A stretch of 62,109 bases of DNA from Deltaproteobacteria bacterium (lineage in GTDB: Bacteria; Desulfobacterota; Syntrophobacteria; BM002). Every line of letters begins with the position of its first letter. Within the stretch, counting starts at the first letter, position 1. A model generated the notes under the pieces. That model had not been told where the DNA came from, did not search any database, and saw only the letters and a list, made by a program, of their open reading frames with translations. This document shows positions 1-62,109 of this stretch, piece after piece. The stretch covers positions 2,628,902 through 2,691,010 of the forward strand of contig CP070735.1 in NCBI GenBank assembly GCA_020347625.1, read 5' to 3'. A program made the position numbers and the translations under genes.

Positions 1-165
1 CACAAAATGCTGAGGTAAAAACTTCCGGATGTGGGTTAAACATATCTTGCCAATATGTGAACTTCCGGGAAACTCAAGATATGAAGAGGATATGTGAACT
101 GTGGATTACATCCCTTAATCTAAACTCTGGCTGGTCTTGAATCTGGCACAAGATATTGTTTTCGA

Positions 166-321
166 TCAACGGTTCATAGGCTTGGGCAACTGCCTCTGTT
201 TAGGTGGTAGGAAAGACCTACAAACAGGACAAAACATATCAGTTAGCTTAACGATGACATCAAGCTCGCAATTGGGGCATTTGACAGCGTGGACTTTGAT
301 TCGTTTGATTTCGTCAACCAT
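166..321 (-). CDS. hypothetical 51-aa zinc-ribbon mini-protein (CPNC...CPVC)
   Basis: ATG at 321 inside ORF-track 166..348. Two CxxC pairs. Lies directly after mini-ORF 327..482. No family recognised. Confidence 0.3.
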   Translation of the reverse strand: MVDEIKRIKVHAVKCPNCELDVIVKLTDMFCPVCRSFLPPKQRQLPKPMNR

Positions 322-326
322 GATAA

Positions 327-482
327 TTACTCTTGTCGCAGGAAACACTCACCCAGAGGATATTCCTTATTACACTGCCAGCAGTAAACGGAATTGTCGC
401 CCACAGACCAAGAGATATTATCGTGACCGCATGGACACTGTTTGGGGGAGTTTGGAGGGAGAACAGTCTTGTCTTTTGCCAT
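327..482 (-). CDS. hypothetical 51-aa zinc-ribbon mini-protein (CPCG...CWQC)
   Basis: Hand-translated as MAKDKTVLPPNSPKQCPCGHDNISWSVGDNSVYCWQCNKEYPLGECFLRQE. Below the ORF-track size cutoff. An AT-rich putative promoter region lies upstream (484-720). Confidence 0.3.
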   Translation of the reverse strand: MAKDKTVLPPNSPKQCPCGHDNISWSVGDNSVYCWQCNKEYPLGECFLRQE

Positions 483-808
483 AGTTACACCTAGTTAATT
501 CTTAGATTCTTCCTCTCACTAGTTGACTATATGCCTTTGTAATTTCTAGCTAAATGTATATAACTATTTTTATAGCTTTTACTATCTTTGTAGTGTAATG
601 GTTAACTGACACACAGATTTGACAATAATTTAATAATCATTTTTGAGATATCCTTAACAGGAAGGAGACTACCTTCTTGGGGGACTTTTCATCGTACTTT
701 TTCAAAACGTCTTAAACTGTTCCCAGATTACAAAAATGTAGACAAGAATAGCAAGAAAAAACCCCAGCCGCCCTACAAGCCCAACATGTATAACAGAGGT
801 TTGAAAAA

Positions 809-1090
809 ATGGGTCACGTATACAAGAGGTCAATCGCGCCCACGCTCGCAAGCCTCTGGGGGGGATGCCCGGGGTCTCTTAGATGCGTGGGATGGCTGGA
901 TATTTTTCACGTGGTGGGCGCAGTAGCTACTGGGATCGGCTGGATCGAAGTGGGGCTTTTCAAGCGTGCGCATTTCAGGGGTATCGGGAGTATTTATGAG
1001 GGCAAGATCGTCGATTCTGAGGGCAGTTTAGCGGTCAGAATGTTGGCAGGTGTTGGGTATAGCGTTGGGAAACAGCCAAAGAATAAATAA
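809..1090 (+). CDS. hypothetical protein (93 aa)
   Basis: ORF only, with a weak AGAGG-like RBS. No recognisable motif. Confidence 0.25.
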   Translation: MGHVYKRSIAPTLASLWGGCPGSLRCVGWLDIFHVVGAVATGIGWIEVGLFKRAHFRGIGSIYEGKIVDSEGSLAVRMLAGVGYSVGKQPKNK

Positions 1091-1118
1091 AAGGGCTAAC
1101 GGTCTACCGTAAGCCCTT
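1081..1118 (-). terminator. candidate intrinsic terminator of the tRNA-Gln/tRNA-Glu unit
   Basis: On the minus strand, stem AAGGGCT/AGCCCTT is followed by TTATTTATT, directly 3' of tRNA-Glu. Confidence 0.45.
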
Positions 1119-1127
1119 GATTTAATT

Positions 1128-1203
1128 TGGCAGTCCCAACGGGACTCGAACCCGTGTCTTCGGCGTGAGAGGCCGATATCCTAGACCACTAGACGATGGG
1201 ACC
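1128..1203 (-). tRNA. tRNA-Glu (anticodon CTC)
   Basis: Reverse complement reads GGTCCCATCGTCTAGTGGTCTAGGA...TCGGC-CTCTCAC-GCCGA...GGTTCGAGTCCCGTTGGGACTGCCA. Cloverleaf folded by hand. CCA is encoded. Confidence 0.9.
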
Positions 1204-1220
1204 GCAATATGAAGTTAAAC

Positions 1221-1354
1221 GTTGTATGTTATAAGTTATCAGTTATTAGTTGTTGGCTATCAGGTTAAGAAAATAAGGACTAGTCTTATTGTTTGTAGAG
1301 ATACAGAACAGTGGCTGTTGTTCCTCGTATAACTAATAACTAATAACGTATAAC
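1221..1354. repeat. heptamer-array hairpin element
   Basis: GTTGTAT GTTATAA GTTATCA GTTATTA GTTGTTG (1221-1267) faces CGTATAA CTAATAA CTAATAA CGTATAA (1326-1354). Confidence 0.8.
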
Positions 1355-1367
1355 CCCCCCGGGGCAA

Positions 1368-1441
1368 TGGCTGGGGGAGGAGGATTCGAACCCCCGTAGC
1401 ATGATCCAGAGTCATGCGTCCTACCACTAGACGATCCCCCA
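1368..1441 (-). tRNA. tRNA-Gln (anticodon CTG)
   Basis: Reverse complement reads TGGGGGATCGTCTAGTGGTAGGACG-CATGA-CTCTGGA-TCATG...GGTTCGAATCC...TCCCCCAGCCA. Confidence 0.9.
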
Positions 1442-1497
1442 ACGGAAAATGAAAAGTAGACTATGGTTGGCGGAAAGTCAAGGGGAAAGTCGGTATT

Positions 1498-1661
1498 CAG
1501 CGGGCAGCGGGCAGCTCGCAGCGGGCAGTAGGCAGAAAAGAGTTATACGTTATTAGTTAAACGTTATACGGGAAAAAATCGGTGATTTAGAACTTTTCGC
1601 AGGTTTAGAGACTCTTCGAGGATAGCGAATAACGTATAACATATAACTAATAACATATAAC
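1498..1661. repeat. heptamer-array hairpin element
   Basis: CAGCGGG CAGCGGG CAGCTCG CAGCGGG CAGTAGG then GTTATAC-type units. Inverted ATAACGTATAAC-type units at 1628-1661. Confidence 0.8.
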
Positions 1662-1838
1662 TTCCCCGTCACTTTGGAGAGTGCCCCATGCGCCTAAAAC
1701 ATATATAATCGCAGGTATCTGGCAGCTTGACCAAAAACCGTTTAGAAAGGCTCAAAATTTGCAAGGAGAAGGGGTCACTTATTAACGGAAAAAGTTAAGC
1801 GTTTTGCATTGGGCAAAACTTAGCTAAGGGATCATTAT

Positions 1839-1885
1839 CAGCTGCCTGCTGCCAGCTGTCAGCTGCTAGCTGTGGGCTGGCGCCC
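1839..1885. repeat. heptamer array (CAGCTGC/CTGCTGC type)
   Basis: CAGCTGC CTGCTGC CAGCTGT CAGCTGC TAGCTGT GGGCTGG. Partly complementary to the 1498 array. Confidence 0.7.
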
Positions 1886-1894
1886 ACAAAGTGC

Positions 1895-1922
1895 TTGACA
1901 AACCTAAGGCTTTTTTTATACT
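1895..1922 (+). promoter_or_regulatory. sigma-70-type promoter upstream of yceD-rpmF-fabH
   Basis: TTGACA (1895-1900), 16-nt spacer, TATACT (1917-1922), about 45 nt before the yceD start. Confidence 0.45.
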
Positions 1923-1967
1923 TACGACTTCAATCTTCAAAAGATCTCAAATAGGGGATGGTGATCT

Positions 1968-2507
1968 TTGAAAGTTAGGGTGGATGAGCTTCCAGAGTAC
2001 GGCGGGATGATCCACTTCCACGAGACTGAATCCTGGTTTTCTTCCAGGATGAATTCTGCGGAAGATACTCGGGAAATCAGCCTGGCGCGACCCGTGAGCG
2101 TTGACCTGGAGTTCATTCCAGAAACCGAGCAGGTTAGAATTAACGGCCATCTGCAAACGGCAGTGCGCCTCGCCTGCAGCCGTTGCCTGCAAGACTATGT
2201 CTTGCAGTTGGACGAAATTATTACTTTCGTCCTTTTGCGGCCTCCGCCCGATGAGATGCCTGAAGAGATTGATCTCAGTTCTCAAGACCTGGACACTGAG
2301 TTCTACGATGGCACCACCATCGATGTGGATCTCATCGTCGCAGAACAGATCTTCCTGGCACTACCCCAAAAGCCGTTATGCCGGGAGGAGTGCCGGGGAA
2401 TCTGTGCCGGCTGCGGCGCGGACCTGAACCAAGAGCCGTGCCGATGTGAAAAGAAAGAAACAGGATCTGTTTTTGAACCTTTAAGATCCATGAAAATCGA
2501 CCAATAG
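1968..2507 (+). CDS. yceD: YceD/DUF177 family protein (23S rRNA accumulation protein)
   Basis: TTG start. C-terminal CxxC..CxxC (CREECRGICAGCG). Conserved position directly upstream of rpmF. Confidence 0.8.
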   Translation: MKVRVDELPEYGGMIHFHETESWFSSRMNSAEDTREISLARPVSVDLEFIPETEQVRINGHLQTAVRLACSRCLQDYVLQLDEIITFVLLRPPPDEMPEEIDLSSQDLDTEFYDGTTIDVDLIVAEQIFLALPQKPLCREECRGICAGCGADLNQEPCRCEKKETGSVFEPLRSMKIDQ

Positions 2508-2559
2508 TCCGTTCTTAGTCGCCTTTTGGCGGCCCATAATGGAGAAGGAGCAAGATCGG

Positions 2560-2742
2560 ATGGCTCTCCCCAAGAGACGTCACTCAAAGAGTAGAACAAG
2601 AAAGAAAAGATCGCACCATAGACTCGAGCCACCCACGCTCTCCCTGTGTTCTCAGTGCAACGAGCCCAAGTTGCCGCACCACGCCTGTCCAAGCTGTGGA
2701 ACTTATAAGGGGAGGGAGGTTATCCAGACAGAGGAGGTGTAA
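2560..2742 (+). CDS. rpmF: 50S ribosomal protein L32
   Basis: MALPKRRHSKSRTRKKRSHH N-terminus and CxxC..CxxC. GGAGAAGGAG RBS before the ATG at 2560. The ORF-track start 2539 is judged too early. Confidence 0.9.
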   Translation: MALPKRRHSKSRTRKKRSHHRLEPPTLSLCSQCNEPKLPHHACPSCGTYKGREVIQTEEV

Positions 2743-2930
2743 GCGCACTCCAATGCTTTCTGGAGGTAAACTCTCACGATTTATTTTGGCCTCAGCGCGG
2801 ACCGGACGGTCCGGTCCGAAATGTGCCAGGGGCTAATATGACCGGAACAGAGGTTCGGGAATAGGGTAATCCTTAAGTTGAATCTGGCTCAAATTGGAGC
2901 CCGGATCTCCTTGGATAAAAAGGAAATCCC

Positions 2931-3914
2931 GTGAATCGCAGCGTCATCATAGGAACAGGATCAGCTGTACCCAAGAAGGTTGTCACCAACGAGGACCTGG
3001 AATCCATAGTTGACACCTCAGACGAGTGGATTCGCACACGCACCGGTATCAAACAGAGGTACATAGCTGAAGACGGTGAGACCACTTCCTCCCTGGCCAC
3101 GGTGGCGTCACTGAGGGCCCTAGAGATGGCAGGGGTGAGCCCGGAAGAGGTTGACATGATCGTGGTGGGTACCACCTCTCCCGATATGATCATGCCCAAC
3201 ACAGGCGCCTTGATACAAAAGCACCTCGGGGCAACAAAAGCTTTCGGTTTTGACGTCTATGCGGCTTGCAGCGGCTTTGTCTACGCCCTAGCGGTTGCAG
3301 ACAAATTCGTGAAGGAGAAGCCAGGCAGCAAAATACTGGCCGTCGGTGCGGAGATTCTCTCCAGCATCACAGATTGGCAGGATCGAAACACCTGTGTTCT
3401 TTTTGGTGATGCTGCAGGAGTTGTTCTGCTAGGCGGTTCGCAAGAGTCCGATCGGGGCATCCTTTCCACCCATCTGCGATCGGATGGTCGTCTTTGGGAA
3501 CTGCTGCACATTCCAGGGGGCGGATGCGTATATCCCCCCAGTGCCGAGATGGCCGAGAAGCGTGACTATTGTATACGTATGCAAGGCAATGAGGTGTTCA
3601 AACATGCTGTCCGGTCCCTCGCTGGGGTGGCCAGGGAAGCCATGGAGGAAAATCAGCTGAAGCCGGATGATATCGACCTCTTTATTCCACACCAGGCCAA
3701 CATGCGCATAATGAAGAAGGTGGCGGAAAGTTTGGAGATTCCCATTGACCGGGTTTATGTGAATATCGATCGATACGGCAACACGTCTTCAGCAAGTATT
3801 CCAGTGGCCCTTGACGAGGCCAACCGTTCTGGCCGTCTCAAGCGAGGAGACCTGGTGCTCTTGGACGCCTTTGGAGGGGGCTTCACCTGGGGAGCAGTAA
3901 TGATTCGCTGGTAG
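2931..3914 (+). CDS. fabH: 3-oxoacyl-ACP synthase III
   Basis: FabH-like over full length (AACSGF active-site Cys, HQAN, GNTSSAS). GTG start. Confidence 0.9.
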   Translation: MNRSVIIGTGSAVPKKVVTNEDLESIVDTSDEWIRTRTGIKQRYIAEDGETTSSLATVASLRALEMAGVSPEEVDMIVVGTTSPDMIMPNTGALIQKHLGATKAFGFDVYAACSGFVYALAVADKFVKEKPGSKILAVGAEILSSITDWQDRNTCVLFGDAAGVVLLGGSQESDRGILSTHLRSDGRLWELLHIPGGGCVYPPSAEMAEKRDYCIRMQGNEVFKHAVRSLAGVAREAMEENQLKPDDIDLFIPHQANMRIMKKVAESLEIPIDRVYVNIDRYGNTSSASIPVALDEANRSGRLKRGDLVLLDAFGGGFTWGAVMIRW

Positions 3915-3975
3915 AGGATTTGTTGAGTCGTTAGCTTCGCGCAGTTCAACACTTGTCTGTGAGAGGAGGGCGTCA

Positions 3976-5145
3976 GTGGACTATTTCTTGACCGAAGAAC
4001 AGCAGATGATCAAAGAGATTGCGGCCAAAATCGCTACCGAGAAAATTCGACCCATACGTGCTGAACTGGATGAGAGCGAAGACTTCCCGTGGGAGATTAT
4101 GAAAATTCTGGCGCAGTCGGACCTCTTTGGGGTCTATCTTCCAGAAGAGTACGGTGGTCTGGGTGGAGGGGTGCTTGAAAACTGCTTGGCAATCGAGGAG
4201 CTAGGCCGGGCGTGTATCGGCGTTGCCACCACTTATGCGGCCAGTGGTCTGGGAGCTTATCCTATTTTGCTCTATGGCAACGAAGAACAGAAGCAAAAAT
4301 ACCTGCCTGTGATCGCCAGCGGTGAAAAGTTGGCTGCGTTCGGGGTTACGGAAGCTGGCGCCGGCAGTGACGCGGGTGGCATTCAAACCACCGCCAAACG
4401 AGATGGAGATGACTACATTCTCAACGGCACCAAACAGTGGATCACCAATGGAGGTGAGGCTGAAATCTACACGGTCGTCGCCATTACTGACCGGAAGAAA
4501 GGTGCCAGGGGGGCAAGCGCGTTTATCGTCGAGAATGGGGACCCTGGATTTTCCTTCGGCAAGAAGGAAAAGAAGATGGGCATTCGTACTTCGGCCACCC
4601 GAGAACTGCTCTTCAACGATTGCCGTATTCCCGCAGACCGCCTCATCAGCCGTGAAGGCATGGGATTCATCGTCACCATGAAGACTTTTGACGTCTCGCG
4701 CCCCGGTATCGGTGCTTTGGCAGTGGGTCTGTGTCAGGGTGCGCTGGACATATCGGTGGAATATGCCCGCAAGCGGGTGCAGTTCGGTAAGCCCATTATC
4801 TCGTTTCAGGCCGTACAACACATGCTGGCTGACATGGCCACCGAAACAGAGGCAGCCCGTGCCCTGGTCTACGCCGCGGCGCGTTACATAGATAGTGAGG
4901 CCAAAGATATTTCCAAATTTTCCGCTATGGCGAAGCTTTTTCCCACTGATGTTGCCATGCGGGTGACCACTGATGCTGTGCAGGTGCTGGGAGGCTACGG
5001 CTATATGCGCGACTACCCGGTGGAAAAAATGATGCGAGATGCCAAAATACTCCAGATCTACGAGGGGACGAACCAGGTTCAGCGCAACATCATCGGTCAG
5101 GAGTTAAACAAAGAATACGGACGAATCAAGGAAACCTTTTTCTAG
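3976..5145 (+). CDS. acyl-CoA dehydrogenase (butyryl-CoA dehydrogenase-like)
   Basis: ACAD motifs (GVTEAGAGSD, QVLGGYGY, YEGTNQVQ). GTG start with GAGGAGGG RBS. Confidence 0.9.
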   Translation: MDYFLTEEQQMIKEIAAKIATEKIRPIRAELDESEDFPWEIMKILAQSDLFGVYLPEEYGGLGGGVLENCLAIEELGRACIGVATTYAASGLGAYPILLYGNEEQKQKYLPVIASGEKLAAFGVTEAGAGSDAGGIQTTAKRDGDDYILNGTKQWITNGGEAEIYTVVAITDRKKGARGASAFIVENGDPGFSFGKKEKKMGIRTSATRELLFNDCRIPADRLISREGMGFIVTMKTFDVSRPGIGALAVGLCQGALDISVEYARKRVQFGKPIISFQAVQHMLADMATETEAARALVYAAARYIDSEAKDISKFSAMAKLFPTDVAMRVTTDAVQVLGGYGYMRDYPVEKMMRDAKILQIYEGTNQVQRNIIGQELNKEYGRIKETFF

Positions 5146-5146
5146 G

Positions 5147-5250
5147 CGTTTAGCCTGTTATGCCGGTTAAGCCGGCTAAGCCAGTTAGATGCTTTAGACT
5201 CGTCGACTTTAACTGGCTAAACCGACAAAACTGACAGAACTGGCCAAACA
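5147..5250. repeat. heptamer-array hairpin element inside the acd-etfB gap
   Basis: GCCGGTTAAGCCGGCTAAGCCAGTTAG...TAACTGGCTAAACCGACAAAACTGACAGAACTGGCC. Confidence 0.6.
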
Positions 5251-5292
5251 CTTAAATCTATTCTAAGCACTTAATACCATTGGAGTTTCTTC

Positions 5293-6084
5293 ATGCACAT
5301 TGTTGCTTGTATTAAACAGGTGCCCGATGCCAAAGACGTCCGCATCGACCCCGAGACCTGCACACTGGTGCGCCAGGGTGTGGAGAGCATAGTCAATCCT
5401 CATGATTGGTATGCAGTGGAAGCAGCCTTGCGCTTGCGGGACGAGTACGGTGGCAAGGTAACCGTGCTGACCATGGGACCGCCACAGGCTGAAGAGGCCC
5501 TGAGAGAAACCCTCGCGCTGGGTGTTGACGAGGCCGTGCTTTTGAGCGACCGGGCCTTTGCCGGCGCAGATACCTGGGCCACCTCGCTGACTCTGGCTCG
5601 GGCTATTATAAAGCTGGGCCCGGTGGATCTTGTCATCTGCGGTAAACAGGCCATCGATGGAGACACTGCCCAGGTGGGTCCAGGACTGGCAGCGCATTTG
5701 GACCAGCCCTACACCACATATGCCCGGAGGCTTGAGTTACAGGACGGCGGGCTGTTGCTGGCTGAGCGCTTGACCGACATGGGCTACGAGGTCGTGCAAA
5801 TGCCCCTGCCGGCAGTAGTTACTGTGATTAGGGAAATTGGCGATCCCAGGATGCCGGGACTAAAGCACAAAATGCGGGCTCGAAAGCAAGAAATCCCAGT
5901 AATGGGTGCTGCTGATTTGGAGCTGAATCCCGAGGAAGTGGGGTTGCAGGGATCTTTCACCCAGGTTGTCAGGGTTTTTAGTCCACCACCCCGTTGCGAC
6001 CGGGAGATGCTTACCGGCGAACCAGAGGAACAGGCGGAGAAACTTATTAACCGATTAAAGGAAGCTAAGGTACCGGGTCTATGA
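5293..6084 (+). CDS. etfB: electron transfer flavoprotein, beta (small) subunit, bifurcating-type signature
   Basis: N-terminal VACIKQVPD and GKQAIDGDTAQVGP resemble the FixA/bifurcating Etf small subunit. Confidence 0.9.
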   Translation: MHIVACIKQVPDAKDVRIDPETCTLVRQGVESIVNPHDWYAVEAALRLRDEYGGKVTVLTMGPPQAEEALRETLALGVDEAVLLSDRAFAGADTWATSLTLARAIIKLGPVDLVICGKQAIDGDTAQVGPGLAAHLDQPYTTYARRLELQDGGLLLAERLTDMGYEVVQMPLPAVVTVIREIGDPRMPGLKHKMRARKQEIPVMGAADLELNPEEVGLQGSFTQVVRVFSPPPRCDREMLTGEPEEQAEKLINRLKEAKVPGL

Positions 6085-7271
6085 AGCCCATAGTTGACAA
6101 AGAAAAATGTACAGGTTGCGGCGACTGCGTGGAAATATGTCCCGTGGAGGCCATTGAGGTAGTGGATGAGATCGCGCAGGTGAATGATGACTGCACCCTT
6201 TGTGGTCTCTGTGTGGATGCGTGTCCCGATGAGGCTATTGATATGCCTGAGGTCATCGGCCCTGCGACAGATGACATCGAGTCGTACAAGGGAGTTTGGG
6301 TTGTGGCCGAGCACCACGGTGGCGAGGTGCATTCAGTCTCTTTTGAACTACTGGGTGCAGGCAGGAATTTGGCTGACAAGCTGGGAGTGGAGCTGGCAGC
6401 GGTAATCATCGGGGATCAGCTTCAGGAGGCTGCCGAACAGCTCATCGGCTACGGGGCCGATCGGGTTTACTTGGCGGAAGATCCAGCTCTGGCGCTCTTC
6501 AACGACGAATCTCACGCCAATGTTCTCACCGAGCTCATCGAGCAGAAGAGACCGGCGATCCTTTTGGCGGGGGCAACCGCAATGGGCCGCTCTTTTATTC
6601 CCCGGGTGGCCGTGGCAGTAGGAACTGGTCTGACGGCTGATTGTACCGAACTTGATATCGGCGAAGATGGACTCCTCTATCAAACCCGACCGGCCTTTGG
6701 TGGCAACATCATGGCCACCATCCTCTGTCCAAATCGTCGCCCGCAGATGGCAACGGTCAGGCCTATGGTAATGAGAAAGCCCGATTTCGATACTCAGCGC
6801 CAGGGAGTGGTGGAAGCTTTTGCCCCTAGCGCTAAGGCAGTTGCCTCCCGGGTGCAGGTGCTCGAGACCGTTACGCTCGCGCAGGAAACAGCTCGTTTGA
6901 CCGAGGCTGATGTGGTGGTCACGGGCGGCCGGGGATTACAAAAGGCGGAGAATTTTAAAATCATCGAAGAGGTGGCACTTCTTGTGGATGGTGCGGTTGG
7001 CGCCACCAGGAGTGTGGTGGACGAAGGGTGGATGCCTTACAGTCATCAGGTAGGTCAGACGGGCAAAACGGTTTCTCCCAAGCTTTACCTAGCTTGCGGT
7101 GTTTCTGGTGCCATCCAGCATGTTGTGGGGATGCAGGGCTCCGAGATCATTGTGGCGGTAAACAAAGATCCGGATGCGCCAATCTTCGATGTGGTCAACT
7201 ACGGTGTGGTGGCGGACCTGTTTGAATTTCTTCCTGCTTTGGTGAAGAAAATAAGAGAGCAACGAAGCTAA
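6081..7271 (+). CDS. etfA: electron transfer flavoprotein, alpha (large) subunit with N-terminal 2x[4Fe-4S] ferredoxin domain
   Basis: [12 protein letters not shown] and [12 protein letters not shown] motifs followed by an EtfA/FixB body. ATGA overlap with etfB. Confidence 0.9.
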
Positions 7272-7276
7272 TTTAT

Positions 7277-7487
7277 AAATCCGAAATTAAATTTAGGAAT
7301 TGGGGAATTAAGGAATTGAGGGATTGGACACGAATTCATTAAATTGTCTGTGCAAGCTTTTCTAATTCCTGAATCCCTTAATTCCAGAATTTCTCAATTT
7401 ATTTGGGTGTTTCGGATTTCGACCCGCCCGCCTCGCCTGAACGAGCAGGCTCGCGATGGCGGGCAGGTATTCGGATTTCGGATTTGC
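7277..7487. repeat. nested heptamer-array hairpin element (etfA-fabG gap)
   Basis: AAATCCG AAATTAA ATTTAGG AATTGGG GAATTAA GGAATTG...AATTCCT GAATCCC TTAATTC...CGGATTT. A second hairpin is CCCGCCCGCC...GGCGGGC. Confidence 0.8.
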
Positions 7488-7552
7488 TTAGAGGCGATAT
7501 TGGAAATTGTCAACTTCTCTTAATTTAATTTTTAGGCCTGCGGGGTGAAAAG

Positions 7553-8305
7553 ATGGCTGAGAACGACAAGAGGGTAGCGGTTGTTACTGGAGGGTCAAAG
7601 GGCATAGGTCGTGCAATTATCATGGCACTGGCTGAACCGGGGTTGACAGTGGTGTTTAATCACTATGATCCTCCCGATGACAAGGCCGCAGACGAGACCA
7701 TCCAAATGGCACGGGACAAAGGGTGCGAAATCGAGGGGGTTCGACTGGATGTCTCAGATTACCAGGCGGTTCAGGAGTTCATCAAAGGTGTGGTGGAGCG
7801 TCATGACCGGGTTGACATCCTGGTTAACAACGCCGGCATTACCCGGGACAACCTTCTGTCAAGACTGAAAGAGGTGGATTGGGATGCGGTACTGGCGGTG
7901 AATCTCAAAAGTGTCTTCAACTGCACCCAAGCAGTTGCCCGCTACATGATGAAGCAGCGTTACGGTCGAGTGGTGAGCATAGCATCAGTTGTGGGGGCTA
8001 TGGGTAACGCAGGCCAGGCCAACTATGCGGCATCCAAGGCGGGCATTATGGGATTCACCAAGTCGGTGGCGCGCGAATTGGCGAGCCGCAATGTGACCGT
8101 TAATGCGATCGCTCCTGGTTTTATCGAGACTGAGATGACGGCACAGCTCCCCGAGAAGGCCAAGGAGGCCTTTCTGGCCCAGATTCCACTGGGTCGTGCC
8201 GGCCAGCCTGAGGATGTTGCCCAGTTGGTGAAATTCCTAGTTTCAGAGGAGGGTTCGTACATCACGGGCCAGGTAATTCATTTGAACGGCGGAATGTATA
8301 TGTAG
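7553..8305 (+). CDS. fabG: 3-oxoacyl-ACP reductase
   Basis: SDR with TGGSKGIG, NNAG and YAASKAG. Confidence 0.9.
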   Translation: MAENDKRVAVVTGGSKGIGRAIIMALAEPGLTVVFNHYDPPDDKAADETIQMARDKGCEIEGVRLDVSDYQAVQEFIKGVVERHDRVDILVNNAGITRDNLLSRLKEVDWDAVLAVNLKSVFNCTQAVARYMMKQRYGRVVSIASVVGAMGNAGQANYAASKAGIMGFTKSVARELASRNVTVNAIAPGFIETEMTAQLPEKAKEAFLAQIPLGRAGQPEDVAQLVKFLVSEEGSYITGQVIHLNGGMYM

Positions 8306-8447
8306 GCGCCTAGCATGCTAGCCGCCCGCAGAGAGCTCGGGGCATGGGGCATAGAGGGACATGTATTTCTGTAATATACACTATGCTTCATGGTCGATGA
8401 CCAGAGAAACAACATTTTTGCCGTTCCTCAACAGGTAGGAATATACG

Positions 8448-9689
8448 ATGAAAAGACGGGTCGTAGTTACGGGTCTAGGTCTGGTGACACCATTGGCAAT
8501 CGGAGTTGAAGAGACATGGTCGGCCCTGGTGGCCGGTAAATCGGGTATTGGTCCCATAACCAAATTCGATGCCAGCGAGACGACCACTAAGATTGCCGGG
8601 GAAGTCAAAGATTTCAATCCAGAGGATTACGTCTCCCGCAAAGAGGTCAGGCGGATGGACCTGTTCACCATCTACTCCCTGGCAGGCACCCGGATGGCCG
8701 TAGAGGATGCCAAACTGGTAATCAACGGCAACAACGCCAATCGGGTTGGAGTGGTAATTGGAACCGGTCTGGGTGGTCTCGGCACCTTCGAAAAATTCCA
8801 CAAGATTCTGCTGGAGGAAGGTCCAAAAAAGGTCAGCCCTTTCTTCATTCCCATGCTAATTGCCAATATGGCACCCGGTCAGATCTCCATTGTATACGGA
8901 GCCAAGGGGCCGAATATGGCCATTGAAACGGCATGTGCTGCTGGCACTCACGCAATTGGCGATGCCTTCAAGCAGATCCAGCGCGGTGCTGCTGATGTGA
9001 TGATCACAGGCGGGGTGGAGGCAACAGTCACGCCGCTGGCGATAAGCGGTTTCAATGCCATGCGGGCCATCTCCACCCGCAATGACGCCCCGGAAAAGGC
9101 CTCCCGTCCTTTTGACCTGGACAGGGATGGCTTTGTTTTGTCTGAGGGCTGTGGCATCCTCATCCTGGAAGCGCTGGATTATGCTCTCGAGCGAGGAGCC
9201 AAGATTCATGCGGAGGTCATCGGCTACGGTCTCACTGGAGACGGCTACCACATGGCGGCTCCGGCACCCGAGGGCGAGGGCATGGCCCGTTGCATGCAAA
9301 TGGCTGTTGATGATGCTGGGATTGCGCCCGAAGAGGTAGATTACATCAACGCGCACGGTACCTCCACCGACTTGAATGACAGATTTGAAACGCAAGCGAT
9401 AAAGACTGTTTTTGGCGAGCACAGCTATAAACTTGCCGTGAGTTCCACCAAGTCCATGACCGGACACCTTCTCGGTGGGGCAGGTGGGGCGGAGACTGCT
9501 TTCACCGTTTTGGCCATACAGAGAGGGATCATCCCCCCGACCATCAATTATGAAAATCCTGATCCGGACTGTGATTTGGATTACGTGCCCAACGTCTGTC
9601 GCGAGGCAGATGTGCGAATTGCGCTTACCAATTCATTCGGTTTCGGTGGAACCAACGCTGCGCTGGTTTTACGGCGTTACGACCCCTGA
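8448..9689 (+). CDS. fabF: 3-oxoacyl-ACP synthase II
   Basis: KAS II (ACAAG active-site Cys, HGTST, GHLLGAAG, FGFGGTN). Confidence 0.92.
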
Positions 9690-9723
9690 GACAGCACCCC
9701 GTGTTCTTTTTTGGAGGCTCTAT

Positions 9724-10155
9724 ATGAAAGTGGTTATTGGTAGTGATCATGCAGGCTTTTCCATGAAAACGCACGTCAGGACCTTGCTGGAGAACATGGG
9801 ACACACTGTGGAGGATGTGGGTTGCTACAGTGAAGAATCTGTGGACTACCCAGTCTACGGCAAGGCGGTGGCAACGGGTGTTGCCAGCGGCGAATTTCCC
9901 AAGGGGATTCTCATCTGTGGCTCAGGGCAGGGTATGGCAATGATTGCCAACCGTTTTGTTGGCGTGCGGGCAGCCTTGTGCAACGATCTTTTTAGTGCTG
10001 TTCTGAGCAGGCGGCACAACGACGCCAATCTCCTGGTTATGGGGGGAAGGCTGATCGGAGCCGACTTGGCAGGGGAAATTGTTGCAACCTGGCTGAACAC
10101 AGAGTTTGATGGCGGCCGCCACCAGGGCAGGGTAGCGCAGCTGGATGAAATCTGA
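9724..10155 (+). CDS. rpiB: ribose-5-phosphate isomerase B
   Basis: MKVVIGSDHAGF..CGSGQGM. The ATG at 9724 was chosen because the ORF-track start 9475 overlaps fabF. Confidence 0.88.
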   Translation: MKVVIGSDHAGFSMKTHVRTLLENMGHTVEDVGCYSEESVDYPVYGKAVATGVASGEFPKGILICGSGQGMAMIANRFVGVRAALCNDLFSAVLSRRHNDANLLVMGGRLIGADLAGEIVATWLNTEFDGGRHQGRVAQLDEI

Positions 10156-10156
10156 T

Positions 10157-10320
10157 CATTTGGCATTTGGCATTTCGCGTTTCAAATCTCAAAACTGCAA
10201 TCAAAGAATACAGTAGCCAGTAGTCAAGGGCGAATTACTCCTGTTTGCTTTTCTCCTGAATTCTGACTCCTGACTCCTCACTCTATGCCCCATGCTCCAT
10301 GCCTTCTCACATCTCAAAAA
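10157..10320. repeat. composite heptamer-array element (copy A)
   Basis: CATTTGG x2.., GTAGCCA GTAGTCA, core AGGGCGAATTACTCCTGTTTGC, CTGACTC x2, CCATGCT CCATGCC. Confidence 0.85.
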
Positions 10321-10424
10321 GCATTTATCGTTGGACATTTTTATTTCTTTTGGCTATCCTCACTAACCGGCTATCCCTAGACAGGGTTCACTACGGTTGA
10401 ATTACACCAGAAGATGTTACGGAC

Positions 10425-11684
10425 ATGATAGATCTGGAGAGAATAGACCCGCAGATTGCAGAATCCATCCGGTTGGAGGAGCAAAGGCAGCTACAGAGGC
10501 TGGAACTCATTGCCTCGGAAAATTTTGCCAGTCCGGCAGTCAGGCAAGCACAGGCCAGCGTCCTGACCAACAAATATGCGGAGGGCTATCCCGGCCACCG
10601 ATATTATGGTGGCTGTGAATTTGTGGATACAGCGGAAAGTTTAGCGATTGAGCGGGCGAAAGAGTTGTTTGCTGCCGAATATGCCAACGTTCAACCGCAT
10701 TCCGGTTCACAGGCAAACATGGCAGTTTTTTTCTCGATCTTACAGCCGGGCGACACCATTATGGGTATGGACCTGCGCCATGGGGGCCATCTGACCCACG
10801 GCAGCCCCGTGAATTTTTCCGGCCGACTTTTCAGAGTGATATCCTACGGGGTAAATCGGCAGACGGAAACCATAGACATGGAGGCGCTTGAACGACTGGC
10901 TAAAGAGCAGCGACCCAAGCTGGTCATCGCCGGGGCAAGCAGCTACCCCCGGGCGATAAACTTTGCTTTTTTTCAAAGCGTCTGTGATGAGATTGGCGCC
11001 TATCTGATGGTGGATATGGCACACATTGCTGGTTTGGTGGCTGCTGGAGTCCATCCAAGTCCCATTCCACACAGCGACTTTGTGACCTCCACCACCCACA
11101 AGACCCTCAGGGGACCCAGGGGAGGTCTGATACTCGCCAGAGAGGGCCACGCCGACAAACTCAACAAGCAGATCTTTCCCGGTATACAGGGTGGACCACT
11201 CATGCACGTCATCGCTGCCAAAGCCGTGGCTTTCAAGGAGGCTCTTACTGCCGAGTTCCGCTCTTACCAAAAACAAATTGTGGTTAATGCCAAACGGCTG
11301 GCAGCGGAGTTGTTGGACAGAGGTTTTCGTCTGGTCTCCGGAGGAACCGATAATCACATACTACTCGTTGACCTGCGGGGGAAGGGACTTACCGGAGCGC
11401 AAGCCGAGGTCATTTTGGACAAGGCTTGGATCACGGTAAACAAGAACAGCATTCCATTCGATCCGGAAAAGCCTGCTGTAACAAGTGGTATCCGAGTCGG
11501 GACTCCGGCGGTGACCACGCGGGGCATGAAAGAGAATGATATGGCTGTAATAGCCAAGTTTATCCACCAGGCCCTCGAAGCTGGTGATGATGCTGCCGTG
11601 CTGGAGCAACTGAGCCGCCAGGTTGGCGATTTCTGTTCGCAGTTCCCTTTACACAAACCCGTATACGAGATGGAGGCGGCTTGA
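10425..11684 (+). CDS. glyA: serine hydroxymethyltransferase
   Basis: SHMT over full length ([19 protein letters not shown]). Confidence 0.95.
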
Positions 11685-11687
11685 GGT

Positions 11688-12149
11688 ATGGCGCGGCCTA
11701 GTTGGGAAGCCTATTTTATGGAAATCACCAACCTGGTGGCCCAGCGGTCCACCTGTAACCGTCGCAGTGTAGGGGCCGTTCTGGTAAAAGACAAGCGGAT
11801 CCTTGCAACTGGCTACAACGGCGCCCCTTCTGGCCTGCCACATTGTCTCGATGTGGGCTGCATGCGTGAGCAGAACAACATACCGTCGGGCCAACGGCAC
11901 GAACTCTGCCGGGGTTTACATGCAGAGCAGAATGTTATCATCCAAGCGGCGCGTCACGGCATACCAATTCAGGGCGCCACCCTTTACTGTACCACTAGGC
12001 CTTGTTCCATCTGTGCCAAGATGATCATCAATGCAAGTATTGTTGCTGTCTATTATGAAGAGGGCTATGCTGATGAACTCTCCGACCAGATGCTTAAGGA
12101 GGCCGGAATCGAGTTAGTTGGTTGGCAACCCCCTGACGGAGGTGAGTGA
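11688..12149 (+). CDS. dCMP deaminase / ComEB-type cytidine-deoxycytidylate deaminase
   Basis: Zinc motifs HAEQN and PCSICAKM. Confidence 0.85.
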
Positions 12150-12598
12150 TGAGGTGCCAATTCTGTGGTAACCTTAAGACTAGGGTGCTCGACTCCCGCC
12201 CAGGAAAGGATAACAATCACATTCGACGTCGACGACAATGCGTCGAGTGTGATCGGCGGTTCACCACTTTCGAACGGCTGGAGGAAAATCTTCCCCTAGT
12301 GGTTAAGAGAGATGGCCGTCTCGAGGCTTTCGACAGGGACAAGATGCTGGCCTCCGTTAAACAGTCTTGCACGAAACTTCCGGTGGCGGAGGGGCACCTC
12401 AATAGGATGGTGGGGCTGATCGAAAGCCGAATCCAGGAGAGCCGGCGGCGTAAACTTCGAAGTCAGGTTCTGGGAGATCTAGTGGCAGCTGCTTTGCTGG
12501 AGCTTCATCCGGCGGCTTATATTCGCTACTCCATTGTGCACCGGCAGATCCAGGATCTCCAAGACCTGCAGAAACTTTTGGAAGAGGAGTTTGGTTAA
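12149..12598 (+). CDS. nrdR: transcriptional repressor NrdR
   Basis: MRCQFCG..CVECDRRFTT zinc ribbon plus ATP-cone. The ATG overlaps the upstream TGA. Confidence 0.9.
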   Translation: MRCQFCGNLKTRVLDSRPGKDNNHIRRRRQCVECDRRFTTFERLEENLPLVVKRDGRLEAFDRDKMLASVKQSCTKLPVAEGHLNRMVGLIESRIQESRRRKLRSQVLGDLVAAALLELHPAAYIRYSIVHRQIQDLQDLQKLLEEEFG

Positions 12599-12605
12599 GG
12601 CTGCG

Positions 12606-13748
12606 GTGACAGACCAACGTTCTTTGGCAAGAAAAGATGAACAGTTCATGCGATCCGCCCTGCGATTGGCGGCCCGCGGTGTGGGGTACACCTCACCCAA
12701 TCCCATGGTAGGTGCCGTAGTGGTCAAGCGCGGCCGGGTGGTTGGTAAGGGATATCATCGCAAAGCAGGCACGCCGCACGCCGAGATTCATGCCCTGCAA
12801 GATGCCGGCGCGCGGGCGGTTGGGGCCACTCTGTATGTGACTCTCGAGCCATGCAATCATCAGGGCCGCACCCCGCCCTGCACAGAAGCGATTTTGCGCA
12901 GCGGGGTGGATCGGGTAGTGGTGGGGTGCAACGATCCCAATCCTCGAGTCAGTGGTGGGGGAGTTGATTTACTCAGATCTCGGGGTGTCCGGGTGGAAGT
13001 GGGTGTTCTCGGGGAGAAGTGCACCCGGCTTAATGAAGCGTTCATCAAACATGTGACCACCGGTTTGCCTATGGTGGTCGCCAAAGTGGCCGCCAGTTTG
13101 GACGGCAAGATTGCCAGTCACCGCGGCGATTCCCGTTGGATCTCAAATGAGCGTTCGCGGCGCTTTGTCCATCGATTACGCCATGCGGCGGACGCCATTT
13201 TGGTGGGGGTTGGGACCGTTATTGCGGACAATCCCAGCCTCACCACGCGACTCCCCGGTAGGAAGTGGAAAAATCCCCTCCGGATCATTCTGGATACCCA
13301 CCTACGAATACCTCTGGACAGCCTGGTAGTGGAGCAGACCGACGAAGCGCCAACGATTGTGGCAACCGGGCCAAAACCTTATAAGAAAAGAAGGGCTGCC
13401 CTGGAAGAGAGAGGCGTGGAAATCTTGCCATTGCCTCTAAAGAGCGGCCGAGTATCTCTGCCTGCACTCCTGGATCGGTTGGGAAAACGTGATATCATCA
13501 GTGTTCTTGTAGAGGGTGGAGCCGAGGTGCACGGTGGTTTTTTTTATGACAATCTTGTGGATAAGGTTTATCTTTTCTTTGCGCCAAAAATCATTGGTGG
13601 TAGCAGGGCTGTTCCCATGGTAGGTGGTATTGGCTCTGAGACCGTGGCCGAGGCCTCTCCTTTGAAGCATATACGGCTTCGCCGCTTCGATGATGATATA
13701 ATGGTGGAGGCTTATTTGGAACAGTCAACGCTTTTAAGCAAAAGTTAG
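12606..13748 (+). CDS. ribD: bifunctional riboflavin biosynthesis deaminase/reductase RibD
   Basis: HAEIHAL and PCNHQGRTPPC deaminase motifs plus a reductase domain. Start is uncertain (TTG 12591, GTG 12606 or ATG 12648). Confidence 0.88.
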   Translation: MTDQRSLARKDEQFMRSALRLAARGVGYTSPNPMVGAVVVKRGRVVGKGYHRKAGTPHAEIHALQDAGARAVGATLYVTLEPCNHQGRTPPCTEAILRSGVDRVVVGCNDPNPRVSGGGVDLLRSRGVRVEVGVLGEKCTRLNEAFIKHVTTGLPMVVAKVAASLDGKIASHRGDSRWISNERSRRFVHRLRHAADAILVGVGTVIADNPSLTTRLPGRKWKNPLRIILDTHLRIPLDSLVVEQTDEAPTIVATGPKPYKKRRAALEERGVEILPLPLKSGRVSLPALLDRLGKRDIISVLVEGGAEVHGGFFYDNLVDKVYLFFAPKIIGGSRAVPMVGGIGSETVAEASPLKHIRLRRFDDDIMVEAYLEQSTLLSKS

Positions 13749-13783
13749 GATAGTCCGGACAGAATGGGCGAGCAAGCGCATCT

Positions 13784-13910
13784 GGCATAGGGCATAGAGC
13801 ATAGAGCATGGGGTTCAAACATTTTAAAATTTGAAATTATTGGCCCTGGCTACTGACTACTGCTTTCTATTAATTCGCGTTACGCCTTGAGCCCTGTGCC
13901 TCTAGCCTAA
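13784..13910. repeat. composite heptamer-array element (copy C)
   Basis: GGCATAG GGCATAG AGCATAG AGCATGG...TGGCTAC TGACTAC...TAATTCGC. Confidence 0.8.
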
Positions 13911-13925
13911 CAGTGGAGATGACCC

Positions 13926-14582
13926 ATGTTCACCGGCCTGATTGAGGGAACTGGCAAGTTGGTGAAAGTGGAGCCGCGTGGTAAAGACATGCGGCTCAGT
14001 ATTCAGGCTTCCTTTGATCTGGAAGAGCTGAAGACTGGCGAGAGTGTCTCGGTTGACGGCGCCTGCCTTACTGTGGTTTCTTGGGAGGGAAGAATGTTTA
14101 CAGTGGACGTCTCCCAGGAGACCCTAGAACGCACCATTCTCGCCCAGAGGGGGGCCGGGGATGAGGTGAACCTGGAACGGGCTCTTAAGCTAGGCGACCG
14201 TCTAGGCGGACATTTGGTAAATGGCCACGTGGATGGCAGGGCCAGGGTGACCGCGCGGAAGAAAAGGGGTGAATCACTAGTTTTCGAATTTGAGGTTCCA
14301 GGTGAATTAGGCCGCTACTTCATCGAAAAAGGTTCGGTGGCGATCAACGGCGTAAGTCTCACAGTAAATCGATGCGATGAAAGGTCTTTTGATGTTAACA
14401 TAGTGCCACATACCGCCCGGTGGACCACCATAGGGAGCTGGCGGGTGGGAGACGAGGTGAATATCGAGGTTGATCTAATCGGCAAATACGTGGAGAAATT
14501 CCTGCGCAACATGCGGGAAGGCAGTTCTCCAAAAGCCGACGGCATGGATCGTGATTTTTTAGAGAAGCACGGATTTCTGTAA
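13926..14582 (+). CDS. ribE: riboflavin synthase alpha chain
   Basis: [11 protein letters not shown]-terminus and duplicated lumazine-binding repeats. Confidence 0.92.
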
Positions 14583-14719
14583 CGGAAGGCCAATTGTCAA
14601 AAGTCATTGGAAAATACAAGTCACACTGGCCATTTCGCCGTAGAGGCGACCTCTTGGTCGCAAAATGAAGCTGGGAAACCGGCTTAACCGGCGAAACTGA
14701 AAGAACTGGAGTAAAAGAA

Positions 14720-15952
14720 ATGCCAACCGCAAAAATTGCTGAGGCCCTGGAAGAGATCAGAGAAGGGAAGATGGTTATCCTGGTGGATGATGAGGACCGG
14801 GAAAACGAGGGTGATCTCTGCATGGCTGCCGAAAAGGCGACCCCAGAGGCCATAAACTTTATGGCAAGGTATGGAAGAGGATTGATCTGTCTTTCCTTGA
14901 CAGAGGAAAAGGTTGAGAAACTTCAGCTACCCATGATGGTTTCAAACAATGAGTCTAGGTTCGGGACCGCCTTCACCGTTTCAATCGAGGCTAGACTTGG
15001 GGTCACCACCGGAATCTCTGCTGCTGATCGGGCAACCACCATTCTGACTGCGGTGGACCCCGGCGCAAGACCAGAGGATCTGGTGAGTCCGGGACATGTC
15101 TTCCCCCTTCGGGCTCGAAAGGGCGGTGTATTGGTGCGTACCGGACAGACTGAGGGTTCGGTTGATCTAGCCAGGTTGGCAGGATTGAAGCCTGCCGGAG
15201 TCATTTGCGAGGTTATGAAAGACGATGGCACCATGGCGAGAATGCCTGACTTGGAAATATTTGCCAAGGAGCACGGACTCAAGATCGTTACTATTGCAGA
15301 TATTATCGAGTACAGGATGCGCCACGAGAGCTTTGTTGACCGTGCAGCAGTCACCATGCTGCCCACCATTCATGGCGGTGAATTTCAGGCCATTGTCTAT
15401 ACAAACGACATCGATCCCAGCCAGCACATTGCCCTGGTGAAGGGTGAGCTCAACCCGGATGAAGAGATATTGGTCCGCGTCCACTCAGAATGCCTCACCG
15501 GCGACAGTTTGGGCTCGCTTCGCTGTGATTGTGGAGACCAGTTGCATCGTGCCATGGAGATGGTTAGCGATGAAGGTAAGGGGGTTATCCTTTACATAAC
15601 CAACCAGGAAGGTCGTGGCATAGGTCTCGCCAATAAACTCAAGTCGTATGCTCTCCAGGATCAAGGAAAAGATACGGTGGAGGCCAACGAGGCCTTGGGA
15701 TTCAAGGCTGATTTAAGAGAATACGGGATAGGTGCTCAAATCTTGGTGGACCTTGGGGTCAGAAAGATGCGGCTTATGACCAATAATCCCAAGAAGATCG
15801 TTGGACTGGAAGGTTACGGTATCACCATAACCGAGCGGGTGCCCATCGAGATTCAGCCCAACCCCTGTAACCTTGACTATCTGAAAACTAAATGTTCAAA
15901 GATGGGCCACCTCATGGACCTGACCCAGCAGAAGGAGAAGGAGAATTACTGA
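14720..15952 (+). CDS. ribBA: bifunctional DHBP synthase / GTP cyclohydrolase II
   Basis: RENEGDL (RibB half). CxxxxxxxxxxCxC zinc site and QEGRGIGL (RibA half). Confidence 0.93.
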
Positions 15953-16038
15953 GATTGTAGATTGCAGATTGTGGGATTATATGAATCTTCTGTCTGAACT
16001 TCATTCAATCTGAAATCAAGAATCTAAAATCTGCAATG
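15953..16038. repeat. heptamer-array hairpin element
   Basis: GATTGTA GATTGCA GATTGTG, a loop, then CAATCTG AAATCAA GAATCTA AAATCTG CAATGCA. Confidence 0.85.
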
Positions 16039-16056
16039 CACAAGAGGGAGGTTAGC

Positions 16057-16524
16057 ATGCCGAAAACAGTTGAGGGGAAACTCGAGGCAAAAGGGCTAAA
16101 ATTTGCCGTCGTGGTCAGTCGCTTTAATGATTTCATCTGCGATCGACTTTTGGGGGGAGCACTGGACGCGCTGCTCAGAAGCGGCGCTAAGGAATCGGAC
16201 ATCGAGGTGATTAAGGTGCCCGGCGCCTGGGAGATTCCTCTCGTCTGTAAAAGCTTGGCGGATGGTAAGCCATACGACGCCATTGTTTGTCTTGGAGCTG
16301 TTATTCGCGGTTCTACACCTCACTTCGAATATGTTGCGGCTGAGGTCTCCAAGGGAATCGCGGCAGTAGGTCTGGAGTATGGTGTGCCCATCACCTTCGG
16401 GGTGCTAACTACGGACAGCTTGGAACAGGCCATTGAACGGGCGGGTACAAAAGCGGGTAACAAAGGCTTTGAAGCAGCTCAGGCAGCCATCGAGATGGCT
16501 AATCTTATGGGCCAGCTGAAATAG
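16057..16524 (+). CDS. ribH: 6,7-dimethyl-8-ribityllumazine synthase
   Basis: FAVVVSRFN and GAWEIP motifs. The ATG at 16057 is preceded by a GGGAGG RBS. Confidence 0.92.
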
Positions 16525-16607
16525 ACAAATATCGGCCTTTCTACCGCTTTGACCTCACAATAGACACTTTGGGGAGAGGGCTAAACAATAAGCTCTATGG
16601 TCTTTAT

Positions 16608-16775
16608 GCATCGCGTCATTTGGCTTCGCCGTCATTCATCGTCACTAAGTGGTTGGGTCACAAGGTTGTTTAGTAACTGGAGTACCCCAACATGGCATCG
16701 CTCTTTATAGTGATCTTTTCCTTTTACGACATAATGACTCAATGACGGGCGACAGCCCAAATGACCTAATGACCC
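16608..16775. repeat. heptamer-array hairpin element (ribH-nusB gap)
   Basis: CGTCATT..CGTCATTCATCGTCAC on the left. ATAATGAC TCAATGAC..AAATGAC CTAATGAC on the right. Confidence 0.7.
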
Positions 16776-16848
16776 TGCGCTTCGAGTGTTACGCCTCATA
16801 ACTAATCAGATAGGGTGCTCAAAGCCCACCACCATAGAGAACAAGAAT

Positions 16849-17322
16849 ATGGGTAGTCGACGTCGTTCCCGAGAAATGGCCGTCCAGGTGCTCTACCAGG
16901 CTGATATGGCCCGGGTTGATATCAATAAAGCGTTAGGAGTATTTTGCGAGCACTTCGAGGTCACCGATAGCATCAAAGACTTTGCCGTTGAACTGGTCAG
17001 GGGAGTAGATTTGCATCGAGCGGAAATTGACGGGCTGATCAAGAGATTTTCAGAGCATTGGCGGCTGGAACGCATGTCCATAGTGGATCGCAATATTCTA
17101 CGGTTGGCGGTGTTTGAGCTACTGAACCGTCCGGATATTCCTGCAAAAGTTTCCATCAATGAGGCGGTGGATCTCGGTAAGAAGTTTGGCTCAGAAGATT
17201 CCGGCTCTTTCATCAACGGCATACTCGACGGAATCCGTTTGCACCTGGAACAGAATGGTAGACGCAAAACTCCTCCAACTAACGATCCCACATTTGAACA
17301 GGCAGGAGAATCCGGGGGGTAA
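16849..17322 (+). CDS. nusB: transcription antitermination factor NusB
   Basis: [16 protein letters not shown]-terminus. Internal ATG chosen. Conserved ribH-nusB order. Confidence 0.88.
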
Positions 17323-17371
17323 GCAGTCATTTTGACCAGCAGCCTGCTAGGGACCCCGCACTAAGAATTAT

Positions 17372-17500
17372 TTCATTTTGCACAGCTCATTTCTCATATC
17401 GCATCTAACATTTTCTATTTATCTTATGTGAGTTGAAATTCATCCAATCATTGCGTCACAAGGTAAAATGACAAACGCGAAATGTGAATCAACAAATTCC
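17372..17500. repeat. heptamer-array hairpin element
   Basis: TCATTTT GCACAGC TCATTTC TCATATC GCATCTA...AAAATGA CAAACGC GAAATGT GAATCAA. Confidence 0.65.
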
Positions 17501-17534
17501 TTAATGCCTATTGGAGAAAAGTGCAGGAGGGATA

Positions 17535-20126
17535 ATGCAGTCCAGGTACAATCCAGCCAAAATTGAACCCAAGTGGCAGAACGTCTGGGAGAAAGGGCGC
17601 ATTTTCGAAGTAAGCGAAGATGAGAGCAAACCCAAGTATTATCTACTGGAGATGTTTCCCTATCCCTCAGGACGCATTCACATGGGGCACGTGCGAAACT
17701 ATACGATCGGGGATGTGGTAGCTCGCTATAAAAAAATGCGCGGTTTCAATGTGATTCACCCCATGGGCTGGGATGCTTTCGGCATGCCGGCGGAAAATGC
17801 TGCAATCAAGGCCAAAAGCCATCCAGCCACTTGGACCTACACCAACATCGCCCAGATGAAGGAACAGCTGAAACAGATGGGTTTCAGCTACGATTGGACC
17901 CGGGAATTAGCCACCTGCGACGTCTCCTATTATCGCTGGGAACAGCTACTGTTCCTCAAAATGTATGAACGAGGTCTGGCGTATCGCGAAAAGGCTTACG
18001 TAAACTGGTGCGCAACCTGCCAAACAGTACTCGCCAACGAACAGGTGGAGGCTGGACTGTGTTGGCGCTGCAGTGAAACGGTGGAACAGAAAGAGATGTC
18101 ACAGTGGTTTCTCAAAATCACTGATTATGCGGATGAACTGTTGGAATACTGTGACCGCATGCCGGGATGGCCGGAGCGAGTTCTCATCATGCAGCGCAAC
18201 TGGATTGGAAAGAGCGAAGGGGCGTTGATCAATTTTCCTATGGAGGATTCGGAGGAGCACATCCAGGTCTTTACCACACGTCAGGACACCGTTTACGGTG
18301 CAACCTTCATGAGCCTTGCAGTGGAGCACCCACTGTCCCTGAAACTCTGTCAAGGGAAGCCAGAGGAGGCCGCCGTCAAGGAATTCATTGAGAGGACTAA
18401 ACGTATCCAGCGCAGCGAAAGGACTTCTGAATTCTTTGAAAAGGAGGGGGTGTTCACCGGAGCCTATTGTCGCAATCCCATGACGGATGAGCGTATGCCC
18501 ATTTATGTGGCCAACTTCGTATTGATGGAATACGGCACAGGCGCGGTGATGGCAGTGCCAACCCATGATCAGCGGGATTTTGAGTTCGCCAATACCTACG
18601 GCCTGCCGTTGAAGGTCGTGGTCAACCCTCCAGGAGCTGAACTGGACGTCGACGGCATGGAAGAGGCGTATGAGGAAGATGGGGTTTTGACCAATTCTGG
18701 AGAATTCAGCGGAATGGGGAGTGCTGAGGCCAGGAAGGCCATTAACCAGTACCTGGAATCCACAGGTTTGGGCGAAGCTTCAATACATTACAGGCTGCGC
18801 GATTGGCTCATCTCCAGACAGCGTTATTGGGGCGCTCCCATCCCGATGATTTACTGCGATAAATGCGGCATCGTGCCCGTGCCTGAGGATGAATTACCGG
18901 TAGTCTTGCCTTTGGATGCCAGTCTCACGGCCAGTGGCGGTACACCACTGCCAACTCTCAAAGAATTCGTGGAAACCACCTGCCCCGAATGTAACGGCGG
19001 CGCCAGGCGGGAGGTGGACACCATGGACACATTCGTAGAGTCTTCATGGTATTTCATGCGGTATACCTGTCCAGATTACCAGAAGGGACCATTGGACAGA
19101 GCCAGAAACGACTACTGGATGCCGGTAGATCAGTACATAGGCGGCATTGAACACGCTGTGCTCCACTTGCTCTACTCGCGGTTTTTCACCAAGGTGCTGA
19201 GAGATATGGGGATGGTGGGTCAGGACGAGCCTTTTACCAATCTGCTAACTCAAGGAATGGTTTGCAAGGAGACGCTGCGTTGTCCAGAGCACGGCTGGCT
19301 GGCTCCAGAAGACACCGATGAGGAGAAGCCAGAGGTTTACCAGTGTCGCAAGTGCGGCACCGTAGCAGAGATTGGCAGGAAGGAAAAGATGTCCAAATCC
19401 AAGGGAAATGTGGTTGATCCTGGAGACCTGGTAGAGCGATACGGGGCTGATACAGTGAGACTTTTTTGCCTTTTCGCATCTCCACCTGAAAGGGACTTGG
19501 AATGGAGCGACCGGGGAGTGGAGGGCAGTGCCCGCTTTCTCAACCGACTCTGGCGTCTGGTATACGAAGAGCGCCAAGCCCTTCAGGGAGTTACCTCCTA
19601 TGATAGCAGTCACCCTCTGGAGGGAGAGTTGAGGGCTCTGCACCGAAAAACCCATCAGACTATCAAGAAAGTTACCGAGGATATTGAACAACGTTTTCAT
19701 TTCAATACAGCCATCAGTGCGGTGATGGAGCTGGTGAATGCCATCTATCAATTTCGCTCGGATGATAACCATGACCCTCAGGCTCTTCCTGTTCTGCGGC
19801 TGGCAGTGGAGATGGCACTGGTGCTGATCTCACCCATGATCCCACACATTGCAGACGAGATGTGGGAGGTCCTGGGGCATGAGAACAGTGTTGTTGAAGA
19901 GCAATGGCCACAATGGGACGAAGAGGCAATTGAGGAAGAGAAACAGCTCATTGTGGTTCAAGTGAACGGCAAGCTACGCAATCGCATCTATGTGTCACCC
20001 AGTGCCAGTAATGAGGAGATCCAGGAAACTGCCCTCAATGATGAGCGGATAAAAACATTTATAGGCGGCCAACCTGTTCGTAAAGTAGTCGTGGTTCCCG
20101 GTCGGCTGGTTAATGTGGTGATTTAG
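17535..20126 (+). CDS. leuS: leucyl-tRNA synthetase
   Basis: HMGH and KMSKS signatures. The ATG at 17535 follows a GCAGGAGGG RBS. Confidence 0.95.
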
Positions 20127-20131
20127 CTCAG

Positions 20132-20312
20132 CACGGAGAGACGGAGACACGACGACAACAAGACGCGGCGACGCGATGACACGGCGACACGGAGAGATTA
20201 CTAAAGCATAAGAAAGTTCTTTTCGAAGAGACAGTAATGAATCAGGATGGAAAAATCATAGAAGTTTTTCTTTTTCACCGCGTCTCCGTTTCCCCGCGCC
20301 CCCGTTTCGTTC
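20132..20312. repeat. heptamer-array hairpin element overlapping the lptE ORF start
   Basis: ACGGAGA GACGGAG ACACGAC...CGGCGAC ACGGAGA on the left. CGTCTCC GTTTCCC CGCGCCC CCGTTTC on the right. Confidence 0.75.
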
Positions 20313-20854
20313 CATTCTTCCGGATTTTCGGACTGCTGAGGCTTTACTTGGCCCTAATTGTCGGTTCTGTCGTTATCCTGAGTGTCGCGGGTTGCGGTTA
20401 CCACTTTGCCGGGACCGGTGGCCAGGCCCCGGGAAATATAAATAGCATTGCCGTTGATAATCTGCAAAACAGGACCGCCGAAGGGGGAATTGAGACGATC
20501 TTTACCAATGCCATAATCAATGAATTTATTCGCTGGAAAAGACTGGAGGTAAGGCCTCGTAGAGAGGCGGACGCGGTTATGGGGGGGAGTGTTGCCAGGA
20601 TTTCTACTTCTGTTGCTTCCCGCAGAGCCGCCAAGACAACCCTAACGACTCGTGTGACTGTTACCCTGTCTCTTACACTGACTGATGTCGACACCGAGGA
20701 GATTCTCTGGCAGAACAGATCGTTGAGCTATTACGAGGAGTATGTTGAGACGGGAGATGCACTGACTACCCGCAGATTGCGAACCGAGGCTATCCGTAGG
20801 ATAGCTGTCTGGCTGGCCGAAAAAATCCACCAAGATATATTCGAGGAATTTTGA
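20237..20854 (+). CDS. lptE: LPS-assembly lipoprotein LptE (RlpB-like)
   Basis: Lipobox LSVAGC. Conserved position after leuS. The first ~25 codons lie in a heptamer-repeat arm, so the real start is probably further downstream. Confidence 0.6.
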   Translation: MNQDGKIIEVFLFHRVSVSPRPRFVPFFRIFGLLRLYLALIVGSVVILSVAGCGYHFAGTGGQAPGNINSIAVDNLQNRTAEGGIETIFTNAIINEFIRWKRLEVRPRREADAVMGGSVARISTSVASRRAAKTTLTTRVTVTLSLTLTDVDTEEILWQNRSLSYYEEYVETGDALTTRRLRTEAIRRIAVWLAEKIHQDIFEEF

Positions 20855-20858
20855 AAAA

Positions 20859-21088
20859 TAGTCCGTAGTCCGTGGTCAGTGGTCCGTAGCCGGAAAGATT
20901 TCAAAGAAGGTGGACACAGTAAACTGGTATCTGAGCTGACAACACGATATGAGAAGGATCTATATTCTTGGTGTTGTGTCGGTCTGGCAGTAGAGGGAAG
21001 AACGTTGCTGATAGGGGGTAGGGTGCTTGTCCTCTTGTTACGAAAAAATAGATGCTAACGACGACGGACCACGGATCTCTGACAACCG
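20859..21088. repeat. heptamer-array hairpin element
   Basis: TAGTCCG TAGTCCG TGGTCAG TGGTCCG TAGCCGG on the left. CGACGAC GGACCAC GGATCTC on the right. An inner GACAACAC/GTGTTGTG hairpin is also present. Confidence 0.7.
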
Positions 21089-21091
21089 CCC

Positions 21092-21367
21092 CTATTGCTG
21101 CTCTACGCTAAGGGCGTGGACCTTCTTACTCAAGCGTGAAATCTTCCGCGCTGCAGTACGGTGATGTAACGTACCTTTGGATGCGGCCTGGTCAATAACA
21201 GGGATAGCCTTTTGAAGGGCTGCCTGTGCTTCCTCCACAGATTTCTTATCGAGGGCGGCTCGCACCTCTTTTATTACACTCTTGACTCTAGTTTTCACGG
21301 CTTTATTGCGCAGTCGCCGTTCTTCGCTTTGTTTGGCTCGTTTAATAGCAGACTTATGGGTGGCCAA
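21092..21367 (-). CDS. rpsT: 30S ribosomal protein S20
   Basis: MATHKSAIKRAKQSEERRLRNK N-terminus. Confidence 0.93.
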   Translation of the reverse strand: MATHKSAIKRAKQSEERRLRNKAVKTRVKSVIKEVRAALDKKSVEEAQAALQKAIPVIDQAASKGTLHHRTAARKISRLSKKVHALSVEQQ

Positions 21368-21505
21368 TTAAATTCCTCCTTTGCTTATCCTCCCAAGTAA
21401 CAAGCTAGATTATAAAATAAAATATTGCCCAAACTTAAGGACAATTGCGTCTTTTAACATTGCCCGTCCAAGGAAGTCAAGAATTATTCTTCGAGTCTAT
21501 CTGTA

Positions 21506-21964
21506 CTACTTGTTTTCGGATATTCTTGGGCGCAGGATTGCTATGGTTCCCAGAGCCTTGGCAGCGAGTTCGCCAGTCTCATCGTAAACCTCGCCTTCGA
21601 CCACGGCGCTGGAACGCCCACGATGCAATGCAATCCCCTTTGCCCTGATGGTCTGGTTAACCTCACGTACTGCCTTGATGAAGTTAATTTTCATCTCCTG
21701 ATGAAAATCAACTTCACCCCTTCTTTTAACCAGGGTGCGGGCAGCCACGAAAGTGGCCGCGTCTAGAAGCGCAAAAATGACTGTTCCCTGCAAAGTATCC
21801 CGATCATTCATAAACTCTTTTCTGAGCGGGAGCTGCATCTCACAAGTTCCCTCGCTTACCGATACAAGTTGGACACCCAGCCAGGAATAAAGTGGTTGAG
21901 AACCAGTTATTTCCCGGGCTCTCTTTAGAAACGCTTTCTCTCCCACCTTTTGAACTAAAGACAT
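21506..21964 (-). CDS. hotdog-fold thioesterase (PaaI family)
   Basis: Size and central GTVIFALLDAA..A segment are typical of PaaI/YbgC-like thioesterases. Confidence 0.65.
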   Translation of the reverse strand: MSLVQKVGEKAFLKRAREITGSQPLYSWLGVQLVSVSEGTCEMQLPLRKEFMNDRDTLQGTVIFALLDAATFVAARTLVKRRGEVDFHQEMKINFIKAVREVNQTIRAKGIALHRGRSSAVVEGEVYDETGELAAKALGTIAILRPRISENK

Positions 21965-21999
21965 GGCCAGTCTCTTCAGTATAGGTGTATGCTATGTGG

Positions 22000-22281
22000 T
22001 TACCATTTAAAGCGAACACCCATCCCGTGGGGTCCTCCTTGGTTCTCAGGGCTGGAGATGGTTGACCAGATAACTTCGGCAAAAACCTGCAGGGGTGAGC
22101 CGGTAGGGAGCTCAACGCTCAACAGAAGGCTTTCTTTGGGTTGCAGTGGCTCGTGGCAGCTAATGAAGGCGCCAAGGGTGCTGACGTCTCTCGTTTCTCC
22201 TTCCATGGTACCTTTGGAGGTAATCACCGTAACAGGCCATTCGACTCTTGATCTGTGATATAACCGCTTATCTACGTCCAT
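22000..22281 (-). CDS. PilZ domain protein (c-di-GMP receptor type)
   Basis: RLYHR (RxxxR) and DVSTLG (DxSxxG) motifs. The ATG at 22281 has an AAGAGG RBS. The ORF-track GTG start at 22308 lacks an RBS. Confidence 0.75.
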   Translation of the reverse strand: MDVDKRLYHRSRVEWPVTVITSKGTMEGETRDVSTLGAFISCHEPLQPKESLLLSVELPTGSPLQVFAEVIWSTISSPENQGGPHGMGVRFKW

Positions 22282-22381
22282 TTTAGCCTCTTGCGTCCGC
22301 TTTTGCACTGAGATTATAGTATGTCTCTGACCTCTACATGGTTTTGATCCAGTAAGAAATCAGTCTCTGAATCAGCTTATA

Positions 22382-22816
22382 CTAAAGCTTGGGGAGATCT
22401 TTTTGCAGTTCCTCTATATATGCCACAGCCCTTTCCAGTTCACTGGTAAGGTGGCGAATTTGAAGAACCGACTTTACCCGGATGGAGAGTTCAGCCATAT
22501 CAAAAGGCTTGTTTACAAAGTCGTCAGCTCCCATCTCCAGGGCTTCTATTTTGTTATCTTCGAACCCGGTTATCATGATCACTGGTATAAGTCTGGTTTC
22601 TTCCTTTTCCTTTAGTCTCTTGCAGACCTCTATCCCATCGATCCCGGGCATCTTTATGTCCAATATGATTGCCTGTGGATTTTCTGTTCCCGCCAGCTCT
22701 ATGGCTTCTTTCCCATCTGCGGCCAAAATTACTTCATATCCCTGGGCTGTTAGGAAGCTGTCTAGTAAGTCTCTTATTTCCTGTTCATCATCAACTACCA
22801 AGACCGTGTCAGCCAT
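22382..22816 (-). CDS. single-domain response regulator (CheY-like receiver)
   Basis: VLVVDDE, ILDIKMPGIDG and DDFVNKP motifs. AGGAGGGG RBS. Confidence 0.88.
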   Translation of the reverse strand: MADTVLVVDDEQEIRDLLDSFLTAQGYEVILAADGKEAIELAGTENPQAIILDIKMPGIDGIEVCKRLKEKEETRLIPVIMITGFEDNKIEALEMGADDFVNKPFDMAELSIRVKSVLQIRHLTSELERAVAYIEELQKDLPKL

Positions 22817-22971
22817 GGTGCCCCTCCTTTTCTGGCGGCAGAATCACTGGCGTTCACGAAACATTGTTCTGCTCCATGCGGATAACGTGCGCCGGGTCCT
22901 TGGGAAAAGACTAGGTCAGCATAATGGAGGTCTGCTCAGAGGGCAAGAGAAAACATTATGGTGCGACGAAG

Positions 22972-23040
22972 ACAGATTTCAGATTCTAGATTGTAGATTG
23001 CAGATTGCAGAATGGTGTTGTGAGAAGAGGGAAGATAATC
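22972..23040. repeat. heptamer array
   Basis: CAGATTT CAGATTC TAGATTG TAGATTG CAGATTG CAGAATG. Confidence 0.8.
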
Positions 23041-23074
23041 TCGTGAGGCTTCTAAAGTGATGATGACCAATTCT

Positions 23075-23437
23075 TTACAACCGGCGTCGATCAATTTTAA
23101 CGTAACGGTTCTGTACCAGGCTGCGAAGAAAACGGAGGTCGTTCTCGGAAATTTGCGTGAACTGAATGCCCACTCCGTAAGAAGGACTATCTTCGCTAGG
23201 GGTGAGAGTCGTAGACCTGACCACCTTACCGCTAACATTTATTGGCTGGTGGCCGGGGGCTTTAATAACGATGCGAAGATTTTCTTTCAGGGGCGGTACG
23301 TCTTTGCATGAGACAAGCGCGCCAGAGGGACTGACATTTTCTGTCTCTCCCCCTGTTTTGTCTTTGGCAGCCAAGAAAGTCACCGGCCACTTTACATCAG
23401 CTCTGGAGTATCGCCTTCTTTCACGAAAAGCAGACAT
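23075..23437 (-). CDS. PilZ domain protein
   Basis: RRYSR and NVSPSG motifs. The ATG at 23437 was chosen because the upstream part of the ORF runs into a GCATRGG repeat array. Confidence 0.7.
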   Translation of the reverse strand: MSAFRERRRYSRADVKWPVTFLAAKDKTGGETENVSPSGALVSCKDVPPLKENLRIVIKAPGHQPINVSGKVVRSTTLTPSEDSPSYGVGIQFTQISENDLRFLRSLVQNRYVKIDRRRL

Positions 23438-23575
23438 GTTTCGAGCCCTTATTTTTTTCTTTAGAGCAGGGTTAAGAGTCGAGGTAACTTGTGCCGGAAG
23501 CAAGTTTGCACAATGAGCTAAGGGGTATTTTACCATAAAATTCTCATTGGTTAAATAAGGAGTCAGTATAACTGA

Positions 23576-23700
23576 GCATGGGGCATAGGGCATGGGGCAT
23601 AGGGCAAATTCAGAAATCCTTCGCTCTAATCCCTTTGCTTTTTCGCTTTACGCTATGCGCTATGCGCTATGCGACCCTCAATCTGCAATCTGAAATCCCT
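23576..23700. repeat. heptamer-array hairpin element
   Basis: GCATGGG GCATAGG GCATGGG GCATAGG GCAAATTCAGAAATCCTTC...CTATGCG x3 ACCCTCA ATCTGCA ATCTGAA. Confidence 0.85.
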
Positions 23701-23779
23701 CTTTGAGCTGGCCCAGAGGCAAGCTTTCTGTGACTAAATAAAAAGGACTTAGACTGTTCATCTAAGTCCGTGTTTTCAT

Positions 23780-23855
23780 TGGAGCGGGAGACGGGTTTCG
23801 AACCCGCAACCCTCAGCTTGGAAGGCTGATGCTCTGCCAGTTGAGCTACTCCCGC
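23780..23855 (-). tRNA. tRNA-Gly (anticodon TCC)
   Basis: Reverse complement reads GCGGGAGTAGCTCAACTGGCAGAGC..TCAGC-CTTCCAA-GCTGA..GGTTCGAAACCCGTCTCCCGCTCCA. Confidence 0.9.
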
Positions 23856-24007
23856 TCAGGGCAAATTATGAACCAACTTATAGCACGGCAGGTACGATTA
23901 GATCAACAGGGAATATCCCCATTTCAGTTTGCAACAGGCAGTCAGCAGCGGGCCGTATCATCGGACAGCGTCGAGTCATACGGAGTCTCTTTCCACCGCA
24001 AAAGATC

Positions 24008-24036
24008 TTGACAGTCAACCACCTAACTGTTAGTAA
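24008..24036 (+). promoter_or_regulatory. candidate promoter of tRNA-Cys
   Basis: TTGACA (24008-24013), 17-nt spacer, TAGTAA (24031-24036). The tRNA starts about 10 nt downstream. Confidence 0.35.
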
Positions 24037-24046
24037 TGATTGAAAA

Positions 24047-24122
24047 GGCGGCATGGCCAAGTGGCTAAGGCAACGGTCTGCAAAACCGTTATTCCCCGGT
24101 TCGAATCCGGGTGCCGCCTCCA
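24047..24122 (+). tRNA. tRNA-Cys (anticodon GCA)
   Basis: GGCGGCATGGCCAAGTGGCTAAGGC-ACGGT-CTGCAAA-ACCGT..GGTTCGAATCCGGGTGCCGCCTCCA. Confidence 0.9.
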
Positions 24123-24205
24123 GACAATTCAGGGGGTTAGGCGGCTTAGCCTAACCCCTTTTCAGTACAATCTGAAAAGGGACTTCTACCATTACTTGGT
24201 GCATT

Positions 24206-24787
24206 ATGGACGAGTATGGATCTCACAACTCCGAGGGCCCAGAACCTGTGCAACCTGTGGCCAGCGGGACAGGACTCATCAGGGGATTTCTGTCAACCGC
24301 CAAGGCGGTACTTCTAAGTCCGCGCAGGTTTTTTCCAGCTATGCCGGTGGAAGGCGGACTTCTGGGTCCCTACGTCTTCTTCCTGTTTTGCACGGTGTTT
24401 GCTTTTCTACTCTCTCTCGGCCTGACTGTAGCCGCATCCAAGACTATTTCTCCTTGGATCCTCCTTATGATGCTAGCGGCACTGACCATGCCATTTGTGA
24501 GCGCCGCGATTTTGAACCTGCTTTTTACCAAGCTATTGCGAAAAAGCGGCTCCTACGAGGCTACGTTCAGGGTGGTTTGCTATGCCAGTGCGGTTAACCT
24601 GTTTGCCTGGATTCCGGCTGTTTTTGTTATTCTCCTCTTTCAGTTTTACGAAATCTACCTTTCTGCTTTGGGGTTGAGCATTGTCCACAGAACCAGTCTG
24701 GGGCAAGCCCTTATGGTTGTTGTTGGGACGCTGCTTACTCTTTCCTTGGTGGTAACCTTTGTGGCAAGAGTCCTATTTCCCCTCTGA
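24206..24787 (+). CDS. Yip1-family integral membrane protein
   Basis: Soluble N-terminus followed by about five TM helices, with a Yip1-like layout. Confidence 0.55.
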   Translation: MDEYGSHNSEGPEPVQPVASGTGLIRGFLSTAKAVLLSPRRFFPAMPVEGGLLGPYVFFLFCTVFAFLLSLGLTVAASKTISPWILLMMLAALTMPFVSAAILNLLFTKLLRKSGSYEATFRVVCYASAVNLFAWIPAVFVILLFQFYEIYLSALGLSIVHRTSLGQALMVVVGTLLTLSLVVTFVARVLFPL

Positions 24788-25002
24788 AAGACAGTCCAGC
24801 CCGCGGTGTGTTAAGTCGTACGATTTATTTGAGCAAAGAAAACCTGGCCCATCGATGATCCCGCCCTGAGGGGAAGAACCAGGTTTTCTTTTCCCAAATA
24901 AGGCGTATGATTGGAAGCAGAGTATAGGTTGGAAACAAATATACAGGTAAACAGGCTAGACCGGCTAAACCAATTGGCTGAATAGAGACTGGGGAGGATG
25001 TC

Positions 25003-25545
25003 ATGCAGTGGTCCATCAGGGACAGGCAAATAGTTCTGCTGCAAGGAGATATCACCGAGATGGATACAGATGCCATCGTCAACGCTGCCAACAAGGACTT
25101 GGTTCTGGGAGCAGGTGTAGCTGGCGCCATACGCACCAAAGGAGGCCCTAGTATCCAAGAAGAGTGTAACCGGATAGGTGGTGCTCCGGTGGGAGGGGCA
25201 GCAATAACCACCGGTGGTAATCTCACGGCTAGATATGTAATCCATGCAGTTGGTCCCCGAATGGGGGAGGGTGATGAGGACCGGAAACTGGCGGATGCCA
25301 CCCGGAACAGCTTGAAACTTGCCCATGAAAAAGGGTTGGCAAGCATTGCTTTCCCAGCCATTAGCACCGGGATATTCGGATTTCCTAAAGACCGATGCGC
25401 CAGGATCATGCTTTCAACTGTGGCTGAAAGCTTGAAAAGCGAGGATTTAACTCTAAAACAAGTGGTGTTCTGCCTTTGGGGCGAGGAGACATTGCAGATA
25501 TTTGATGCAGCTGCTAGGGAGTTATTTTCAGGGGAAGATGGGTGA
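25003..25545 (+). CDS. macro domain protein (O-acetyl-ADP-ribose deacetylase, YmdB-like)
   Basis: GDITEMDTDAIVNAAN, GAGVAGAI and AFPAISTGIFGFP motifs. GGGAGGA RBS. Confidence 0.88.
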   Translation: MQWSIRDRQIVLLQGDITEMDTDAIVNAANKDLVLGAGVAGAIRTKGGPSIQEECNRIGGAPVGGAAITTGGNLTARYVIHAVGPRMGEGDEDRKLADATRNSLKLAHEKGLASIAFPAISTGIFGFPKDRCARIMLSTVAESLKSEDLTLKQVVFCLWGEETLQIFDAAARELFSGEDG

Positions 25546-25547
25546 GG

Positions 25548-25945
25548 GGGGATTGTGGATTGCGGATTGAGGGTCGCAGAGAGCAGAGCGCATAGCGCAT
25601 AGCGACAAAGCATGGGGCATGGGGCATGGAGCATGGAGCATAGAGTAAGGAATAAGGAGTGAGGAGTCGGGAGTCAGAATCCAGGAGACAAGCAAACAAG
25701 AGTAATTCGCCCTTAACTACTGGCTACTGACTACTGACTACTGGATTCTTTGATGTAGGATGTGGGATTGCGGATTGCAGATTTCGGATTTGGGAATTCA
25801 GGGAGTATTGTACGTCATTATGTTCCGCTGTCAGTTTTTGTAAATGCCTGCGTGCACAGCGTTTTTTGAGCAGCCGGCTGCTAGCTGTCCGCTGCCTGCT
25901 GGGCAAAACGTCTTACTGCCTACTATCTACTGTCTACTGTCTACT
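25548..25945. repeat. composite heptamer-array element (copy B, about 400 nt)
   Basis: GGATTG units, GCATAGC x2, CATGGGG/CATGGAG x4, TAAGGAA.., core GAGTAATTCGCCC, GCTACTG ACTACTG x2, GGATTGC x2, later CTGCCTG../CTACTGT x2. Confidence 0.85.
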
Positions 25946-26312
25946 TACCCACGCCCGTGAGTTCCGCGAACTGCTCCTGGGAGATCTGCGAGATGCTTTT
26001 GCCAATGCTAAATATGAGTGAGGATTCTGTGCGCGGCTCGAATACTTTACCGACCTGAATTACGGGATCTCTAAGCCAGAGGAAGTAATCCTCGAAGAAG
26101 CAAAGAGCTAGATCAACATTTTCAGTATCCGCGAGCATTTCGGCAAAGGCCAGGTTTCTAATAAGAGCTCTGCCCCTAAGTTGTTTTTGTCCCTTTTTGT
26201 CCAACCAGACTTCGAAAGTGGCATTTCGCAGTGGCAATCGATTCTTTTTCGTGTCAGCGTCTACTAGATAAGCTTGGTCAACTTCGTAGAGTCCTTCTGG
26301 TAAATCGATCAT
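25941..26312 (-). CDS. hypothetical protein
   Basis: ORF with a GGAGAG RBS before the ATG at 26312 (alternative start 26357). No family recognised. Confidence 0.45.
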   Translation of the reverse strand: MIDLPEGLYEVDQAYLVDADTKKNRLPLRNATFEVWLDKKGQKQLRGRALIRNLAFAEMLADTENVDLALCFFEDYFLWLRDPVIQVGKVFEPRTESSLIFSIGKSISQISQEQFAELTGVGK

Positions 26313-26399
26313 TGTTGTCTCTCCAAATTTAGGCAGTGGTAATTTCGCATTTTTCATTTACCATTCTTTTGAAACATTGTTATAAGTTCCACCGCCTCG

Positions 26400-26528
26400 A
26401 TCTGCAATGTTAAATGCGAAATGAGAAATACTATCGCCGCGTCACCGCGTCACCGTATCAATACGCTACGCCTGGTGCACAGTTCCTAGTGCCTAGTGCC
26501 TAGTGCTTACTGCGCAAAGCATAGAGCG
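26400..26528. repeat. heptamer arrays (several families in series)
   Basis: ATCTGCA ATGTTAA ATGCGAA ATGAGAA; CGCGTCA CCGCGTC ACC; TCCTAGT GCCTAGT GCCTAGT GCTTACT. Confidence 0.8.
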
Positions 26529-26529
26529 C

Positions 26530-27333
26530 TTACGCCGAGACGTTACCACCCAATGTCTCTTTAATAATCTTCAGCAAGAATTCGTGTAGAGCCTGATTGC
26601 CGGCAACCACATCTCCTGTCCAGATGTGGTCTCCACCTCCGGTGAAATCCGAGATAGATCCACCCGCTTCCTTCACCAATAGGTGCCCTGCAGCAATGTC
26701 CCAGGGACTGAGGCCGAGCTCCCAGTATCCTTCACAGCGACCGCAGGCCACATAAGCAAGGTCAAGAGCGGCTGCCCCACTCCGGCGGATATCGCTCACC
26801 CGTTTGAACACCTGAGTGAATCCCTTGAGATAGACGGACAGAATAGATTTTTCTCTCCAGGGAAAAGCGGTGGCCACCAGTGCTTCTTTTAGCTTCTGGC
26901 GAGTGGAAACCGCTATGGGGTGTCCATTGAGGGTTGCGCCTTGACCCTTCTGAGCAAAAAAAAGCTCATTTCGACAAGGATCATAAACCGCAGCCAAGAC
27001 CACTGCACCCTTATGCTCCAAGGCGATGCTTACTGCAAAAACCGGGAAGCCATGGATGAAGTTGGTGGTTCCGTCCAATGGGTCCACCAGCCAGCGGGTC
27101 ACGCTCTGGCCGGGAATTGTTCTGTCTTCTTCTGCTAGAATGTCATGTTCCGGATGGCGACTTCGGATTAGCCGGATAATTGCCTCTTGTGCTGCCAGGT
27201 CCGCCTCAGTTACGAAATCGAAGCTGCCCTTGGACTGCACATGTAAAGTTTTAAACCTGTTGTGGTAATCCAGAAGAATACCGCCAGCCTCCTTGACACA
27301 GTCCACAAGAGTCTTTGTTAGTTGCTCGTTCAT
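26530..27333 (-). CDS. suhB: inositol monophosphatase family protein (SuhB-like)
   Basis: WLVDPLDGTTNF and AAGHLLVKEAGG motifs. Confidence 0.88.
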   Translation of the reverse strand: MNEQLTKTLVDCVKEAGGILLDYHNRFKTLHVQSKGSFDFVTEADLAAQEAIIRLIRSRHPEHDILAEEDRTIPGQSVTRWLVDPLDGTTNFIHGFPVFAVSIALEHKGAVVLAAVYDPCRNELFFAQKGQGATLNGHPIAVSTRQKLKEALVATAFPWREKSILSVYLKGFTQVFKRVSDIRRSGAAALDLAYVACGRCEGYWELGLSPWDIAAGHLLVKEAGGSISDFTGGGDHIWTGDVVAGNQALHEFLLKIIKETLGGNVSA

Positions 27334-27393
27334 CGTTCCCCCAAGAGTAGTCTAGGACAGCATACTACCAGGATTGATATGTTGACAAATGAT

Positions 27394-27462
27394 TTTGCAT
27401 TTCGGATTTGGGATTTGAGATGTGGGATGTGAGGTGTGCAATGCGAAATGAGAAATGCGAAA
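27394..27462. repeat. heptamer arrays
   Basis: TGCATTT CGGATTT GGGATTT GAGATGT GGGATGT GAGGTGT GCAATGC GAAATGA GAAATGC. Confidence 0.8.
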
Positions 27463-27572
27463 GGTTCAATGAAGTTGATCTTTTCGCCCATGTTGTGGTA
27501 AAGTCCACCCCACCAGGTGGATACGGCATACCACTTGGTATTCCTGTCAACTGAGAGAGACTTGACCCAACC

Positions 27573-27977
27573 ATGATCATCTATGATTTGCGGTGCGCCA
27601 ACAACCATAGATTTGAGGGCTGGTTTGATAGTGGCGACGATCTGGAGTGTCAGCTGGCTCAAGGACAAGTCGCCTGCCCCTACTGCGACGATATTTGTAT
27701 AGAAAGAGTTCTGTCTCCTGTGTCTATACAGAAAAAGGGTGCGGCAACTCGGGAGTTGGAGAGCACTTTCCAGGCATGGCGAAGATTATGTGACTACGTC
27801 CAGGAAAATTTCGAAGACGTAGGCCACAATTTCGCCCGAGAAGCCTTGAAGGTACACCACGGCCAGACCGAGGAGCGTAATATTAGGGGGGTCACTACGG
27901 AAGGAGAAGAAAAAATGCTCGAGGAGGAGGGCGTTCCTTTCGTAAAAATTCCCATGCCGCAGCAGTTGGATAGTTAA
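27573..27977 (+). CDS. DUF1178 family protein
   Basis: MIIYDLRCANNHRFEGWF...CPYC N-terminal zinc-ribbon pattern is typical of DUF1178. Confidence 0.7.
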   Translation: MIIYDLRCANNHRFEGWFDSGDDLECQLAQGQVACPYCDDICIERVLSPVSIQKKGAATRELESTFQAWRRLCDYVQENFEDVGHNFAREALKVHHGQTEERNIRGVTTEGEEKMLEEEGVPFVKIPMPQQLDS

Positions 27978-28144
27978 TTGTGATTCCTTTTTTCTCCAGA
28001 CCAAAACACCGTATCCCAACGGTATCCGACGCATTGCGGTTTCATCTCATGAGTCCCTTTTGTTCTTGCTTGAGCGCTATAAAGGCAGGAAGACTGTACT
28101 AGGTGTCATTTTTCGTTCTATATCGATCTTTGACGGGCTGATCT

Positions 28145-28660
28145 ATGGAAAATGTTCTCCTGCTCAACGCGACCTACGAACCACTTCGTGTAATTTCCTG
28201 GAAAAGGGCTGTTACTCTCCTGACCCTCGGAAAGGTTGAGGTGCTGGAAACCTATGAGAGGGAGGTGAGATCGGTCACCCTCGCTATCAGGTTGCCTGCT
28301 GTAGTCAGACTCTTGCATCTTGTTCGCTTTCGAAATCATACCATCCGTTTTTCCCGGCAAAACATTTATATTCGTGACAAGTACAAGTGCCAGTACTGCG
28401 GCAGGAAGATGGATCCCTGTGACCTGACCTACGACCATGTGATACCTAAATCCATGGGTGGCAAAACAGCCTGGGAGAACATTGTCACTTGCTGCTTGCC
28501 TTGCAACAAGAGGAAAGGAGGGCGTACTCCGACGCAGGCAAAGATGCATTTGATTCGCAAAGCAAGAAGACCTAGCTGGCACCCAATGTTGATGATAACT
28601 CTGAGAATCAGAAATACGCCCGAATCTTGGCGGGATTATCTCTTTTGGCATTCGGCGTGA
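28145..28660 (+). CDS. HNH endonuclease
   Basis: CQYCGRK...DHVIPKSMGG..WENIVTCCLPCNKRKG HNH core. Confidence 0.85.
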   Translation: MENVLLLNATYEPLRVISWKRAVTLLTLGKVEVLETYEREVRSVTLAIRLPAVVRLLHLVRFRNHTIRFSRQNIYIRDKYKCQYCGRKMDPCDLTYDHVIPKSMGGKTAWENIVTCCLPCNKRKGGRTPTQAKMHLIRKARRPSWHPMLMITLRIRNTPESWRDYLFWHSA

Positions 28661-28680
28661 GGGGTGGCGATACTCCCAAA

Positions 28681-29529
28681 ATGATCATCGACTCACACAC
28701 GCATATTTTCCCCCCTTTTGTTAGACAAGACCGCGATCCTTTTATTGAAGTAGAGCCAGCTTTTCGACTTCTCTACAGTTCACCCAAAGCAAAGCTCGCA
28801 GGAGCCGCCGCTCTAATTGAGGCGATGGACCGGTCCGGAGTTGATCGAAGTGTTGTCTTTGGTTTTCCCTGGAGTGATCCCGAACTCATGCGGAGGCACA
28901 ATGACTATGTGGGGGAAGTATCCAGTCGATTCTCAGAGCGTCTACTGCCGTTTGTCTGCGTTAATCCCAAGGCTCCCCAGGCCATAGAAGAGGTGGAGCG
29001 CTGTCTGGCCGGCGGTATGTATGGAGTAGGGGAGTTAGCCTTTTACACTGAGGAATTGAATGCAGCGGTTACGAAAACCCTGGAGCCAATTGCATCTTGC
29101 TGCCGCACCTACCAGGTGCCGCTGATGCTTCATGCCAATGAACCAGTGGGACACCATTACCCCGGCAAGGCTGAGATACTGCTAAAGGCTCTCTATGAGC
29201 TAATTCGAAACTTTCCTGATAATCGATTTATTTTGGCTCACTGGGGCGGGGGACTCTTTATGTACGAGTTGCTGAGAAAAGAGACGAAACAGGTTCTCTC
29301 CCAGGTTGCTTACGACACTGCTGCGTCCCCATTCCTCTATGATCCCGAAATCTATGCTGTGGCAGTAAAAATAGTGGGTGCACAGCGAATTCTCTTTGGC
29401 AGCGATTACCCGCTTATAACACCAGATCGATATTTTGAAGAAATGTCTACGGCGGGTCTGTCGGATGAAGATCAAGGCTGGATAAAAGGGCGGTCAGCAA
29501 GCAACTGGTTGAACCTTGAGAAAGTGTAG
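28681..29529 (+). CDS. amidohydrolase-2 family metal-dependent hydrolase
   Basis: MIIDSHTHIFPP N-terminus and a TIM-barrel hydrolase pattern (..HANE.., ..GSDYP). Internal ATG chosen. Confidence 0.75.
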   Translation: MIIDSHTHIFPPFVRQDRDPFIEVEPAFRLLYSSPKAKLAGAAALIEAMDRSGVDRSVVFGFPWSDPELMRRHNDYVGEVSSRFSERLLPFVCVNPKAPQAIEEVERCLAGGMYGVGELAFYTEELNAAVTKTLEPIASCCRTYQVPLMLHANEPVGHHYPGKAEILLKALYELIRNFPDNRFILAHWGGGLFMYELLRKETKQVLSQVAYDTAASPFLYDPEIYAVAVKIVGAQRILFGSDYPLITPDRYFEEMSTAGLSDEDQGWIKGRSASNWLNLEKV

Positions 29530-29570
29530 CTCCGTGCAAGGATTCATGTAAGGTTTAAGGAGGATACGGT

Positions 29571-29963
29571 ATGGAGTCCCTGAAAAGCAATCTCAAGGCA
29601 GCACTGGAGGAGGAGATAGCCAGGATTCCCCAGCCCTTTCGACAGGGGGCTGTGGTTCACCAGACAATCAAGTGCTTTCTGTATGCCATGGTCAAAGCAG
29701 CAGATCTATGGCCAGTTCCAAATTTCAAGCCGCCTCGGTTTAGCGACGGTTTTCTCGATCTCATCGGAGTTGACGCCACCCATGCTGTGATGTGCGCATT
29801 TGCCATCGGTCCGGTGGTTGAGTTAAAAGCAGTAAAGAGTCTGGAGGCTCTGGATGTGGACGAAAAGTGGATGATTACCTATTCAACTCTGAGCAAAAAG
29901 GTGCAGGAAAGCACTTTCTTCCTCAAGCCGGGCATCCAGCATTTGCATTTGGAACAGAAGTAA
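29571..29963 (+). CDS. hypothetical protein
   Basis: Strong TAAGGAGG RBS. No family recognised. Confidence 0.55.
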   Translation: MESLKSNLKAALEEEIARIPQPFRQGAVVHQTIKCFLYAMVKAADLWPVPNFKPPRFSDGFLDLIGVDATHAVMCAFAIGPVVELKAVKSLEALDVDEKWMITYSTLSKKVQESTFFLKPGIQHLHLEQK

Positions 29964-30808
29964 TCATCCTGCTCACAAGAACAGGTCTGCACTGGATTGA
30001 ATGACGTGTTCCCGGCAGAAAACGGGGTCCTTAGAGCTGGAACTGCAGTGAATATATGGGGATTGTTAAAAAGTGAACAAGCTGAAAACAAAGGTTTTTC
30101 CCCTTGACTTTGCAGGGTCTTTGTGAAATACAGAGTCAATACGCGCCCTTGTTAAAAATTCTCATCCTGAATTCATTACAGTCATCGCGACCGATTCGAA
30201 TCGTAAAGTAAACTTATCTACAGGTCCAGCCAGAGTGCTCGAGAAAAATGACACACCAATTCAGTCGGATATCCTAAACCTAACCTGGGCGCAAGCGCGG
30301 TCACGCGCCATTGTTATACACATCTAACTTGAGACTGGAAGGAGGTGATAAAAGAGTCCGTTGAGAACAGGCAACTCTTTGAAGGGTTGCCGGTCGACTG
30401 GTATCGTTACCTCTGCGACGCTACATATTATTCTCTCGAGTAACAGTGAAATGATCTCGCAGCTTAGAGTAGTCTGAACAAAGTAATCATGAAATCTTGT
30501 TAGCGGCGAATTCAGCATCGAGCCGGATTTGCCAGGCACTGGAAGATAGCCTCCGGATGCAGCAGGCCCGATCGGCTTGTGGGGGAGTGACTATGCATCT
30601 TGGAAGCTTCGAAAACAAGAGCAATTCTTCCAGATGCCGGTTTTTGCCTTACCAAAATATGTTCTTGATTCCTGGCTTCAACCAATTGGTCCAAGAAGCT
30701 TCAGGGTCGATGTCAGACAGAGGGCGAGGGGGCTGTTGGTTTCGAGAAGGTTCTCAGAGGGATCGTACCAGAGATGAAAGTGGACTAAAAATATGAGGAG
30801 GAAGCATT

Positions 30809-32104
30809 ATGACTATTGGTATTGGAAAGTATGCCATAGGCTATAACCAACCCGTTGACAAGCTTCCCGGAAGAGCGTGGGTCACTGTTCTCGCTGGTAC
30901 GACCATCAACCTCTGTCTGGGTTGTTTGTACGCCTGGTCTGTATGGCTCAAGTACCTCACCGACGAGGCCTACATGGTGGCCCACGGTTGGCCCGGAGCA
31001 CTCACCGCTGAGCAGGCCTCCAACCCCAAGTCAATGTGTATTCTCATTTTCGCCCTGCTCATGATCCCGGGCGGAAAGATCCAGGATAAATATGGTCCCA
31101 CAGCTTCCGCTACCATCGGCGCCATCGCCATGGGTATCGGTATGATCATCGCCGGTACCGCTAAGTCATACGCAGGTATTCTCTGGGGATTTGGCGTAGG
31201 CGGCGGTATTGCCATGGGCGTTGCTTATGCCGCTCCGGTTCCGGCGACGGGCAAATGGTTGGGCCCACACCAGAGGGGCTTCTTCTTGGGTCTCACGGTT
31301 GCTGGTTACGGAGGTGCGGCCTTTTACGTGGCTCCACTGGTCAAGTGGATGATCATAAACCAGTCCCTGTCTGCCTCGTTTACGGTACTGGGAGTCGCCT
31401 ACCTGATCGTCATCTTCTTCTGTGGACTGCTGTTGAAATGGCCCGAGCCGGGGTACGAAGGACCTAAACCGCCGGAGGCTTGGACTGCAGCCCAACAAGC
31501 GAAGGGGACGTCGACCACGGTGGACTGGGTCGCGGGAGACATGGTCAAGACCTGGCAGTTCTATGCGCTGATTCTTCTCTTCTGCTTGAACACCCAGGCG
31601 GGTCTTCTCATCATCGGCCACGCTGCCAAGTTCATCAAGCCCATGCTGGCTTCAGGGTTCATTCTGGTGTCCGCCGGTGGTGCGTTGAACGCCCTCGGCC
31701 GTGTGGGTACCGGTAAGTACTCTGATATCATCGGCAGGGACAAGGCCTACATGGTCAATGCCGCAGCGGCTGCTGTTTGCATGTTCGCGCTGCCCACGGT
31801 CATCAACGCCAAGAATCTGTTCCTGGCGTTCCTGTTCTGCATGATTGCTTACTGGGTGTACGGTGGTGGTCTCGCTTTGATGCCATCTTACACACTTGAC
31901 TTCTACGGCCCCAAGAACCTGGGCTTCAACTACGGCCTGGTGTTCATCGGCTGGGGTTTGGGTGCTTTCATGCCGAAGCTGGGCGGCTACATCAGGGACG
32001 TGACCGGGCACTATGACAATGCCTTTTACGTTGCCGGTGGTCTGCTAATCCTGGCAATTCTCATCGCCCTGGTGACCAAGAGACCGCACAAGGCCGGAGT
32101 GTGA
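30809..32104 (+). CDS. MFS transporter, oxalate/formate antiporter (OFA)-like
   Basis: About 12 TM helices. OFA-type N-terminus (..INLCLGCLYAWSVW..). GAGGAGG RBS. Confidence 0.8.
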   Translation: MTIGIGKYAIGYNQPVDKLPGRAWVTVLAGTTINLCLGCLYAWSVWLKYLTDEAYMVAHGWPGALTAEQASNPKSMCILIFALLMIPGGKIQDKYGPTASATIGAIAMGIGMIIAGTAKSYAGILWGFGVGGGIAMGVAYAAPVPATGKWLGPHQRGFFLGLTVAGYGGAAFYVAPLVKWMIINQSLSASFTVLGVAYLIVIFFCGLLLKWPEPGYEGPKPPEAWTAAQQAKGTSTTVDWVAGDMVKTWQFYALILLFCLNTQAGLLIIGHAAKFIKPMLASGFILVSAGGALNALGRVGTGKYSDIIGRDKAYMVNAAAAAVCMFALPTVINAKNLFLAFLFCMIAYWVYGGGLALMPSYTLDFYGPKNLGFNYGLVFIGWGLGAFMPKLGGYIRDVTGHYDNAFYVAGGLLILAILIALVTKRPHKAGV

Positions 32105-32133
32105 TAGGTTAATATTAACCATTAGCAAAAAAG

Positions 32134-32165
32134 GCGGGAAGGATTTTTCCTTTCCGCTTTTTTTT
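32134..32165 (+). terminator. intrinsic terminator after the MFS gene
   Basis: GCGGGAAGGA-tttt-TCCTTTCCGC followed by T8. Confidence 0.75.
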
Positions 32166-32166
32166 G

Positions 32167-32216
32167 GGCATAGAGCATAGGGCATAGGGCAAATTCAAAA
32201 TCCTTCACCCTATGCT
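32167..32216. repeat. short heptamer-array element
   Basis: GGCATAG AGCATAG GGCATAG GGCAAATTCAAAATCCTTC..CCTATGC. Shares the GCATAGGGCAAATTCA(G)AAATCCTTC unit with 23576..23700. Confidence 0.75.
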
Positions 32217-32836
32217 TAGTGATACGCTGCGAACCTGCCTAGGGCGTCAACAATGGGAGTGAATGTGTCGCGCAAAAACGGTATTCCCGAAAAACGGTCA
32301 AATAAGACCATGGCCAAGATGATGAAGGGTCCAGCCTTGCAAAAAAGGCTCCAGACGCGCTCTTGGGCCCGGGGCACCAACAGGTAGATCAGCCTCGAGC
32401 TAGCGAGGGGAGGAATGGGCAGGAGGTGGTAAGCGCTCACCATGATGCTTACGTCGATGACAGTTTGGACGACGCGGTCTGTCCAGAATGTGTCCTTTAC
32501 AAACGCCACAGTTAGAGCTAGGACAACACTGGTGAAGGGAGCAATAAGAGATATGATAAGCCACCCCAGCTTTTGTCTCTTGAATCTGATCTGCTGGTCG
32601 TCTATTTGCCTGCCCCAGCCGAATCCTCCAGCGAAAAAGACAATTATACCAAGAATGTCGAGGTTTATTAAGGGATTGAAGGCGTTGTAATCAAACTGCA
32701 CACCTTCCTCCGGCGGAGGATTGGCGAAGCTCAGGGCAAAGAAACGGGTAAAGCCGCAACCAATAGTTACGATCAGGAGAATTGCCAAAGAAGCGTAAAT
32801 AATCTCTTCCCCGGTCAGAGTCAGTACATACAGCAT
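32216..32836 (-). CDS. M50 (site-2 protease)-like membrane protein lacking the HExxH motif
   Basis: NPLINLDILG...GGFGWGRQID matches the M50B NPxxHLDxxG...FGWAKPVP region. The expected HExxH position reads GFTRFFA. GGAGGAG RBS. Confidence 0.6.
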   Translation of the reverse strand: MLYVLTLTGEEIIYASLAILLIVTIGCGFTRFFALSFANPPPEEGVQFDYNAFNPLINLDILGIIVFFAGGFGWGRQIDDQQIRFKRQKLGWLIISLIAPFTSVVLALTVAFVKDTFWTDRVVQTVIDVSIMVSAYHLLPIPPLASSRLIYLLVPRAQERVWSLFCKAGPFIILAMVLFDRFSGIPFLRDTFTPIVDALGRFAAYH

Positions 32837-32899
32837 AACTCCTCCGATTTGGATGGGGGGAACCGTAGCAACGGTCTAAATCAACGGAAATAAGCTGGT

Positions 32900-33184
32900 T
32901 TAAAGGGTGAGTAGTTCTTCAAACCTCTTCTGTAAGCTTTTTGATATTCTGTTATAGACGAATCCACGAGCTATCAAGGGTAGCAGGATGAGTCCGTAGA
33001 GGTAAATGTCAGATGCTTTGAAGGTCTGGATGAGAACCATTATGCTGAGTATTATAAGTGCAGTAATCGTATTGCTCATGGAATTGGTAAGGTCATGGAG
33101 TTTTTGCTCCAGATATTGATGCAACTGGGTGTGATTAACGATCAGCTTGTCACCCTTTCTCTTGTGATCTATGATTACCTTCAA
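32900..33184 (-). CDS. hypothetical small membrane protein
   Basis: ORF with a TTG start and two predicted TM helices. Weak support. Confidence 0.3.
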   Translation of the reverse strand: MKVIIDHKRKGDKLIVNHTQLHQYLEQKLHDLTNSMSNTITALIILSIMVLIQTFKASDIYLYGLILLPLIARGFVYNRISKSLQKRFEELLTL

Positions 33185-33407
33185 TTTTTACCCCGCTTCC
33201 TACTCGCTGGAGCCGTTGTTGGACTAGAGATTGGTCCAATGGTCGATAGATTCATTCAATTGTGGAGGGCCAAAATTTGGCATCCGCGCTATTTTTTCGA
33301 AACTTATGCTAAAATGGTTTTACTGTCAATTGTTGAAATAAACCCCCAATCTTGGGGTAAGGGGTTCCTCCCTTACAAAGTCGCGCATCCGTAACACCAT
33401 TGCACCC

Positions 33408-35105
33408 ATGATGGAAAATGGCTCTATGGCAAGCCGTCGTGTCCTGATCATCGATACTCATGAACCGGACGTCCAGGAGCTAAGACCGGTCTTGGACACT
33501 GCGGGCTACGAGGTGGTTGTGGCTAGGGACAGCCATGAGGCGCTAAAACAGGCCCATGAACTCCAACCTGAGGTTGTGCTCCTGGGGATTCAAAGTGCCA
33601 ATCTTAATGGACTTCAGATCCTTCGCCGTCTGAAGAAAAGAGGTACCACCACGGATATACCGGTCATTCTTCTATTGGAAAAATTCGATGAAGAGTACGT
33701 GGCCCAGGGGTTGCAGATGGGAGCTGAGGACTACCTGCTGAAGACCGCCGGCGAGGACTTTCTGCTGCGCAGGGTCGGGGTAATGGCCCGGATTCGTCAA
33801 AAAGAAAGGCTGCACCGCGAGGTGCTCGCAAGATACCACCAATACTTCGATGGTGAAGAATATGGGTTGTTTCTCAGCACGCGAGAGGGAAGATTCCTGG
33901 ATGTGAATCAGAATCTGGTCAAGATCTTGGGTTACGACAGCAGAGATGAACTTCTTGGTATAGATATCAAGAAAGACCTTTACTGGGATCTGAAAGATCG
34001 GGAGCGCTTTCAGCAGATGATTGAAAGCCAGGGCTTTGTCAAAAATTTCAAGGTGAACTTAAGAGGAAAGGACGGCCAGAAGGTTACCATCTTGCTTAGT
34101 GGCCAGGCGGTTCTTGATGAAAAAGGCAGTATCATCGGTTATGAGGGCTACAACATAGACATCTCCGACCAGCCAGAAGTTGCTGAGATTGAGCCAGGCC
34201 GTCCGGAGGCGAAGCGGTTCATCGGCAGGTTTTTGAAGCTTTTTGGGTCAAAGGTGCTTCCTTTCGGCGCTGATTTCTTCTCTCTCATGAAAATGACCGA
34301 ACTGATAGCTGAACGGTATGAAAAGGTTGAGCGGTTGGGATTGGGTAGTTTTGGAGAAGTGTGGAAAGTGCGTGATGTGGAAAGAGAAGGCCGCTCTCCT
34401 TACTACGTTGCCAAGATTCCTATGAGCAAGAAATTAAACACCAGGTTTCGTAAAGAAGCGGAAATTTGTCGTCGGTTAGATGACCACCCCAACGCAATCA
34501 AAATTGTTGATGTTGTAGAGCACCGAGGCAGGGTTGTGTTGCTGCAAGAATTTGTGGAGGGAGATTCGCTGAAAGAGCTCACACAGCGCTCTCTTGAAGA
34601 GACTGAAAAACAAAAAATCCTCTACCAGTTGATTGATATCGTTGCCCATGCCCACCGCCACCGAATAGTGCACCGGGACATCAAACCGGAGAACATCCTC
34701 ATTCGTCAGGATGGCATCCTGAAACTTTTAGATTTCGGCGTGGCCAAAGAGCTGAAAGATGAAGACATAAGCAGCACCATGGTGGGGTCCAGGCCATACA
34801 TGGCCCCAGAGCAGATCATGGGTGAGAGCCAGATAGCCAGCGATGTCTGGGCCCTGGGCGTAATTATCTATTTCCTTTACACTGAAATCCTGCCTTTCTT
34901 CGACGATAACGAGAAGGCATTGATGGATTTGATCCTCACCAGAGAACCGGAGCCCCCGCGAGATATCGAGCCCTCCATACCGGAGGAACTGGAGAGTATT
35001 ATCCTGAAATGTCTCAGGAAAGATCCAAAAGAACGCTTTGCTGACGCCGGTACCTTGAAGCAGGCACTGCTGGACAAATTTCCCGATTTCGGCAAAGCCA
35101 ATTAA
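33408..35105 (+). CDS. pseudo-receiver / PAS / Ser-Thr protein kinase fusion
   Basis: REC-like N-terminus with Gly at the phospho-acceptor position (VVLLGIQS). PAS region. Hanks kinase motifs GLGSFGEVW, VAKIP, HRDIKPEN, DFG and APE. Confidence 0.85.
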   Translation: MMENGSMASRRVLIIDTHEPDVQELRPVLDTAGYEVVVARDSHEALKQAHELQPEVVLLGIQSANLNGLQILRRLKKRGTTTDIPVILLLEKFDEEYVAQGLQMGAEDYLLKTAGEDFLLRRVGVMARIRQKERLHREVLARYHQYFDGEEYGLFLSTREGRFLDVNQNLVKILGYDSRDELLGIDIKKDLYWDLKDRERFQQMIESQGFVKNFKVNLRGKDGQKVTILLSGQAVLDEKGSIIGYEGYNIDISDQPEVAEIEPGRPEAKRFIGRFLKLFGSKVLPFGADFFSLMKMTELIAERYEKVERLGLGSFGEVWKVRDVEREGRSPYYVAKIPMSKKLNTRFRKEAEICRRLDDHPNAIKIVDVVEHRGRVVLLQEFVEGDSLKELTQRSLEETEKQKILYQLIDIVAHAHRHRIVHRDIKPENILIRQDGILKLLDFGVAKELKDEDISSTMVGSRPYMAPEQIMGESQIASDVWALGVIIYFLYTEILPFFDDNEKALMDLILTREPEPPRDIEPSIPEELESIILKCLRKDPKERFADAGTLKQALLDKFPDFGKAN

Positions 35106-35353
35106 ATCAATCACGCCTTTGCTGCATTACCGCTTCACACCACTGATGGTTAGTCCCCAAATTTTTGGCCCGGATTGTCTTAGTCTTGCCTAATGTCGCC
35201 CAGGTTAACTCCGGCGGTAAAATCTAAAGTCAGTGAAAAAAGCTGGCAGGGAAATTGCTTAACTTGACATTGGCGCCCAGCGACATTAACTGTCGTTTTC
35301 ACGGAGCGAGTGAAAAGAAAAAGTTTTTGCGGTGCCGGAAGGAGTCTGGGCCA

Positions 35354-36070
35354 ATGAAAAGAATAATCATTGCAACACTTGCATATATAGTGATGACCAC
35401 CTCTGTCGCCTGGGCACAGGATGCCATGTATTTCTATCAACGTGGTATGGAAAGCTCCCTGGCAAACAAGAGAATAGCGTACTTCACCAAGGCTTTGGAA
35501 AAAAACCCAAGTCTGGTGGAGGCTTACGAAAAAAGAGCCATTCACTATTATTTCCAGAGGCGCTACGCCAAGGCCATTCAGGATTACAGCAAAATCATTG
35601 AGTTGAAACCTGAAGGGGCTGAGGCCTATCTTATGCGGGGGTCGGCTCAGTTGAAAGCGGGAGAAGCAGAGCTGGCGATCAGCAATTTAAGCCGTGCCAT
35701 AGAGCTAGACCCAAGAGCTGCGAGTGCCTATGGCTATCGGGCAGAGGCCTACCGTCTCAAAGGAATGGCAGAAGAGGCAGTCCTTGACTCCACCAAGGCC
35801 ATCAGTCTGCGGGGTGATGAGCGGACAACTGCTAGAGCCTATGCAACCCGAGCCAAAGCCCACCAACAGCTTGGGCACGAGGAGCAATCCGATGCCGATT
35901 TCAATAAATCTGTTGAATTAGATCCCAGATACGTGCTGATCCGTTATTTAACTGGTACCAGTAGTTTGGAGGGTGTCCGTCGGATGGGTCTTATGGGCAT
36001 TATAACAATTTGTTTTATTGGAATTTTCCAGATTTCTCTGCGAGCACCAAAAAAAAAGGGAGAGCACTGA
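35354..36070 (+). CDS. TPR-repeat protein with signal peptide and C-terminal TM helix
   Basis: MKRIIIATLAYIVMTTSVAWA signal peptide. Repeated TPR units (A..Y..A..L.P). Internal ATG chosen. Confidence 0.75.
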   Translation: MKRIIIATLAYIVMTTSVAWAQDAMYFYQRGMESSLANKRIAYFTKALEKNPSLVEAYEKRAIHYYFQRRYAKAIQDYSKIIELKPEGAEAYLMRGSAQLKAGEAELAISNLSRAIELDPRAASAYGYRAEAYRLKGMAEEAVLDSTKAISLRGDERTTARAYATRAKAHQQLGHEEQSDADFNKSVELDPRYVLIRYLTGTSSLEGVRRMGLMGIITICFIGIFQISLRAPKKKGEH

Positions 36071-36140
36071 TGCCGCCGTTGCGATGTCCTTTGACAGTTA
36101 TCTTCGGACGGGGTAACTCCACCAGAGTGCGAGATTGTCT

Positions 36141-36160
36141 GGATTTGAAGCTTCAAATCC
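36141..36160. terminator. 20-bp perfect palindrome between convergent genes
   Basis: GGATTTGAAGCTTCAAATCC. There is no U-tract on either strand, so a terminator function is speculative. Confidence 0.3.
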
Positions 36161-36161
36161 A

Positions 36162-36713
36162 TCAAAAACCATACTGGGTACCGATATCACATACCATGAT
36201 TACCACGTCTGTGCTGCGTCCGTGAAGGTCTTTCACCAATCCCTCGATCACCGCTTTGCTGGAAAACCCAGCCTTCCTGAAGACGGAGAGGGCTTCCGGA
36301 AAATCGAGCGGCAGCTCAGCCCACAGCTTCTCAAGACCAAATTCCGCAGCCAATTCAACGATCTCGTGAATCAGTAAAGTGCCGAGACCCTTATGGTGGT
36401 ATTCCGGGTCCACCACCACACGAACGGTGCCGATGTGGTGCTTCCAGCCGTATGGTATGCGGTGCAAGGATACATCACCGACAATGCGGTCACCGTCTAG
36501 GGCGACGATAGGGAAAGCTCGACTGTAGTCGATATTCTTGGTCCAGGAATCTATGATTTGAACATCGGTTACATCGTGGCGTAGATAAAGGCGCAGGTCT
36601 TCAGGGAGCGATTGGAAAAAGGTGATAAGCGCCTCTTTATCCTCGGCCACCAGGGGCCGCAGGAGAACAATACTGCCGTCCTTTAGCTTGCATTCTTTCT
36701 TGTAATCTTTCAT
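36162..36713 (-). CDS. GNAT family N-acetyltransferase
   Basis: Acetyl-CoA motif HHKGLGTLL and a GNAT-typical layout. Confidence 0.8.
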   Translation of the reverse strand: MKDYKKECKLKDGSIVLLRPLVAEDKEALITFFQSLPEDLRLYLRHDVTDVQIIDSWTKNIDYSRAFPIVALDGDRIVGDVSLHRIPYGWKHHIGTVRVVVDPEYHHKGLGTLLIHEIVELAAEFGLEKLWAELPLDFPEALSVFRKAGFSSKAVIEGLVKDLHGRSTDVVIMVCDIGTQYGF

Positions 36714-36749
36714 CGTGGCTTCCCCCCTGGACTTATAAGCGTGTACACA

Positions 36750-37496
36750 TCATACACCAGTTTCCAGCCTTTCCGCTAGGTACTCAGGTAGCTTGGCATT
36801 GCGGATCTTTGCTTGGGCCGAGTGCAGATCATAGGAAACGGACTTAAACTGAATCGTCTCCGGTTCGTTGGAGAATACAAGATATGATGCTTTCCAATTG
36901 TGCTCCCGTGGTTGGCCCACACTACCCGGATTGATCAGGTACATCTGTTCTGGATCTAACAGGATATTTTCTTCGGGAATCTTCAGACTGGAGACTTTCC
37001 CTCGAACGTCACGCTGCCACACAGCACGTTTGTGTGTGTGGCCGAAAAATCCAATTCGCACTCCGACTGTTCGCTTGCGCATATAGTTGAATGCCTTTTT
37101 TGCCTGGAAGAGGTAGAAAAGGTAAGCATCAGGATTGCCGGGGGCACCGTGAAAGACGAGATAGCGATCCCAAATGACCCGGGTGTGCTCAAGTTTCTTA
37201 AGAAAGCGCTTGTGAATTGGAGCCAGTTTGTTGGCGGACCACTTCACCGCCTGGTAAGCCAAAATATTGAAGCCCTCGGCGTGTTTCATTTCCGTGGCAG
37301 CCCGGTCATGATTGCCTTGGATGCTGATGATTTGCCGACCCTGCACTAAATCAACGCACTCCACTGGGCTGGCATTGTAGCCAACCAAATCACCAAGATT
37401 GATAATTAGTGATATATCTTCCTGGTCGATGGCGTCAAGTACGGCCTTCAGGGCTTCGATATTTGAATGGATATCGGAAATAACGGCAACTTTCAT
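36750..37496 (-). CDS. calcineurin-like metallophosphoesterase
   Basis: ISDIHSN, LGDLVGY, GNHD and GHTH motifs. Confidence 0.85.
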   Translation of the reverse strand: MKVAVISDIHSNIEALKAVLDAIDQEDISLIINLGDLVGYNASPVECVDLVQGRQIISIQGNHDRAATEMKHAEGFNILAYQAVKWSANKLAPIHKRFLKKLEHTRVIWDRYLVFHGAPGNPDAYLFYLFQAKKAFNYMRKRTVGVRIGFFGHTHKRAVWQRDVRGKVSSLKIPEENILLDPEQMYLINPGSVGQPREHNWKASYLVFSNEPETIQFKSVSYDLHSAQAKIRNAKLPEYLAERLETGV

Positions 37497-37508
37497 GGAA
37501 ACTCGATA

Positions 37509-37616
37509 CTGGATGCTGATCGCTGGATGCTAGCCGCTCCAGGTGGGATATGCGATGTGCGATGTGAGATGGGGGATAGGCATGAATTCATCCCACATAT
37601 CAGATCACACATCCAT
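37509..37616. repeat. heptamer-array hairpin element (VWA-phosphoesterase gap)
   Basis: CTGGATG CTGATCG CTGGATG..TGCGATG TGCGATG TGAGATG GGGGATA, loop ggcatgaattca, then TCCCACA TATCAGA TCACACA. Confidence 0.8.
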
Positions 37617-37622
37617 AACTTG

Positions 37623-39203
37623 CTATTCTAGTGCTAGATAGTTTCGAACGCTGCCCAGTACGATCCGCGGGATATCATTCGTGTCGTTTACGCCGAATAC
37701 TGAGATGTTCTTGTTTTTCACCGATGCCTTGATGAACCTGAGGGCGCCGCTCTTCTTGCCAACATGGACTGCGGTCACTCTGTTTTTAAGTCGCGAAAAC
37801 CGCGAGACGGTTTGATCCAGATTGGTGATTTGCATGTCGGTGATCAGGAATATATCTGGGTCATCCTCCAGAGCGACACTGGTGACTTCGTCAACATCTA
37901 GAGCGGTCCCACCGCCAAAATATCTACAGAGGACCTTGTAGATGAGTGGTCGACTGCGGGTGAAAGATAGATATTCCCTGCCACCGGCTGGCGCGTCACT
38001 GAAGTTGTAGACCGCCACACTGGCATCATGGCGCAAATAGGCATCAGCCGCACAGCCACCGCCAAGAACCGCATACGATAACTGGCTGCGGGGATCCACC
38101 ATGCTGCCTGAAGAGTCGATAATCACAAGACAGTTGGGTGTTTTCTCTTTCTTGCCGTATATCAGACCTTCTCGCCTTTCCCAAATTTGGGTAATACCGG
38201 GAAGATACTTACCGAAACTTGACCATGGATCCAGGTCTTGGAATGGTTGACAGACTTCCCAGGGGCGATGGGAGTGGGGATGGAGGTGACCGGAATCCTT
38301 CAACGGCATTTTGCGAAGGGGCAGGGCGTAGTTTTCCGCCAATTTCATGTAATAGAGCCGATTGGCCTCAACAGGGCTTCCAGCGCCGTGTCCCATATCC
38401 TCGCCGCTTTTATCGCAAGGGGACTCGAGCTCGTTTTGCAAATACTCGAGAACCTCGGCGAACTCCTCGGGAGAATCCGCATCTCTGGCAAATTCGCGCA
38501 AGGCTTGTTCGATCTCTTCAGGAGCATACTGCTGGAAGCCATGCCTGCCCATTCGAGTCTGTTCATCCGGGGAACTGCTCTTTGTCTCTTCAAGCAGGGG
38601 GCGGATGCCGCGAATGAAACGCGTCAGACTAGCCAGCCACCTGCGCTTGTCCAGATAGGGAATGGCAACGAGTCTTTTCACTGCATCTTGGTTTCTCTTG
38701 CCACCCAAGTCTACTCCCCAAATCTCCTCATACAGGGAGAAGATGACCTCTTCCAATGGCGTGCGCGCGCCACTCCGATAAAGCTGAGGCAGGGAGCTTT
38801 GCCTTTCCCTAACCGCATGGGTGTCGGCTACAACGTCCATGAATAGGTCGGCGGCTGTACGGGCGAGGTCATTGTCGCCAAGGATTTTCTTGGCTCGGGC
38901 ATAGAGGCGCAGGTGAGTAGCGAGGTCCCAAGGGCAGCAGGTATAATGGCTAACTCCATGATCCAGAAGCGCTTCCAAGATGGTTTCCACTGGTAGCAAC
39001 TGCGCCATTGCCTCAATATAGTCAACATTGAGAATAATCTGTTTGTTACGGATTTCCATGCCGACCGGGGAACCGCTTTTATCAAACCTGGGCAGGGGTA
39101 GTTCAGGATACAGGTGCCGACGACGAACCTCCGGCCACAGTCGCTGCAGCATTTCCTCCAGGTCTTCAGATTGTTCAGGTCGTTCCCTGTTGTCGTTCAT
39201 CAA
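37623..39203 (-). CDS. VWA domain protein with uncharacterised N-terminal helical region
   Basis: C-terminal VWA domain with MIDAS motif VIIDSSGSM. The N-terminal ~330 aa are unassigned. Confidence 0.8.
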   Translation of the reverse strand: MMNDNRERPEQSEDLEEMLQRLWPEVRRRHLYPELPLPRFDKSGSPVGMEIRNKQIILNVDYIEAMAQLLPVETILEALLDHGVSHYTCCPWDLATHLRLYARAKKILGDNDLARTAADLFMDVVADTHAVRERQSSLPQLYRSGARTPLEEVIFSLYEEIWGVDLGGKRNQDAVKRLVAIPYLDKRRWLASLTRFIRGIRPLLEETKSSSPDEQTRMGRHGFQQYAPEEIEQALREFARDADSPEEFAEVLEYLQNELESPCDKSGEDMGHGAGSPVEANRLYYMKLAENYALPLRKMPLKDSGHLHPHSHRPWEVCQPFQDLDPWSSFGKYLPGITQIWERREGLIYGKKEKTPNCLVIIDSSGSMVDPRSQLSYAVLGGGCAADAYLRHDASVAVYNFSDAPAGGREYLSFTRSRPLIYKVLCRYFGGGTALDVDEVTSVALEDDPDIFLITDMQITNLDQTVSRFSRLKNRVTAVHVGKKSGALRFIKASVKNKNISVFGVNDTNDIPRIVLGSVRNYLALE

Positions 39204-39225
39204 GCACTCTATATTGAGACGGGTA

Positions 39226-39424
39226 GTTGTACGTTAAATGTTATTAGTTATACGTTATTAGTTATACGTTATACGTTATGAGTCATACCTTATTCGGTTT
39301 TCACTGCATCTGCAGCGGAAGTCAGTCGTCGAAGAATTCCCCGATCATCAGACTTACTTTTCCCGTTTAACTAATAACTAATAACTAATAACTAATAACT
39401 CTATCTTGCCTAGTGCCTAGTTTT
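39226..39424. repeat. heptamer-array hairpin element (GXGXG-VWA gap)
   Basis: GTTGTAC GTTAAAT GTTATTA GTTATAC GTTATTA GTTATAC GTTATAC GTTATGA on the left. TAACTAA x4-5 then CTAGTGC on the right. Confidence 0.85.
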
Positions 39425-39431
39425 CCTTGTG

Positions 39432-40106
39432 CTACGCCGGACCCACTGGCTCTCCAGCTTGATAGATCTGGCCGGAAGCAACTCTACCTAGGCCACGGAT
39501 GCGGCTTCCTACCCAGATTTCGCCGCCCTGCATCCATTCACCGGTGTTGCGACCGCAGTGTTTGTGAATTGAAATCTTGCCCTCAGTCATCCCAGCGCCG
39601 GCCCAGTCGCCTGTGGAGCCGGTTACAGTAACCTCACCACCCTGGAGAGCGGAGCCAGTGAAATTTCCCGCATCACCCTCAACGCGCAAGGATTTGCCGT
39701 AGGGGAGACGATAACCAAGAAAGTGTAGGGTCCGTTTCATCTCGCCGAGCCTGAGGACGATGGCGTCTTCATCTGCGTTATTGCAGAGTGCAGCAATGTA
39801 AATCCCGGCTGGTCCTGAAATGAGGTAAGGTATGTCAGTGCCGCTATCCAACACGTAACAGAAATCCTCGATGCTATGAGCGTCGTAGCTTACTTCCTTA
39901 ATTACCTCTGTGGCAGTCTTGTATGCTTCGATCACACGATTGTGCTCCACAAACCAGACAAGGCTCTTGAGCTCCTGCTCCACTAATTTGCCATAGCCTG
40001 CTGCTAGATCGCCCATGATCTGATCATGGGCCGCTGCCAGTCGATCCAAAGGCAGGTTTTTGGCCTTTGACAGAAAATCCTTAAAGTCTTCAAAAGGGTT
40101 AAACAC
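39432..40106 (-). CDS. GXGXG-repeat (GltB C-terminal/FwdC-like beta-helix) domain protein
   Basis: GDAGNFTGSALQGGEVTVTGSTGDWAGAGMTEGKISI..GGEIWVG. GTG start abuts the ATPase stop (TAA|GTG), with a GGAGGAG RBS. Confidence 0.7.
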   Translation of the reverse strand: MFNPFEDFKDFLSKAKNLPLDRLAAAHDQIMGDLAAGYGKLVEQELKSLVWFVEHNRVIEAYKTATEVIKEVSYDAHSIEDFCYVLDSGTDIPYLISGPAGIYIAALCNNADEDAIVLRLGEMKRTLHFLGYRLPYGKSLRVEGDAGNFTGSALQGGEVTVTGSTGDWAGAGMTEGKISIHKHCGRNTGEWMQGGEIWVGSRIRGLGRVASGQIYQAGEPVGPA

Positions 40107-41438
40107 TTACTCCTCCAGGTTCAGATCCTTTCGGATCTCTGCATAAATGGGGTGATCACCGGCCAGTGGCTCTAGAACTTCCCCTTGGAAGATGCGATAA
40201 GCGTTGGCCAGTGCCGCCTTGACGCGTTCAGCCTGCTCGCTGTAGCGCTGGTAAACTTCGCTTATGGCCTGACGGGCCAGGTGGATTTGTAGAGGGTCAT
40301 CGCGACGGTCTTTTTGCAGCAGAGAGAGGTGCGTGTCGGTCCACTGAGCCCGGTGGGCCAGACAGTAGGGGCCAACAGCACGGATCTCTTCAATTCCCAC
40401 TTCACCTGCATCCGTAAACCAGGCCAGCGCTTTCGCGTAGTTGGCCAGTGAGACAGGTAACCGGTTGGAAGCACAATTGCGCAGTCGGTGGCAGAGATAG
40501 CCTGTATAATGGCAGCCCTCCTCGCAAACCTCGCTGGAGCGTTTCTGACCGTGGCGCTCGCAAAAGGAAAGTTCGGCGAGCAGCATTCTTGCGTAGGCGT
40601 TGGCGTCCTGATCGAGACCTACGGCAGAAATGTGCTGGCGAACCTTTTCCCTGCTGGCAGAATCCAAAGTAGACAGTTGCAATGATTCTTGGAGGTAAGT
40701 ACCAAATGATTCAGAAATGGCCCCAAGTCGTGATTTTTTCTCCTCAGGCGGCAGTTTTTCTTTTAAGACCTCCTGGAGTTCTCGTTCCAGATCAGGATGC
40801 CGTAGGAGTTCTTCTTTTTCCTGTCGCTGGCTAATCAGGAAGGCATAACTGGGGCCAGGGTAGCGCGACTCAACCATCACATCAAAGCGGTCCAACAAAG
40901 GGGCAATGATGGTGTTAGTGCCCTGATCCTGGTAATTGGCAGTGGCGAAGAGACAGTACTCATCGTTCAGGATCATCTCGTTGAGATATTCCCAGTTGCC
41001 CCGGTCCACTCCATCCAGGATCATGCTCTGTTTGGTCTCCGGCAGTCTGTTGATCTCATCCACGATCTTTACGGGAAGCTGAACAAAGTGAGACCATACG
41101 ACCTCCTCCTGACCCGTATTCAGTTTGCCGAGATCAGGTCTGCCGATAATTTTCTCCTCAGTTTGTTCGGGATGGCCGGAAACCTCACTGGCCCAAACTG
41201 TACCTGCCGGTAGTTGGTATAGCAGGGAACCAACGTACTCGGCGGCGGTGGTTTTTCCTAGCCCGGGTTCACCAATGATCAAGGCCTTCCCACCCAGCAG
41301 AGCTGTCAGAAGACTAAAGAGAAGAGTGGAATTGAACTGTTCTCCCCCGACTTGAAGATCGGGACGGTTGAAGTAGAGATTTGATTGGATGAAATCGTAG
41401 AGCTTCCGGGCCGTATGCCGATATGTGCCGTTTTCCAT
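40107..41438 (-). CDS. MoxR-class AAA+ ATPase
   Basis: Walker A GEPGLGKT and Walker B KIVDEINR. The ATG at 41438 follows AAAGGAGA (alternative start 41462). Cys-rich C-terminal segment. Confidence 0.85.
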   Translation of the reverse strand: MENGTYRHTARKLYDFIQSNLYFNRPDLQVGGEQFNSTLLFSLLTALLGGKALIIGEPGLGKTTAAEYVGSLLYQLPAGTVWASEVSGHPEQTEEKIIGRPDLGKLNTGQEEVVWSHFVQLPVKIVDEINRLPETKQSMILDGVDRGNWEYLNEMILNDEYCLFATANYQDQGTNTIIAPLLDRFDVMVESRYPGPSYAFLISQRQEKEELLRHPDLERELQEVLKEKLPPEEKKSRLGAISESFGTYLQESLQLSTLDSASREKVRQHISAVGLDQDANAYARMLLAELSFCERHGQKRSSEVCEEGCHYTGYLCHRLRNCASNRLPVSLANYAKALAWFTDAGEVGIEEIRAVGPYCLAHRAQWTDTHLSLLQKDRRDDPLQIHLARQAISEVYQRYSEQAERVKAALANAYRIFQGEVLEPLAGDHPIYAEIRKDLNLEE

Positions 41439-41511
41439 AGCTTTAGTTCTCCTTTGCAGCATTTACTATATCCTCTCCACCGTATTAAGTAAATAACGCC
41501 ACAAAAATGAT

Positions 41512-41716
41512 AGGGCGCAAGGCGCACGGCACAAGACGTAAGGTGAAAGAAACCTATTAGGAGCTAGAATTCAGGAGCTAGGAGCGAGGGAGGAAATATT
41601 GGGATATCGGTGGTTCTCCTGAATTCTGGCTACTGTCTGCTGGATTCTACGAATTTGCCTTGCGCCTTGTGCCGTGTGCCTTGCGTCACGCACTCAGCGT
41701 GAGCGCTGAGTGCGAA
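41512..41716. repeat. heptamer-array hairpin element
   Basis: GGCGCAAGGCGCACGGCACAAG...AGGAGCTAGAATTCAGGAGCTAGGAGC..CTCCTGAATTCTGGCTACTG...CTTGCGCCTTGTGCCGTGTGCCTTGCG, plus CGCACTCAGCG/CGCTGAGTGCG. Confidence 0.8.
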
Positions 41717-41808
41717 ATGTTAATTGACAGGGGTGGCGGGATTGCAGTACTTATGACAGGTAGCAGACCTTTTTTGGACTCCAGTTTAAATCAGTTAAGG
41801 GGGGGTAG

Positions 41809-42234
41809 ATGAAGATTCGAGATATTATGGTGACTGAGGTGGTTACACTGCACGTCGATGAAGAATTATCGCTGGCCAGTGACATCATGAATCTGGCACG
41901 AATTCGGCATCTACCAATCGTGGAGGGCGACCGTCTGGTGGGGATTATCAGCCAGCGCGACTTGTTTAAGGCCTCTTTGGCATCGGTGATGGGATATGAT
42001 TACGCTGAAACTCGCGACCACCTCAAGTCAGTATCCATCAGGGAAGCCATGGTAGAAAATGTGATTACGGTAACCCCGGACGCAGGCATCCAAGAGGCGG
42101 GAAAGATCATGTTGGATAAAAAGATTGGCTGTCTGCCGGTGGTACAAGAAAATCGTTTAGTAGGCATGGTAACCGAAACAGACATCCTCCGTTGCTTTCT
42201 CCTACATTGGGAGGACTGTACCAGAGGTGAATAA
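41809..42234 (+). CDS. CBS domain pair protein
   Basis: Two CBS repeats (MVTEVVTL...; MVENVITV...GCLPVV). GGGGGG RBS. Confidence 0.85.
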   Translation: MKIRDIMVTEVVTLHVDEELSLASDIMNLARIRHLPIVEGDRLVGIISQRDLFKASLASVMGYDYAETRDHLKSVSIREAMVENVITVTPDAGIQEAGKIMLDKKIGCLPVVQENRLVGMVTETDILRCFLLHWEDCTRGE

Positions 42235-42291
42235 AGATCATTGGGGCGAAAGAAAGGTTTAATCTAACCGTTTTTACCAAGAAACCGCGAT

Positions 42292-42648
42292 CTATGACTT
42301 GGGTAGTTTTGCCTTAAAGTCCTCCAAGGCCATTTGTTCGAGATACTCTCTGTCGTCGGCGGATATCTCGGTAAATTTTACACCGATGATTCGGGGCCGA
42401 TTGGACTGGTCTTTACTGTCTGACCATATAACTATGGCTGCCACCTCCAAGGGTTCCCTCTCGGGAGCCTTTATTGTCATTTGTACCGGTTCATCGAGAT
42501 CCACGTGCTCTGTGCAGCGAATATGAGCTCCTCCAGCACTAATATCTCTCGTTTTCCCTTCCACAAATCCTTTTGAGGTCTCCAATTTGACAGGCCACTC
42601 TACTCTAAGTCTGAAGGACAGACGCTTTTGATCGCCAACCTCAATCAT
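42292..42648 (-). CDS. PilZ domain protein
   Basis: RLSFR and DISAGG motifs. Paralogous to 22000..22281 and 23075..23437. Confidence 0.78.
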   Translation of the reverse strand: MIEVGDQKRLSFRLRVEWPVKLETSKGFVEGKTRDISAGGAHIRCTEHVDLDEPVQMTIKAPEREPLEVAAIVIWSDSKDQSNRPRIIGVKFTEISADDREYLEQMALEDFKAKLPKS

Positions 42649-42767
42649 CTACACCCCCATTCTGCTTTCACATGAGCAAACTTACCTTTCTGAGCAAATT
42701 CTACAAAAAGCATGCCAAAAGCCGCGTGAGAAAAACCGTAAGATAAGCCTGGATCTGACAAGTCAGG

Positions 42768-42855
42768 TGGTGCCTGGGGCGAGACTCGAACTCGCACGGG
42801 ACATGGTCCCAAGGGATTTTAAGTCCCTTATGTCTACCAATTCCATCACCCAGGC
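42768..42855 (-). tRNA. tRNA-Leu (anticodon TAA)
   Basis: Reverse complement reads GCCTGGGTGATGGAATTGGTAGACAT-AAGGGA-CTTAAAA-TCCCTT, a long variable arm, then GGTTCGAGTCTCGCCCCAGGCACCA. Confidence 0.88.
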
Positions 42856-42915
42856 ACAAGGGCAGATAGGTCAAGGCAAAATCTAGATGGTTTCCCTGAA
42901 TATGTCAATTGTTAG

Positions 42916-42960
42916 GTGAATCCGCAATCCGGTATCCGCAATCCAAAATCGATTAATAAT
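42916..42960. repeat. heptamer array
   Basis: GTGAATC CGCAATC CGGTATC CGCAATC CAAAATC. Confidence 0.75.
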
Positions 42961-44095
42961 CTCGCCCGAGTAAGTGCAGATTGCCGATATGGACGTTCTT
43001 CAGGCCGGCGCTTTCGGCGACCTCCTTGCAGCGGAGCGCATGGCTGCGGGAGGTGGTTGGAAGGTCTTGCAGATGAAAATGAGGATAAAAACCGAGAAGA
43101 CTATAGGGGATCTCTGGGTTCAACTGGGCGATGTAGCGCGCAATTCCTGCGACTTCCACCTCGTCCACATAGCCCGGCACCAAGAGGGTGCTGGCAATCA
43201 GAAAAGGTGGCACCGGCCTTTGCTGGACGAACTCGCTCAACACTTTGAAGTTATCTAGAGTTTTTCGATTTGTCACCCCACAAAGGGCATGGTGAACACT
43301 TTCATTCCATGCCTTGAGATCAAATTTTATTAATCCACCCGAGTCAAATGATAACCTTGCCATCATACTCAGGAAGGGCTCTTGCACGGCCCCATTGGTC
43401 TCCCAGCAAATCCTGAGGACGCGCTCAGATGCCATTTGCAGAGCCAGTTTTGAGGCCTTAAGGGCATGGAGAATTTGCGGAGTCGGATCTCCACCGAAAT
43501 AGCAAATGCAGCTGGTGTTAAGCTTCACCGCTCCAGCCAACTGCTTTGCAGTGACACGTTGAGTTGAGCGAGTTCGATCTTTGAACTGGTGATTTTGACA
43601 ATAAAGGCAATTAAAGGAACAGGCATTATAGAAGACAGCCAGATTGTTATGGCCATGTTCAGGGCCGTCGGAAACAGCATACTGTGGATAGCCACAGCCC
43701 GTACCACCCGGACAAACAAAATCACCCACACAGTTTGTGGGAAGGGGGTCGTAATAATAGGAGAGATTTCCCTCGTGCGGCCGGCCGCCCTTTATCTTAC
43801 CGTCTTCCGCTCGGCGGAGGCCGCAGAAGCCAACACCGCCCTCGGGGATTTTGCATAGATGAACGCAAAGCTTACAGGCGACCCCAGACTCAGCCCGGGG
43901 CGGGCTCTCCGGTAGACCGTAGGGTTTTCGGGTACGAGCGTGAACGCTTTTGATTTCAGGCCAAACATCCTCAAAGTGGGACCGGATACAATTTGCACAG
44001 AAGCCTATGACATCGGAAATGGCTGGACTACTCTTGCCGCATTGTCGGCATTTGCCCGAGGGAATTCTAACTAGCACCTTTCCAATACCGGTCAT
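42953..44095 (-). CDS. radical SAM enzyme, AmmeMemoRadiSam-type
   Basis: CSFNCLYC (CX3CX2C) motif. N-terminal CKLCVHLCKIPEGGVGFCGLR resembles the AmmeMemoRadiSam family. Confidence 0.7.
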   Translation of the reverse strand: MTGIGKVLVRIPSGKCRQCGKSSPAISDVIGFCANCIRSHFEDVWPEIKSVHARTRKPYGLPESPPRAESGVACKLCVHLCKIPEGGVGFCGLRRAEDGKIKGGRPHEGNLSYYYDPLPTNCVGDFVCPGGTGCGYPQYAVSDGPEHGHNNLAVFYNACSFNCLYCQNHQFKDRTRSTQRVTAKQLAGAVKLNTSCICYFGGDPTPQILHALKASKLALQMASERVLRICWETNGAVQEPFLSMMARLSFDSGGLIKFDLKAWNESVHHALCGVTNRKTLDNFKVLSEFVQQRPVPPFLIASTLLVPGYVDEVEVAGIARYIAQLNPEIPYSLLGFYPHFHLQDLPTTSRSHALRCKEVAESAGLKNVHIGNLHLLGRDY

Positions 44096-44130
44096 TAGCC
44101 ACTCTCAGAAAAAAGATTTATACATATTTT

Positions 44131-44348
44131 GATGGAGTAATGGAGTGACTAGAAATTCCAAATAACAAATCACAAATCCCAAACAAATCACAATGACCAA
44201 AATTCGAAATTCCAAACCTGTTTTTTGTTTTGGTCATTTGGTATTGGAATTTGAGATTTGTTTGTAATTTGGTGCTTGGAGTTTGGGATTTCATTAACTC
44301 CAACATTCCATCATTCCAGTATTCCACTATTCCAGTACTGCAGTACTC
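44131..44348. repeat. about 220-nt nested heptamer hairpin element (copy S)
   Basis: GGAGT-type outer units. Inner arms CAAATAA CAAATCA CAAATCC CAAACAA... facing ...TTTGAGA TTTGTTT GTAATTT. Positions 44227-44292 are the exact reverse complement of 61575-61640. Confidence 0.9.
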
Positions 44349-44352
44349 TATT

Positions 44353-44868
44353 TTACCTTTGTATCTTACTCAGGAAAAGATCCAGGGCCAAATCCCGGGT
44401 GTTTTCGGTAATAGGTATCACCAAAACGTCATGACGTTTCTTTATACCCTGAATAAAGTGGTCGCCTCTCATGGCAATAGAACCGATAACATGGTGTTCT
44501 GAATCCAGTACCTTTATCAAGATTTTCTTGAAAAGTGATGAGAAGCACTCCATTTTGCCTATTTCGTCAACAACGACTATCTCCCCGCTCTTGGCTGGTT
44601 GCATTGATGGCACAGCGACCTCGTCGAGATCGTGGAGATTCACCCCGTATTTACCCACTCTGAATTTACTTTTAATATTTTGATGAGCCAAAACGCCTGT
44701 TTTTCCATCCAGAGTAGTTATTGAAAACCCTACCCGCAGGCCCTTATGCCTTATCTCCCTGGTAAAAAAACCGGTTGCCGGTTTACCTATTTTCTGGATA
44801 ACCTTTTCGATCAGAGTGGATTTTCCGGATCGGGGCGGGCCGGTGACAAGAATGTTTGTGGCTGCCAC
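44353..44868 (-). CDS. THEP1/NTPase_1-type nucleoside triphosphatase
   Basis: ILVTGPPRSGKSTLIEKV P-loop, VVDEIGKME, about 170 aa. Confidence 0.75.
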   Translation of the reverse strand: MAATNILVTGPPRSGKSTLIEKVIQKIGKPATGFFTREIRHKGLRVGFSITTLDGKTGVLAHQNIKSKFRVGKYGVNLHDLDEVAVPSMQPAKSGEIVVVDEIGKMECFSSLFKKILIKVLDSEHHVIGSIAMRGDHFIQGIKKRHDVLVIPITENTRDLALDLFLSKIQR

Positions 44869-45038
44869 ATATACTCCTGGTGTTGGTTTGCCTCGGCTAT
44901 AAAGATATTAAGGCAAAAAGATAGGGTGAAAGTCAATCTTGGAATGATTAGGTTAGTAAAAGTAGGGGAGGGATGGGAGGATCGAGGCCATTCCTTCCCT
45001 CGTTCAATCGCGGCTGGAAGCCGCTCCAAGACCAATGA

Positions 45039-45128
45039 AACTAGGCACTAGGAACTATGCACTAGGCACTAAAATGAGCAACCAAATAAGATTTTCTGTG
45101 CTTAGTGCTTAGTGTTTAGTGTCCAGTA
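45039..45128. repeat. heptamer-array hairpin element
   Basis: AACTAGG CACTAGG AACTATG CACTAGG CACTAAA, a loop, then TGCTTAG TGCTTAG TGTTTAG TGTCCAG. Confidence 0.85.
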
Positions 45129-45146
45129 AATCAGAGGAGATTTACC

Positions 45147-45599
45147 ATGAAAACAAAATGTCTAGCATTAATTTTGACGCTCGCCATGGTTGCCTTCGGG
45201 GCAGGAAAGGCTTCGGCTCATTGTGAAATTCCCTGTGGCATCTATGACGATCAGTTACGAACGGATCTAATCGCTGAGCATGCCACCACAATTGAAAAGT
45301 CGATGAAAAAAATTGTGGAGTTGGGCAAGCAAAATCCCGTAAACTACAATCAGCTTGTTCGGTGGGTTTCAAACAAAGAGAAACACGCCAATGAAGTACA
45401 GCATATTGTCACCCAATACTTCATGACCCAGCGTATCAAACCAGATGCCAAGAAATACTCGGAAAAATTGACCGTTTTGCATCAAATGTTGATTGCAGCT
45501 ATGAAGTGTAAGCAGACTGCTGATCTCTCCAACGTGAATACCCTTCGGTCACTGCTGAAGGAATTTGAAATTCTCTATTTCGATCATACACACAAGTAA
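45147..45599 (+). CDS. sodN: nickel superoxide dismutase with Sec-type signal peptide
   Basis: Ni-hook HCEIPCGIYD immediately after MKTKCLALILTLAMVAFGAGKASA. GAGGAG RBS. Confidence 0.85.
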   Translation: MKTKCLALILTLAMVAFGAGKASAHCEIPCGIYDDQLRTDLIAEHATTIEKSMKKIVELGKQNPVNYNQLVRWVSNKEKHANEVQHIVTQYFMTQRIKPDAKKYSEKLTVLHQMLIAAMKCKQTADLSNVNTLRSLLKEFEILYFDHTHK

Positions 45600-45670
45600 T
45601 GGGAGAGAGGTGGTGTGGGCCGATTCGGCCCATATGTCTCTGACACAGGGGTAGAACGGGAAAGCTCTTG

Positions 45671-46996
45671 ATGGACCTGAAATTGGAAAATCTTCTGGCT
45701 GACAAGGAAAATCTGGAACGGATCCTCGACAACCTTATGGAAGGGATCATCGCGCACGACAAGGAAAGGCGCATCCTTTTCTTTAATCGGGCCGCAGAGA
45801 GAATAACCGGATACGATAGGATAGACATCCTGGGAAGGGACTGTCACGAGGCATTCGGGGCACCATTTTGTGGTGGGCGCTGCTCATTTTGCGGAGAACC
45901 GCCCAATTCCTGGACCCGGGTTGATTATCCCCTCAATATTGTCAGCAAGCAGGGCGATCCGAGACGGATCGAGATGTCGGTAACAGGGATGACCGATGAA
46001 ACCGGTTGCTTTGTGGGGGTGCTGGCCGCCTTCCGGGACGTGACCGATCTGATTGGCTTACAGATCAGGCTCGGTCAAGTTACCAGTTTTGCTGGAATAA
46101 TCGGGCAGGATCACAAGATGCTCCAAATCTTTGAGCAGATAAGGGAGTTGGCCACCAACGACTATCCGGTGAATATCACCGGTGAGACAGGAACGGGCAA
46201 AGAGCTTGTTGCCGCAGCCATCCACAATGAGAGTCAGAGAGGTGGGGGCCCCTTCGTCCCGATTAACTGCGGCGCCTTGCCTGAGGGCGTACTCGAGAGC
46301 GAGCTTTTCGGGCATGTGAAAGGAGCCTTCTCCGGGGCAATCCGGGACAAGAAGGGCAGGTTTGAGCTGGCAGATGAGGGCACCATTTTTCTTGACGAGG
46401 TGACAGATCTCCCCAAAAGCATGCAGGTAAAGCTCCTGCGTGTTCTGCAAGAGGGAACATTCGAGAGGGTGGGAGGCGAGGAAACTATCACGGTAAACGT
46501 GAGGGTGATCAGTGCCACCAACCGTGACCTGAAGCGCGAGGTGGATAGAAATAACTTTCGAGAAGACCTTTACTACCGGCTTAACGTAGTGCCCATTGAG
46601 CTGCCGCCACTTCGGGATCGAAAAAACGACATTCCTCTTTTGGTTGAACATTTTTTAAAGGCGGCCAGGGAAAAGGGGCAGAAAGCAACGGGACTATCCA
46701 AGAAAGCTCTGGCCGTAATGCTAGACTATCCATGGCCCGGAAATGTTCGCGAGTTACAAAATGCCATTCATTACGGACTGGTCAAGTGCAAGGGTAAGGT
46801 AATACAAATAGAAGACTTGCCCCTGGAACTGAGAGAAAGAAATTCTCGGCGCGGTCCGGTTAGAAAGCTTGATGAGCAGGCGGTAAGGGCTGCCCTGGAG
46901 TTGACGGGCGGCAACAAGGCCAAAGCTGCCAGACATTTGGGTGTCGGTCGCGCCACCCTCTATCGCTTCCTGGCGGATTTTCCGGATGTCTCATGA
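45671..46996 (+). CDS. sigma-54-dependent transcriptional activator with Cys-rich PAS sensor domain
   Basis: PAS domain containing CHEAFGAPFCGGRCSFC. AAA+ motifs GETGTGKE and GAFSGA. C-terminal Fis-type HTH. Confidence 0.9.
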   Translation: MDLKLENLLADKENLERILDNLMEGIIAHDKERRILFFNRAAERITGYDRIDILGRDCHEAFGAPFCGGRCSFCGEPPNSWTRVDYPLNIVSKQGDPRRIEMSVTGMTDETGCFVGVLAAFRDVTDLIGLQIRLGQVTSFAGIIGQDHKMLQIFEQIRELATNDYPVNITGETGTGKELVAAAIHNESQRGGGPFVPINCGALPEGVLESELFGHVKGAFSGAIRDKKGRFELADEGTIFLDEVTDLPKSMQVKLLRVLQEGTFERVGGEETITVNVRVISATNRDLKREVDRNNFREDLYYRLNVVPIELPPLRDRKNDIPLLVEHFLKAAREKGQKATGLSKKALAVMLDYPWPGNVRELQNAIHYGLVKCKGKVIQIEDLPLELRERNSRRGPVRKLDEQAVRAALELTGGNKAKAARHLGVGRATLYRFLADFPDVS

Positions 46997-47130
46997 GACA
47001 TATCTGTCTCATAATTAAACTTGAGACATCTAAAAGTGGAATTCTTTTCTTCTAGTCATTATTAGGTACAATGTTTATTGCTTAATCCCACTCATCGCTG
47101 CTGACTGATAAGTGTCTCATAGGTGTCTCA
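46987..47130. promoter_or_regulatory. upstream activator sites: six TGTCTCA/TGAGACA heptamers
   Basis: TGTCTCATGAGACA palindrome at 46987-47000 overlaps the activator stop codon. Further copies at 47005-47011, 47022-47028, 47113-47119 and 47124-47130. Confidence 0.6.
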
Positions 47131-47226
47131 CAAAACTCCGATGAGGCAATTAGTCCTTCAATAGTCATATTTATTTAACTATATAATATTACTTATTTTT
47201 ATAACTTTATCTACCAAACTGGTTTC

Positions 47227-47243
47227 TTGGCATGAATCTTGGG
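47227..47243 (+). promoter_or_regulatory. candidate sigma-54 (-24/-12) promoter
   Basis: TTGGCATGAATCTTGGG has correct GG-N10 spacing but -12 reads GG rather than GC. An AT-rich putative bend region (47161-47215) lies between the UAS and the promoter. Confidence 0.5.
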
Positions 47244-47307
47244 TTGGAGATTAAACACACATTAGAAAGAAACTCACAACAGAGACATCTACGGAGGAGA
47301 AACAATA

Positions 47308-47481
47308 ATGTCTCGAGAGCGGCTGACAACTGGTACTGAGGTGGCTCCGGGTATATACAGATGTAATGCCTGCGCCAAGCAGATTGACTGTCAAGACGAA
47401 GAGTGCAAGTTGCCCCAGTGCAGCGCTTGTGGCAGCTTTTCGTGGAGAACGACCAGGCTGCTAAGCAAAAAAGATTCCTAA
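47308..47481 (+). CDS. 57-aa zinc-ribbon mini-protein
   Basis: Not in the ORF track. ACGGAGGAG RBS. Translation MSRERLTTGTEVAPGIYRCNACAKQIDCQDEECKLPQCSACGSFSWRTTRLLSKKDS. Confidence 0.6.
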   Translation: MSRERLTTGTEVAPGIYRCNACAKQIDCQDEECKLPQCSACGSFSWRTTRLLSKKDS

Positions 47482-47498
47482 ATCGCAAGGAGGGAGAG

Positions 47499-47699
47499 AT
47501 GAGCAAGAAAAGATACGAAGTGAAAGGCAAATGCCCCAATTGTGCCTGCGGTACTATTTCTGACATGAGCGCAGAAGAGATTAAGGCCAAGACGATCGAT
47601 GGGGACAAGTTGGAGATCCATTGCCCCGAGTGCATGGAAGTACATCAGGCCAACATCAGGTCAGTCTGCCCCGAATACGCAGACGAATGCCACCTGTAG
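47499..47699 (+). CDS. 66-aa Cys-rich mini-protein
   Basis: AGGAGGGAG RBS. MSKKRYEVKGKCPNCAC...HCPECMEVH...CPEYADECHL. The ORF-track start 47403 is judged too early. Confidence 0.6.
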   Translation: MSKKRYEVKGKCPNCACGTISDMSAEEIKAKTIDGDKLEIHCPECMEVHQANIRSVCPEYADECHL

Positions 47700-47721
47700 A
47701 TCGTTTAAGGAAGGAGATAGC

Positions 47722-47931
47722 ATGGCAAAGCCGGAAGACATGTATCAGTGCCAGACGACTAATTGTGGTTGTCTCTATGATCCGGATCGTGGAGACAGAA
47801 GAAGTAAGATTCCCAAGGGGACAGATTTTGATAATTTGCCCGGGGAGTGGAAATGTCCGGTTTGTGGCGCCGGTAAGAAGATGTTTCGGCCACTCCGAGG
47901 ACCGGGTTCGGTAGTAGAGGAGGGTAGCTAA
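47722..47931 (+). CDS. type-2 rubredoxin (Rdl-like, CX4C first knuckle)
   Basis: YQCQTTNCGCLYDPDRGD...WKCPVCGAGK. AAGGAGA RBS. Confidence 0.8.
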   Translation: MAKPEDMYQCQTTNCGCLYDPDRGDRRSKIPKGTDFDNLPGEWKCPVCGAGKKMFRPLRGPGSVVEEGS

Positions 47932-47968
47932 GAGCTTTAATTAACGCTTAGCGAGAAAGTGAACCATT

Positions 47969-48172
47969 TTGAAACCTTGCAATCAGACCATAAAGAAGAC
48001 ATTGGATATGGTGGACAGCATGCTCATCCTTGCAGACGAGGGCGATGCTGTGCGTGAAGATGTTGGATGCGGCATACTTTACGCTGTGTTGCGGGATTCG
48101 GCATACAAAATAAAAAAGCTGGCCGAGGCGGAGCGCAAAGCTCACTTTGAGAAGGGCTGGTGGCAAGAGTAA
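47969..48172 (+). CDS. hypothetical small protein
   Basis: ORF in an operon context. Start is uncertain (TTG 47969 or ATG 48008). Confidence 0.4.
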   Translation: MKPCNQTIKKTLDMVDSMLILADEGDAVREDVGCGILYAVLRDSAYKIKKLAEAERKAHFEKGWWQE

Positions 48173-48189
48173 GCAGGGGAGGTGAGACA

Positions 48190-48300
48190 ATGGCAACTTT
48201 CAAATGCAATACCTGCGGTCATGAAAAAGAAGGAAGATGTAAACCCCAGAAATGCCCTGAGTGCGGCGAAAAGAAGACATTCGAAAAAAAGTCCTCATAG
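48190..48300 (+). CDS. 36-aa zinc-ribbon mini-protein
   Basis: Not in the ORF track. GGGGAGG RBS. Translation MATFKCNTCGHEKEGRCKPQKCPECGEKKTFEKKSS. Confidence 0.55.
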   Translation: MATFKCNTCGHEKEGRCKPQKCPECGEKKTFEKKSS

Positions 48301-48315
48301 CTGTGGAGAGAGCTG

Positions 48316-49146
48316 ATGCGGATGGGACCCCTTGAGCTTTACAAAAAACTGCCAAAGACTAACTGCGGCGATTGTGGTCATCCCTCTTGCCTTGCCTTCG
48401 CCACCCAGGTTGTCGGATATGGCCAAGACCTTCGAGACTGCCCTCACCTGGCAGAGGCTGCCCTCCAGGAGGTGGAGAGTATAATTGAGGAGCAAAGAAA
48501 AGAAGGTGTCTACGTCAAGCAAGATAATCACAAAATAACCCGGGATCACCTGAGAGAGAAGATTAAGAGCCACGACTTCAAATCAATCGCTCCGGGGCTG
48601 GGGGTGAGTTACTCAGAAGATAACGGCTTGGTTACTCTGAAAATTCCATATTTCGATCGCGTGGTCAGCATGAGCCATAGTGGGATCTTGGCTGAGAACA
48701 GTGAGGAGTTTGATCCCTGGGATGAAGTACTTCTCTATAATTACATCTTTTTTGCCGGTTCAAAGCCTTTGAGCGGCGATTGGGTAGGATTGGAAAATTT
48801 CCCGAATTCTTTGCCCAAGCGTGCGGCACTTGATGAGGGTTGTCACCGACGCATCAGTGAGGTCTTTTCTGGGGCCAGAACTGCACTGGAAAGTGCTTGT
48901 CAGAAGCTAGGAGGCACAAGAGTGGTAGATGGACACAGCGGTGACCTGGCCTTTCAGTTTCAACCGCTTCCCAGGATGCCACTTCGTCTGCTTTTTTGGG
49001 ACGAAGATAGGGAGGAGGGCTTCGAAGCACAGTCCAAGGTCCTTTTCAACGCAGCAGCCATAGAATATCTGGACCTCGAAGGTCTAACTTTTGTGGCCGA
49101 GAAACTGGCCAATAAATTGATTCAAATTAAGAAAGGAGGAACTTGA
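48316..49146 (+). CDS. putative Fe-S cluster domain + DUF3786-like protein
   Basis: N-terminal CGDCGHPSCLAF...DCPHL resembles the putative Fe-S domain of corrinoid Fe-S proteins. The body is DUF3786-like. Confidence 0.6.
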   Translation: MRMGPLELYKKLPKTNCGDCGHPSCLAFATQVVGYGQDLRDCPHLAEAALQEVESIIEEQRKEGVYVKQDNHKITRDHLREKIKSHDFKSIAPGLGVSYSEDNGLVTLKIPYFDRVVSMSHSGILAENSEEFDPWDEVLLYNYIFFAGSKPLSGDWVGLENFPNSLPKRAALDEGCHRRISEVFSGARTALESACQKLGGTRVVDGHSGDLAFQFQPLPRMPLRLLFWDEDREEGFEAQSKVLFNAAAIEYLDLEGLTFVAEKLANKLIQIKKGGT

Positions 49147-49640
49147 TGTCTAAGACGGAACAGAATCTGAGGGATGCTTTTGCTGGGGAGTCCCAGGCCA
49201 ACCGTAAATATCTTGCCTTTGCAGAAAAGGCTGAGAAAGAGGGGTACCCGCAGGTTGCCAAACTATTTCGAGCTGCAGGTGCGGCAGAAACTGTTCATGC
49301 CCACGCTCATTTGCGCGCCCTGGGGGAGATTGGCAGCACTGCAGAGAACCTTAATGTTGCCGTGGCCGGTGAAACCCACGAGTTTAAGAGTATGTATCCT
49401 GAAATGATCGAGGTCGCCAAGGAAGAGGGCAACAAGAAGGCAGAGAGAAGCTTTGTCTTTGCCAATGAGGTGGAGAAGGTCCACGCTGACCTTTATCAGC
49501 AAGCTCTGGACAACCTGGATAGCCTCGAAGAGGCGGACTACTACGTTTGCAGTGTATGCGGCATGACCGTTGAAAATGAACCTCCTGACACCTGCCCGGT
49601 GTGCGGTGCAAAAGCCAGCGCTTTTTTCAAGGTGGACTAA
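49146..49640 (+). CDS. rbr: rubrerythrin
   Basis: Diiron ferritin-like domain (NLRDAFAGESQANRKY, ETHE) plus a C-terminal rubredoxin knuckle CSVCG..CPVCG. The ATG overlaps the upstream TGA. Confidence 0.9.
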   Translation: MSKTEQNLRDAFAGESQANRKYLAFAEKAEKEGYPQVAKLFRAAGAAETVHAHAHLRALGEIGSTAENLNVAVAGETHEFKSMYPEMIEVAKEEGNKKAERSFVFANEVEKVHADLYQQALDNLDSLEEADYYVCSVCGMTVENEPPDTCPVCGAKASAFFKVD

Positions 49641-49706
49641 TCGTTCTACGGTTCCCAACCTACCTGGGTTCGAGGGATAATCTCGAAGGTCAGATTCGTT
49701 TCTCGA

Positions 49707-49759
49707 GCCCGGAGGTTGTAACGCTCGCCGGTACAGGGTAACGGATTCCACCTCCGGGC
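49707..49759 (+). promoter_or_regulatory. 10-bp perfect inverted repeat with 33-nt loop between rbr and the next ORF
   Basis: GCCCGGAGGT (49707-49716) pairs with ACCTCCGGGC (49750-49759). There is no U-tract and the function is unknown. Confidence 0.3.
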
Positions 49760-49780
49760 ATTGAAAATGGAGGTAACCAC

Positions 49781-50134
49781 ATGTTGACTATCGAAGAAAT
49801 AAAGGAAAACCAAGAAATTATGGACTGCCTTAACCTGGAGATGACTCCTGAGAAGGCGGTGGCTCTTTACCTGGAGTGGGGCTCATCCTGGGCCCACGGT
49901 CGGGACTTTGTCAGATCCAACACTGATGTGAGTTGCTACTTCACCATCGATGCCTGGGAGAAGCCGGCAAAGCTTCTTCTGATAAGGCGGAGCATGGCGG
50001 AAGGGGAAATCCTTGGAGAAGTGGACGCGCCGCGTGAGCTTGTGGAAAGGGAACTCGAAGCCTGGGGCGGTAGGAGAGGAAGCTACGGGATCAGTGAATT
50101 GCTGAAAGAGTGGCTTCGTTCGCAGCTCAGTTGA
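49781..50134 (+). CDS. hypothetical protein
   Basis: GGAGG RBS. No family recognised. Confidence 0.55.
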   Translation: MLTIEEIKENQEIMDCLNLEMTPEKAVALYLEWGSSWAHGRDFVRSNTDVSCYFTIDAWEKPAKLLLIRRSMAEGEILGEVDAPRELVERELEAWGGRRGSYGISELLKEWLRSQLS

Positions 50135-50196
50135 AATGATCTCTGCCCCGTGCAATATGGGATCACTGAAAATTAGTCGAGACCGTAATGACAGAA

Positions 50197-50230
50197 ATGC
50201 CAGCCCCAATGGGCTGGCATTTTTCCTTTT
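50197..50230 (+). terminator. intrinsic terminator
   Basis: ATGCCAGCCC-caat-GGGCTGGCAT followed by TTTTCCTTTTT. Confidence 0.75.
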
Positions 50231-50247
50231 TATTGAGTTGATAAACC

Positions 50248-50277
50248 TTGACGAGATTTAGTCGGAAAAACTATATT
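50248..50277 (+). promoter_or_regulatory. sigma-70-type promoter of the ferritin-like gene
   Basis: TTGACG, 18-nt spacer, TATATT. Confidence 0.4.
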
Positions 50278-50327
50278 CGAGGTAGGCTTAACATTGGTTT
50301 TACCAAACCCAGCTACGGAGGTTCGTT

Positions 50328-51185
50328 ATGGAAAAGTCGGAATTGATCGCGATGTTGAACAAGGACATCGCCGAGGAGCATGCGGCGATCATTCGCTATC
50401 TTACTCATAGCTATTTAGAGGGTGAAGATACCCCTATCGGTGCAGGTTTGCTGTCTCGCTCCAGGGAGGAAATGTGGCATATGCACTGGCTTGGCATGGT
50501 CATAGGAGACCTGGGTGGTGAGCCCAATTTGACGCCAGCCCCTTACCCCTATGACCCCACCAATCGCGAAACAATCTTCAAGTCCTATGTTGAGTATGAG
50601 CTGAAGTTGGTCCCCCACTACAAGGGAGAGGCGGACAGAGTGGATGACCCTCACATTAAGCGGGTATTAGAGCGGGAGGGCTGGGAATCCGCTATGCACG
50701 CAAAGAAATTTCAAAGGGTGTTGGACAAGCTCACTCCAGATGAAGCCGCGGGTGTTCCAGGAGAAGAGAATGAGCTGCCCAAAGAGTTCGTCGATCAACT
50801 TCAGGATCTGGTGGCAAGCAAGTACACCCAAGTGTTGCAGCACGTGCGAAATGGTTGGGTCCTCCAACGGGAAGGAATCACCGGCTGGGAACTTATGGAC
50901 TTCTCCATGACCCAGATGAAGCAACTGGCCCATATTGCCGAAGAGGTGGCTGAAAATGGAATAACGCCGCGGCTCGAGGCTGGTCAAATCGATACGAGTC
51001 GGTCCATCGGTGTGGCGCTGCAAAAAACCCTGGAGGACGTGCGTGCCTCTCGTGAACGCCACCTGAAGTTCCGTGATGACAGTGAAACGCAGAAACATGC
51101 AGGCCTCGTTGTTAACCTGGACCTCACCCTCCAGCAGGAGGAGTATGAGGCAGGCGAAATCGAGGACTGGATTAAGAAGCTATAA
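50328..51185 (+). CDS. ferritin-like (bacterioferritin-family) protein, apparently tandem-domain
   Basis: LNKDIAEEHAAIIRY and EEMWH in the first half, with a similar helical pattern in the second half. Confidence 0.65.
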   Translation: MEKSELIAMLNKDIAEEHAAIIRYLTHSYLEGEDTPIGAGLLSRSREEMWHMHWLGMVIGDLGGEPNLTPAPYPYDPTNRETIFKSYVEYELKLVPHYKGEADRVDDPHIKRVLEREGWESAMHAKKFQRVLDKLTPDEAAGVPGEENELPKEFVDQLQDLVASKYTQVLQHVRNGWVLQREGITGWELMDFSMTQMKQLAHIAEEVAENGITPRLEAGQIDTSRSIGVALQKTLEDVRASRERHLKFRDDSETQKHAGLVVNLDLTLQQEEYEAGEIEDWIKKL

Positions 51186-51199
51186 TCAAGGAGAAAATA

Positions 51200-51859
51200 A
51201 TGGCAAAGATCGGTGTGCTTCTCTCAGGATGTGGCGTATTTGACGGTGCAGAAATACATGAGGCTGTGCTAACCATGCTGGCGCTGGACCGGGCCGGCGC
51301 TACAATTGTCTGCATGGCACCAGATGTCGACCAGTACCACGTGGTCAATCACCTAACACAGGAAGAAATGACTGAAAAGCGGAACGTGCTGGTGGAATCA
51401 GCTCGCATTGCCCGTGGCGAGATAAAGGATCTCAAAGATGTCAAAGCTGCTGATTTGGATGGTCTGATCATGCCCGGTGGGTTCGGCGCGGCTAAGAACC
51501 TGAGCGACTTTGCCTTCAAGGGTGCAGAATCCACTGTCGAAGCCGAGGTAAAACGGATCCTCGAGGAAATGTCGGCGGCTAGTAAACCCATTGGTGCGAT
51601 CTGTATCTCCCCGGCTCCCTTGGCCAAAGCGCTTTCTGCCAAGAAACCCGAGGTGACCATCGGAAACGATCAATCCACTGCAGAGGCCATTGAAGCCATG
51701 GGCGGTCAGCACAAAACTTGCACGGTGGATATGATTCATGTGGACGGTGCAAACAAAGTGGTCACCACACCTGCCTACATGCTGGGGCCTGGCATCAAAG
51801 ACGTGGCAGTCGGTATTGAGAAGTTGGTGCACAAGGTGCTTGAACTTGCCGGGGGTTAG
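51200..51859 (+). CDS. elbB: ElbB-type DJ-1/PfpI family glyoxalase
   Basis: MAKIGVLLSGCGVFDGAEIHE N-terminus and GAICISP nucleophile elbow. Confidence 0.82.
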   Translation: MAKIGVLLSGCGVFDGAEIHEAVLTMLALDRAGATIVCMAPDVDQYHVVNHLTQEEMTEKRNVLVESARIARGEIKDLKDVKAADLDGLIMPGGFGAAKNLSDFAFKGAESTVEAEVKRILEEMSAASKPIGAICISPAPLAKALSAKKPEVTIGNDQSTAEAIEAMGGQHKTCTVDMIHVDGANKVVTTPAYMLGPGIKDVAVGIEKLVHKVLELAGG

Positions 51860-52084
51860 GGAGAACGTATCTGCAGCCTTTTAGAGAGGCAAAATAAACT
51901 TAATAAATAACATTATATTTTGAATGAATATTTAAACAATAATAATTATATATAGAGCGGTTACTTTGACTAGTAAACCACTGGTGTAGCTTTTTAAGGT
52001 ACGGTCTCACAACATGGTTTTTCCACTTTAAATAGTAGCGCCGGGCCACAGTCAACGTTAAAAAACCAGGATAAAAGAGAGCCT

Positions 52085-52561
52085 ATGGAAGAGGGCAGGG
52101 GCAAGAGAAGGAGTTTGCGGGTTCCGGTTCATCTTGATGTACGTTGTGACCTGGCTGACGGATCCACTATTAAAGCTAAAATCATCAACTTGGGCACGGA
52201 GGGCATTTTTGCTAAATCAGTCGATCCAATCAGCCCTGGCGATAGCATAACCCTAGAGTTCCTTTTGCCGGGCACCCTCAATTCAATCAAGCTGGCCGGA
52301 GAAGTGATGTATTCTCGCACTCAGGAGGGGGAACAAGACTCGGATGAAGATTTCCATGTGGCGGGTATTAAGTTCATCGATCTTGCAGAGCCTTATCACA
52401 CCCTGATTCGAGATTATACGCTCAAAATGCTGGACAACGAGGAGATTTTACGTGACGGGGGAATTCTCCACGTGCTCGACGACATCCGTAATCTCCCGCC
52501 TTCAGACAGGTTAAAGGCTTACCATGTCCTGATCAAGAAGGGCTCAGGGCCGGTGGGTTGA
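52085..52561 (+). CDS. PilZ domain protein (partly degenerate second motif)
   Basis: RRSLR is present. The second motif reads NLGTEG instead of D/NxSxxG. Confidence 0.65.
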   Translation: MEEGRGKRRSLRVPVHLDVRCDLADGSTIKAKIINLGTEGIFAKSVDPISPGDSITLEFLLPGTLNSIKLAGEVMYSRTQEGEQDSDEDFHVAGIKFIDLAEPYHTLIRDYTLKMLDNEEILRDGGILHVLDDIRNLPPSDRLKAYHVLIKKGSGPVG

Positions 52562-52715
52562 TTGTAGATTTAAGATTGTAAATTTAAGATTTAAGATTGG
52601 GGAATCCTTCTTTGGTGCTTTTCTTTCTGATAGCTATCTGAAGTAACCTCAGCATTAGGTTACAGGTAACAAATTACCTAAATCCGCAATCCGCAATCTG
52701 TAATCCGGAATCGAG
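52561..52715. repeat. heptamer-array hairpin element
   Basis: TGTAGAT TTAAGAT TGTAAAT TTAAGAT TTAAGAT on the left. CCTAAAT CCGCAAT CCGCAAT CTGTAAT CCGGAAT on the right. Confidence 0.8.
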
Positions 52716-52741
52716 AGGGTCTAATATTATATTTCGTTTCC

Positions 52742-55660
52742 CTAAAGCAACTTGATAACCTCCAGCCAATCTTTCCGTTCGGCAGTGGCGCTCTCAATGG
52801 CACTTGGAGAGCCGATTACCTTCACTAATCCCCTCTCCCTGACCCCATCCAGAACATCAGCAAAAGTTCTGAAATCTTTGGCTGACGTCTTCAAAACTTC
52901 CTCACGTAGAGACTGTCTTTTCTCGTCGGTGTCTTTGGTCAGGTAGCGAACCATGGAAGTATACCCTTTGGCGTCAGGGAGGAGATGCTTGTCAATGTCG
53001 CCGATGGTCCCGATGATACCCTTTTTCAGTTCCTCTTCTCTCAGGTCAGCCGAGCGAAGGAATTGCACCGTCTGATCAAATGTTTCCACTGTTTTAGTCA
53101 AATTGGGGTCCCTGTATGAGACAAACGTCAGGGTGCCGGACAGATGATTAAAGAGACAAAAAGCGCCATAAGCACCACCCTGGACGCGAACACGTTCCCA
53201 CAACCAGGCGGTTCGTAGAAAACGAGTGATTACGTGAACCGAGCCGTGTAAGCGGTAGCCTAGTTGATAAAGATTTGCCCCTTTGCCCACGTAATTAACC
53301 TGAGCCGGTATGGTCATACCTTCAAAGCCGGGAAATTCCTCTGGGGACCACTCAAAAAAGTGAACCGGCTCTGAGGGAAGGTTGTTCAAAAAATCGCTCA
53401 GGTCAACCTCGAGGTTAATCCAGCTCTTTTCATCGCAGGTAGCGTTGATGAGCATGTTCTCCCGGTTCACCAGCGCTCGATGTATCTCTTCAAGGCTGTT
53501 AAGCACGCTGGGCCAGTCCTCATCGATCCTCTGGGTGAGATTGCGCAAAAAGGAAAGGTAGCTCACACCTCTCATCTGTTCAGCGGCCCAGTCTGCCTCA
53601 CTAAAGTGGGCACGCAGCCGCAAATTGACCACCTGGTGTCCTTCGGGCACCAATTTTTGCTCCTGGCGAGCCTTCTCCTCAATGACCATCTGACGAAAGC
53701 GCTCCCTATTATCAAGTTGAACCTTAAGGAATACATCTCGCAAGATGGCCATAAGTTCATTGCTCTGGGCAAACATGGCTTTTCCGCGCAGGAACAGCCA
53801 GGATGTCCCCCGATCTTTCCCGGTGATCGCTGAAGCGAAGGATTGCGGGTAAATCCCTCCTGTCTCGCGGCTGATGCGCTGTGTGAGTGTGACAAAGTCT
53901 TCCTCTTCGGTACCCAACTCTAGGAGGGCCCGGCCAAAGAGAGGGATAAAGGAAAGGTATTTCTGCTCTAGGGCGTGCAGGTTGAAGCCCACATCTAAAT
54001 AGACAATACCGCTTGTGGCCAGATCGTGAAACAGGATCTGAGTGTTTTTGTGCTGCGTTACAGTTAAGGGGATTGTTTTGTTGTTTTTGTCCAAGTCGGC
54101 AAGCTTCAAAGTGGGGATAGTGGCCAGTGCCTCCGCGGAATCAGGGGTTTGCTGGATTCGTTTGAGCTGCAAGGTTTGCTCAATTGTAGATTGCAGCTCA
54201 GCTTGACTCATGCCAGATCTGGCCTCGTCCAGACGAACTCGCTCTTCCTTTTCTTGTCTCTCTGTCAGATTAGGATCAGGCTGCAAAATAAGAGTGGCAC
54301 GGTGTGGGTTTTTTAGAAAAAAGCGATCGATCATCCTCTCGAAGAACGAATCATTGGCGGCCAGTTGGGATTTTACCTTTGCGAGGGGACCTTCAAAGGC
54401 GAGTAGGACCAGGGGGTCACCACCGTAGAGCCAGGTGGTGAGAGCACGCAACATGAGCAACAGCCCTTGAGGGTATCCTCTGGGATTGTTTTCGCGAAGT
54501 CGGAATTCAATGGTATTGAGTGCAGCCTCCACGGTCAGCGGATCGATGCCGTCTTTTGCCAAAGTGCTCAAGGTCTGAAGGATGAGATTCTCAATACGAT
54601 CGCCGTTATGTATATCGATACCCTTCAGTCCAGTAGAAAAATACATCTGCCTCAGCTCATCCTCAAGACCCACACCGGCCAGATCTTCGCCTAGGCCGGA
54701 GTCGATGAGGGCCTTGCGTAAGGGCGAGGCTGGCATCCCCAGGAGGATGTAATTCAAAATTCTGAGAGCTAGGTTGGTCTCAGAATTTGCGGTCTCGGTG
54801 AGCAGCCAGTTGATGGTGATCATCCCCTTTGCTTCACCGGTCTCGTCGGCTCCTGCGGCAAAAGGGTGAACAATTCGTTTGGGCTGATCAAACGGCGGCT
54901 GCAACGGTATACTTGAATCCATCTCCAGAAAGTCAAAATCTTTGAGGTAATCATTTACCAATCTCAACCGCTGCTCCGGGTCATCATCGCCGTGGAAGAA
55001 GATACGAGCATTGGAGGGGTGGTAGTATTTTTGATGGAATGATTTGAACTGCTCAAAAGTAAGGCTGGGGATGTGCTTTGGATCGCCACCTGAATCAAGT
55101 CCATAGGTATGGTTAGGGAAAAGCGATTGCTGGCTGTATTCGGCGAGAACTCTGTCGGGGGAGGAATAGGCGCCTTTCATCTCGTTGAATACGACCCCTT
55201 TGTAGATGAGGGGTTCGTCCGATGATTCCAGGTCAAAATGCCATCCCTCCTGCTGTAAGGTGAACGGTGTCAACCGTGGATGAAGAACAGCGTCGAGATA
55301 AACGTCTATAAGATTGTAAAAGTCTTGCAGGTTTTGACTGGCTACAGGGTAGCAAGTCTTGTCTGGATAGGTGAAGGCGTTGAGAAAGGTTTGGAGGGAG
55401 CCTTTCATGAGTTCCACAAAGGGTTCCTTGAGTGGATATTTTCGCGAGCCGCAAAGCACAGAGTGCTCCAGGATATGAGCAACACCGGTTGAGTCAGAGG
55501 GTGGCGTGCGGAAGGTGATGCCGAAGACCTTATTCTCGTCATTGTTTATGATAGATAGCAACTCGGCCCCAGTTTTGATGTGGCGATAGAGTTCAGCTTT
55601 ACTTTGCAATTCAGTGATGTGCGTTTCGGTGATCAGTTCAAAGCCATGAATCGTTTTCAT
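52742..55660 (-). CDS. M16C family zinc metallopeptidase (PreP/falcilysin-like)
   Basis: HILEHSVLCGSRKYPLKEPFVELMKGSLQTFLNAFTYPDKTCYPVAS. The ATG at 55660 follows a GGAGG RBS. Confidence 0.9.
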   Translation of the reverse strand: MKTIHGFELITETHITELQSKAELYRHIKTGAELLSIINNDENKVFGITFRTPPSDSTGVAHILEHSVLCGSRKYPLKEPFVELMKGSLQTFLNAFTYPDKTCYPVASQNLQDFYNLIDVYLDAVLHPRLTPFTLQQEGWHFDLESSDEPLIYKGVVFNEMKGAYSSPDRVLAEYSQQSLFPNHTYGLDSGGDPKHIPSLTFEQFKSFHQKYYHPSNARIFFHGDDDPEQRLRLVNDYLKDFDFLEMDSSIPLQPPFDQPKRIVHPFAAGADETGEAKGMITINWLLTETANSETNLALRILNYILLGMPASPLRKALIDSGLGEDLAGVGLEDELRQMYFSTGLKGIDIHNGDRIENLILQTLSTLAKDGIDPLTVEAALNTIEFRLRENNPRGYPQGLLLMLRALTTWLYGGDPLVLLAFEGPLAKVKSQLAANDSFFERMIDRFFLKNPHRATLILQPDPNLTERQEKEERVRLDEARSGMSQAELQSTIEQTLQLKRIQQTPDSAEALATIPTLKLADLDKNNKTIPLTVTQHKNTQILFHDLATSGIVYLDVGFNLHALEQKYLSFIPLFGRALLELGTEEEDFVTLTQRISRETGGIYPQSFASAITGKDRGTSWLFLRGKAMFAQSNELMAILRDVFLKVQLDNRERFRQMVIEEKARQEQKLVPEGHQVVNLRLRAHFSEADWAAEQMRGVSYLSFLRNLTQRIDEDWPSVLNSLEEIHRALVNRENMLINATCDEKSWINLEVDLSDFLNNLPSEPVHFFEWSPEEFPGFEGMTIPAQVNYVGKGANLYQLGYRLHGSVHVITRFLRTAWLWERVRVQGGAYGAFCLFNHLSGTLTFVSYRDPNLTKTVETFDQTVQFLRSADLREEELKKGIIGTIGDIDKHLLPDAKGYTSMVRYLTKDTDEKRQSLREEVLKTSAKDFRTFADVLDGVRERGLVKVIGSPSAIESATAERKDWLEVIKLL

Positions 55661-56667
55661 AACTGCCTCCGTGTTATGCTCGAGCAATCCTTCGAATCCA
55701 GAGGAATGTTTTCCGCGCCCGAATTCGTTGCAAATAATTTAAGAATAGATTTACACTTGTCGACCCCTGGCCTACACGATTCACGAAAAGAGAAAGACAA
55801 ACTGTTTAGTAATCTCACCCGGAGATAATAGATTACTTTATGCCCTTATAATGGAATCAGGATAAATTCCCCGAGGAATCTCCCACCCCAAAAAGAATGA
55901 CGAGATTCTTCCCAGCTACGCTTGTCAGAATGACATCCTAATTCTGACATTTGCATATAAACACTAATTGGATCGAATTTATAGCCTTTAAGTAGCTATT
56001 TTATGTATCAGTGAAATGCTCGTTTTTGTATGTCAATATCGTGTTAAAAATCACTGCTGACTAAACAGTTAAATTATATCGATTAATTTGTAATTATCAT
56101 TAAATCATACTTGTTGCGTAGTTTATTGTGATGACAGGTCACCATTTGTTTATATGTCATAATTGACATAACTGTTTATTCTTGACAGTGAGATGGAATG
56201 TGCTATTTTTGTAGCCAAGATATTGCCGTAATTGGATTATTGGTTCATTTATTCACCTTATCCCTACTTCAAAGCGCCCCGAGCGCCAAGCATTCTGTGA
56301 AGCAGAGAATTCCTGAATTAGTGCGGTAACTAGATCGGACAGATGCTAAGGAAACTAATACTTTGCTTCATCGTTATTCCTTGAGTTGCCTACCTGGACT
56401 GAATTGGAGGGCAGAACGTATTCTGCTCTGGCGGCGAAGTTTGCATCCTATTCCTTTTTTTAGGTCTGATGCCTGCGTTCCTGAAACGGAATTGATAGCG
56501 AGTCAAAGGATCGACGGTTGCAACGGCAGGCGCAGGATTAAATGAACGGATAGTCAGAGGTGTTTGTCCACCTCTGACAAGGGAAAGGAGGTGTTAAGAG
56601 TCAATAACTGACACGAAGCAGAGTTGAATTGCACCGATGTTTCATGAAAGGAGGGCAAATTAGACCC

Positions 56668-59600
56668 ATGCAGATCACGAGAAGAGATTTCATGAAGATC
56701 TCTGGTGCAGCAGTAGGTGGCCTTGCTCTCGGTGGATTGGGTTTCAACCTGACACCGGTCAAGGCACACGCCAAGGCGCTCAAAATTGCCTGGGCGAAGG
56801 AAACTACCACCATCTGCCCCTACTGCGCCGTTGGTTGTGGCATTATTGCACACACCGCCAGAGATGGGTCGGGCAAGCTTATTAACACCGAGGGCGATCC
56901 AGACCACCCCATCAACCAGGGTTCCCTATGCGCCAAGGGTGCAGCCCTTTATCAACTTGTCACTGAGGACAGCAGGGTCAAGACGGTTCTCTACCGAGCC
57001 CCATACAGTAGCAAGTGGGAAAGGAAATCCTGGGATTGGGCCCTGAGCGAGATTGCCAAGCGGGTGAAGCGAAGCCGTGATGCCAGCTTCACAGCCAAGA
57101 ACAGCAAGGGCCAGCTGGTCAATCGGACCAATGGTATCGCCCACGTGGGTAGCGCCGCCCTTGATAACGAGGAATGTTGGGCGCTTCAGGCGATGATGCG
57201 TGCCCTGGGCCTGGTTTACATTGAACATCAGGCCCGTATCTGACACAGCGCCACTGTTGCGGCTCTGGCAGAGTCGTTCGGACGCGGCGCAATGACCAAT
57301 CATTGGATTGACATCGGCAACAGCGACTGCATCCTGGTGATGGGAAGCAACGCTGCCGAAAACCATCCCATCTCCATGAAATGGGTTATGAAAGCCATGG
57401 AGAATGGGGCAACCCTTCTAAGTGTTGATCCCCGTTTTACCCGGACCTCAGCCAAGGCGGATTTTTACACGGCTTTGCGTTCAGGGACCGACATCGCCTT
57501 CTTGGGCGGGATGATCAACTACATTATCGAAAATGAACTCTTTTTCAGCGAGTACCTGGCCTGGTACACCAACGCCAGTTTCATTCTGGGCGGCAAGTAC
57601 GGGTTCGAAGATGGCCTCTTTGCAGGTTACAACCCGCAAACCCGCTCCTACGACAAGTCCTACTGGGCTTTTGAAAGGGAGCCGAGCGGTATTCCCAAAA
57701 AGGACGTCACTCTCAGGCACCCGCGTTGCGTGTTCCAGCAGCTGAAGAAGCATTTTTCCCGTTACACCCTTGATAAAGTCTCGGCCATTACCGGCACACC
57801 CGAAGAGGATCTGCTCAAAGTCTACAAGACCTATGCGGCCTCAGGTGAAAAGGGCAAGGCCGCCACAATCATGTACGCCATGGGCTGGACTCAGCACACT
57901 GTAGGCGTCCAGAACATTCGGGCCATGGCCATTATCCAGTTGCTTCTTGGCAACATGGGAGTGGCCGGCGGCGGGGTGAATGCGCTTCGCGGTGAGTCCA
58001 ATGTCCAGGGCTCCACGGATCACTGCCTGCTCTGGCACATCTGGCCCGGCTACCTGAAGACACCCAGGTCATCCAACGTTTCGTTGGAAGCTTACAACAA
58101 GAAGTGGACTCCGAAGACCAGCGATCCACTCAGCGCCAACTGGTGGGGTAATTATCCCAAGTATTCGGTGAGTTTTCTCAAGTCCATGTTCGGTGTAAAT
58201 GCCACTCAGAAGACCGATTTCGGCTACGACTGGTTGCCCAAGGCAGATGATGGGAAAACATACTCGTGGCTGGATCTGTTTGATGCCATGTACAGAGGTG
58301 AATTCACCGGCTTCTTTGCCTGGGGCCAGAATCCGGCCTGCTCCGGCGCCAATGCCAACAAGAACCGCAAGGCATTTGCCAAGCTGGACTGGATGGTAAA
58401 CGTCAACCTGTTTGATAACGAAACCGGCTCGTTCTGGTATGGCCCGGGAATGGACCCCAAGAAGATCAAGACCGAGGTCTTCTTCCTGCCAGCTGCTGCT
58501 TCCGTGGAAAAGGAAGGCTCCATTACCAACAGTGGTCGCTGGAGTCAGTGGCGTTACAAGGCGACGGATGCGCCCGGAGATGCCCGACCTGACGGCGATA
58601 TCATGGTAGAGCTTTTCGATAAGATTCGGGCGCTTTACCGGAGAAGGAGAGGGGTTTTCCCAACGCCCATCCTGAACCTCAAGTGGGACTATACCACCAA
58701 CGGTAAGTTCGATGCCCACAAGGTGGCAAAGGAGATCAACGGCTACTTTCAGCGGGATGTCACCGTCAAGGGCAAGAACTTCAAGGCGGGGACCTTGGTT
58801 CCCAGTTTCGCCTTCCTGCAGGCGGACGGCTCCACCTCATCGGGTAACTGGCTCTACTGCCAGAGTTACACTGAAAAGGGGAATATGGCAGCGCGCCGCA
58901 GCACCGTGGATAAATCCGGTATCGGTCTCTACTCTGAGTGGTCCTGGTGCTGGCCGGTGAACCGTCGGATTATCTACAACCGGGCCTCGGTGAATCGAAG
59001 AGGCGTGCCCTGGGATCAGGAGCATCCGGTGATTCGCTGGACCGGGGAGAAATGGGCAGGTGATGTGCCTGATGGCGGCTGGCCGCCCATGCTCGACGCC
59101 GACGGCAAGCTGAACCCCAAGACCAAGTACCCCTTCATTATGAAGCCGGAAGGCCATGCTCATGTGTTCGGACCGGGGCGCGCTGACGGGCCCTTTCCCG
59201 AGCACTACGAGCCGCTGGAGTGTCCCATCGAGAAGAACTTGATGAGTGCGCAGTTCGTCAATCCAACCATCAAGGAATTCACCACAGCCGCAGACGCCCG
59301 GGCCACCTGCGATCCACGCTACCCAATAGTTGCCTCGACCTACCGGGTCACCGAGCACTGGCAGACCGGTGTTTTGACCCGCTGGCAGCCTTGGCTCTTG
59401 GAAGCGCAGCCCCAGTCGTTCTGCGAGATGAGTGAAGAGCTAGGAAAGCTAAGGGGCATCCGGAACGGTGACAAGGTTATTGTGGAGTCGGCACGTGGAA
59501 AAGTGGAAGCGGTGGCAATTGTGACCAAACGCTTCCGACCCTTCAAGATTGCCGGTGCCACGATTCATCAAGTGGGATTGCCCTGGTGTTATGGCTGGGT

Positions 59601-59712
59601 CACGCCCAAGGACGGCGGTGACAGTTCAAACTTGCTCACTCCTTCCATCGGTGATCCCAATACGTTGATCCCGGAAACCAAGGCCTTTATGGTCAATGTC
59701 AGGAAGGCATAG
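56668..59712 (+). CDS. fdnG: formate dehydrogenase catalytic subunit, selenocysteine-containing, Tat-exported
   Basis: Tat motif TRRDFMK. CPYCAVGCG [4Fe-4S] motif. In-frame TGA at 57241-57243 in the context HQARI-U-HSATVAALAESFGRGAMTN. ORFs 56629..57243 and 57292..59712 share one frame. Confidence 0.9.
57244..57275 (+). promoter_or_regulatory. candidate SECIS stem-loop just 3' of the UGA
   Basis: CUGUU (57254-57258) can pair with GGCAG (57267-57271). Only hand-folded and weak. Confidence 0.3.
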
Positions 59713-59729
59713 AAGGAGGTGAGACCTGT

Positions 59730-60506
59730 ATGGCTGACAAATCGTTTTTTATAGATACCACGAAGTGTACAGCCTGCCGAGGCTGTCAGGTTGCCTGCAA
59801 GCAGTGGAACAAGTTGCCGGCTACCAAGACATCCAATTGGGGCAGCTACCAGAACCCAGCAGATCTCTCCTTCGCCACCTTCAAGCTAGTCAGATTTAGG
59901 GAGGTGGTTTCCGGGGGTAAGCTGAGATGGTACTTTTTCCCGGACCAGTGCAGGCACTGTCTCGAGCCACCGTGTAAGGACACTGCCGAAGGGTATGTGG
60001 ATGGGGCCATCCTCCAGGATGAGGCCACGGGTGCTGTCATTTATACTGACAAGACCCGCAAGCTAAGCGACTCAGCCTTTGAGGAAGTTCGAGAGTCGTG
60101 CCCTTACAATATACCTCGGCAGGATCCTGCAACTAGATTGGTGACCAAGTGCACCATGTGCTTCGACCGGGTGTCCAATGGTCTAATGCCCGCTTGCGTA
60201 AAGGCCTGTCCCACCGGTACCATGAACTTCGGCAATCGGCGTGACATGATGAAGATGGCCAAGGCGCGGCTGGCACAACTGAAGAAGGCAGGGTACCGTA
60301 AGGCCCAGCTTCTGGATGCGGACTCTATCCGGGTCATTTTCGCAGTGGTGGACGACCCCATGATTTACTACAAGTTTGCCGTTGCGCAAAACGATGTGGG
60401 TATCAATCGCAAGCTGGCCCTGCGCAAACTCCTTCGGCCTGCCACCGGTCTAGTGGCCGGCGTGGCCATGCTGGGGAGCATTGCTGACACCTCGCGATCC
60501 GAATAA
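59730..60506 (+). CDS. fdnH: formate dehydrogenase iron-sulfur subunit with C-terminal TM anchor
   Basis: CTACRGCQVACK, CRHCLEPPC and CTMC..C..ACP clusters. Hydrophobic C-terminal helix. Confidence 0.88.
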   Translation: MADKSFFIDTTKCTACRGCQVACKQWNKLPATKTSNWGSYQNPADLSFATFKLVRFREVVSGGKLRWYFFPDQCRHCLEPPCKDTAEGYVDGAILQDEATGAVIYTDKTRKLSDSAFEEVRESCPYNIPRQDPATRLVTKCTMCFDRVSNGLMPACVKACPTGTMNFGNRRDMMKMAKARLAQLKKAGYRKAQLLDADSIRVIFAVVDDPMIYYKFAVAQNDVGINRKLALRKLLRPATGLVAGVAMLGSIADTSRSE

Positions 60507-60522
60507 GATCGCACCTAATCTC

Positions 60523-60551
60523 GGGAGGGACTTCTGTCCCTCCTTTTTTTT
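60523..60551 (+). terminator. intrinsic terminator after fdnH
   Basis: GGGAGGGAC-ttct-GTCCCTCC followed by T8. Confidence 0.7.
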
Positions 60552-60597
60552 ATGCTATAAAAATGGTGACCGGCCTCAAATCAGAAAGGAAAGGCCC

Positions 60598-61485
60598 ATG
60601 ACTGCTAAGGATCTCGATGACCTCTACCAGCGCATGTCGGATCGGCTCAATCAAATAAAGCGGCAGCGCAGTGAACACGACGAAATCCTGTCGTTTTACG
60701 CCAAGGTATTAACAGCCCAACACGAAGCTCAGCAGGAAACAGTCATTCCCGAAATCGACCTGCAGGAGGATCGGTTCAAGCTAAAGATCGAGGAGGGATT
60801 TCCCCTCATCGAGCGAGAGAATTTTCCCGTAGACAGAGACGGCACTGAGCGTCTCTTTAAGAAGCTCTGCCAGATTTCTCTTGATGAAAATCCAGTGCTT
60901 GCAGCTGCCGGGAAGACCCTGCTCGAGACAATGGATTCCGGAAAGACCGAGTTTGCTCAATTGATTGGCGCAGTTCTAAAGAACGATACAGAGGTCATCG
61001 AGAGCATCGCAAAGGATCTGGAGGTTGACACACCCATTCTTCAGGCCTTGGCAAAGCTGAGCTTACAGCCTTCACTTTTGGCGACGGCCGCAGCTGTTGC
61101 TCAACGCGCTGCCCTGGATGACTGGAAGCACGAATACTGCCCCGTATGCGGGGGACTGCCGGCCATGGCAGCATTGGTGGGTGAAGAAGGCAAACGGCAG
61201 GCCCTCTGCTCATTTTGTGGCCATTTCTGGGAGCTAACCCGGATGAGCTGTCCATATTGTAACAATACCAAGCAGGAAGATCTTCGCTACTTTTACGCGG
61301 AAGGGGAGGCTCTCTATCGGGTGCACATCTGCGAAAAGTGCAAGGGTTATCTCAAAGTCATGGACACCCGCGAGGGTGGTGACCTGAAGGGTTTGGCTGT
61401 GGATGACCTTGCCACCGGTCATCTTGACTTGCTAGCCGAAGAGGAGGGTTACCAGCGTAAGGCCCCTAGGGTCCTAGGAATTTAG
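60598..61485 (+). CDS. fdhE: formate dehydrogenase accessory protein FdhE
   Basis: CPVCGG, CSFCGHFW, CPYC and CEKCKGY motif series. Internal ATG at 60598 chosen. Confidence 0.85.
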   Translation: MTAKDLDDLYQRMSDRLNQIKRQRSEHDEILSFYAKVLTAQHEAQQETVIPEIDLQEDRFKLKIEEGFPLIERENFPVDRDGTERLFKKLCQISLDENPVLAAAGKTLLETMDSGKTEFAQLIGAVLKNDTEVIESIAKDLEVDTPILQALAKLSLQPSLLATAAAVAQRAALDDWKHEYCPVCGGLPAMAALVGEEGKRQALCSFCGHFWELTRMSCPYCNNTKQEDLRYFYAEGEALYRVHICEKCKGYLKVMDTREGGDLKGLAVDDLATGHLDLLAEEEGYQRKAPRVLGI

Positions 61486-61537
61486 ATCCGTTTGGTCTAG
61501 AAAAGGCAGCTGCTGTTTCAGTTATGGCGGTTTAGCT

Positions 61538-61733
61538 GAGAGTACTACTGAGTGGCTGGAGTGTTGGAGTCTGTGAAATCCCAAACTCCAAGCACCAAAT
61601 TACAAACAAATCTCAAATTCCAATACCAAATGACCAAAACAGTTTTGGAATTTTGAATTTTGGTCATTGTGATTTGTTTGATATTTGATATTTGAGATTT
61701 GGAATTTCTATTATTTCACTAATCCGTTACTCC
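61538..61733. repeat. about 200-nt nested heptamer hairpin element (copy T, inverted relative to S)
   Basis: 61575-61640 is the exact reverse complement of 44227-44292. The other arm and the outer GGAGT/ACTCC units are also collinear with copy S. Confidence 0.9.
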
Positions 61734-61809
61734 CGAAGCGATTGAAGTGGAAGGAACTGAGAGCCTGCGTTGATGATGCTCTATAGTCAGCTTGGCCGTG
61801 TGTTGCGCC

Positions 61810-62109
61810 TTATTTTTTCAGTTTCTCCAGTTCTCCGACGAGAACTTCCAAACGTGGCCTGGTGTTGATGTCGTGCACGTCTATGTAGCGAATAATTCCC
61901 TTCTTGTCGATTACAAACAGGGCCCTCTCGCTGACGCCATCCGATCGTAAAACCCCATATTTATCTGCCACCGCACCGTGAGGGTAAAAGTCCGAGAGCA
62001 CGGGGAACCACAACGTCCCACCACCCATGCACATTTGATTGGTCCAGGCATACAGGGTTGGAATGTTGTCTACCGTGATGCCCAGAAGGATGGCGTCGTT
62101 TTGGTCGAA
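61810..62109 (-). CDS. peroxiredoxin (AhpC/TSA family), 5' end outside the window
   Basis: The frame stays open to the window edge (FDQNDAILLGITVDNIPTLYAWTNQ...). The C-terminal half is Prx-like. Confidence 0.75.
   Translation of the reverse strand, partial: FDQNDAILLGITVDNIPTLYAWTNQMCMGGGTLWFPVLSDFYPHGAVADKYGVLRSDGVSERALFVIDKKGIIRYIDVHDINTRPRLEVLVGELEKLKK

Follow-up and report, generated by a model that had tools for sequence, protein, structure and literature searches.

Short tandemly repeated repetitive (STRR) heptamers were reportedly described in filamentous cyanobacteria by Mazel et al. in 1990. STRR are simple arrays of one 7-nt unit repeated in tandem in intergenic DNA, and where two such arrays face each other a hairpin forms between the genes, as with hupS and hupL (PMC2670836). 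Other intergenic repeats of period 7, with many sites per genome and a patchy distribution over phyla, are TAACTGA in Beggiatoaceae (PMC4679880) and the GGACCGG and MTYCTGA heptanucleotide elements of Geobacter metallireducens (PMC2700814); these are mostly short direct arrays of 2–6 units, often situated just 5' of start codons. Tandem heptamers are the most abundant prokaryotic intergenic repeat, for whose function there is 'no clear clue' (PMC6344855), and intergenic heptamers are abundant and unexplained in the literature (PMC6344855, PMC4679880, PMC2700814, PMC4692102, PMC2670836); the papers on heptamers and STRR that we found contain nothing accounting for function. REP, BIME and REPIN sequences are extragenic, non-coding, many-copy imperfect palindromes forming hairpins, which are often nested or mosaic, occur in either orientation, have a consensus common to related species and break short-read assemblies (Bertels and Rainey 2011, PMC3116915).

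Here we analysed a stretch of 62,109 nt (the window) containing two copies, e1 and e2, of a long hairpin element. In its behaviour the element is closest to REP/BIME/REPIN and in its construction to the cyanobacterial STRR hairpins, and it lacks defining features of both. Like the former it is an extragenic multi-copy palindrome, both window copies being intergenic and folding as hairpins with z-scores of −4.5 to −5.7. However, REP units are G+C-rich, non-heptameric, 20–40 nt long and marked by a conserved tetranucleotide at the 5' end (PMC3116915), while the arms here are heptamer arrays of 65–70 nt; a REPIN consists of two near-identical inverted REPs, while the two arms here are systematically unlike, one constant and the other variable; and a REP system is defined by a flanked RAYT (Y1 transposase) gene, of which none was seen in the window or between the clustered copies of two other loci (L023 and L035). 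With STRR, e1 and e2 share tandem 7-nt units in intergenic DNA; unlike STRR, which are one-unit arrays of filamentous cyanobacteria, the element is a fixed 135-nt succession of different units, and its hosts are Desulfobacterota and other non-cyanobacterial phyla. The element includes the heptamer TTGGTCA (TTTTGGTCATT), a published STRR unit. From the TAACTGA, GGACCGG and MTYCTGA heptamers it differs in being a long asymmetric hairpin with an invariant arm. MITEs such as Correia/NEMIS of Neisseria and Nezha of cyanobacteria are dispersed, non-autonomous, AT-rich palindromes of 100–300 nt, derived from an insertion sequence and bounded by defined terminal inverted repeats and target-site duplications. 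The element resembles them in size, AT-richness, palindromy, dispersal and presence/absence differences between relatives; unlike them it has no sharp ends or duplications, and no parent element was found.

We consider it probable (about 0.6) that e1 and e2 are two copies of a dispersed, non-coding, AT-rich palindromic repeat family, REP/BIME-like and of STRR type, which is kept to one consensus by a reader acting in trans. The family, with its one near-invariant arm, seems to be undescribed, and a literature search with the arm sequence returned unrelated primers only. Each copy has a core of ~135–145 nt made of CAAAnnn/nnnTTTG heptamers, usually inside a GGAGT/ACTCC octamer hairpin. The parts of the two window copies are as follows.

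44134–44151, + strand: e1 outer left layer, a pair of GGAGT octamers (GGAGTAAT GGAGTGAC) followed by TA, pairing with the ACTCC/ATTCC array opposite
44152–44218, + strand: e1 variable arm, GAAATTCC AAAT[AA] CAAAT[CA] CAAAT[CC] CAAACAA ATCACAATGACCAAAATTCGAAATTCCAAAC, hypervariable at the bracketed dinucleotides (alignment A1, column entropies), which are unpaired in the fold
44219–44225, + strand: e1 loop region, with a 7-nt insertion relative to e2 (one slippage unit)
44226–44293, + strand: e1 constant arm in its G/T-rich form, 68 nt identical to e2
44294–44348, + strand: e1 outer right layer, ACTCC/ATTCC octamer array of ~4.5–6 units, with TRF rows of period 8 and 16
61558–61573, + strand: e2 outer layer, GGAGT units (GGAGTGTT GGAGTCTG), from sequence and fold
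61574–61641, − strand: e2 constant arm, C/A-rich on the + strand, its reverse complement identical to 44226–44293
61642–61708, − strand: e2 loop and variable arm, with the complements of the NN dinucleotides on the + strand at 61681-82, 61688-89 and 61695-96
61709–61735, + strand: partner of the e2 outer layer (TATTATTTCACTAATCCGTTACTCCCG), degenerate

Alignment of e1 with e2, possible over ~185 nt, showed that 44226–44293 is the exact reverse complement of 61574–61641. The earlier note had reported an identical 66-nt arm (44227–44292 against 61575–61640); all 66 of 66 positions agreed and the exact match ran one base further on each side. A 26-nt piece of this arm occurred in the window at the two sites in e1 and e2 only, with 0 expected by chance. 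The second arms are collinear, and six of their substitutions fall as three adjacent pairs spaced 7 nt apart.

Dinucleotide 1: AA in e1 (44164-65), CT in e2 (61695-96)
Dinucleotide 2: CA in e1 (44171-72), AT in e2 (61688-89)
Dinucleotide 3: CC in e1 (44178-79), AT in e2 (61681-82)

A seventh difference is G/A (TTCGAAA versus TTCAAAA). The count of seven substitutions, made by eye, was short by one, since an eighth adjoins the loop, and the two loops also differ by a 7-nt indel, which the note had passed over. The outer GGAGT/ACTCC arrays, said to correspond, do so in type only; their period is 8 rather than 7, and unit numbers are unequal between copies and between sides. Period-7 TRF rows cover 44159–44183 and 61677–61701. 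The element has a G+C content of 35%, and the arm contains 27% C and 4.5% G over 66 nt.

Both copies fold as long imperfect hairpins. Compared with shuffled sequence, e1 reached −65 to −70 kcal/mol as RNA (z = −4.5) and −38 kcal/mol as DNA (z = −5.7). The stem consists of 5-bp helices alternating with 2x2 internal loops, in which the variable dinucleotides face AG, TG and AT of the constant arm and are unpaired. Core helices were 91–96% paired across all family copies. No covariation was found in the family alignment, where the paired columns are invariant, so that covariation counts neither for nor against structure. The hairpin was deduced from complementarity, and registers shifted by 7 nt compete; RNAalifold picked such a shifted register. 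Constant-arm residues with no partner in the fold were likewise invariant, and pairing alone therefore cannot account for the constant arm.

Species-representative genomes, one for each species, were scanned for the family with a degenerate pattern from the identical arm in which 20 bases were specified and for which roughly one match was expected by chance; more than 117 stretches matched. At least 13 further species of Desulfobacterota had full copies in unrelated spacers, 85–93% identical to the window copies over 140–190 nt. The draft MAG PPDG01 carried the pattern on seven contigs, and a profile HMM of 136 core positions found exactly two copies in the 62 kb of the window. In a further MAG (Deltaproteobacteria JAFDAP01; L023, 2490–5795) three consecutive spacers, among genes for a solute symporter, an RNase H-like protein, a DUF2784 protein, a TIM-barrel protein and an MFS transporter, each contained a CAAAT-type family hairpin, showing that local density can reach about one copy per gene. 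The same pattern had no match in 2.9 million viral contigs, and blastn of the element against 72,556 plasmids gave none either. Among short-read contigs of the same species, one (L199) terminates inside e2 and another (L001) at a neighbouring hairpin; breaks at these hairpins are expected because the DNA is repeated.

Alignment A1 contained 21 full copies from 13 genomes, at loci chosen for carrying the element. The constant arm (TATTGGAATTTGAGATTTGTTTGTAATTTGGTGCTTGGAGTTTGGGATTTCAT) was near-invariant, with a mean identity of ~93–96% over the 21 copies (96% for its outer 51 nt, against 88% for the partner arm). The variable arm of the family reads GAAATTCC AAAT[NN] CAAAT[NN] CAAAT[NN] CAAACAAAT[N]ACAATGACCAAAATTC[N]AAATTCCAAA and is conserved outside the brackets; the bracketed sites had entropies of 1.0–1.6 bits, and the three NN dinucleotides and the two single sites were the only variable-arm columns above 1 bit. 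The variation at unit positions 6–7, first noticed between e1 and e2, is thus borne out as a property of the whole family, with entropy peaks on the NN of the CAAATnn units. The profile HMM scored 135–148 bits one way and ~40 bits the other. Unit-length changes also occurred: the 7-nt loop block was present in 8 of the 21 copies and the variable arm was one unit shorter in L054 and L095, which indicates that slippage operates. With respect to a second outer layer (AATGGCTTTGCCGGTAAAGAT...), both core orientations occurred, in five and four copies respectively.

Recent copying, gene conversion or strong constraint had been offered for the perfect match of e1 and e2. Strong constraint is the right kind of answer. 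Constant-arm identity was 0.94 within genomes and 0.93 between species (0.90 and 0.88 for the variable arm), copies sharing a genome being no more similar than those of different species. Identical 67-nt constant arms occurred in 3 of 210 family pairs, two of them within one genome; in the loci L056 and L049 they were identical across two species. Flanking genes were only 70–83% identical. In L122, taken from a 63-kb metagenome contig, the constant arm differed from the window by only 4 of 66 positions, as counted from the sequences, while its flanking genes were 70–78% identical. The family could be kept to one consensus across species by selection, by a conserved copying specificity or by transfer, and equal identity within genomes and between species would also fit frequent horizontal transfer.

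Neither transposon-like ends nor a transposase was found. Conservation ends at GAAATTCC and GGGATTTCAT, with ragged flanks and no recurring duplicated bases, and no transposase domain was detected in the 60 ORFs of the window or in the genes between the clustered copies of L023 and L035. Exchange via shared inverted repeat arrays is therefore favoured over transposition. A MITE was rejected for the absence of defined terminal inverted repeats with a target-site duplication. A diversity-generating retroelement was also rejected: the window has no RT domain, the element is non-coding, and the variable sites lie opposite AG, TG and AT rather than A alone. At gathering thresholds of Rfam tRNAs alone passed in the window, and at E <= 1 the element gave weak sub-threshold matches to plant miRNA-precursor hairpins only. 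Promoter and terminator scans showed nothing conserved at the elements, and an intrinsic terminator was rejected since the consensus scan found no short G+C-rich stem with a T-run at either copy.

The window represents ordinary core chromosome from an organism of Desulfobacterota type, and no transposase, integrase or reverse transcriptase was found in it. It contains genes for fatty-acid synthesis, ETF and SHMT; nusB, LeuRS and LptE together with the rib operon; and genes for a sigma-54 activator, rubrerythrin, rubredoxin, an M16 peptidase and a selenocysteine formate dehydrogenase, followed by FdhE. Neither the NTPase nor the FdhB protein has an exact counterpart on record. The catalytic subunit of this dehydrogenase is confirmed as selenocysteine-containing by an in-frame TGA (57241–57243; …EHQARI*HSATV…) joining the ORFs 56629–57243 and 57292–59712. 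The spacer of e1 is bounded by two minus-strand genes, at the stop codon of one for an NTPase and at the start of one for a radical-SAM protein, and the outer right layer of e1 stops 5 nt from the NTPase stop codon. The spacer of e2 lies between the convergent FdhE and AhpC genes.

Heptamer arrays are widespread in the window. TRF reported ~60 tandem arrays of period 7, and nearly every longer spacer has heptamer arrays, with hairpins reaching −98 kcal/mol. At least 20 array regions lie in spacers other than those of e1 and e2, most as opposed arrays folding into hairpins (among them 1205–1680, 10140–10320, 13784–13813, 15930–16032, 20859–20889, 22973–23011, 23576–23697, 25543–25945, 26399–26506, 27391–27464, 32166–32200, 37509–37577, 39225–39421, 41514–41685, 42912–42952, 45040–45121 and 52552–52714). 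Their units vary by spacer (GGGCATA, GATTGCG, AGTTATA, CTGACTC, GCCTAGT and others), and they occur in convergent, tandem and divergent spacers, within the rib operon and beside tRNA genes. Some array families recur in the window, such as 10211–10302 and 25638–25729 (86%). Among the 22 heptamer-array regions, e1/e2 alone matched over more than 110 nt in 1.4 Mb of related DNA, a sample enriched for the family. The window also encodes four small stand-alone PilZ-domain proteins (22000–22308, 23075–23593, 42292–42648 and 52085–52561), several of which adjoin heptamer hairpins.

Comparison with relatives showed what happens at orthologous spacers. The left junction (radical SAM, NTPase, sigma-54 activator) was collinear in L119, L120, L122 and L154, with L122 collinear over 38.0–58.4 kb of the window. 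At the right junction, L201–L204 also have FdhE followed by AhpC on the opposite strand, and L202 was collinear from ~50.3 kb to past this junction. Several of the collinear relatives do not carry the element at these two spacers. In the NTPase/radical-SAM spacer, L122 has a family element within the same GGAGT outer layer as e1, with the core flipped and a small insert nested in the element. In L119 this outer layer surrounds another core (GATTGTA/AATCTnn), and L120 has a GGTGTCA-type hairpin. In the FdhE/AhpC spacer the hairpin is of CAAGGnn type in L200 and of GATTTnA type in L202–L204, and L201 has the outer GGAAT/ATTCC octamer hairpin alone, with a small loop and no core. Over the 20 kb common to the window and L122, arrays were present in both at most spacers, with different units. 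A hairpin is thus always there and its sequence is replaceable, the core being installed, flipped or absent in a persisting outer frame.

Several further observations were made in these relatives. In relatives of ~75–80% identity (37500–58400 against L122; 61486–61810 against L200–L204), orthologous spacers contained heptamer-array hairpins, usually of another unit, and the AATCCGC array at 42919–42944 was retained in L122. The Ni-superoxide dismutase gene (45147–45599), preceded in the window by the heptamer hairpin 45040–45121, was missing at the syntenic position in three relatives (L119, L120 and L122), whose spacer there measures ~180–200 nt against ~720 nt in the window (45030–45668); this suggests that the gene is a lineage-specific insertion beside a hairpin. 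A DJ-1/PfpI-family gene (51200–51859), between ferritin-like and PilZ genes, was absent from L121 (674–1035) and L202 (1022–1498), and in L121 a hairpin-element copy (822–972) lies in the spacer of the missing gene. A second, G+C-rich mini-element of ~40–50 nt (...GAAACT GGGGACCCGCCCGCAGGGTGGGGAGTCC ...GGACAA) occurred inside hairpin copies and in other contexts in relatives, always after TTGAAACT and in either orientation, at 13 places (L009:2880, L013:1346, L022:2604, L025:2064, L060:5319, L063, L067, L075:4587, L088:6141, L089, L122) and nowhere in the window. It resembles the very small dispersed repeats known from cyanobacteria.

e1 and e2 lie in opposite orientation, 17.2 kb apart, with a perfect 68-nt match. 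The idea of the earlier note was that they bracket 44.35–61.5 kb, as the ends of an invertible or mobile segment, or are recent copies of each other; the rarity of identical arms, two of the three pairs being within one genome, would agree with it. We see very little chance of this. Both junctions are collinear in relatives with or without the element, and so the bracketing idea fails. Inverted repeats of an invertible or mobile segment were likewise rejected on the collinear junctions and on the dispersal of the repeats elsewhere. The supposed special pairing of the two loci does not hold for a multi-copy element found in so many species; the note itself had named a common high-copy 66-mer as the result that would speak against bracketing, and the sequence is a common multi-copy one. 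Since the family is dispersed and its core flips, relative orientation is uninformative, and the 68-nt identity is that of the family constant arm and does not tie the 44-kb locus to the one at 61 kb. It is also highly improbable that the arrays are a by-product of mutation only, arising in each spacer independently, by 7-nt slippage and by template switching at small palindromes, and never copied from one site to another. Slippage of this kind would produce the loop indel and the varying unit number of the variable arm, as well as the different units in orthologous spacers, and heptamers are the commonest prokaryotic intergenic tandem repeat (PMC6344855). It cannot produce the same non-repetitive order of units over 135 nt, 85–93% identical, in 14 or more species at sites that are not orthologous. 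The element is also the only one of the 22 array regions in the window with matches above 110 nt in the 1.4 Mb, many loci of which were selected for carrying it. An origin by mutation only is contradicted for the e1/e2 family and may still hold for the short site-specific arrays.

Readings that assign the element a product or a binding partner were weighed on its placement and anatomy. As a cis-acting RNA element, the hairpin or its G-poor, C/A-rich arm would end or stabilise transcripts, serving as an mRNA 3'-end protector or as a bidirectional Rho-loading or pause site at transcription-unit ends. Both window copies directly follow a gene, whose transcription would reach the C/A-rich constant arm first, e2 sits between convergent genes, the arms are poor in G, the RNA fold is stable, and STRR hairpins of cyanobacteria have been proposed as transcript stabilisers (PMC2670836); even so we regard this reading as rather unlikely. 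Neither copy has a G+C-rich stem with a U-tract, e1 is 36 nt upstream of the next same-strand gene, the core is flipped at an orthologous site, the window has heptamer arrays within the rib operon and in divergent spacers as well, and a sequence-specific RNA reader would be blind to the same arm in both orientations. The upstream gene was co-directional in 20 cases and opposite in 13, no clear bias, in a weak test with rough gene calls on a crude ORF map. Alternatively, a dimeric protein, ribbon-helix-helix or nucleoid-associated, might bind the double-stranded DNA one 7-bp unit at a time and polymerise along the seven or eight units of the constant arm, the partner arm being its degenerate mirror image. 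In plasmid pSM19035 the omega repressor binds WATCACW heptads that lie side by side, and AATCACA, the commonest variable-arm unit, may be compared with them. An array of this kind would accord with the strict 7-bp period, with the indifference to orientation and spacer type and with the constraint on all positions of one arm, including unpaired ones. We nevertheless hold it improbable, since the AATCACA units are in the variable and not the constant arm, a binding site in one arm needs no conservation of paired positions in both, the dozens of unrelated heptamer units per genome cannot each have their own protein, and no candidate protein was found. That the constant arm codes for a small protein, on the C/A-rich strand (MKSQTPSTKLQTNLKFQYQMTKT...) with GGAG units upstream, is scarcely credible: ATGAAATCC follows a GGAGT unit in most copies, but the start is GTG, ATA, GTT or GTC in several (including e2 and L122) and the ATG is missing from distant family members, the frame runs into the loop and is shifted by the 7-nt indel, and the few substitutions have no synonymous preference.

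Hairpins with the same outer stem were also found on contigs assigned to KSB1, Saccharibacteria, Aminicenantes, Planctomycetota, Bacteroidales, Nitrospirae and Gammaproteobacteria, some of them 200 kb to 1.4 Mb long. The G+C content of the fetched loci ranged from 39% to 63%. The stem common to Desulfobacterota, KSB1, Saccharibacteria, Aminicenantes and a gammaproteobacterium, even at 63% G+C, reads AAATTCC AAATnn CAAATnn CAAATnn CAAACAA on one side and TTGTTTG nnATTTG GTGCTTG nnGTTTG GnATTT on the opposite side. The arm asymmetry was retained in L005, L113, L016, L035 and L091 (76–93 bits one way, 40–48 the other), and other copies were symmetric by the profile HMM. As these loci were picked by the constant-arm pattern, the conservation of that arm outside Desulfobacterota looks inflated, and independent evidence comes only from the unselected partner arm and from second copies in the same loci; a one-sided CAAGCAC unit was present in some of these second copies and absent from others. 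It is possible, though we think it unlikely, that the element belongs to an unrecognised class of asymmetric heptamer-array hairpins spanning phyla. One arm constrained in sequence despite free orientation would then imply a conserved trans-acting reader of 7-nt units, and such a reader, if real, would give a first handle on why heptamers are the commonest intergenic repeat of prokaryotes.

Returning to the preferred reading, a dispersed REP/BIME-like family of STRR type, the element would work as a DNA or RNA hairpin indifferent to orientation. The paired positions of both arms and all positions of the constant arm would be held to a single consensus in every copy and species by a trans reader of the sequence, which might be a host factor or else the enzyme responsible for copying the element. 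In the partner arm, the dinucleotides left unpaired would be free and saturated with change. Copies are probably installed into, flipped within and lost from pre-existing hairpin spacers. Judging from the anatomy, recombination or conversion through shared repeat arrays is the most likely route, over cut-and-paste transposition. For practical work, the elements break short-read assemblies, and an inverted repeat of this kind must not be read as marking where a mobile or invertible segment ends. Since tandem heptamers have had no explained function, the family is an unusually informative bait for whatever reads or copies 7-nt units: it combines a long fixed order of units with orientation indifference and free positions at exact 7-nt spacing, one of its arms is conserved between species whose genes are only 70–83% identical, and orthologous spacers always retain some heptamer hairpin while its sequence is replaced.

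Follow-up and report, generated by a model that had tools for sequence, protein, structure and literature searches.

We propose that this part of the window (the whole stretch of DNA that was analysed, 62,109 nucleotides) encodes a unit for redox or oxygen stress that is self-contained and enhancer-dependent, in which a sigma-54 activator probably senses oxidation through an Fe-S PAS domain and controls the operon encoded downstream of it. As a reading of sequence, we assign this proposal a probability of about 0.6. Each element of the circuit is supported by comparative evidence that goes beyond a single consensus match; the comparison covered about 70 related genomes from Syntrophobacterales and Desulfobacterales. 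All sequence features listed in the initial annotation were found again where it had placed them (Table 1), with the caveat that the -12 element reads TTGG, the consensus being TTGC.

Table 1. Genes and predicted sites of the proposed unit (window coordinates)
Feature	Position	Strand	Evidence or remark
Ni-superoxide dismutase with Sec-type signal peptide	45147-45599	+	Pfam Sod_Ni 4.5e-34
Sigma-54 enhancer-binding protein (the activator), 441 aa	45671-46996	+	PAS, AAA+, HTH_8; GAFSGA loop replaces GAFTGA
Predicted Fe-S ligand loop, C58-x8-C67-x3-C71-x2-C74 plus E60	45842-45892	+	alignment to OrpR orthologue
Fis-type HTH_8 DNA-binding domain, residues 398-432	46862-46966	+	Pfam
Distal enhancer cluster (putative), TGTCTCATGAGACA-N4-TGTCTCA-N10-TGAGACA	46987-47028	.	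invariant in alignment A1
Proximal enhancer (putative), heptamer pair TGTCTCA-N4-TGTCTCA	47113-47130	.	11 bp start to start
IHF-like site TAACTATATAATA, two mismatches to YAANNNNTTGATW	47176-47188	-	in 15% GC tract
Sigma-54-type promoter TGGCATGAATCTTGG, TGGCAT-N5-TTGG	47228-47242	+	-24 GG as in consensus, -12 non-canonical; conserved position
Cys-rich Zn-ribbon-like protein, 57 aa	47308-47481	+	homologues in 7 loci
Cys-rich protein, 66 aa	47499-47699	+	homologues in 11 loci
Rubredoxin, CX4C...CX2C spacing	47722-47931	+	Pfam Rubredoxin 7e-18
p67, 67-aa predicted helical-hairpin protein, function unassigned	47969-48172	+	conservation across loci
RCKP-type rubredoxin-like protein, 36 aa	48190-48300	+	NCBIfam NF045720, 65.7 bits, cutoff 45
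FeS (PF04060, N-terminal) + DUF3786 protein	48316-49146	+	Pfam
Rubrerythrin	49146-49640	+	Pfam, NCBIfam
DVU0772-family protein, 117 aa	49781-50134	+	NCBIfam NF045682, 92 bits, cutoff 45
Intrinsic terminator, 14-bp stem, 4-nt loop, T run	about 50193-50234	+	predicted from sequence

The operon is as tightly packed as first described, with gaps of 15–37 nt among its first seven genes and of 140 nt before the last one; all predicted products are present, and the terminator claimed to follow the last ORF was recovered. The gene of the 57-aa Zn-ribbon-like protein opens the operon in this clade. NCBIfam assigns the 36-aa "zinc ribbon" as an RCKP-type rubredoxin-like protein and the "further unknown ORF" to the DVU0772 family. 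The small protein p67 gave no significant match in a fold search; it is lineage-specific, and no other gene downstream of the activator family is as conserved. Conservation of the target genes is observed directly: across the family, the genes found behind the regulatory module encode rubrerythrin, rubredoxin, desulfoferrodoxin, flavodoxin and flavodiiron protein, as well as cytochrome bd, thiol peroxidase (Tpx), Ni-SOD, members of the DVU0772 family and p67. The downstream genes are thus, family-wide, genes of oxygen/ROS defence, in agreement with the earlier view of an oxygen-defence operon under the activator. An Rfam scan of the region returned no relevant match. In one locus (L001) the DUF3786 and rubrerythrin genes are fused, but the fusion junction retains an RBS and an ATG and is therefore probably an indel, and we did not rely on it as a Rosetta-stone link.

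The domain architecture of the activator can be read directly from Pfam matches: PAS (residues 14–126), Sigma54_activat (143–310), AAA_lid_14 and a C-terminal HTH_8 of the Fis type (5e-10). Its AAA+ domain (PF00158, E 2e-71) contains GETGTGKE, GAFSGA and FLDEV, which identifies the protein as a bEBP. Pfam detects neither a receiver nor a GAF domain and agrees with the initial annotation that the PAS is the sole sensor domain. A protein from a MAG, labelled sigma-54-interacting regulator, matches the activator with 100% identity; the activator reaches no equivalog cutoff in NCBIfam, which has no OrpR model. Some relatives carry a GAF domain ahead of the Cys-PAS. The gene begins 72 nt after the end of the Ni-SOD gene, with which it is possibly co-transcribed, and synteny places a Ni-SOD homologue within the activator-controlled operon of another locus (L018). 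Autoregulation of the activator was considered and rejected, as no heptamer upstream of its gene is conserved (4 of 81 loci).

The four-Cys motif of the PAS domain, C-x8-C-x3-C-x2-C, had been noted before and likened to Fe-S-binding oxygen-sensing PAS domains such as that of NreB. The motif itself, CHEAFGAPFCGGRCSFC, is confirmed as C58/C67/C71/C74; throughout the family C58 and C67 are invariant, C71 is nearly invariant and C74 is variable. NreB of Staphylococcus does possess a PAS domain with four Cys and a proposed or demonstrated O2-labile [4Fe-4S] cluster, but its Cys spacing is different (C-x2-C-x11-C-x2-C) and it is a histidine kinase, whereas the activator lacks a kinase output (HisKA/HATPase, Pfam) and acts through AAA+ and HTH domains. 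Following a literature search we dropped NreB as the comparator in favour of OrpR (DVU2106) from Desulfovibrio vulgaris Hildenborough, a [4Fe-4S]-PAS sigma-54 activator whose cluster has been shown spectroscopically (Fievet et al. 2021, PMC8359166). With its aligned ligands OrpR, not NreB, is therefore the closest known relative, and the sensor type is already published.

A metagenome scan for the published box of OrpR yielded an OrpR orthologue at locus L153: two such boxes flank the gene, orp-type MinD/FeS and Nitro_FeMo-Co-like genes lie nearby, and the protein carries C52/D54/C61/C65 exactly as in PMC8359166. The activator shares 40% identity with it over 446 aa (E 1e-101), and the PAS domains alone share 31% (E 1e-14) with every ligand column aligned; BLASTP matches C58/E60/C67/C71 of the activator column-for-column with C52/D54/C61/C65, and C70 of the orthologue also falls within the aligned Cys region. 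Homology of the Cys site to the OrpR [4Fe-4S] PAS is thus seen directly, and this part of the earlier claim stands, although NreB was the wrong comparison. From it we infer the cofactor: most likely, the PAS domain binds a [4Fe-4S] cluster through C58, C67 and C71, the remaining ligand being C74 and/or E60. A search of GTDB with a six-sequence PAS alignment collected relatives. One three-Cys relative (P0142) lies on a contig too short for gene context.

By sequence comparison, the activator is an OrpR paralogue with another DNA site and another regulon. Both proteins are receiver-less, combine PAS, AAA+ and HTH domains, and share the pattern C-x8-C-x3-C, in which the first Cys is followed by an acidic residue at the second position; both are associated with a sigma-54 promoter and an IHF site (each predicted in the window), and their targets adjoin the regulator gene. 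The differences include a further Cys of the activator, separated from the third by two residues, and the DNA site: OrpR recognizes GGGCGYRTTTTGCGCCC, which is lacking near the locus (the sole match in the window, at 61794, has three mismatches and is at chance level), whereas the predicted site of the activator is a pair of TGTCTCA heptamers. The HTH motif GGNKAKAARHLGVGRATLYRFL is kept within the activator's clade and is unlike the OrpR HTH. OrpR controls the cell-division-related orp genes, while the predicted targets of the activator are oxygen-defence genes; unlike in L153, orp operons are absent around the activator, whose neighbors are Ni-SOD, rubredoxin, rubrerythrin and related genes.

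The polarity of the switch may also be reversed. By analogy to OrpR, the PAS domain would gate the ATPase rather than DNA binding. Contrary to OrpR, oxidation or loss of the cluster would lift the PAS inhibition and turn the operon on. This is the least certain step of the scheme, to which we give slightly better than even odds; it was chosen in view of the targets, all of which serve oxygen/ROS defence. The opposite, OrpR-like polarity, in which the holo [4Fe-4S]2+ protein activates when reduced, oxidation makes the PAS shut the ATPase, and the iron-rich defence proteins are made in advance during anoxic growth instead of under stress, we regard as possible but doubtful. OrpR, the only characterized homologue, is on when reduced, and it becomes constitutively active when its PAS is deleted or its Cys are changed to Ser. 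The two proteins agree in their ligand columns, and all products of the operon contain metal centres, for which reductant and iron are required. However, a sigma-54 promoter has nearly no basal activity, and OrpR logic would therefore keep homologues of SOR, Rbr, FDP and cytochrome bd from being newly made exactly when they are required; moreover, the identity of the PAS domains is just 31%, and the clade of the window has the extra fourth Cys.

That the four-Cys loop binds no Fe-S cluster at all, and serves as a structural Zn site, a thiol-disulfide switch or a site for another PAS ligand, we consider unlikely. Zn is a frequent ligand of CxxC loops, C74 varies, and a thiol-based LMWPc/ArsC-like domain is added in some relatives. 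The AF2 model of the PAS domain is confident overall (pLDDT 87.6) but least so in the Cys loop; against this, three invariant or nearly invariant Cys and the acidic residue align with the [4Fe-4S] ligands that OrpR requires. A PDB sequence search and Foldseek with the PAS domain returned generic PAS, LOV, DosP and NifL matches and no Fe-S PAS structure.

TGTCTCA/TGAGACA occurs 14 times in the window (7.4 expected), and six of the copies, at 46987, 46994, 47005, 47022, 47113 and 47124, fall inside 144 bp, for which a Poisson estimate (lambda ~0.017) gives P(>=6) ~1e-13. These are the six copies reported initially, including the 14-bp palindrome TGTCTCATGAGACA that overlaps the activator stop codon. 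The distal heptamers lie at -10, -3, +8 and +25 from the stop codon, with equal offsets in many relatives, and the proximal pair precedes the -24 element by 115 bp. The AT-rich tract that follows (GC 0.15 over 47160–47219) had been suggested as a possible IHF site, and our analysis agrees with this: between its IHF-like match and the -24 TGG further downstream there are 52 bp, and matches with at most one mismatch are found 51–54 bp upstream of the -24 TGG in 19 relatives; eight relatives have perfect ones. As for the -24/-12 promoter, the spacing and the -24 GG (47229–47230) are correct, but the -12 dinucleotide (47241–47242) is non-canonical: GG in the window and GA, GG or GT in its clade, the consensus being GC. 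In the orthologous regions of Syntrophobacteraceae relatives the -12 element is the canonical TTGC. Among the -24/-12 matches in the window only this promoter has heptamers upstream; a second match to TGGCAY-N5-TTGS (8560, minus strand) lies within a coding region and was therefore treated as chance.

Conservation and phasing of these elements are direct observations. The regulatory module, consisting of TGTCTCA pairs with 11-bp spacing, an IHF-like site and a GG-N10-TG(C/A/G) promoter, is kept among the relatives: a heptamer pair followed by a promoter 104–127 bp downstream was found in 41 of the 71 loci, the other 30 failing the strict module filter. Most of the spacings are 110–117 or 124–127 bp, i.e. 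two groups about one helical turn apart. Sequence, order and spacing of the heptamer pairs, IHF-like site and -24/-12 element are conserved in 41–47 related loci whose surrounding intergenic DNA differs, and in an alignment they form invariant islands in otherwise diverged intergenic DNA. It is highly improbable that the heptamers are operators of another regulator, e.g. a repressor, and/or that a sigma-70 promoter serves the operon next to a coincidental -24/-12 match: the -12 GC is lacking in the window and a Fur-family gene lies within the homologous operon of three relatives, but the -24/-12 position is conserved with a canonical -12 in relatives, the distances from the heptamers through the IHF-like site to the promoter are fixed and phased, 47000–47300 contains no convincing sigma-70 match, for which reason a sigma-70 promoter in the spacer was rejected, and the module adjoins p67-type operons in loci that all carry the activator.

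We infer that the activator binds the heptamers and that the operon depends on sigma-54 and IHF and responds to oxygen. In our model activator dimers would bind heptamers one helical turn apart via the Fis-type HTH, at the four-heptamer cluster on the stop codon of their own gene and at the pair upstream of the promoter. IHF would bend the AT-rich spacer at its predicted site, so that the AAA+ ring could contact sigma-54 RNA polymerase held in the closed state at TGGCAT-N5-TTGG and open the promoter through ATP hydrolysis. Transcription is predicted to start near 47253 and would yield an eight-gene mRNA that extends to the terminator at 50193–50224 and encodes rubredoxin-type electron carriers, the FeS/DUF3786 protein, rubrerythrin, the DVU0772-family protein and p67.

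In the textbook view, oxygen defence in strict anaerobes is governed by PerR/Fur-type derepression. The rbr-perR-rdl unit of D. vulgaris, reportedly under PerR control, has rubrerythrin, a CX4C rubredoxin-like protein and a DVU0772-family protein in common with the operon described here, but it relies on repression by a Fur-family protein at a sigma-70 promoter, whereas the window has an activator at a -24/-12 element and no Fur-family ORF within 44000–52000. Among enhancer-dependent systems, NorR of E. coli and Ralstonia senses NO through a mononuclear non-heme iron in its GAF domain. Like the activator, whose metal centre is predicted, it has an N-terminal metal-containing domain that negatively controls the AAA+ domain, and several enhancers precede its detoxification operon; its GAF sensor and its GT-N7-AC sites differ from the Cys-PAS and the TGTCTCA heptamers of the window. 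For peroxide defence, enhancer-dependent control is already known from Myxococcus xanthus, whose PexR is a bEBP that senses H2O2 with a Zn/Fe-binding GAF sensor, targets ahpC and katB and additionally represses a sigma-A promoter (PMC12754779). PexR and the activator share dedication to ROS-defence genes, dyad repeats upstream of the targets and (by prediction for the activator) autoinhibition of the ATPase by an N-terminal sensor that depends on metal, but PexR has a GAF instead of a Cys-PAS sensor and its host is an aerobe. A paper from December 2025 counts OrpR as one of only two known redox-responsive sigma-54 activators in obligate anaerobes.

These comparisons suggest that control by the activator constitutes a circuit not previously described for oxygen-detoxifying genes. 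If this is true, an OrpR-type Fe-S sensor is directly tied to rubrerythrin, rubredoxin, SOR, FDP, cytochrome bd and Ni-SOD, and this link of sensor and toolkit spans a large group of syntrophs and sulfate reducers that is abundant in the environment. With cis elements known at single-base-pair resolution and an activator carried by a cultured organism, Desulforhabdus sp. TSK, the cofactor, polarity and regulon are directly testable. More tentatively, the clade, with hundreds of relatives among species representatives of Syntrophobacterales/Desulfobacterales, might constitute their main oxygen/redox-stress switch, activated, in contrast to OrpR, by oxidation of an all-Cys [4Fe-4S] PAS and having p67 as a new partner; p67, which is almost always the first target, could then modulate the activator by feedback or act as a metal/redox chaperone.

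The activator had been described in the initial annotation as a sigma-54 enhancer-binding protein (bEBP) whose only sensor is a four-Cys PAS domain, and this is borne out by translation of the ORF and by a Pfam scan of the 441-aa protein, which found no receiver domain; its Cys loop reads C58-x8-C67-x3-C71-x2-C74. The protein is identical to one from a Deltaproteobacteria/Syntrophobacterales MAG, and the contigs of relatives 79–85% identical to it keep the same order, activator then operon. Domain and family scans agree with the proposed content of the operon, eight closely packed genes behind the promoter match, and a stem-forming terminator follows them. As the activator domains, the heptamers (TGTCTCA/TGAGACA, putative activator sites), the promoter, the operon and the terminator could all be located, the original observation is confirmed.

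Features of the activator-operon locus (window coordinates unless stated otherwise)
Feature	Position	Description
Ni-superoxide dismutase gene	45147-45599	directly upstream of activator gene
Activator gene	45671-46996	441 aa
PAS domain	activator residues 14-126	Pfam
Sigma-54 interaction AAA+ domain	activator residues 143-310	Pfam
AAA lid	activator	Pfam
Fis-type HTH_8	activator residues 398-432	Pfam
Heptamer cluster	46987-47130	six copies
IHF-like copy	47176-47188	TAACTATATAATA
Promoter match	47228-47242	TGGCATGAATCTTGG, sigma-54 -24/-12 pattern
Two Cys-rich mini-proteins		operon genes
CX4C rubredoxin		operon gene
p67	47969-48172	operon gene, 67 aa
RCKP-type rubredoxin-like protein		operon gene, 36 aa
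FeS/DUF3786 protein		operon gene
Rubrerythrin		operon gene
DVU0772-family protein		operon gene
Terminator	50193-50224	14-bp stem, closes eight-gene operon
Invariant island 1	six-region alignment	TGTCTCATGAGACA-N4-TGTCTCA
Invariant island 2	six-region alignment	proximal pair TGTCTCA-N4-TGTCTCA
Invariant island 3	six-region alignment	TAAC...ATAT...TTT block
Invariant island 4	six-region alignment	TGGCAY-N2-ATCTTG

The 62-kb window holds 14 copies of the heptamer (7.4 expected), and six of them, including the palindrome over the activator stop codon, fall within 144 bp, for which the window counts predict about 0.017 copies by chance. They are followed, ahead of the promoter match, by the anticipated AT-rich tract (15% GC). 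The proposed -24/-12 promoter held up in its spacing and its -24 GG, but its -12 dinucleotide is GG and not the consensus GC. Among the matches to the promoter pattern in the window it is the only one with heptamers upstream, and the spacer between activator and operon contains no convincing sigma-70 promoter.

Using the PAS-domain alignment as a query, we identified 489 relatives among GTDB species representatives; the 80 best of the 489 loci were retrieved, and every one belongs to Syntrophobacterales, Desulfobacterales or allied MAGs, or to the cultured strain Desulforhabdus sp. TSK. When six orthologous intergenic regions were aligned, four islands proved invariant amid freely diverged DNA. 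Of 71 non-redundant loci whose downstream sequence was long enough, 41 have, upstream of a match to the GG-N10-TG promoter, a heptamer pair (10–12 bp start-to-start, direct or inverted, at most one mismatch in total, 104–127 bp from the promoter match); elsewhere in the loci the promoter pattern has a frequency of 0.3 per kb. The distance between pair and promoter is mostly 110–117 or 124–127 bp, i.e. two groups about one helical turn apart, as expected for face-of-the-helix looping. In 19 loci an IHF-like YAANNNNTTGATW, mismatched at one position at most, is found 51–54 bp upstream of the -24 TGG; eight loci match it perfectly, and the window copy, with two mismatches, occupies the position seen in relatives. 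In relatives missed by our first strict promoter pattern the element is of the TGGTAYGGACCTTGCC type and its -12 is a canonical TTGC, which is the form found in Syntrophobacteraceae (L019-L036, L062, L076); throughout the window's clade (window and L001-L016) the -12 element is TTGA, TTGG or TTGT, so the departure from the GC rule is lineage-wide. Upstream of the activator gene itself, the loci compared show no conservation of heptamers, and thus no sign of autoregulation. In L056 the palindromic pair is kept over the activator stop codon, though the p67 operon lies more than 4 kb away and has its own proximal pair; other loci likewise place p67 several kb from the activator gene. Conservation of the stop-codon cluster may partly reflect conserved C-terminal ...DVS codons.

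To count target genes, the downstream ORFs of 45 loci were clustered and Pfam was run on representatives. The recurrent genes encode desulfoferrodoxin (15 loci), flavodoxin (14), a 66-aa Cys-rich protein (11), the DVU0772 family (7), cytochrome bd oxidase (5, Desulforhabdus sp. TSK included), thiol peroxidase (3) and a Fur-family protein (3), along with flavodiiron protein, rubrerythrin and rubredoxin, and in L018 a Ni-superoxide dismutase gene is located within the operon. Given this recurrent set, the label "oxygen-defence operon" is valid family-wide. The commonest gene directly behind the module (heptamer pair, IHF-like site and promoter) in the wider family, and the most conserved gene behind the activators (window and L018-L085), is p67. 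Clustered at 90% identity, its family amounts to only 691 clusters, every one annotated as hypothetical, and it has no Pfam match. Invariant residues include C4, R29, E30, C34, E53, E55, H59 and KGWW; the predicted structure is a confident helical hairpin, for which a fold search returned no significant neighbour. A metal- or redox-linked role for p67 is only a guess.

When the PAS domain was searched against 1.8 billion representative proteins, CHxxF-x3-FCGxxCxFC emerged as the signature shared by a broad set of sigma-54 activators. In these, C58 and C67 never vary, C71 hardly does, and about one third lack C74. Sequence and structure searches of the PDB returned only generic PAS domains; AF2 models the domain with confidence (pLDDT 87.6), though with less in the Cys loop. 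The closest characterized protein is OrpR from Desulfovibrio vulgaris, a PAS, AAA+, HTH protein that acts with sigma-54 and IHF and whose PAS domain holds a [4Fe-4S]2+ cluster that is redox-sensitive, with conserved C52, C61 and C65 (C-x8-C-x3-C) and D/E54 (PMC8359166). A metagenome scan with the published OrpR box yielded L153, in which an activator gene has a box on either side and lies between MinD/FeS-type and Nitro_FeMo-Co-like genes; judged from this arrangement, L153 is an orp locus, and C52, D54, C61 and C65 all stand in its activator at the published positions. Over 446 residues our activator shares 40% identity with that protein (E 1e-101; PAS domains alone 31%, E 1e-14), with C58/E60/C67/C71 aligned to C52/D54/C61/C65 and C74 paired with C70 after a two-residue gap. 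The two would share the predicted ligand set and mode of action; however, the window locus lacks the OrpR box, the HTH differs and the neighbours are not orp genes, so the activator is not an OrpR orthologue. By these comparisons its clade is paralogous, new in its DNA motif and regulon, and belongs to a sensor-activator type published in 2021; the circuit is not a categorically new design. The likeness to NreB drawn in the initial annotation does not stand, as the activator has no kinase domain and OrpR is the closer match. Nor is the activator PexR-like, its sensor being PAS, not GAF; through PexR, aerobic myxobacteria exert enhancer-dependent control of peroxide defence (PMC12754779). Only OrpR and AdhR are named as redox-responsive bEBPs known in obligate anaerobes (PMC12754779), and we found no description in the literature of sigma-54/bEBP control of rubrerythrin-type operons for these lineages.

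The first interpretation of the locus is supported in silico. In the model with the best support, dimers of the activator would occupy heptamers that lie one helical turn apart, IHF would bend the AT-rich spacer, and the AAA+ ring, its ATPase gated by the Fe-S PAS domain, would remodel the sigma-54 holoenzyme at the promoter to give an eight-gene transcript extending to the terminator. OrpR itself is active when reduced, and its own PAS domain shuts it off as the redox potential rises (PMC8359166); the same polarity, with the operon on under reduced conditions, is almost as probable here as its opposite. We consider activation on oxidation somewhat likelier (about 55:45), since a defence regulon stands behind a promoter without basal activity.

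Some members carry an N-terminal LMWPc/ArsC-like domain (CTGNSxRS motif) or GAF fused to the Cys-PAS/AAA+/HTH core (proteins P0151, P0158, P0164, P0217, P0233 (~588 aa), P0141 and P0252; loci L024, L044, L049, L054, L056, L063-L065, L070, L071, L074, L075, L081 and L085), which suggests modular stacking of redox sensors ahead of the putative Fe-S PAS domain. In L050, L052 and L058 a Fur-family (PerR-like) gene lies within the homologous activator-controlled operon, a hint that some genomes may combine sigma-54 and PerR control in layers. Desulforhabdus sp. TSK (L027, 7300-11316) has the module followed by p67, flavodoxin and cydAB (cytochrome bd oxidase) and, being cultured, offers a tractable organism for the circuit. 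In L001 (8854-10176) DUF3786 and rubrerythrin are called as a single 440-aa protein; a true fusion is unlikely, as the AGGAGG RBS and ATG kept at the junction point to a probable indel or assembly frameshift.

A Sec-type signal peptide (MKTKCLALILTLAMVAFGAGKASA) precedes the mature part of the window's Ni-superoxide dismutase, which would start HCEIPCGIY; cleavage by signal peptidase would therefore uncover the His1 Ni ligand and put the enzyme outside the cytoplasm. No gene for a SodX-type maturation peptidase was noticed in the vicinity. On the minus strand, the intergenic TGGCATGCTTTTTGT (42703-42717) may be a further sigma-54-type promoter; it lies upstream of a 118-aa ORF (42292-42648) that looks PilZ-like, and the corresponding place in L004 holds a PilZ-annotated gene. 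Past the terminator (50248-51859), a sigma-70-like promoter, TTGACG-18-TATATT, precedes two genes. One, syntenic in several close relatives, encodes a ferritin-like protein of 285 aa with a weak EncB-type hit; the other, recovered only in L006, encodes a 219-aa protein that is DJ-1/PfpI (ElbB)-like as judged by eye. The pair looks like a second oxidative-stress unit.
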